NCBI GenBank assembly: GCA_964016885.1
Contig: CAXHJY010001285.1
Span: 1-64,000 of the forward strand
Direction of reading: 5' to 3'
Length of the DNA stretch: 64,000 nt
DNA from: Eledone cirrhosa
Lineage: Eukaryota
Shown here: in pieces, positions 1 to 64,000 of the stretch
Position numbering within the stretch: the stretch's first letter is position 1
Layout of the letters: each line of letters opens with the position of its first letter
Position numbers and translations under genes: made by a program
The notes under the pieces: model-generated
Told to the model about the DNA's origin: nothing
Database searches by the model: none
The model's input: the letters and a program-made list of their open reading frames with translations, nothing else

Positions 1-33500: not shown

Positions 33501-34990
33501 TCTGACGCAGGGGGCCCCACGTCCTCTTTGAAAGTGTATTTTAACGTTTTGTAAATGTCCATTGGGGCTTTTATCATTTTTAGATGGGGAAGCCCCGTTG
33601 CTTGTGCGAAATTCGAACCTTTGGTTTTTGTTAAGTTGTTATTATAAATAACGTTTTACAGTTATTTATTTATTGTACTTATGTAAGTATATGCACATTT
33701 TTCTTTTTGCGTGATGTTTTTGGTTTGCTGTTGTTGTGTGTTTTTTTGTGTTGATGTCTGTGTTATGGCTTGGGGAGGGGTTGTTTGTATTTGTGTTCCT
33801 GTGGTGTGTTTTCTATTTTTTCTTTAACTTTATGAAAGTGCCCCCCCCCCCCTTGTCTGACGACGAAAGGGGCTTTGTCTTCCGTATTCGAGGGGAGTGG
33901 TTCATTTTCGGCTTGTGTTTGTGGTGTGGGTGTTATTGTATTTGTTTTCTGTGTGGGGGGGATGGGTGGTATTGTTTTCAGTTGTGTTTTAACTTGTGGT
34001 GTTAGTTGTTTTTGTGGTGGTGGTGGTGGAGGTTGTGTTGTTAGTGTTGTAATTGTTGGTGTGGGCAAAATCGGTGTTTTTTTGTTTGCTTGGGAACATG
34101 CAGCCTTCAGGTGACCTCTGCCACCACAGAGGTAACAAGTCGTCTACCCTCCACTGTGATGTGTAAGTAGGCAAGCCCATCCAACAATATGCGGTCGGGG
34201 ATCCTAGCAATTCGTTCTGGCTGCATTTGCACCAGAACTTGCAGGTTAGTTCCACCGAACACGTTGCTGGAAGACTTACCTACCGAAATTACTGCATCCT
34301 CTTTCAAATCGAGGAGGCCACACAGTACCGCACAGAAATCAATATCAGGATCGATACTGTGTATGGTCAATCTTTGTGTTTTTCTTCCCAAATAAGTGGG
34401 GAAGAAGGTAAATAAGGGGGGCACAATTGGGGCAAGTGAATGTTTTTCGGCCGTCAATTTATCTTTCATTCGGATGGATACAATGAATACAATGTTTTTC
34501 AGACGAATACAATGTTTTTCAGATGATCTTTTAACGCCAGTTCAATCTCTGTCTGTGTGAGTTGTACGGACTTACGGGTTTTGTTTGATATTGTCCTATA
34601 AATAATAGTTTTTAAGCTATTTTCCTTTTTTAGCTCTGGGGGAGAATTTAAAGAAAATAGACCATTCTCCTCCAAAGTTATATACTTCCGTGCATTTTTC
34701 ATTTGCTGGGCCATGTTCGAAATGTCAATAGGTTCATACACGATAGATTTGTTTATGCTTTGCGCGAACGTCATTTTGTTCGCCCCCTCTCTGTTTACAT
34801 TTGTCGAAATGTGGTTTTCTTGTTTTTTGTTGTTACAATTTTCATTTTTTGTTGTGTTTGTGTTATATATGTTGGTGTATGCGTTTACATTTTTCCCCGT
34901 TGGGGTTAGACTCTATTTTTTCAATATGTTAACTTATATTTTCAGTATCCGAGAGACTTGTAGTTACAGCTACTCGCTGTCTTTCACCTT
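30590..34990 (-). mobile_element. Tx1/L1-type LINE #1 (ORF1 with CCHC knuckle; ORF2 APE-RT), 3'-truncated and disrupted
   Basis: APE CLNARGL..DWN (32727-33314), YWKLN (32394-32603), RT KSPGLDSLP..FRPITLLN..LDQSKAFD..RQGYPLS..AYADD (30776-32206), CYLCGGRGHLKAAC at ~34097-34138. Confidence 0.92.
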
Positions 34991-35474
34991 TGCTGGTGGG
35001 CGTGGCGCCGTGAAAAGTCGAAACGGCATCCATTAATTTTGGCAATTTTTTTCACATTTTTTTCATTAGGGTTAGGTTCCATTTTTTTCAATGTTTCTAA
35101 TAATTATTATTATTTCAGTAGCGGAGGCTGGTTGCCTCCGCTACCCGCTCTCCTTCAGTTTGTTTACTGGGCGTGTCATCGTTACCTGTGGTAATGGCTT
35201 ACATTACCACTAGCGTAGAGACAATTACAAAGTTTTTAGGATGAAAAATTTCACCCCAAATGGGGTGAAATAAATTAACCCTAATGTCAGAAGACCCAGG
35301 CAAGGGGTTTAATTAACACAATAACGCAAGAATACAGACAAACAATTACTGTTAACACGTAATATCTCCAATACTTGAGGAGCCGATGTGAAGAACGTCT
35401 ATGCCATCCGGAGATAGATAGATAGATACACCACCTTCACCACTAATTCATTTGACAGATGTCTTTATCCCATT

Positions 35475-35601
35475 GCTACCAACCATTATTTGGTAAGTAG
35501 TTTGTGTGTATGCGTAAGTATATATATATTGTGTGTATGTGTAAGTATATATATATACTTACACATACACACAAACTACTCACCAAATAATGGTTGGTAG
35601 C
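35475..35601. repeat. Fold-back inverted duplication centred on (TA)n
   Basis: ~50-bp arms 35475-35524 and 35552-35601, plus an extra partial copy at 35529-35551. Confidence 0.9.
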
Positions 35602-35619
35602 TTATATATATATATATTT

Positions 35620-37860
35620 CTTTAGGTCCATTTGGAAGCCTCAACAATGCAGATGGGTAAATCTCCGGGTAACAAGATCCGATGGTGGAGAGAGAGATGT
35701 AAGTGAATGTAGGTTGAGATATGTAGCGTGTAGAAGAATGTAGGAAAGAGTGTAAAGGATAAAAATAACACGAGATAGAGTTACCTTGGGGTAGATTTAA
35801 TTGTCCATATATATTTCGGATTCACATCCATCAACTGGGGGGCATTTTATCCGGGGGGGGGGAGGTTGTCTGTCGGAAAGGTGCGAAACGTGTCCTTCGC
35901 TGAACGTTGTTTTGAATATCTGAGTTATTCAGCAGAGCGCGCGTGTGCGTGAAATGGGGTCGGTCAAGCAGAGGTTGGCGGCCGAAATAGTTCTATCAAT
36001 TGTGGGAGTGGGGTGGCGTTAGCTGTCAGTCCATTGTATTATCTGCCGTTTAATAGTGTGTGGTTGTGATAGTATTTTCTGCCTCTTTGGTGAATGCTAC
36101 TGTGTGTATGTGTGTGCGTGTGTTGTTGTCTCGCTTGAGTGTGCGTGCGTGTGTTGTCTCGCTTGAGTGTGTGTGCGTGTGTTGTTGTCTCGCTTGAGTG
36201 TGTGTGCGTGTGTTGTTGTCTCGCTTGAGTGTGTGTGCGTGTGTTGTTGTCTCGCTTGAGTGTGTGTGTGTGTGTGTGTGCGTGTGTTGTTGTCTCGCTT
36301 GAGTGTGTGTGTGTGCGTGTGTTGTTGCCTCGTTCTTCTGTATTAGCAGTGTAGTATGTTCGTATGGTGGAGTGCTACTGTGTGTGTGTGTGTGTTGCTG
36401 TCTCGTTTGTGTGTGTGTGTGCGTGTGTTGCTGCATCGTTTGTTTACTTAAACCAACCACCTCATTTTGCTTCTCTCGGATCGGTTATTTATTTGTGGCC
36501 CTAGGCGTTTGATACAAAGTGCTTCCTTGATTGGTAATGTGCCGACGTTTCGTTCTGGCGCTAGAATTGTGACAATGGGCCTTCCGTCTTTGTTTCCGCA
36601 TTTGGTTATGTGTTTCCGGAAAGACGAGGCCCTGGTGTTAATGTGGTCCTTGATCCGGATGTGTAGCGGCCCGATTGTGCTACCCATATAGCAGTGGTTG
36701 CACTGGTTACATTCTATCTTAGACATGACGTATCTGCGTAGGCAACACTTCGTATGGCGCATCGGGCAGTTTCTGAGGGAGCATGCGTCAGTTGATTTCC
36801 CGAGTTTCCTGGAGAGGCATCTTCGCAGGGAGGGGCCCAAGTGGGCCAGGTGGATGTAGAGGCCCTCCCTCCGTATGGCGTTGCGGATAGCGTTGGTAAT
36901 ATTCTCGCCCAGGTGTGGTATTTTAAGGAAGCACTTGCCTTGGGTGTTTCTCTGCCTCTTGTGTCTGGTGTCTCTTATTCTGTTTGTGAGTGAGGCAGGG
37001 TACCCGTTCGTCTCCAGCACTTCAAGGAATCGCTTGGTATGAATGACACCACTCGCGGGATCGCTGCATCTGTTTTTAATTCGCGTGATCTCATTCGTGA
37101 TGTATCCTCTTTTAGCACTGTTGGGGAGGGCGGACTTGTAGTGGACGAACAGGTCCCTGCAGGCTGCCTTTCGGTAGAACTTGTAGTGGATCCCTCCCTG
37201 TTCCGTGATGTTGATTCGGAAGTCGAGGAGGGCAAGTGACCCGTCGTCGCTGGGTTGTTCAACACTGAAATCAATGTTCTCGTCCGTGTTGTTGAACGTC
37301 TCATAGATTCTGTTCGCCATGTCTTGGGAAAATGTGAGGAGGAGGATATCGTCCACGTACCTTGAGAAAAAGGCGACGGCGTTGGGGTGGCAGCTTTTGA
37401 GTGCCTTGTCCATGTATGAGATCGCTAGCACACTCGACAGGCTTGAGCCCATGGCAGTCCCGAGCTTTGCTGGTATGTTTGGTCAAGGAATCCGAAGTAT
37501 GTGTTGTCAACGACGATGGATAGGAGTTGGTGGATGTCAGTGATGGTGAGCCCGAAGCAGTGTAGGTCGGTGGATTGAACGCGTTCCATCAGTATATTAA
37601 CGGCCGGGAGTGCCGGGACCGAGGTGTAGAGAGTGACTACATCAAGGCTGAAGGCATATCTGTAAGCCTTTCTGGTGTCGGGATCCATTTGATGCAGGCT
37701 CTCCAACGCCTCCTCGGAACTATTAACGTGTCCCGGCAAGGTTTCTAAGATGGGTATGAGTATTCTGGTTAGGAGCCATGAAATTTTGTAGAGCGGTCCT
37801 TCCACGCTCGATACAATGGGCCTGAACTTCAGGTCGGGTCCCTGTTTGTGTGTTTTCAAA
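35620..37860 (-). mobile_element. Penelope/Poseidon-like PLE, 5'-truncated, one frameshift
   Basis: KTHK..FRPIVSS..FSLDVVTLYTSVP..YQQSSGL(P)MGSSLS..SRYVDD..LALLDF..HYKSALP..GYP..IECNQCNHCYMGST..RIKDH..IKEALCI (ORFs 37425-37859, 36448-37452). Decayed HHR-like motif ggatgtgaatcc-GAAA-tatata at ~35801-35840. Confidence 0.9.
36100..36440. repeat. ~30-bp minisatellite (gtgtgttgttgtctcgcttga)n in the PLE 3' UTR
   Basis: At least six imperfect units with variable (GT)n. Confidence 0.85.
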
Positions 37861-37972
37861 AATGGTTTTATTTACAGTATTAACAATTGTTTCATTGATT
37901 AAGTTGTCTAAAAATTGCTAATCGCTTGAAGTTGTACGCTAAAACTATCCACAATACGGAGTATTCACAATC

Positions 37973-38016
37973 TATAACTGGATTACCTATAACGATAATT
38001 TGTTATCCCATATATC

Positions 38017-38062
<46 letters not shown>

Positions 38063-38120
38063 CATATAAGGGATAACATATATGGGATAACAAATTATCG
38101 TTATAGGTAATCCAGTTATA
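37973..38120. repeat. Fold-back inverted duplication centred on (TA)n
   Basis: 43-bp arms tataactggattacctataacgataatttgttatcccatatat and its reverse complement, with stutter copy catataagggataa at 38063-38076. Confidence 0.9.
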
Positions 38121-38179
38121 TATATATATAAATGAAATAACAGGAGGCTGGACTGTTGTAAATCCTTGAAAGGTTTATT

Positions 38180-38237
38180 ATACTATGATCATTTCAATGA
38201 CCGGGTTCCATATGAATCCGGTGATATCATCAGGTAT
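38180..38237 (-). ncRNA. Type-I hammerhead ribozyme in a solo pLTR-like fragment (38130-38397)
   Basis: Minus strand: atac-CTGATGA-tatcaccggattcatatggaacccggtcatt-GAAA-tgatca-TA-gtat-aataaa. Confidence 0.85.
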
Positions 38238-38397
38238 TGGGATATAACAAAGGAATATGTAAAAACCCATGGGTCCCAAAAACCAGAGACAGAGGGGACG
38301 GCTAACTGATTAGCTTCTCAAAGTGTTGGCAACTGAAAAACTACCAATGAATATCTGGTGAGGGGGCGAAGGCTTACAATGCGCTACCACCACTCCG

Positions 38398-40385
38398 TCA
38401 AAGAAGAAGCTTCACACATTTGCCAGGGATCGAGTAGCATGCGCCCATCGTGGTCCACCAAAAACCGGATCGTGGTTTGTGGCCACGACGCGCCTCCGCC
38501 ACTCGGTCCCATTTAACGGCTTTCGTCCCCTCGTGTCTGAGAGCACGCACCCTAGCTCTGACAACGAAGCCTTCGTGCTTTGCATTGAAGAATTGGTCAA
38601 GGGACAATTTCGCCGCAAGTACGTCGGTCGCGATGCCTTTGCTAAGCGCCTCGTCTAATTTTCTTACTAGTTCTCCCTCTGCTCTATTTTTCTCTATTGC
38701 TAAAGCCTTACTAAACCTAATGGACCTAATGTTCTAATCGCCCTTTTCAGAGCAAACCACCACGTGTTGTTGACAATGGTCCCCGTCAACGCCCGCTTAC
38801 TTAGTTCGCTAATCCGGTCTCTGTAGGCCTTGTGCGCTGGTAATAACGCGTTTAGCTTCCAGTAGCCGGGTCCTTGTCTATGAAGCCTATCTAAGTCAAC
38901 CACACAGATCAGGAATCTGTGGTCCGTGTAGCTGACTATCTTGAATTGTGGACAGCCTATGCTAGACCTATATATTTCCCTACAAAATACTCTTTCTAGA
39001 TATGATCTGGATGAACCGATTCGGTTTGTCCAAGTCCACATTGGCACATTCAGGAAATCCAATCGGTACCTGTCAGACAGTTCAAAACGACTGAGCATGT
39101 TGGTGAGGCTCTTGCACCCTCCTCCCCTATCCGCTAATCCCACACAGTGCCAGCGTGCATCTAAGACCCCGTTCTAGTCGCCCACTAACACTAAAGAACC
39201 GGACGCTCCAAGAAACGCCTCCAGACGTCGGAAGAAATCAGACCGCCCCGCTCCTGTCGGGCAGAGACGGCCACTAGCCTGAAAGCTTGCCCATCTCCGC
39301 TGGTCACGTCCAGCACCACCAACTTACCATCTGGGTCCAGGAAGATGGCCCGTATGGCGAGATCCAAACCTCTCCGAAAAAGTACAGCAACTCCACCCCC
39401 CGATCGAGAACGGTTGGAGAGGCGTACTTATCGTAGCCGCCGACGATCGGTGCGAAGGCCCGTGCCTCGGAGATTCTGGTCTCGCTGATGGCCACCACAT
39501 CTATGTTTAGCGATCTGAGATCGTTCAGCAGGTGCCCCTGCTTCCAAGACGACCCCAGGCCACGTTCATTTATGCTACCTACTCTATGAGTAGCCATGTT
39601 GGCTAGGATAGGAGGAAAACAAGTGAGAGGGGAGAGGTACAAAAATATTAACTGTGGCTCTTCTTTAGGAAGGGGGTGGATGATCCATCCCTCCGACCAT
39701 TGGTGGGTTTCTCCACGAGAATATTCGTGAATATTCTTTTGGTGATGTTCCCTCGGTAGTCTCCAATTGATATGGGGAACATTTTTTTAATGTTATGTAA
39801 TTTTTTGTGTAATTTCTATTATTTTTATGTGTGGGGGTGAAATTTTGGTGGTTTGTACGTAGTTTGTTTCTGTGATGTTGGTGTGGTGTTGAATGTAATT
39901 TAAAAGCTTTGTGTTGTCTATGTATATGGACGGTATTGTCTGCTGTTTGGGTGTTGGTGTTTTCTGTGTTTGCTGTAGTGTTGTTGTAGGTGACGATGGG
40001 GTGGATGATAAGGGTGGTGGTGGTGGTCGTGGCGATGGTGTTTCTGGTGATGGTGGTGATGGTGAAGGTGGTTGTGTGGGTGTGGCTGGTGATTGTGGTG
40101 GAGAAGGTGGGGTAGTTTTCATTTTCTTTTTTTTAAGGTTCTTTCTTCCTCTTTTTGTTTGGGGGGATGAGGGTAGGGAGTTCTTCCTTTTTTTTGTTGG
40201 AATAGTACTCCACTCTTCGGCCTCATCGCACTCCTTGTCCGATTTGGCTATATTAGGAAGGGGTATGCTTTCCATTGGTTTTGTGGGTGGTGGAAGAGAT
40301 GGTGTTTTTGTTGGAAGAGATGGTGTTGTTGGGGATGGTGATTTCTCTTCTGCCACTGTGTTCTTTGTTTATTTGTCTGCTCCAT
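38398..40385 (-). mobile_element. Tx1/L1-type LINE #2, internal fragment (Pro-rich ORF1 tail, APE, linker)
   Basis: MATHRVGSINERGLGSSWKQGHLL..ISETR; SRSYLERV..YTDHR..GPGYWKLN; FFNAKHEG; Pro/Thr/Lys-rich ORF 39793-40356. Confidence 0.9.
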
Positions 40386-43300
40386 AAAATAAACTATGCA
40401 TAAATATAACAAAATAAATTCCCCGATAGGGGGTGGACGACCCTGGGGTGGCTCGCGTACCCCACTAATCCTGAACCACCCTGCGCTTCTAGGGCACCCA
40501 GGGAGAGCACACCACTCCTCAAGTTAGCTAGCCTATAGGCGCATGGTCAGAGTAGGCCCATTCACACGAGCCATTCTAGCCACATTCATCCACCTTTTAG
40601 AAAATGTACTGGGGGGGGGGGACTTCTCTCTCCACCCTCACCTTCCTTTCCAGGTGAAACTTGAAGAAGTTTATGAGGGATTGTCCGAAGAGAAAAATGT
40701 CTGTCTTCAGTCCTTTTAATCTGGTCCACCATATAACCTCTTTCGCAACTGCCACCAGACAGAGGAAAAGTTCCTGCTCTTCCTGACCTAAGGAAGGCGG
40801 CGGGTCGATCTTCACTATGGATCGGCCGATAACCGGATACGTTCCACACGCGACAGTAGCTGTTCGACATAACTCCACAAGTCAGTAATGAATAGACATT
40901 GGACAAATGCGTGCAGAACGGTTTCGTCGTTCTGTGCGCATCTTGGGAAGGACCGTCTGACAGCACTTCCGTGCCTGTAGAGTTTATCCCGAACCGGCAG
41001 TGCCTCGGTAGCACTGCCAAGCGAGGGATTTCTGGAAATTGTCCATCGTTCTCGGCTAGAAAGTCCTTCGGTACAGACTGGTCGGTTCGACTTCGTCGAG
41101 GCCCAAAGATTCTCCGAGGGCATCAAGGCACTTGCCCACCACTAATCCTCTATAGAACTCGAGAGTGGAAGTTCCACTGTTCGCATTGCCCGCTTGACAG
41201 TCTCGGTCTCTTCTTGACCCAGGACTGCAGCTCAGTCAAAGAAATGAGCTGCGGAAAGGCCCGTCTGGTAAACGGCGACCACACCTTTTCACCGTTTAGA
41301 CAGAATATCTGGAGATGACGCAGCCTCAACGCATGTCTGCGCATCATTAGCCACGGCAAGCCCAGCCCTCCGCGTAGAGGGTACTGGCAGAAGATGGACC
41401 GCCTCACCAACGGAACTTGTCCCCTCCACAAGAATGTGAAGAAGAGCCGTTCCAGCTTGACGAGGCGCGGACGGGGGCAAGGCACGACGGTCAGGCGGTA
41501 GTAGATGACGGACGCGATGTACGCATTCGCCACCTCCGCGCGACCTTTCAGTGATAGCTTCCTCCCAGCCCATTTTTGTGTGAGACTGGCTACTCTGCTC
41601 GTTACCTCGTCCCAACTCTGTTCCACCTGGAGGTCTGGTTCGAACCAAACTCCAAGCAACTTTACCGGTCCGTCCGTCCAGCGCACCACGACGCTGTTGG
41701 ACGGCATGGGCTTGCCTCTCCTGGTTCCGAGCTGCAAGCCCACCGACTTTTCCAGGTTAAGTTTGGCTCCTGTCAACCTTTCATATTCTTTCAATAAGGT
41801 GCCAACCACCTCGATTTCTGAGGTGTTCGACACCCTCACGGTGATGTCGTCCGCATAAGCCGACACCGCCCATCCACGTCCCGGTTCGAGCGGGATGCCC
41901 TGCAACAGCTCCAGCTTCCGCAGTAAAGGCTTGAGAGTCAATACGTACATAAGGGAAGAGAGAGGGCACCCTTGATGGACCGATCGGGAGAGCCGAAATG
42001 GTTCCGAGAGGTAGCCATTAACCTTGACCACCGAGCAGGTGCCGCTGTGCATTGCAGCGATCCCGCTTCTGAAGACAGGGCCGAGGCCAGCTGCTTTGAG
42101 GACAAACTCCATGGTCGACCCTATCGAATGCTTTCGATTGATTTAAATTGATCAGTGCCCCACCGAAGCCAGGTTTACACCCTACCCTCTCTATGATGTA
42201 TCGCATGAGGTGGAGGTTGTCGTGTATGGACCTGGCTGGGATTGCGCAAGTTTGCGCCTCCCCAACCAAATCCTCGACGACAAGCGCCAATCTCTTTGCT
42301 AATACCTTGGCCAAAATCTTAAACACTGTGTTGAGCAGAGTTATGGGCCTGAAGTTGTCTAATATATCCCTCTTGTTCTCGTCTTTCCTTATCAGTGTCA
42401 CCATTCCCCTGCTCACAGAACTGGGAATACTCCCATTCTGCTGCCAGTTGCCGTAGAGTGCTTCTAGGAGATCGGATAACAAGTCGGGTGACTTGCGCCT
42501 CATGCAGCCGACAAGGGCGTCCTGAATTTCGGCTGAAGTAATCGGCCTTTCGCAGCGCTCAGCGTCGACCGTCGAGATGCGCGGCAAGCCGTCAAGGTAG
42601 GGACTGAAATCCGCTACTCTCTCTGACTCGCCACTTTCCCTGAACAACCGAACACAGTGCTGACGAAAGGCCTCACACATCCGCTTGGAATCGCTTATCT
42701 CGTCTCCGCCTCGGTCAACCAAATACCGAATTGTGGTTTTATTACCACGCTGCGCCTCCGCCACGCGGGCCCATCGAACAGCTTTGGTGCCCTCGTTTCT
42801 CAGCGCACACGCCTTAGCTCTGTCAATGCAACCTTCGTGTTTCGCATTGAAGAAATGGTGTAATGCCATTCTCGCCGCTAGCACGTCAGTTGCAATGCCA
42901 CTACAAATAGCCTCGTCAAACTTATGTACCAGCTGCCCCTCCTTTCTACTTTTCTCTAACGCTAGTTCTTTGCTGTACTCTATCGAAGCTACTCTAATCT
43001 CTCTTTTGAGAGCCACCCACCATCTGTTGTTGATGATCCCTCCTGTCAACTTTTGCTTAACTAAATTGTTGACTCGGTTCCTGTAAGCCTTACGTGCCGG
43101 AAATGACATGTTCAGCTTCCAGTAAACCGGTCCTAACCTACGCGTTTTAACTAGGTCTACCGTACAGATCACAAATTTGTGATCTGAATAGGCGACCGTT
43201 TTAAAAAGTGGGCAGCCTACACAATTTCTATCTATTTTCTTAATGAAGATCCTGTCTATATACGATCTAGATTACCCCATTTTGTCCCTCTCCGTACTGG

Positions 43301-45950
43301 CACATTGGGGAAATCTAGTCGATCCCTGTCAGACAGTTGGAACTGGCTGAGTAGGTGCTTGAGGCTTTTGCACCCCCTGCTCCTATCGGCTACTCACTCC
43401 CACACAATCCCAGGGTGCGTCTACGATGCCATTCCAGTCCGCCGCTAATAGTAAAGGGCGAGACGTACCCAGAAAGGTCTCCAGGCGCCTAAAGAAGTCC
43501 GGTCGTCCGGCCCCTGTAGGAGCGTAGACGGCCAGCAGTCTAAAGGCACCACCTTCTCTACTGCTCACATCCAAGGCCACCAACTTACCGTCCGGGTCCC
43601 GGAAGATCGACCTTACCTCGAGATCCAGTCCTTTCCTAAACAGCACTGCCACTCCACCTCCCATTCTCGGCCTGCTAACAGATGCGAAGATCTGATAGTC
43701 GTCGAAATTGGGGGCTAGTGCGCGCGTATCGGAAATTCTGGTCTCGCTGACGGCAATCACATCCATTTCCAGCGACCTGAGGTGGTTGAGCAGGCGACCC
43801 TGCTTCCAGGTTGACACCATGCCACGAACATTTAAACTTACTACTCTTAATATGGCAATGTTGGCAAGCTAAAAGAGATAGGGAAGGTTAACTTATCTCC
43901 CGGGGTCTTGTGAAGGTCGGGTGGTTAGACCTCCATGGTTGGTGGGTTTCTTTTGGGAACCCCTTTAAAAGTCTCGATGTGGGTTTCCCATTCGGGGTTC
44001 CCACGTCTTGAGGAAAACTCTCTCGAATTTCTTTGAAGGAATCGAGTGACATATGGACCAGAAGAAAATCTTCAGGCACGCAAAATGTGCTCATTTCAAA
44101 AATTTCCCCTCTGTTTGAATGTCCTCGTTTCGTGCTAAGAGGGCCATCACTTTATCGTTGGCCCTTCTGACAAGCACGAAGTTTTTAACATTTTGTTGGT
44201 GTGGTTTTATTTGTTTTCGTTTTGGTGACTGTGGTGGTGTTGTTTCGGGTATGTCTGTGTTTGTTGTAGGTGTGGTGTCTGCAATTTCAGGTATTTGTGT
44301 GTTTATTTGTACTTGTATTTTTTTAGGTTGTTTGCGTTTCGGGGATTGTGGGGGTGGTGTCGATGTTGCTGTTGGTGATGATGTTATTGGGGAAGTGTTT
44401 GCGTTAGTGGTGTCTGTATTTTTCGTTGTGTATGTTTTTGTGTTTTGTTGGGGTTTCTTTTTTGTGAGTTTTCTCTGGGTTTTTTTTTGCACTTTTGGGT
44501 TTTCCTTCATCTTCGCTGCTGGAGGACAAAGGGTCTGTGGTTGTGAATGTCTCTGTGGCTGTGTGTGCGTTTATTGTTTTGTCTATGTGTATAATTGGGG
44601 GGGGGAGGGGCTTTCCTCGTTTTCCCCTTGGATTGGTTTTGGTGTTGGTGGTGGTCCGGCTGTTTCTGATGTTGGTGTTGTTTTTGGTGGCGGTGGTGCA
44701 GCTTTCCGCGCTGACACTGGCGTTGGCAACAAAGGAGGTTTGCGAACCCCTGCATTTTTTGCGCTGAGCGCAAAACTCTTGCAGATGCGTTGCTTCCCCG
44801 CAGACGAAGCAGTGTGGCCTTCTTTCCTAAGTGATTAGTTGGATTGTTGTCCCGTCCTGCAGGTTGGCAAAATCCGGGATGTTGTTCATGTCCTCCGGTT
44901 TCATTTGGAGAAGAATCTCCAAATCCATTCCGGACCAGTCTTCTCCCTCTGTCCTTTTGATATCCAGGTGAGTAGTGTCTGTCCCTTCCTCGATTACGCA
45001 TCCCAGCAGCCACCATATGTTCATTCCTGGTGGGATGCTGGGAATGCGGACCTTTACTGTCCTTTTACCCATGTAGGACGGGTGCATGATAATGCGTTCC
45101 GTTCTGCGGGGGGTCACCGAGTGCTTAATAGCGAGTGCCTCGGTTTTGAACAGTACCAAGAAGGTACCGAACTGTCTGGCTCTTGCTTTATACTCTATGT
45201 CACTTCCGATGCACTCCAAAGCAGCCTCGACCTCTGCTTGCAAGTTCCACTTTTCGTGTCTGTACCGAAATGCATCGAAAGTACATCGTCCTCCTTTGGA
45301 TGGCCGCTATTGCCCCGTCCGGGATGGTCAGGTTTGCCCAGGACTTCTCCCGTTTAATTAGCCTCCACGCCTGGGCCAACTATTCGTTTTTATCGCTAAT
45401 ATCAATATCCAATAAGTGCTTTGTTTTTGTTGCTGCTGCATCAAATGTGGTGCCTCTGATACTCTTGATGTTGGTGTTGTCGTTCTTGCTGTTATTGTTG
45501 TTGTGGTGGTGGTGGCGGTGGTGGCGGTGGCGGCGGTGGTGGTGATGTCGTTTTCAGATGATACTGCTGCTAAGACAGAAGGTTGTGATGGTAGCTTTTG
45601 AGTTTTGCATTCACATTCAGTAGAGTGGACGACAGGCATGTCTGTAGCCGTCGTAGTTGTGGTGAAATCTACAGTGGCTGCTTTTAAACTTTTGACCTGA
45701 ACGTCGTTTACCGTTTGAAGGTCGAAAATTTCCATTTCTTGGGAAGCGATTTATTTCGAAGTTTAAAAAAAAAAATCTGAATATTCGGGCTTAAAGCCCG
45801 AATATTGAGAGGTATCACTCCCTTGAAACCAAGATGTGTACCTTATGTTTCGTTAACGACAAGAAAATAGATAAAATGATACTTTAAAACAGCTTAAAGT
45901 TACGAACCTTTCCCCCCGCAGACTTGTACTGTCTTCACACATGTGCGTCC
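40386..45950 (-). mobile_element. Tx1/L1-type LINE #3, near full length, multiple frameshifts
   Basis: ORF1 ~45735-43890 with CFVCGEATHLQEFC (~44768-44812). ORF2 ~43860-40590: APE (VSETR, DWN), YWKLN, FRPITLLN, QSKAFDRVDH, HQGCPLS, AYADD, GGLGLP, zf-RVT. Confidence 0.93.
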
Positions 45951-46880
45951 ATAATAATAATATTAATAATAATTGTTTCTACTTTTGGCAGAAGGCCAGC
46001 TATTACCCCCAGTGTATTACTGGTACTTTATTTCATCGACCCCATAAGGATGAAAGGCAAAGTTAACCTCGGCGGGATTTGAACTCAGATTGGCAAGGGC
46101 CTCAGTGCGTCAAAGCATGACGTCCGACCCTGTACCGATACTGCCAATCCACCGCCCTTAATAATTATAATGATAATAATTGTTTCTACTATTGGCACAA
46201 GGCCAGCAATTAACCAGTACATTACTGGTACTTTATTTTATCGACCCCCTAAGGATGAAAGGCAAAGTTAACCTCTGCGGGATTTGAACTCAGAATGGCA
46301 AGGGCCGTAACTCTATACGTCAAAGTATGGCGTCCGACCCTCTACCGATACTGCCAATTCACCGTCTAATTGTTTCTACTTTTGGCACTAGGCCAGCAAA
46401 ACCCAGTGCATTACTGGTACTTTATTTTATCGACCCCATACGGATGAAAAGAAAAGTTATTTTGATTCCGGAGTCGGGCCAAAATAATAATAATGATGAT
46501 AATACAAGGACGATTTGCTAAGCATTCATTACATTTATAGATTGGTGACGTGCGTTTCGCTACATCAACTCACGGTTCGATTTTTATCAATCAGGCCCGA
46601 CTCCGGAATCAAAAGCTCGTCGGACATCTGCTGTTTTAATGACATTATTTCCCTTTCATCCTTACGGGGCCGATAAAATAAAGTACCAGTAATGTACTGG
46701 GTAATTGCTGGCCTTGTGCCAAATGTAGAAACAATTATATATATATATATATAATGAACTTTACGGTCGGAGATCAAAACCCGTCGAGGTTAACCTTGCA
46801 TTTATCGGGGTCGATAAAATAAAGTAACAATAATGCACTGGGTAATTGCTGACCTTTTGCTAAATGTAGAAACAATTATA
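45951..46880. mobile_element. SINE cluster: two full (-) copies (45951-46156, 46159-46366), a partial (-) copy (46367-46460) and two partial (+) copies (46650-46740, 46759-46880)
   Basis: Same consensus as 24625-24810; (taa)n tails. Confidence 0.9.
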
Positions 46881-46886
46881 TATATA

Positions 46887-47251
46887 TAATGAAGGAATGA
46901 AGAATAACACGTATAAGCTATACAGTAGGGTTTATTCCAAGCATTAACATATGTTTCATTGAGTAGTATGTGATTGGATAGGTCTTAAAATTGCTATCTG
47001 CAATAATGTTGTGACACTCCATTTTAAATACTGCTCATACAATGCAAAATATCAAAATACCGATTTGGGATCGACGATTCAATGTATTTATACAGGGGCA
47101 TACAGACATTAAGATGAAAAATAACAAGATCAAAAGCTGATAACGATTATAAGACACATCCTACCACACACTAGTCAATGAAACTTATAGTAATGCTTAG
47201 AATAAACCCACCTGTATAGCTTATCTGTGTTATTTTTCATTCCTTCATTAT
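46887..47251. mobile_element. Old fold-back element with ~85-bp arms (decayed inverted pLTR pair)
   Basis: 46887-46972 vs 47165-47251; arms retain GAAA-catatg-tta..aataaa, the 3' half of an HHR-like motif. Confidence 0.6.
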
Positions 47252-47349
47252 TAAAACTCCCAGGAATTGCTTATCTAGGAAATATCCGAAATCGGCCATC
47301 CGAACGCCACAAATAAGTAAACATCTTGTTTGGTCAACCAACGCTGCAC

Positions 47350-47760
47350 GTTAAAATCGCAAGCACCAACACGACATCATCAGGCAGAATCTTACGTGTT
47401 ACGATCATGCAACATATCTAATGCAATACAGGATATCAAAAAGGCAACGGACTATTCGATGTTGCTTCTACGAGTGCATCCCCTTATAAAACTATCAAAT
47501 CGGATTTTTAAGGGAAACCTAGCGTTGACTGCATAAAATATATTGATTCAGCGTTTACTCTTTAGAGCTGTATACGTAAACTTGATTAGTCAATATCATT
47601 TGACACAAGAGTATATGTAAGTGCCACTTCTACAAAATTCAAAGAACGCCGGTACTCATTTCTACAGCTGAGTAAACTGGAGCAACGTGAAATAAAGTGT
47701 CTTGCTCAAGGAAATAACACATCACCCGGTCCGAGAATTGAACTCACAGCCTTTCGATTG

Positions 47761-47813
<53 letters not shown>

Positions 47814-48319
47814 GGAAATTGAGTAAAATCGAATCTCTGGCGGTTTGCAAGCAAATTCGGCCTACTTATGAAATGATGAGTTAGCAAAGCACTCGATAGG
47901 TTAGGTCCTTAGAGTAATAACATGCGTTTAAATAGCTTGACAAATCGAACATTGTGGTAGGCAAAATCTAACACACATTAATATACCAAAGTAACGATAG
48001 AACTAACAGGTTGAGAAAAATACACCTGGACAAATCAAATGATTTTACGTTTAAAGTGTTTCTTTGAATCCGAAATCAAATATCAAACTTATGTGACTGG
48101 CAAGCTCGTGGTATTAATAATCGAACGGAGGATTCAGTTTTTCAACAGGTTTTTCGTTCTACCCAGAACAGGGGTGATAGGCTAAATATTGCTGCTAGAA
48201 GCAGCGTATCGTATCTATAGCTGTCACCTGTTAATTCCAGCAAGGGAAATAACCCCTGGTTTTTGGCGGGTCATTCAAAATGTTAGACAAAGGAAATATT
48301 TTAATTTCCGCTAATCATC

Positions 48320-48402
<83 letters not shown>

Positions 48403-48673
48403 ACATATATACTCTTGTGTTAAATTATATTGACTAACCAAGTTTACGTATACAGCTCTAAAAAGTAAACGCTGAATCAATATGTTTTATGCGCTCAACG
48501 CTAGGTTTCCCTTAAACATCCGATTTGATAGTTTTATAAGGGGATGCACTCGTAGAAGCAACATCGAATCGTCCGTTGCCTTTTCGATATCCTGTATTGC
48601 ATTAGATATATTGCATGATCGTAACACGTAAGATTCTGCCTGATGATGTCGTGTTGGTGCTTGCAATTTTAAC
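47350..48673. repeat. ~270-bp inverted repeat pair (47350-47619, 48402-48673)
   Basis: The arms give nearly the same translated peptide on opposite strands (ORFs 47330+ and 48487-). Confidence 0.9.
47650..47762 (-). mobile_element. CORE-like tRNA SINE fragment
   Basis: Minus strand: gagttcaattc (B box)..ccttgagcaagacactttatttcacgttgctccagtttactcagctgtagaaatgagtacc. Confidence 0.7.
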
Positions 48674-48685
48674 ACATACACACAC

Positions 48686-48838
<153 letters not shown>

Positions 48839-49199
48839 TTTTGTGCTTGTATGTGTGCGTGTAAAATGTTAGGAAATCCTATATTACCAATTTTATCTCA
48901 TCGACATATTCAGATATTTTATATAGGCATGCATGCACACACACATGAAACATCTAATTGAATTCACATATTTTAAATATTTACTCTATTATAAACAAAC
49001 ATGTTCATTAACATGCATTTTCGCTATTGATTCATTGATTCTAAATCTAACGGGAGAGTAGAGTGTACATTTGGGGTCATCAGTCTAGCACACATATCCG
49101 GACAATAAGTGGTGTGGAATCCATTCCCACGCGTCTTGATACCCATTTGTCTCCGTTATAATAATGCATTAGCTAGAGATGGATACTAGGACAAAATTG

Positions 49200-50715
49200 A
49201 ATACATGCATATAGATAGAAACAATTACACATCCACTCATAGCCCCAAACATACCATAGACATAAACACTAACATACACACAATTATCGGTAATGAAAAT
49301 AATAGAGTTACTCGAACCCGAAACAAAAAAGACAGGATAAACCCGGCTACAAATAGATATAACTTAAATACTCCCATAAAGTTAAATAGGAGAGTAAGGT
49401 CCTGTTCAGTTCTGTGGTACAATCCACCACACTCCTTAGGACTACAAAAAAAACATAGCTTTTTTAACGCATTAGATAAATGTTTTCCTAAATCACACAA
49501 ATACAGTCAAATCTTTAATCGAAACACAATTAAACTTTCTTACTTGACAACCAAAAGCATAGCCTAGATTACAGCGAAGATTAACAATAGAAATCTGGGA
49601 ATCAAACAAAGAGATAACTCATAATAGCAAGCACAGAAACACTGGTAGAGTAAACAGCAACTCGAATAACAAGGATAATATATAAATAATATAAACCAAC
49701 GGACACACAGACAAAAATGGTAACATAAATAATTGCAATTGCAGCAATCATAACAGTTTCCCAATGAAAAATAACTATTTAAATGAAAATATTGTTTACG
49801 AATATGAAGTAAGAAGGATAATAAAACTTTAAGAAATATTGGTGCAACTTCTACTAGGTTTAAGGAAAGGTGGTATAACTATTACGACTTATTTAAAAGA
49901 GCTGATAAAAGATCTAGCACAGCCTTGTCGGAACTGATTAGGTCGCTAAAAAATATACAAGTGGAATACTCCCTTTCTTGGTCAAAACTCTCACATGCTT
50001 TTCCATATATGAATGGATCTATATCTAAGGGGTTTGACCTCTGTACTACAGAGACTTTGCACATCATAAATAGTAGGCAAACCCTCTGAAATGTTTAATT
50101 CTTGTTTACACAAAATTAAGAAGACATTTCGGAGTGTATATAGTTAAAACTTCAGTAGATAATGTTAAATAGATCATCAAATAATTAATTAAACATTCAT
50201 AAATATATCGATACATAATAACATCAGCATCAAAGTACAAATATCAAAAATTAGAATTTGTATCTAAGTGAATAATATCTATTATAAAAATATTTTGAAA
50301 TACAGTTTCTACTTGCCCTACTATAGTGACCTAAATCAAGTGACGAATCCGGTAACTTGAACCCTAGCCAGTTCACAAGCAGCAACGCCAATCTCACGCA
50401 CATATAAGAACTGCTACTTGAGGAATTCAGACATATGCTTACTGGTCGGCGAAGCGAATAACACGTATGACCGGTGACATATCAAAGGAACTTTACATCT
50501 CGTTTGTATTTTTGTCTGAAGAGAACGCGTATGGGAGTTGTTATACAACTGCCCTACGTCTTTGAAATACGTATAAGAAAATAAATATGGATGTATGAAC
50601 GAAACCGCCTTTCTTGTTTATTATAAAACTCTGGATGAACAAAAACCGTGGATTGCTTCATATCTGTTAAGAAAACGTCGGCAGATTTTCAATCAACCAA
50701 CTTTCTTCAAATTAT
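49200..50715 (+). mobile_element. Decayed Hydra-like PLE 3' half with pLTR
   Basis: VLWYNPPHS..FFNALDKCFPKSHKYSQIFNRNTIKLSY; IGATSTRFKERWYN..KRSSTALS..SW..DLC. Confidence 0.85.
50508..50582 (+). ncRNA. Type-I hammerhead ribozyme
   Basis: ttttgt-CTGAAGA-gaacgcgtatgggagttgttatacaactgccctacgtcttt-GAAA-tacgta-TA-agaaaa. Confidence 0.8.
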
Positions 50716-50965
50716 ATATATATATATATATAAGCAAGATGTATGGTAGGTCGTATGTGAATCCCTGACTCTTAGGCCCTTTTCAAATTCTCTTAACTCC
50801 CCATAACCCCTCCCTTTTACAACTCCGACAACTAATATAAAAGAGCCCCCTTAGAATATACACCCCAAATATACAAGCGGAGCTGCTGATGTATACCACA
50901 ATTTCAAACTGCTAATCTTGAGTGAAACGTTGATGTAAATAATGAACTTACAATCACATGTTATA

Positions 50966-51012
50966 TGCCTTGAAAAGTCCCACCATATGGTCGGACGAAA
51001 CGGCTGTCGGCA
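50966..51012 (+). ncRNA. Hammerhead ribozyme, U3:A8 core variant, in a TA-bounded solo pLTR fragment (50730-51060)
   Basis: tgcc-TTGAAAA-gtcccaccatatggtcggac-GAAA-cggctg-TC-ggca-ataaa; GUC cleavage triplet. Confidence 0.75.
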
Positions 51013-51069
51013 ATAAACTTGTTATAATGTCATAATAGTTCCTTTGTTCTTTTTCAATAATATATATAT

Positions 51070-51805
51070 GAGCAAATATTGCATCAAGAAAATTAAGACT
51101 TCGGCGTGTTGAGAAAAGGAATTTATTTGCTTTAACATATGTTTCTGTGTCTATTATACATTTTGTACATATGCTGCCTACAATATATATTGTTCAATCA
51201 TATGCAATACTTAATTATTTATTACAGTTCATCAAAAATCCTATAATAGAGTTATTCAACTATTCACTACGGTAATAGCTGTGGTGGAAAGGCTAGTCGT
51301 ATTGTGTCTCTATTTTGTATTCTATGGAATTTGTGTGTAGGAGGAAAGGGTTCGTCTATAAGTTTGAAGAAGAAATAGGATAGCTTAGTAATTACCAGAT
51401 CATTGTGCAGGGGATTATATCGTAGGTATGATTTTGTGCGGGACCTCCTTGGTGTTTTCTTATTTGCAGTATTATTATTTGTCCTGCCACTGTGGGGCTT
51501 TGAGTCGTTGGTATTTAAATTTGCAAATTTTGAATGATATACTTGTGATGTTTCCCATTGGGCTGGTTGGAGTTTCCTCCGCATGGTGTATCTGGAAGAA
51601 ATCTTAGTGGTTCATCATAACCCGCACTAAGTAGAGTAGCGTTGTAGTAGTCTGCATGTGTGTTGTAAGAGGATTCAGAGGCAGACAATTTAGAGATCCT
51701 AAGGGATATATTTTTAGCAATGGAGCTAGTGATAGTCGTAGGATGGTTAGACCAACGATTAATATGTTTTAAGTCATCGTTATGTATAGGAAAGAGTCGG
51801 GACAC
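51070..51805 (-). mobile_element. Decayed Hydra-like PLE fragment
   Basis: SNHPTTI..RISKLS..YYNATLLSAGY; YNPL..FFKLID..FPPTHKFHRI.NRDTIRL; GAAA-catatg-tta remnant at ~51132-51144. Confidence 0.8.
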
Positions 51806-52599
51806 CGACGACTGAGCTCTTGTTGTTTCAAAAGCTATTAAAGTCTGAGACTAGCTGATGAAAAGGCAAGAGCTCAGCCGTTGACATCCCGACTCTTTCA
51901 TATTACTATAATCTACTACGCCAAGTATCGAGTACTCTGGTGAGTAATCGTTTAGACAGGTTTTTACTGCATCCATATTAATTAATATATATATATATAT
52001 TAAAATGGATGCAGTTTTGTTATTAAGAAATAATATTTTGAAATTAATTAGCTGAATACATTTGTAGTACAACTTTCTCTAATTCACAAAATAGTTTTGT
52101 TCAATAATTAGATATGAATTATCTTCTTTTTTAGTCTATGTAGATTTGAAACTATTATAAATTTTCTGTGTGCCTAAATCCGTCTTAGCAAGCTGAATAG
52201 CATATATTTATACCTATTTGAAAATGTGATTTTACATTTCTCTTTAGTTTATATATCTGTTGCTTCCGGTTAAATATTCTCACTTTTCGTTTAACAAAAG
52301 GAATGTGATAATTCATTTAGTTTATATGATATTTAGTTACATAGATGTACACCAGATGTCTTAAGTTATGTTTAAGCTTAACTATAGGACATTTTATGAA
52401 AAGCGTAAGGTATTTTCTCATTTCAATGAAAGTGAAGGTGCACTGTTTTTTTGTTTTCATGTTATTTCGTCACAGTGTTTTATCAAATGCTGTGTCAGTT
52501 TTATGGTCTATCACCACATAACCAGATTACCGCCACTGGTGTCTATTCTTCGTCATGTGTAGAAGGGTCTTGGTGTTGTGACCAGTCCAGTTGTCGAAC

Positions 52600-52810
52600 A
52601 ATGATGTATTTTGTCGCCCTCGACTGTGCCCCGAATGATTGTTTCAGATAAGGAGTGGTAATGAGTTATATGAGCATACCAGGCAAACTTCCGTCGTTTT
52701 ACCATCACAAGGAGAGGTTCCTGACTGTCAGCATATCTGTTAACTTGCGACCTGACAAAACTTTGTTTTGTGCTCCGTGTACGTATATGCAGCAAAACTC
52801 GAATACCTAG
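52600..52810 (-). mobile_element. RTE-type LINE C-terminal fragment
   Basis: EPLLVMVKRRKFAWYAHIT..SLSETIIRGTVEG. Confidence 0.7.
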
Positions 52811-53208
52811 ATTCGTGATTACATGTCAGGTGTGAGAGTTCAATTCAGTTGGATGTGTATAAGTGGTAAATAAAATGATTTTGTTTCATTACGGTTTACA
52901 ACCGCTCACCTTCTTAAATAATCCTAAACATCTGATAACTAATCGATATCCTGTATTTAACTGAATAATAAGACGTTAATACTTCTTGAACAAGCATGAA
53001 AATCATAATGCCTTTAGGGCCAAATTTATATATATATCTAAAATCTTGAGATGTGTTGATATAACTCCGAGCTAGGATATATATATAGCAAAACGAATGT
53101 AATGTGCAAATTTATTTGAAACATTTTACATATGGTTGACTTATAACACACTCGGTCACTTTCCTTCTCACACGCACATAAGCTTCCATGCACACACATA
53201 CATATATA

Positions 53209-53308
<100 letters not shown>

Positions 53309-53912
53309 GAGAGAGAGAGTAAGTAGGATTGGAAAAGGCACGGGAAATATATTTAAAGAATCTGTTTTTCTTTTTTTTCTTCTTTGATCCGTCAAAGTGA
53401 CATTATTGAAAAAATGAGAAAAACATTTTTTTTTTTTAAAGGAATTTAATCTTATAAAGTATATAAGATATATAAAATATTACCGTTTTCGATATATCGG
53501 TGTAATCCATCTAATCAAATATTAAATATTACAATTAAAATGAATTAAAAAAGGATAACAAATTTAAAATGTTAAATTCAGTGTCGCAGAAGGACTGTTC
53601 ATCTATCTTGCTGGGAGCAAGACAGGGTCTAAAAAGAAACCTCATATATATAGAGAGAGAGGTAGTAGTAGTAGTAGTAGTAGTAGTTGTTGTTGTTGTG
53701 TGTTTTCACACAACAACAGTGTTTTTAGGAAGAGGAATGTTTCTGTATATATGTGTGTGTATCTCAATCGAGTTAAAGAACTGGTCAAGAGTTCAGTTGG
53801 AGGTGGCGAGGTGAGCAAACGCTTTAGGTGAGAGATTGTCAAAAGTATAGGATTGTAAAAGAAATTCTATTTTAGGAATGTGGTTTTAGAGGGTATGAGT
53901 GTGTATGTGAGA

Positions 53913-53987
<75 letters not shown>

Positions 53988-54206
53988 CGTGTGTGTGTGT
54001 GTGTCTTATTGTAAGTATGATGGCATTAAAACTTAGTCAGAGAAATATTTTTAGGGAAAGAAAGAAAAAATGTGTTTTTTATATGTTGTATTTATATATA
54101 TATTTGTTTGTTTTTTGTAGTGTCGTGCGTGTATGTGTGTTTTCGTTTGTTTGTTTGTCACAAAAATTTTGTGGTGGGGAATTAAAAAACAGAGTACAGT
54201 ATTAGT

Positions 54207-54393
54207 AATTGTTTCTACTTTAGGCACAAGGCCAGCAATTACCCAGTGCATTACTGGTACTTTATTTTATCGACCCCGTAAGGATGAAAGGCAAAGTCAA
54301 CCTCGGCGAGATTTGAACTCAGATCGTAAAGGGACGTAACTATGCTTGAAAGCATGGCGTCCGACCCTCTACCGATACTGCCAATCCACCGCC
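54207..54393 (-). mobile_element. tRNA-derived SINE with 18-bp TSD
   Basis: Same family as 24625; TSD gagtacagtattagtaat at 54192-54209 and 54396-54413. Confidence 0.92.
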
Positions 54394-54499
54394 CTGAGTA
54401 CAGTATTAGTAATGGCTTCCAATCTGGAATTTGGATAGAAGTTATTTTGGAAAGTGTATAAGTAATTGTGTTGTTTGTGTGTGTGTGTGTGTGTGTGTA

Positions 54500-55378
54500 T
54501 GTGTGTGTGTGTTTTCGTTTAAATTTGTTAAGAAATAGTTTTTCTTTGTTTATTCTTTGTTGTGTGAAAGAATCTGAGCACTTATAAAAGGAGAAGTTTT
54601 TAAAGCTGGGTAGGGTCACTCCTGCACAATCTGCAATGTGGCCGCTTAAGGGGATTTTTTTTTGTGTTTAAGTCTCGGATTTGTTGTCGATGGATGGTCA
54701 TTCTTTTGCGTAATGACAAACACGTCTGCCCTATGTAGTTATGTCGGCACCCACCGCCTGTGATTACGTAGATCAGGTTCTCTTAGTTGAGGGTGAAGTT
54801 CTTACACTGTAAATCTTTGGCCATTTTTAAATGTGAATTTTTGTCCTTCAATTAAGTATAGGCATATGTCACAGTTTGTTCTTCCGCATTCTGTTACTAT
54901 AGGGTTGGAGATTGGTTTGTGTATATTTCTTCCAGTGAGAATGAGTTTCAATGATTCGGGCTGCCTTTTAATTTTAATCTAGTGCATCTAGGATTTCTTT
55001 TTAATTTTTACATCTTTAAATAGAATAGAGAGTATTTTGTGTAGGATGTCGAACATTTCGGTGTTTCTGGGGTTGAACGTGGATACATATGGTAAGGAAT
55101 TGTTTATGTTTCTGTGCTTTGGATCGTTAAGTTAATGAAAATTTAGGTGTTTTGCTTTGTCTATTCCGTTATTAATTACGTCAAGTTTGAAGGCTCTTAA
55201 GGTAAGTGCGTATTTTAGTTCATTTAGTCTTTGTTACCATTTTGTTGGGTCTGATACTAAGGTACATATATGTAAAAAGGGAATGTTAAGTTGTGTATGT
55301 TTTAGGTGATTTGATGTGAAGAGGGGGTACTGTTTGGAGTCCGTGCGTTTATAAAAGATGTCCGTTTCTATTTTCCAT
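54500..55378 (-). mobile_element. Decayed Neptune-like PLE fragment (thumb to GIY-YIG)
   Basis: Minus-strand translation KIETDIFYKRTDSKQYPLFTSNHLKHTQLNIPF..ICTLVSD..LPYVSTFNPRN; PLSGHIADC..QRINKEKLFLNKFK. Confidence 0.7.
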
Positions 55379-55864
55379 TTTAAATACACACATACACACA
55401 CACACGCACATAAATATCTGTGTGTGAGAGTCCTGGATTCAATAATAGATAACCACAGTAAGTAATTTACTCAATAAATTAATAGAGTATATACAACACA
55501 ATTCAATCTAAAATATCTTCTACATGACTAGAACTGTTCCATTCAAAGGTAACAGTTATAGTCCTGTAGTCCTTTAGAGGTCATTTCTAGATTATATATA
55601 TATATATATATATATACATGTAAAGTTAATATTTAAAATTGTTGGGTTACAACTAGTAAATATTTATAACTGATATAAAAGCACTCGACAAATACTTGGA
55701 GTATATTTACAATATTAAATAAATATAGTGTAAGTTTTATAAATACTAATACATTAAAACATAGGGTTTTCTACGCCTCGAATATGTCTGGCTATTTTTA
55801 AATTTTTCTCTCTCTATATCTCTCTATATCTCTCTATATATCTCCCTTACATTAATACTTGAGC

Positions 55865-55899
<35 letters not shown>

Positions 55900-56266
55900 A
55901 TGCATCATTGATACACTTACTCAAAATGACCTCCCACTACCTAATTTTTCTATATCTATATTTATATATGTATCTATCTCTATTTCCTCTCTCTCTCTAT
56001 ATATATATATATATCTCTTTCGGTCTCTTTACATGAAGCTCTTCGCTTTATCTATTTTTCCATCTCTCTATTTTGTCCCATGCATTTCTTCTTTTTCTTC
56101 TTTTTCTTCCTTTTCTTCGTTTTGTCTTTCTTTCTTTCTTATTTCCCTCTTTTCTCTCTCTCTTTCTTTCTCTCTGTATTTTCACTGCTAGAGTGAACCT
56201 CTTCAAATGAAGTTGATGTTTATTACGGTATGTCGAATATATTTATCTATAAAACTGTTTATATTG

Positions 56267-56332
56267 TATTTTGTCTGATGAAGGCATAGCATATTGTTAA
56301 TATGATATCCCCGAAATATATATAATGAAATA
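56267..56332 (+). ncRNA. Type-I hammerhead ribozyme, 5' pLTR
   Basis: tattttgt-CTGATGA-aggcatagcatattgttaatatgatatcccc-GAAA-tatata-TA-atgaaata. Confidence 0.85.
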
Positions 56333-56512
56333 GATATGGTTTTATAAATATAGTTTTCCATTTATTTAATATTGTAAATATACTCCAAGTATTTGTCGAG
56401 TGCTTTTATATCAGTTATAAATATTTACTAGTTGTAACCCAACAATTTTAAATATTAACTTTACATGTATCTTGCTCCAATACTGTTGAGCGCTTTATAT
56501 TATAACTGAAAA

Positions 56513-58725
56513 ATGGAATTCTTTAAGATTACTTCCTCTCTAAAAGACATACCTCTACCTAGAAACAAAGACTTTGTAAAACAACTAATAGATAAATCTG
56601 ACTCTTTTATAAGGAGAATCAGGTGGCGTGCATTCCACTTTGATAAATTTAATGCAGACGAAAATATCTCGGACTTAAACAAAGTTTTCAAATCTAAAAG
56701 AAATCCACCCCCTAACAAACTTTTATCTGACTTTGAAAACGATATAATTTCTATCATACAAGGGGTCAAATTCAAGAGAAACTTTAAAGGCCAGGAATAT
56801 CTGAAAGGCATTAAGGATAACATTGAGAGCTTAGAGAAAACTGAGAAGATCTTGGTGAAATCTGACAAGACCAACAACCTCTATGGAGTGCAGAAAGACA
56901 TGTATAATGGCCTCATACTGAAAGAGCTGAGGAAAAAATACAAGGTAGCAGATAAGACCGAACTTGTGAAAATGAATGTTGAAGCATCTTGTATAATGCA
57001 TGAGTTGGAAATTGAGAACAGAACACAACCTTTCGTGCCCAGGAAACCGAAGATCAATATGAAGGACCACAAGAGGAATTTTGAGATTGACCTGCCAGTT
57101 AGATTAATCGCACCTTCAAAATCGGACCTGGGCAAATTAAGCAAAAACATTCTTGACAGGGTGATACTGCAAATTAAGAACTTGGATTATGTATCTAACC
57201 TGAGCTTGTGGAAGGGAACTGGAGAGGTTGTTGAGTGGTTTAGGCAAATTAAATATGACAATAATAATAGGTTTATTCAACTTGATATAGCTAACTATTA
57301 TTCTTCTATTACCCCTAGTCTACTAAATAAGGCACTAAATTACGCATTCAAACATACGGACCTAACTAGCAAAGAAATGCATATTATATTATCGGCTAGG
57401 AAAACTTTGATAGAATTTGATGACAAATTATGGACCAGAGCAGATAGAGATAGCAATTTTGACATAACTATGGGATCTTCCGACTCAGCTCAGTAACTGA
57501 CCTTGTGGGCTTATTTTTAATCAATTCGCTACATAGGAAAATACCTGGTACTACCGGAGGTTTATATAGGGATGACATGCTTTTACTTATTAATAATAAT
57601 AACCCTGAACTAAATAGAAAATGTAAACAAATTACAAAATTTTTTAATTACTTTAACCTTAAAATAGAAATTGAGAACAACCATAGAATAGTCAATTTCC
57701 TAGATATAACATTAAATCTCAACACATGTCTCCACTATCCTTTTCACAAGTTGAATGAAAACTTAAACTATGTCAACTTTAACTCTAACCACCCCAGATC
57801 TGTCAAAAACACTATAGTAAACTCAGTCCAAAAACGTATCTCTAGGATCTCGTCGAATAGAAAGATTTTTGACGAAAAGGCCCAATACTATAATGATGCA
57901 CTAGCTAGGGCAGGGTATGCTGATAAGATTGTGTACATAGATAATGATAAACAAACTAAACAAAGTAACAACTTTTTTAATTATGGCAACAACATTAACA
58001 ACTATAATAGAAAGCATTACAATAATTCCAAAGGACAAAAAAGAAATAGAACTAGGAACATAATTTGGTTTGCCCCCCCTTTCTCACTAAACATTAAAAC
58101 CCACATCGCTAAATTATTTTTCAAAGCTCTTGATAATCGCTTCCCTAGAACACATAGGTACCACTCAATCTTCAATAGGCATACAATTAAATTAACCTAC
58201 TCATCCACCAAAAATTTAGCACAAAATATTAATAGAATAAATAATAGGAACTTAAAACCTACTGATAATAGCATAAATAATATACAAGTTAACAAATGTA
58301 ACTGTAGAGATAGATCTAAATGTCCGTTAAATAACAACTGCTTAGTTAAAAATATAGTATACAATTGTAATGTTAATACTGACTCTAATTCTTTTAACTA
58401 CGTCGGTTCCACATCGACGGAATTTAAACTTCGCTATAATAACCACAAGAACTCTTTCACAGATCCAAATAAAAAATCTTCAACGGCACTATCAGGTGTA
58501 CTCTGGCAACTTAAGCTAGATAACGTTAGATATTCGACGGCTTGGAATATAGTCTCAAGAGGGATTCCTTTTAATTCATCCTCTGAGACATGTGACCTCT
58601 GCGCAGAGGAGATAGTCTTTATACTAAAATCTAAAAATTCCCTTAACCTACGGACAAATTTATTCAGTTGTTGCAAACATAGATTAAACTCAACGTTTAA
58701 ATATAAATTTAAATTTAAAATGTAG
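56513..58725 (+). pseudogene. PLE RT and GIY-YIG polyprotein (~737 aa) with one 1-bp frameshift at ~57493
   Basis: RRIRWRA, VKSDKT, KDHK..VRLI.P, LDIANYYSSI, FDITMGSSDSAQ|(V)TDLVG, GGLYRDD, CNCRDRSKC, YVGST, CDLC, CCKH. Restoring one G (cag gta act) joins the two ORFs. Confidence 0.92.
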
Positions 58726-59878
58726 TATATTTAGTTTGATTTATATTTATATGAGAACTAGCCGATAAATCTTTTGATTCCTAAATCTTTGATTCCCTCT
58801 TTTTACTCTTTTTATTGTTTATTTTATTTTATTTATTTTTATTTTTATTTTTATTTTTATTTTTATTTTTATTTTTATCTAAACATTCCTCATGAAAAAT
58901 TAAGCTACCCTAAAAGCCGATGCTCCAAATTTTCTGAATTAACCTTACACTTGATAAACTTATATATTAAATATAGGAACATATGTAGACATTATTGGAC
59001 ATCATAATCTTTTTTGCGATATTCCTTGCTAGATGTGATTTGATAGATAATTTTTGGCTTTGTCTTGTAGTGAACTTGGCAATATATTGTCAATTAACCT
59101 TGAAGGGTTGTTCTTTGTGGTTTATTTTTATTTTCATTTTTATTTTTATTTTCATTTTTATTTTTATTTTTATTTTTATTCTTTTAGTATTGTAGTATTC
59201 TATAATATTTTTATATTTTTATTTTTTATTTTTTATATGTAAATTTTTTTTACATGTAAATTTTTATTTTTAAATTTTTATTTTTAATATTTTTAATATT
59301 TTTATATGTAAAGTTTTAATACGTAATATTTTTAATACGTAGTATTTTTAATATGCAATATTTTTATTATGTAATATTCTTTCGTAATATTCTTTTTTAG
59401 TTTTCTATTCTATATTTTTATATTTTTATATATTTTTACTTATTATCATTATTATTGTTATCTCTGCTTATAATATAATATATATTTTCGATTAGTATAT
59501 TGAAATCTGCTCTCTATTTCTGCTTGATAGATAATCTTGTAGAGTAATCGCAAGAATAATAATACGCTCAAATTTTTATACCACATTGAGAATGTTTTCC
59601 GGTAACTTTGAATTTGCGGAGTGAATCAGTTGGATTCACATAGACATATGAATTTTTTTTTTAAAAACTAAACATAAGATAATGAATTTTCACGCATTGT
59701 GAATACTTGTTTCATTCAGGAATACTGATATTTACAATATAGTGTAAGTTTTATAAATACTAATACATTAAAACATAGGGTTTTCTACGCCTCGAATATG
59801 TCTGGCTATTTTTAAATTTTTCTCTCTATATATCTCTCTATATCTCTCTATATATCTCCCTTACATTAATACTTGAGC

Positions 59879-59913
<35 letters not shown>

Positions 59914-60274
59914 ATGCATCATTGATACACTTACTCAAAATGACCTCCCACTACCTAATTTTTCTATATCTATATTTATATATGTATCTATCTCTATTTC
60001 CTCTCTCTCTATATATATATATCTCTTTCGGTCTCTTTACATGAAGCTCTTCGCTTTATCTATTTTTCCATCTCTCTATTTTGTCCCATGCATTTCTTCT
60101 TTTTCTTCTTTTTCTTCCTTTTCTTCGTTTTGTCTTTCTTTCTTTCTTATTTCCCTCTTTTCTCTCTCTCTTTCTTTCTCTCTGTATTTTCACTGCTAGA
60201 GTGAACCTCTTCAAATGAAGTTGATGTTTATTACGGTATGTCGAATATATTTATCTATAAAACTGTTTATATTG

Positions 60275-60340
60275 TATTTTGTCTGATGAAGGCATAGCAT
60301 ATTGTTAATATGATATCCCCGAAATATATATAATGAAATA
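60275..60340 (+). ncRNA. Type-I hammerhead ribozyme, 3' pLTR
   Basis: Same sequence as 56267-56332. Confidence 0.85.
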
Positions 60341-60378
60341 GATATGGTTTTATAAATATAGTTTTCCATTTATTTAAT

Positions 60379-60477
<99 letters not shown>

Positions 60478-60819
60478 CTGCGTGTGTGTGTGTGTGTGTA
60501 TGTGTCTATATGTGTGTGTGTGCGTGTGTGTGTGTTTATATATATATACACATGCACAGGCGGTAATGTAGCAAAGTAAACAATGTACTCACGGTGAATA
60601 CATTTAAACTGAGAGGAGGGAGAAAAAGAGGGTACAAATATGTACAAAGACATATATATATATATTTATATATATATACTTAGGTTAATAGGAGTTAGGT
60701 ATTGTATACCCGTGTCCCATTAAGGTATTGGCAGCATAATAATTAGCTCTATGCTTTGGAGCAGAGCCGTATATATGATAAAGAACACAAGAGCGTCTAC
60801 AACATCAAAAGATTTTTAT

Positions 60820-60868
60820 TGGCTTACAATGTTTCTTCCTTACGTAACCGTAGGATTCGTCAGAGCTA
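60820..60868 (-). ncRNA. Type-I hammerhead ribozyme
   Basis: Minus strand: tagct-CTGACGA-atcctacggttacgtaaggaa-GAAA-cattg-TA-agcca-ataaa. Confidence 0.75.
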
Positions 60869-62030
60869 TAAAAGGGCTTTCATTGGTATTATGGACTCTA
60901 CCAACCAAACATTCAAGAACAAAGAGTAAAGAGAGTAAAGAGCAAAAGCAGGGGACGATAAGTCTAATTTTATTGCGGGAGGGTGGGGTTTGGGTCCTTG
61001 TTTACTAGCTGTGGTCATATTCATTCCCGGGAGTCGAGTGGTTAGTTGAGCCATAGATGGGGTGGCGTCGATAGTATGGTGCAGAGGGTGTGCGGAGGCT
61101 ACACACACACAAAAGACATACAATATATATATAATGGAGGAGGTAATTAGAAATGGAAAAAGCGTAATAATAATAATCTATAATTAATAATGTATAATAA
61201 GGCATGGGGAAGATTACACTATAATAAGGTATAAAAGTAAGTATAAGGTAAAATATAAAGGAGGATAAAAGTGAAAATAAGAATAAAGATAAAAAAATAT
61301 ATATAAAAAATATATAGAGAATATATAAAGAAATATAAGCAAGTATTAGGAGGGGAAAACACAATGTAAAAAAACAGATCTTTTCAAACAAAAATATTAT
61401 AAATATAGGGGAAGAAAACGGGATAGAGAAATATAATCAAATGTGATTATTTGAGAGAATATAAGATGTTAATAGTTATGTCAAGTTTATACATCCTAAT
61501 AATAAACAATCTGTATATCAGAGTTACACATCCTTCAATTCACCTGCAGGTTCAAGCCACGTGGCATAGTCCATTGTTCATCCGTGCGGCCTTGTGCGTT
61601 TGTTTTTGACACCACAGCAGATGCACAAGTTCGTAAATTCCAATGCAGATAGAAATCTATTTTTGCTCACCCAGACATTGACGGAGGATCCAATATTCCT
61701 AGTTCAATATGTGTGTGGTGTTATTTTGGTCGCGCAAATCAATCAGTTGGTTCAATATTATGGAGTATGGTTTTCTGGTCTTCGTAACAGTGTCACTGGT
61801 TGTATATCTCGAAATCACAAGGATCACAGTACTCCGGTTTGGTGTGATTATCGGTCATCCAACTATGTTGTCGGTGGTTGGATTCAATTCTATTGCCCCC
61901 AACGTAGAACTTTGGTGTCGATTGAACATTAACGAGGCAGAGTGAGATCGCATCTGTCGTGCAAAACTGTACGCAATGAAATTCTTCGTCTTCGTTTCAT
62001 CCGGGTCCAGCAGTCACGTGCAAGAACCGC

Positions 62031-62310
62031 TACGTAGTAATTGTGAGGGTAATCGGTCAAGATAGTAACTGACCGAGAATTCTCTTAGGAATTCAGACCG
62101 GCATGACACGTACATTTAGGTCAGCAGTTTCTTTATGTGTACGTGTGTCCGATACACACAGACACATATTTATACGTAGTAATTGTGAGGGTAATCGGTC
62201 AAGATAGTAACTGACCGAAATTTTCTTAGGAATTCAGACAGGCATGACAGGTACATTTAGGTCAGCAGTTTCTTTATGTGTACGTGTGTCCGATACACAC
62301 AGACACATAT
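62031..62310. repeat. 142-bp tandem duplication
   Basis: tacgtagtaattgtgagggtaatcggtc.. at 62031 and 62173. Confidence 0.9.
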
Positions 62311-63343
62311 CTATATGTATTTCAACTCAAAAAATTCAATTGACTCGCTTATTGATGTTATATCTCTGTTGCTCCGATGTGCATGTTGTGGTGTTCTGGT
62401 CATGTTTAGTATTCACTGTGTTTTGCCATTACCTTGGAATGTGATGTTATGGTCATCAATAGTCCGGCAAGCGCATTCTTCTCTTATATTGTGGAGAATG
62501 GTGTTCTGGTCCTCAGTAAACATTTGGGTCAGCAGGAGGGGTGGTGGTTCTCAGTTTCAACTGCGACAATACATATGTGTTACTCCACATATCGTGCTCC
62601 TCTCAAAGAGGAGTATTATAGGAGGAATTCATGCCAAATACCACATATAGAGAAGACTTCTACAGAAAAAATATACATACATACACACACATATACATAT
62701 CATACACACACACATACACATATACACATACATATACATATACACATACATATCACATATACACATACACACAGTATAATACAGATGCATACAATATACA
62801 TATATATATATACATACAATATACATGTATACAATACACGCCCACATGCATGCATGCATGCACACACGTACGCACACATACATACCGATGTCTGTGTGTG
62901 TGTGTGTGTGTGAGAGAGAGAAAAGGAGGATACACACACACACATACACACAGACACACACATACGCACACACACAAACACCAACCTTGTAGGGGACTGT
63001 TCCACCCTCAGGATACCTATATATCTGGGTTATGGGTTGGGGGGAAGCCATAGTCAAGGAGGGGTATGTCTAGGTGGGGGTTGCATAATATATGTTACGT
63101 CTATGTGCTAGGTTTAAAATAGAAGAAGGAACTCAGGATTTTGTGTTGGCAAGAGGAGAAAATTTCCGATTTCCTGTTAAGCAGGTTCAGTTTAGAGTGT
63201 ATTATGGCATGGCATTCCAGTAAACACAGGTCACAACTCCCGCTCTGCGGTCGGTATGGCGTGGATCTAGTAAGCTTACTCTTTACTCTTTGTTCTTGAA
63301 TGTTTGGTTGGTAGAGTCCATAACACCAATCAAACCCCTCTTA

Positions 63344-63392
63344 TAGCTCGGACGAATCCTACGGTTACGTAAGGAAGAAACATTGTAAGCCA
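63344..63392 (+). ncRNA. Hammerhead motif with U4>G mutation
   Basis: tagct-CGGACGA-atcctacggttacgtaaggaa-GAAA-cattg-TA-agcca. Confidence 0.65.
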
Positions 63393-63454
63393 ATAAAAAT
63401 CTGTTGATGTTGTAGACGCTCTTGTGTTCTTTATCATATATTTATATATATATA

Positions 63455-64000
63455 TGGAAAAAACGAAACGAAATTTCATTTCTCACTGTTAGTACGGCTG
63501 TTACTTAAATATAAGTATGTATACGTACATACATATATGTATAGAGACGTACAGTAGTATGTATATACATACATGCACACATATATTTATGTACGTATGG
63601 GTTTACCGAACATTTATTATAATGCTCGGTTTGTTTGTAAACAAACAGCCCGAATTAAGCCGTACAGTGTTTAGCAACCATCGTTGCCCTTTGTTCAACA
63701 CTGACAAAGGAACGATGTACTAGTTTCAAGCTTATTAGCTATCGTCAGCATCGTATACCTTCCTGCCAGATGATTGAACGTCTGAAAGTATATACTTTCC
63801 TTATGCATATTAACGGCTGAGCAGCCTAATTTGCATATCGAGTGAGTTAGTCGGGCGGGCGCACCGAATACGATAAATGTCAGTGTTGAACAAAAGGGCA
63901 ACGATGGTTGTTAAACACTGTACGACTTAATTCGGGCTGTTTGTTTACAAACAGACCGAGTATTATAATAAGTGTTCTGTAAACCCATACATACATATAA
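63455..64000. mobile_element. MITE/fold-back element with long inverted arms (runs off the window end)
   Basis: 63590-63706 vs 63878-64000 are imperfect reverse complements; starts after a TA run; related to 30-502. Confidence 0.7.

Follow-up and report, generated by a model that had tools for sequence, protein, structure and literature searches.

The EN+ Penelope-like elements (PLEs) of the Hydra clade, described by Craig et al. in 2021 (PMC8557442), encode a reverse transcriptase (RT) followed by a C-terminal GIY-YIG-type endonuclease, with RW(K/R), DKT and CxCX5C motifs, no CCHH, and CxxC plus CxH; they carry a hammerhead near the 3′ end and occupy (TA)n targets as partial tandems with an inverted arm. 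Naiad PLEs, without canonical hammerheads, show the same combination of pLTR, tail and inverted arm (PMC8557442). Minimal type I hammerheads with a long stem II and palindromic stem III were described in both pLTRs of PLEs by Cervera and De la Pena (2014, PMC4209133). That paper already proposes cleavage, ligation and more-than-unit retrotranscription, as restated in a review (PMC6765202); neither a start-site signal nor a ratchet argument appears in the 2014 paper, whose parts consulted here report no circle for an autonomous PLE. For Poseidon of the anole Anolis carolinensis, the one PLE reconstituted in vitro, Frangieh et al. 2024 (PMC11167929) describe a protein, predicted to be a dimer, that primes and extends both strands of AT-rich targets from two internal starts bounding the tail and that requires RNA 3′ of these starts. 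Non-LTR retrozymes (PMC7229834; bioRxiv 10.64898/2026.07.22.740005), thought to be mobilized by PLEs, also carry type I hammerheads in tandem units. Regeneration of the pLTR has "no obvious mechanism" according to Schostak et al. 2008 (PMC2377424), and the function of the PLE hammerhead was called unclear in the 2021 literature.

The window, which is the whole 64,000-nt stretch of DNA that we analysed, contains a young, frameshifted member of this known Hydra clade, termed copy A, the structure of which is ordinary for the clade. Its features are as follows.

55614..60384, + (direct part): copy A, the Penelope-like element under study
55593..55613, unstranded: left flank target (TA)n
60385..60411, unstranded: right flank target (TA)n, then (GT)n
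55614..55724, −: inverted arm, a copy of 56360–56470 (94-nt tail plus 17 nt of pLTR) beginning at start site 2; 111/111 complementary
55680..55702, −: hairpin motif 1 within the inverted arm, mirror of 56382–56404; covariance model match 55677–55710, E 0.42
55703..55715, +: 13-nt word also present at 59728–59740
55722..56376, +: 5′ pLTR, 655 nt, terminating at start site 1
56267..56332, +: minimal type I hammerhead 1 with a palindromic stem III loop; core 56275, cut predicted after 56324
56377..56470, +: 94-nt tail, from start site 1 (56376) to start site 2 (56470)
56382..56404, +: hairpin motif 1, ACTC-loop-GAGT-GCT, 5 nt past start site 1
56474..56494, +: hairpin motif 2, GCTC-loop-GAGC-GCT, 3 nt past start site 2
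56513..57496, +: ORF 5′ part, 327 aa, with RWR, DKT and the first RT motifs; ends at the frameshift
57496..58725, +: ORF 3′ part, 409 aa, with YRDD, CxCX5C linker and GIY-YIG-type endonuclease with CxxC and CxH
58726..59735, +: long AT-rich 3′ UTR, external to the pLTR
59736..60384, +: 3′ pLTR, 649 nt, terminating at start site 1, without either hairpin motif
60275..60340, +: hammerhead 2, identical to hammerhead 1, core 60283, predicted cut after 60332

The sequence-only reading had called a Hydra-like PLE, and domain order, motifs, hammerhead and (TA)n target all agree. An RT is followed by a C-terminal GIY-YIG endonuclease in the frameshift-split ORF; RWR at residue 37 falls in the RW(K/R) column and SDKT lies at residue 117; the linker CNCRDRSKC conforms to CxCX5C, and CX2-5CxxC is absent; the endonuclease core has a single Cys (no CCHH), with CDLCAEE and CKH present. 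The pLTR hammerhead, called from core motifs and stems rather than Rfam, accompanies insertion into (TA)n. Members of the clade are described as not conserving an N-terminal GxKF/Y motif; here GVKF is found at residue 84, in a column that is unconserved among homologues. The N-terminal endonuclease, DKA motif and missing canonical hammerhead that mark Naiad/Chlamys elements differ from the C-terminal endonuclease, DKT and hammerhead seen here. Unlike the retrozymes, whose short tandem units of 170–400 nt are non-coding and carry canonical, efficient hammerheads with demonstrated circles, copy A has a 4-kb unit encoding an RT-EN ORF. In the assembled sequence copy A is full-length but lacks an intact ORF, which is broken by a one-base frameshift (TAA at 57494–57496); both halves align end to end with homologues of 670–920 aa. 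Its unit of 4008 nt, attributable to the long 3′ UTR, exceeds the length of generally <3 kb given, descriptively rather than strictly, for the clade, and the 1.1–3.0 kb of the 27 consensus sequences given there, of which many are incomplete (PMC8557442). Further differences from the clade as described there are the tail of 94 nt, compared to 30–40 bp quoted for PLEs, a stem III that is an AT-only palindrome rather than of the AC..GT type, and the frameshifted ORF. Pfam assigned no family to either ORF half; across 13 family members it gave a weak RVT_1 match in one and a weak GIY-YIG match in one, and a PDB sequence search gave one weak match, to a retron RT (E 0.0035). A representative protein search returned 295 proteins at E≤1e-30, unnamed, which shows only the wide spread of the family. 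Thirteen sequencing-run rows contain part of the element, with none from RNA among the matches listed.

The two pLTRs differ by one substitution and a 6-nt gap, both within microsatellite tracts; the near-identical repeats of ~650 bp are confirmed, and the young age claimed for the element is upheld. The inverted arm is the exact reverse complement of 56360–56470 (111/111). An inversion junction at a microhomology had been proposed, and the shared word is real, at 13 nt; the joint itself, however, lies 9 nt beyond it, at a 3-nt overlap AAT (55722–55724), since the arm reaches 55724 and the direct part begins at 55722. The inversion center is not palindromic. The 13-nt word is the sole match of at least 11 nt between arm and monomer, and the nearby occurrence of such a word is expected at only 0.45% of positions. 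We considered this word as a conserved RNA pairing and rejected it; copy B, a sibling in the window, shares just 8 nt at the corresponding place (by eye). The sequence across 56376/56377 is seamless, and both flanks are plain (TA)n with no older copy.

The paired hammerheads are identical, with predicted cuts 4008 nt apart and a stem III loop consisting of the palindrome TATATA alone, all as the sequence-only reading had stated. Conserved core, long stem II (with internal mismatches in copy A) and palindromic stem III are the features of minimal PLE hammerheads that act as dimers. An Rfam scan of the window gave no hammerhead at gathering score, nor did one of 56200–56560 at E≤5, and the hammerhead folds no better than its shuffles (z 0.31); its identity is backed by conservation rather than by Rfam or folding. 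The stem III loop is a perfect palindrome in all seven window hammerheads aligned, in four sequences (TATATA four times, TACGTA, TGCGCA and TGATCA). The 3′ boundary of copy A lies 52 nt past the predicted cut. It had been argued that a cut linear RNA would lack the last ~50 nt of the element; instead, a cut monomer would bear those 52 nt at its 5′ end. The exclusion of the cut linear monomer as template is nonetheless upheld: in copy A the long strand passes over the cut position twice and shows no scar, and in a related stump of the window, copy D, both arms span it as well, each bearing an entire hammerhead. The stronger claim, that only a circular or multimeric RNA would do, is not forced by the hammerheads: in an RNA read through without cleavage the 3′ boundary is continuous too, and Naiads are alike without canonical hammerheads. 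The twin motifs described below argue better for a more-than-unit template. Priming at the 3′ end of cut RNA was rejected, with none of 16 measurable 3′ ends in relatives at the cut (L012 ends a few nt before it).

What copy A adds is a duplicated motif, RCTC-loop-GAGYRCT, at 56382 and 56474. In relatives, it recurs between hammerhead and ATG, with at least two matches in 24 of 36 leaders (78 loci, minus 34 without a located ORF start and 8 with <120 nt upstream) and no match to the pattern in four. These leaders hold 67 matches, against a shuffle mean of 4.0 (maximum 11 in 200 shuffles). When only the 3′ half was demanded, 63 of 73 matches had a perfect 4-nt partner, compared to 8 expected, and the arms remained complementary across loops of widely varying length. 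A covariance model gave 93 matches in the 78 loci, none in coding DNA, though coding sequence makes up 70% of the bases. Covariation is scant, affecting one of four pairs in one of 85 sequences; in addition, 5 of 63 have A-U or U-A as the closing pair. Hairpins 1 and 2 have only a small folding advantage over shuffles (z −1.6 and −1.3), and the motif may therefore work at the DNA level, as an endonuclease or promoter element, and not as RNA. No earlier description of the twin motif was found in the literature searched, and the main text of Craig et al. 2021 (PMC8557442) nowhere contains 'hairpin' or 'stem-loop'. The twin motif adjoining both insertion ends is what is new here; the element type and the circle idea were already known.

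The position of this motif relative to insertion ends can be followed in three further insertions in the window.

22527..25557, +: sibling copy B, ORF identity ~90%; its inverted tail arm begins at start 2 and stops at start 1, and the direct copy that follows is 5′-truncated and finishes at start 1
25586..27321, +: related copy C, whose inverted arm begins at start 2 and continues past the hammerhead cut, followed by a direct copy that finishes at start 1
10721..11224, unstranded: related stump D, inserted as a palindrome; the minus arm bears the tail and hairpin 1, and the plus arm stops 4 nt short of hairpin 1

In all four window copies with an inverted arm (A–D), the arm begins at site 2 and the direct part finishes at site 1, and the junction-to-stem distances are 5 and 3 nt in copy A and 4 nt in copy D. 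Among metagenome relatives, 16 ends with real 3′ divergence were measurable (34 repeat rows, minus 17 at a contig end and one inside the ORF; L047 and L074, missed by the automatic anchor or model, were re-measured), and nine stop 2–5 nt before a stem. Chance would give 4.3% (P about 4e-9), or 10.2% among positions ending in TA/AT (P about 7e-6); these P values are overstated because five of the 16 loci are among those where the motif was first noticed and several are related families. Five loci do not fit, with L003, L004 and L012 ending before or inside the hammerhead, L005 ambiguous near a contig end, and L010 ending ~10 nt after its sole visible motif; two further ends lie 8 and 11 nt away from the motif. 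Hammerhead-proximal ends that run into (TA)n number 25: ten hold exactly one motif (92–139 nt from the cut), 15 hold none by the pattern (most at 31–66 nt) and none holds two; several of the 15 are probably false hammerhead calls, and another of them, copy D, has a loop that exceeds the pattern limit. The predicted cut lies steadily 39–59 nt upstream of motif 1, and both repeats therefore inherit the hammerhead. Contigs of multi-copy elements in metagenomes may be chimeric, and terminal repeats of such contigs were rejected as evidence for circles, as collapsed partial tandems assemble identically.

On balance, we consider it likely that the twin motif binds the element RT and sets two internal sites at which target-primed copying begins, one for each DNA strand, the RNA copied being probably uncut or rejoined at the hammerhead; we infer the protein binding, the form of the RNA and the order of events from where motifs and junctions lie. 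The endonuclease would nick both (TA)n strands. One cDNA would begin at site 1 via TA-like microhomology and copy 4663 nt (1.16 units), furnishing the body and the 5′ pLTR; a second would begin at site 2, copy the 94-nt tail and halt shortly after site 1; and the two cDNA ends would join by gapped microhomology, creating the inverted arm. The tail would then be the spacing between the two motifs and nothing more. Poseidon offers a precedent (PMC11167929), yet its starts are placed within the ORF, in an AC-rich stem-loop described as non-homologous to the target, whereas those of copy A precede the ATG, have TA-like microhomology at their ends and each have a copy of the duplicated motif after them. 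As each motif would lie 3′ of its own start, it would be lost from that end of every new copy; the linear transcript of a lone copy could therefore not keep restoring the ends, and a template longer than one unit would be required by the family. A circle, strand transfer or a tandem transcript would each provide one, and the twin motifs do not choose among them.

It is possible, though on the unlikely side, that hammerheads cut as dimers, that ligation turns the 4008-nt monomer into a circle and that the partial tandems come from rolling-circle copying begun at the motif-defined starts. The junction of such a circle would read the same as the pLTR. The palindromic stem III loops, four sequences in seven hammerheads, suggest selection for dimer pairing, and the steady spacing of the cut before motif 1 is consistent with this route. 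In L031 and L072 the 5′ boundary falls ~8 nt upstream of start 2, which is what copying once round would give (by eye; other readings are possible), and hammerhead retrozymes do form circles (PMC7229834). However, Naiads build identical structures without canonical hammerheads (PMC8557442), and minimal PLE hammerheads are poor cleavers even as dimers (PMC4209133). In the reconstituted anole system (PMC11167929), hammerhead mutants inserted normally in vitro with uncut RNA as the main substrate, and no RNA-seq reads of the anole element started or ended at the cut; that assay, with its short linear RNA, could not test circles.

We entertain just as tentatively that linear transcripts of genomic tandem arrays serve as templates, the arrays being replenished when the element inserts at TA-like start sites of its own, a scenario set out in PMC11167929. 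At L020, (TA)9 lies exactly at start 2, between tail and motif 2, and different PLE ends come together at a single TA site (L051, L075 and L076). Against this stand the seamless 56376/56377 sequence and plain (TA)n flanks, by which copy A was not itself built by self-insertion, and a search of the 64-kb window that returned no complete array.

Strand transfer on uncut linear RNA is unlikely. On a transcript spanning pLTR to pLTR, copying would begin at the motifs close to the 5′ end, reach the RNA 5′ end and jump by pLTR homology to the 3′ pLTR, as in LTR elements, with the hammerhead incidental or regulatory. Cleavage would be unnecessary, which hence also covers Naiads (PMC8557442), and the Drosophila Penelope transcript has its start in the upstream pLTR (PMC2377424). 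Short stumps resemble failed transfers (copy D, and L039 with a 5′ pLTR starting at the hammerhead edge). However, the 5′ pLTR of copy A extends 603 nt upstream of the cut, so that a second jump may be needed. We know of no RNase H in PLE reverse transcriptases, which also counts against this route, and the literature searched offered no such proposal for PLEs.

Rather doubtful is a conjunction in which an RT dimer loads on the duplicated GCTC-loop-GAGCACT RNA hairpin and primes both target strands, and, as each hairpin is dropped from the end that it makes, the family survives only via a hammerhead-cut, ligated unit-length circle (4008 nt here) copied for more than one round; if true, tail, inverted arm and pLTR regeneration would share one mechanism.

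Least probable, to the point of being very unlikely, is a motif acting as DNA (endonuclease recognition or promoter element), with the inverted arm formed by self-priming on an antisense template, as proposed by Arkhipova et al. (PMC3846280), and ends lying beside the motif because the integration intermediate is cut there: Craig et al. ascribed the tail to endonuclease resolution (PMC8557442) and the near-invariant sequence with weak covariation suits a protein–DNA site, but the 4-nt arms pair across very different loop lengths (63/73), the inversion center of copy A is no palindrome, and the anole tail ends are RNA start sites (PMC11167929).

In the favored reading, in which the RT is loaded at the twin motif, a short clade-wide cis-signal would predict insertion ends within a few bases, and a vague need for a more-than-unit template becomes specifically testable. 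Telomerase and the PLE reverse transcriptases are sister groups, and a hairpin that sets the template start would therefore also be of evolutionary interest. Among published Hydra consensus sequences inspected by eye, no motif is evident in Hydra-1_Obim; the tails of Hydra-2_Ajap and Hydra-2_Amil have it once, and Hydra-1_Ajap has it twice before the ATG.

Copy A, the Penelope-like element (PLE) under study, is real and belongs to a known family. Its parts, and its relatives elsewhere in the window (copies B–D), are laid out as follows.

Features of copy A and its relatives
55614–60384, copy A insertion, bounded by (TA)n runs on both sides
55614–55724, inverted arm, exact reverse complement of 56360–56470
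55722–56376, 5′ direct terminal repeat (pLTR)
94-nt tail, between the 5′ repeat and the ORF region
56513–58725, ORF region, followed by a long 3′ UTR
59736–60384, 3′ repeat (pLTR)
Minimal type I hammerhead, one in each copy A repeat, predicted cuts after 56324 and 60332
22527–25557, copy B
25586–27321, copy C
10721–11224, copy D, a stump

Copies B, C and D share the copy A layout, in which the inverted arm starts at a distal site (site 2, 56470 in copy A) and the direct part stops at a proximal site (site 1, 56376). The hammerhead is the same in each copy A repeat, confirming the paired predicted cut sites, 4008 nt apart, of the sequence-only reading. A single substitution and a gap of 6 nt, both within microsatellite tracts, are all that separates the 5′ and 3′ repeats; by this near-identity the copy is young, as the sequence-only reading held. 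It had also been called full-length, which holds for the layout, present in its entirety; the ORF is interrupted by a one-base frameshift near 57494. Both ORF halves resemble RT-endonuclease proteins (31–42% identity), an Argonauta hians protein with no assigned name among them. The Hydra-clade diagnostics described in PMC8557442 are present, namely RW(K/R), DKT, CxCX5C, CxxC plus CxH, the absence of CCHH, a hammerhead and (TA)n targets; by these sequence features, with diagnostics in both ORF halves, the assignment to Hydra-like PLEs stands. As in PLEs generally, copy A is a partial tandem with an inverted arm and a tail (PMC8557442; PMC3846280). It adds a member to a clade already described, and only the length of its unit (4 kb) and of its tail (94 nt) is unusual. 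The word shared at the inversion, where the junction had been placed, is real (13 nt, expected by chance at 0.45% of positions). The two parts actually meet 9 nt beyond it, with an overlap of 3 nt, and the join is thus best read as a gapped microhomology.

The copy A hammerhead was not recognized in an Rfam search, and it folds with ordinary energy. Instead, conservation supports its identity: seven related hammerheads within the window have a common core, and the stem III loop is palindromic in every one, with four variants of its sequence. This agrees with the dimer-type, minimal hammerheads that Cervera and De la Pena reported in PLEs (PMC4209133). Self-cleavage is a prediction. In the copy C inverted arm (25728–25748), four bases of the TA palindrome beside the predicted cut are missing, either by microsatellite slippage or as the scar of crossing a cut RNA.

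The useful addition from this analysis is a duplicated start-site motif. Sites 1 and 2 of copy A lie 5 and 3 nt ahead of two copies of RCTC-loop-RTHGAGYRCT. We queried 78 related loci from metagenome contigs; the ORF start could be placed in 44, of which 36 had 120 nt or more upstream. In these 36 leaders there were 67 matches, whereas shuffled versions averaged 4.0; 24 leaders had at least two motifs, 8 had a single one and 4 lacked it. When the 3′ half alone was required, a perfect 4-nt upstream partner was found for 63 of 73 matches (8 expected). A covariance model built on eight instances, seven from the same 78 loci, gave 93 matches, of which 86 lay on the ORF strand; coding DNA, 70% of the bases, had none. 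Motif 1 falls 39–59 nt past the cut, and another 44–92 nt separate it from motif 2 (23 rows). By eye, the motif was seen in three published Hydra consensus sequences and a variant of it in Hydra-1_Crog, with no clear motif in Hydra-1_Obim. Because covariation in the stems is scant and the hairpins are weak folders, we infer rather than demonstrate an RNA role. No description of the twin motif was found in the literature searched, which covered few subscription journals, or in the main text of PMC8557442.

Insertion ends tend to adjoin the motif. In copy A, both ends do so, the tail is as long as the motifs are apart, and neither end includes the motif just beyond it; the 3′ end falls 52 nt past the predicted cut. 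Among 16 loci in which the 3′ copy shows genuine divergence from the 5′ one, nine 3′ ends lie 2–5 nt before the motif stem, two lie 8 and 11 nt before it, and five are misfits. For each junction, the chance of falling 2–5 nt before a stem is 4–10%, although five of the 16 loci helped in first spotting the motif and several are kin. Hammerhead-proximal ends in (TA)n carried one motif in 10 of 25 cases and two motifs in none.

By analogy with the anole Poseidon protein, for which two internal starts, extension of both strands, an RNA requirement 3′ of the starts and a predicted dimer are reported (PMC11167929), each motif may position a reverse transcriptase. A first cDNA would run from site 1 for 4663 nt; a second would run from site 2 and end at or just past site 1 (about 0 nt in copy B, 17 in A, about 75 in C), and microhomology would unite the two. 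Were the motif required in cis, one would be lost per round on a single-copy linear transcript, and the family would therefore need a template that carries motifs 3′ of the ORF. Schostak et al. reported no obvious mechanism regenerating pLTRs (PMC2377424); with a start signal defined, that question becomes testable.

A cut linear monomer is excluded as the template, as the sequence-only reading held, because the cut site is crossed twice and scarlessly in copy A, and again in each of the two arms of stump D. The twin motif supports a template longer than one unit, but it does not prove that hammerheads make a circle. Candidate forms of this template are a ligated circle, strand transfer through the pLTR or a tandem-array transcript, among which sequence selects none. 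The further claim that only a circle or multimer would serve is not forced by the hammerheads: i) anole Poseidon catalytic mutants inserted normally, with uncut RNA as the main substrate and no reads ending at the cut (PMC11167929), and ii) Naiads, without canonical hammerheads, formed pLTRs, tails and inverted arms nonetheless (PMC8557442). The cleavage–ligation–circle model is itself already in print (2014 discussion, PMC4209133; 2019 review, PMC6765202), and circles are demonstrated for retrozymes (PMC7229834; bioRxiv 10.64898/2026.07.22.740005).

Several metagenome loci touch on this question. The ORF-bearing L031 (2960–3020, 5470–5560) and L072 (2930–2980) have a 5′ boundary ~8 nt upstream of start site 2, and L031 also stops at start site 2 itself, giving close to exactly one unit; they look like unit-length copies, which favors a circle, as a single observation on possibly chimeric short-read contigs. 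In L020 (455–505), start site 2 is occupied precisely by a (TA)9 run, with the tail on one side and motif 2 on the other; either an element inserted into itself or the reverse transcriptase added the TA, the position of the run favoring self-insertion, again as a single observation on a possibly chimeric short-read contig. L039 (704–800) has a copy A-like layout, but a short palindrome bordering hammerhead stem I marks the start of its 5′ pLTR. In L051 (2260–2400), L075 (1380–1518) and L076 (2350–2570), the ends of two different PLE families lie tail to tail at one TA-rich site.

PLE remnants are densely packed across the window, with remnants or hammerhead-bearing ends of other families at 14371–14560, 14853–16540, 38163–38253, 49157–50712 and 51288–51793. 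At the copy C right end (27320–27420), a short TA run is followed by two or three further copies of the last ~20 bases, as if reverse transcription had stuttered or restarted at start site 1. Inverted arms of 163 nt (60771–60933 and 63279–63441, 96% complementary, 2345 nt between) may represent a DNA transposon or a further inverted insertion. A 400-nt insert (63588–63997) carries, besides inverted arms of 105–120 nt, a minus-strand motif resembling a hammerhead (63748–63718). A ~190-nt repeat family, probably a SINE, has several copies (24625–24818, 45946–46879, 54199–54395), one within the copy B 3′ UTR. Positions 1000–12000 form an extremely AT-rich TA-type microsatellite tract (GC 7–15%), inside which 4.6 kb is duplicated at 92% (3141–7657 versus 6218–10725).

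Follow-up and report, generated by a model that had tools for sequence, protein, structure and literature searches.

The Penelope-like elements (PLEs) of the Hydra clade carry in their 5'-UTR a 25-nt structured motif, hereafter the box, that is present in two copies, and most of the insertion ends that were scored fall a few nucleotides upstream of one or the other copy. These elements are represented in the window, the 64,000-nt stretch of Eledone cirrhosa DNA that was analyzed (contig CAXHJY010001285.1), where the order of features is hammerhead, box 1, box 2 and ATG. We suggest that each box is probably an RNA binding site for the RT-endonuclease of the element that sets priming on nicked (TA)n, and that the long-known PLE 'tail' is the stretch between the two sites.

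The elements in the window are Hydra-clade PLEs. Members of this clade are characterized by an RWK motif, a DKG sequence changed to DKT, a CxCx5C linker, as well as a GIY-YIG domain at the C-terminus that lacks CCHH; they insert into (TA)n, carry hammerheads, and share the inverted 5' copy and a tail that in many cases is present at just one of the ends (Craig et al. 2021, PMC8557442). The translation of the window ORF contains RWR, DKT and CNCRDRSKC (CxCx5C) and, by eye, no CCHH, alignments of homologs exhibit these motifs as well, and the window elements are likewise inserted into (TA)n. The nearest named protein is that of Argonauta hians (41% identity), and no domain match was obtained with Pfam for the Hydra ORF pieces. 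An Rfam gathering scan of the window gave no match, hammerheads included. The hammerheads at 56275 and 60283 are candidates that were matched by the pattern of their core and have a long stem II; otherwise Rfam yielded a single chance match (E 6.9) outside the boxes and no known family for the box region. The coordinates of all features are collected in Table 1. Element A had been called intact in a preliminary description of this DNA, which was made from its letters only; its ORF is in fact split into two frames.

Table 1. Hydra-clade elements in the window and the features assigned to them.
Feature	Position	Strand	Basis or remark
Inverted 5' piece of element A: box 1 + tail, ends in (TA)n at site 2	55614-55724	-	100% identity to 56360-56467
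5' pLTR of element A (partial tandem of 3' end)	55722-56376	+	pieces 100% identical to 3' pLTR
Hammerhead core CTGATGA...GAAA in 5' pLTR	56275-56316	+	pattern scan; second copy at 60283
End site 1, where the pLTR stops, 5 nt ahead of box 1	56376	+	3' copy ends attgta, then (TA)n, at 60384
Box 1: ACUC/GAGU stem, inner stem, UC bulge, 3' GCU	56382-56404	+	pattern; model E 0.61
GTTG-loop-CAAC hairpin, local to the families of this host	56431-56443	+	appears in predicted fold
End site 2, where the tail stops, 3 nt ahead of box 2	56470	+	match stops; reads, contig loose ends
Box 2: GCUC/GAGC stem, inner stem, UU bulge, 3' GCU	56474-56494	+	model E 1.9e-5
Hydra-clade RT + GIY-YIG ORF, two frames, break near 57463-57496	56513-58725	+	motifs RWR, DKT, CxCx5C; homologs
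3' pLTR, ends at site 1, without tail	59736-60384	+	identity to 5' pLTR
Element A2: inverted box 1 + tail	22533-22624	-	direct 3' end at 25555 = site 1
Element B: inverted box 1 + tail + pLTR piece	25585-25748	-	direct 3' end 27321
Element C, fold-back	10720-11222	.	inverted arm: box 1 (10773-10815) + tail
D: box + 77-nt tail, no recognisable PLE body	47811-47918	-	pattern match
Element E: hammerhead, box (14478-14505), tail, direct orientation at 3' end	14371-14562	+	pattern scan
Element F: hammerhead core + degenerate box (51914-51936)	51864-51985	+	model did not recover box
Box-like site	27948-27985	-	model E 0.0057; just after 277-nt direct repeat (27996-28271)

The preliminary description had drawn attention to five insertions that begin, next to (TA)n, with a common motif, and the five segments were found at the positions that it gave (10721-10819, 22533-22620, 25585-25676, 47811-47918, 55614-55710), each consisting, in element sense, of the motif, a stretch of 54-77 nt and (TA)n. 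The pattern TACTC-N-TCGAGTGC matches at 10774-10816, 25649-25672, 47889-47916 and 55681-55703 on the minus strand and at 56381-56403 on the plus strand, and none of 100 shuffled windows contained any match, as compared with these five in the real one; the copy at 22591-22614 reads TTGAGTGCT and is one base off the pattern. The five segments are not all independent of each other: that at 55614 is 91% alike to that at 22533, and that at 25585 is 82% identical to the source over 89 nt, so that three of the five are close kin. Neither a PLE ORF nor a hammerhead could be recognised alongside the segment at 47811, which is thus only a putative inverted 5' end. The source of the inverted piece in element A had been placed correctly, since 55617-55724 is 100% identical to 56467-56360, as had the stop of the 3' pLTR at 60384; identity of the inverted piece breaks off 3 nt before box 2, and the 5' pLTR of this element begins at the copy of 59736.

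Two further proposals have to be amended. The extension had been thought never to be copied at the 3' end of an element, yet it is present in direct orientation at 14477-14505, past the hammerhead at 14371, and the tail is thus not confined to inverted 5' ends. A GTTG-loop-CAAC hairpin is indeed found in four of the five segments; with 0 of 25 linkers elsewhere and 0 of 44 regions after box 1 containing it, it was rejected as a feature of the clade and is confined to the families of this host. A second box (56474-56494), recognized in a relaxed scan and with a G-C instead of an A-U outer pair, had been overlooked. This box 2 is situated 18 nt upstream of the ATG and is the top window match of a covariance model that was made from 17 boxes without any window loci.

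Several other observations on the window are recorded here in their own right. Five more candidate boxes (16977, 28271, 42105, 42428 and 61018) were discarded, being degenerate or attributable to chance. The 277-nt repeat next to the box-like site has a second copy at 27425-27701 that ends in (TA)n; the stretch 27425-28271 (minus strand) forms an ORF-less unit consisting of the repeat, which carries a degenerate hammerhead-like stem, the box-like site, about 250 nt, the repeat and (TA)n, and is possibly a non-autonomous Hydra derivative. Element F is inverted relative to a minus-strand Hydra ORF piece. Hammerhead-like motifs in which CTTGA(G/A)AAG replaces CTGANGA occur at Hydra-type 3' ends at 16818 and 50969 (plus strand). 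In the two unrelated Hydra copies at 14847 and 22615, the 5' truncation falls each time no more than about 35 nt upstream of the GLYRDD codons, which reflects either chance or a truncation hotspot. PLE remnants of other clades are present at 36448-37482 and 11931-12794 (both minus strand) with no box match nearby, and the covariance model found no match in the first of these. Different Hydra families abut end to end within the same (TA)n run at 25555-25585 of the window and, outside of it, in L005:2537-2688 and L063:2356-2495; each insertion provides a target for the next. Finally, a 137-nt unique island is repeated (99%) at 5413-6220 and 8700-9344 within an 11.7-kb TA-rich array, which shows segmental amplification inside the array.

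The box is not a peculiarity of this host. A collection of 87 loci with related ORFs was assembled, 77 of which were kept from 545 confirmed in metagenomes and 10 of which came from genome bins; together they represent 75 families at 80% identity. In the 48 loci in which the sequence ahead of the ORF start amounts to 100 nt or more (8795 nt), 64 boxes were detected, as compared with 0.35 expected by shuffling, and the enrichment asked for in the preliminary description is thus evident. With the strict descriptor, 25 of these upstream regions contain two boxes, 14 contain one, and nine contain none; several of the nine were recovered by looser searches, with L072 remaining without a box. The sense strands of the ORFs contain 19 boxes in 174,893 nt. 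A plain MAFFT alignment of 51 boxes left the variable loop ungapped, and anchored counting was used instead, along with the covariance model, which was built from 17 equal-length boxes from outside the window and has 135 matches in 67 of the 87 loci (counted from the table). The arrangement in the other families is rather uniform: the GAAA of the hammerhead is 37-71 nt from box 1, the two boxes are 48-83 nt apart (92 nt in the window), and box 2 precedes the ORF start by 12-60 nt, mostly by about 20 nt. A search of viral contigs for relatives found none. Ten of the Hydra-clade loci (L078-L087) reside inside bacterial genome bins and are most likely animal host DNA carried into bacterial assemblies. 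In L026 (324-398), an inverted box lies about 10 nt from the direct box 2 at the 5' end of a full-length ORF.

The box can also be seen by eye in four of six published Hydra consensi, and twice in two of them (File S7, PMC8557442). The sea cucumber element Hydra-1_Ajap carries it twice in the 5'-UTR, the copepod element Hydra-1_Crog has variant forms in the 3' tail and at the 5' start, and Hydra-2_Amil and Hydra-2_Ajap have it in their tails; by eye, no box was found in the incomplete, tail-less consensus of Hydra-1_Amil and no clear one at the 5' end of Hydra-1_Obim. With regard to other PLE clades (Naiad, Chlamys, Poseidon), six exact box 9-mers gave four matches in the six Hydra consensi and three elsewhere in the archive of PMC8557442; none of the latter three was seen with a matching left arm, and matches across line ends may be missed in these counts. 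A duplicated motif of 25 nt is kept in hosts that belong to the molluscs, echinoderms, cnidarians and crustaceans, with flanks that cannot be aligned. Its conservation is far above that of the surrounding sequence, and none of the three outcomes by which the preliminary description would have been refuted (no enrichment, no covariation, conservation no higher than in the neighbouring UTR) was thus observed.

The box consists of a 4-bp outer stem (GCUC/GAGC; ACUC/GAGU in box 1 of the window), a 2-nt bulge beginning with U, an inner stem, and a 3' NCU, with its arms being 8-20 nt apart (80 family-level cases). The fold was assessed on boxes chosen by their outer stem alone, one per family and box (n=80). 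Positions 1-4 of the inner stem are paired in 97, 76, 78 and 67% of the boxes versus 76, 39, 39 and 39% of shuffled ones, and not one of 2000 shuffles reached the observed value at any of the four positions. This pairing is tied to a bulge of precisely 2 nt; bulges of 0, 1, 3 or 4 nt gave nothing. The first inner pair is C-G in 53 and U-A in 23 of the 80 boxes, and each of the four Watson-Crick types occurs at the second. When mapped on a tree that was made from 49 protein pieces and comprises only the fetched loci and the piece from the window, the inner pairs of box 1 switch their Watson-Crick type at least 7, 15 and 4 times, and shared descent does not, therefore, account for the covariation that the preliminary description had asked for. 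The outer stem covaries as well (G-C in 76 and U-A in four of 80 boxes; A-U in the window), and a change from U-A to A-U is seen in two rows of an alignment that was fitted with the model and is thus biased towards the structure. The first base of the bulge is U in 78 of 80 boxes, and ACU follows the stem in 65 of 80. A further, fifth pair of the outer stem, which would be U-G in the window, was discarded, as the position pairs in only 32 of 80 boxes.

The stems are weak, with a mean of -4.4 kcal/mol (-4.6 for the antisense strand), and RNAfold prefers a different hairpin for box 1 of the window on its own; these predictions fit a shape that would be stabilized by a protein. Internal wobbles number seven G-U versus one A-C, leaning to the RNA strand (p 0.07). 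A long-range stem is also predicted in the window at 56412-56510, where TCAGTTATAA would pair with TTATAACTGA to enclose the linker hairpin and box 2; this predicted domain (z -2.5) ends 2 nt before the ATG and was not seen to be conserved.

The connection between the boxes and the ends of the elements was examined under a prediction, set down before the outside loci were fetched, by which every end should be located immediately 5' of the box that belongs to it. Junctions were counted in families with a full UTR and another copy, and ten contig ends were left out. Outside the window, 15 of the 20 remaining junctions are located 2-7 nt before a box (p ~3e-12 versus a uniform null), four of them at box 1 and eleven at box 2, and five are found elsewhere. 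A wider scan placed 31 of 50 stops 1-9 nt from a box, with 25 of these 31 ending in TA or AT; the other 19 are not next to a box. Some of the exceptions in the two counts are divergence points or inversion joints rather than ends. The 12 nt before the boxes are furthermore rich in UA: TATA or ATAT is present there in 27 of 41 cases for box 1 and in 16 of 36 for box 2, as compared with only 2-6 of 35-40 in intervals further upstream, and 0 and 4 of 2000 base shuffles, respectively, reach the observed values. At both end sites, reads of the window family, which come from the species label in which the element is best represented, run off the reference and into (TA)n. Near site 1, 7700 and 8723 RAD reads depart into the pLTR end plus a TA run, while loose ends of the contig into (TA)n lie near 56454; read depth drops 33-35-fold beyond, over box 2, a figure that is not a copy number, as RAD depth was used only for the positions at which reads exit. 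The central proposal of the preliminary description, a conserved and structured cis-element that adjoins a UA-rich site, is common to different families and is tied to element ends, is thereby upheld. The idea of one motif that defines both start points is borne out with regard to the tie to both ends, and has to be modified in that there are two boxes, one for each end site.

Some full-length copies, in L086 (3876-3918), L003 (460-502) and L014 (950-1005), themselves start within a run of (TA)n that is 0-13 nt away from the box that follows. Such 5' ends at boxes may arise from stalling of the RT at a protein-bound upstream box, or from top-strand joining at this position.

We consider it likely that the boxes tell the enzyme where to start copying, which would explain the one-sided tail. 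The protein would bind the RNA of the box by way of the near-invariant C-G pairs, the bulge that begins with U and the ACU on the 3' side, with the inner stem-loop being free in sequence and length. The GIY-YIG domain would then nick (TA)n, and the nicked end would pair over 2-6 nt with the UA patch 5' of the box to prime cDNA synthesis. A start at box 1 would lead to a copy ending at the pLTR boundary, and one at box 2 to a copy that also includes box 1 and the linker, i.e., the 'tail', while box 2 would never be copied from its own start. Equating genomic ends with starts of reverse transcription is, in this scheme, an analogy carried over from another clade.

As the main rival, the boxes might act as DNA: the endonuclease would recognise a box in the double-stranded element or in a cDNA hairpin and cut a few bases beside it, and the two ends would reflect the resolution of a tandem or circular intermediate instead of starts of reverse transcription. 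For the recognition and cleavage of plasmid DNA, the endonuclease of Drosophila virilis required the tail (recounted in PMC11167929), the tail is ascribed to endonuclease-mediated resolution in PMC8557442, the antisense strand of the box folds as well as the sense strand, and a cut cannot be distinguished from a start on the basis of genomic ends. However, arms 8-20 nt apart, a covarying inner stem and a one-sided bulge would all be needless for a protein that binds double strands, and the tail ends of the anole element match RT starts mapped in vitro (PMC11167929). The spacing of the arms, together with the lean of the internal wobbles to the RNA strand (7 to 1), argues against this DNA-based explanation, which we regard as unlikely.

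Less probable still is a role of the boxes in translation or RNP assembly, as an operator or a cap-independent start after hammerhead cleavage, with ends lying near the boxes only because the RT primes at the nearest unstructured UA patch. The position of box 2, mostly about 20 nt before the ATG, would suit such a function, and with (TA)n as the target the UA patches might by themselves suffice to determine the ends. Against this, box 1 is about 100 nt away from the ATG, is equally conserved and has an end site of its own, and the UA patches are kept beside each box and not elsewhere in the linker, so that patch and box form one unit. Bulged hairpins can serve to guide a nuclease, and the short fixed distance between end and box would accord with boxes that direct a host or self cut in the RNA a few bases upstream, after which the RT starts at an ordinary RNA 3' end; this is very improbable, however, as the anole protein starts internally on uncut RNA (PMC11167929), no Rfam family matches the region, and after a cut on its 5' side the box would remain with the uncopied part of the RNA.

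If the boxes are sites at which the RT-endonuclease is loaded for priming, their duplication invites a more speculative step. In nine of 11 two-ended insertions, which were scored by eye and partly by distance where box 2 was out of view, opposite sites are used at the two ends (p 0.03 versus independence), a count that is suggestive only. Of the elements in the window, A, A2, B and C have their tail on the inverted arm, and the direct arm stops at site 1, with the direct 3' end of element B lying 3 nt before the box and the direct arm of element C stopping just before it. Different sites are likewise used at the two ends of L061, L084, two L081 fold-backs and one L087 copy, with the tail sitting on the direct arm in L061, L084 and L087; the same site is found at both ends in the main element of L081 and in L085 (two of 11). 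We tentatively envision, as a possibility somewhat short of an even chance, that the two boxes load two RT-endonuclease subunits, which nick both (TA)n strands and prime two opposite cDNAs, one per box; one direct and one inverted cDNA with a tail at one end would result. This suggestion is based on the nine-of-11 count and on the anole Poseidon element PAc, for which nicking of two strands and a predicted dimer are described (PMC11167929), and on nothing else; if true, it would account for both the inverted 5' copy and the one-sided tail.

PAc is in several respects the closest known system. In vitro mapping yielded two RT start sites that flank its tail, and RNA 3' of these start sites is required (Frangieh et al. 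2024, PMC11167929). Both systems thus have two discrete end sites downstream of the pLTR hammerhead with the tail between them, an AT-rich target, and a need for 3' RNA, which in the case of the Hydra elements is part of our proposal. In contrast, PAc starts in an AC-rich stem-loop 111-118 nt into the ORF, no recognition motif is defined in the passages of that report on which we draw, and the printed PAc start segment contains no box, whereas the Hydra sites are in the 5'-UTR, each with a copy of one clade-wide motif. The pairing between UA patch and target proposed here also differs from the priming of PAc, which proceeds without homology to the target (PMC11167929). The PLE tail has been described as a 30-40-bp piece that is often present at one end only (PMC8557442); the Hydra elements equally have an optional extension past the pLTR, often at one end, but their tails, measured from box to box, are longer.

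The preliminary description had also considered a template boundary. The telomerase template boundary element and SL5 of DRT10 are likewise small stem-loops next to a template of a PLE-related RT, but they are positioned 5' of the template and stop synthesis (PMC12632851). The Hydra box, in contrast, is found on the 3' side of the start point, and in tail-bearing copies synthesis from the second site has passed through box 1; the box is therefore not a boundary of the telomerase type. The R2 3'-UTR, DIVa of group II introns and epsilon of the hepadnaviruses are cis-acting RNA signals that bind the RT of the element itself. Like the putative role of the Hydra box, they are RNA structures that recruit their own RT and fix the start of copying; they are, however, single signals, whereas the Hydra box is duplicated, resides in the 5'-UTR of the next tandem unit, and offers two alternative starts.

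The preliminary description had taken its motif to be new. This applies, as it seems, to the box, while the extension in which it lies is the published PLE 'tail' (PMC8557442; PMC11167929). No description of the box was found in Rfam or in the text of the accessible papers that were searched. The passages of PMC8557442 cited here name the tail and mention no conserved motif in it, yet the boxes are visible in the consensus file of the paper itself. The class of elements and the tail were hence already known, and what appears to be new is a duplicated, covarying box with a one-to-one link to the ends.

The choice of the start, the tails and the inverted ends of Penelope-like elements have been named as an open question (PMC8557442). 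The box provides an exact target for mutation, transplant and structural work, defines the true element boundaries for annotation, and offers a minimal RNA partner for an RT that is close to telomerase. Should the two boxes indeed prime two opposite cDNAs, reverse transcription could be started in any RNA by the 25-nt box as a portable signal, and such a portable box would be a means of starting target-primed reverse transcription inside an RNA.
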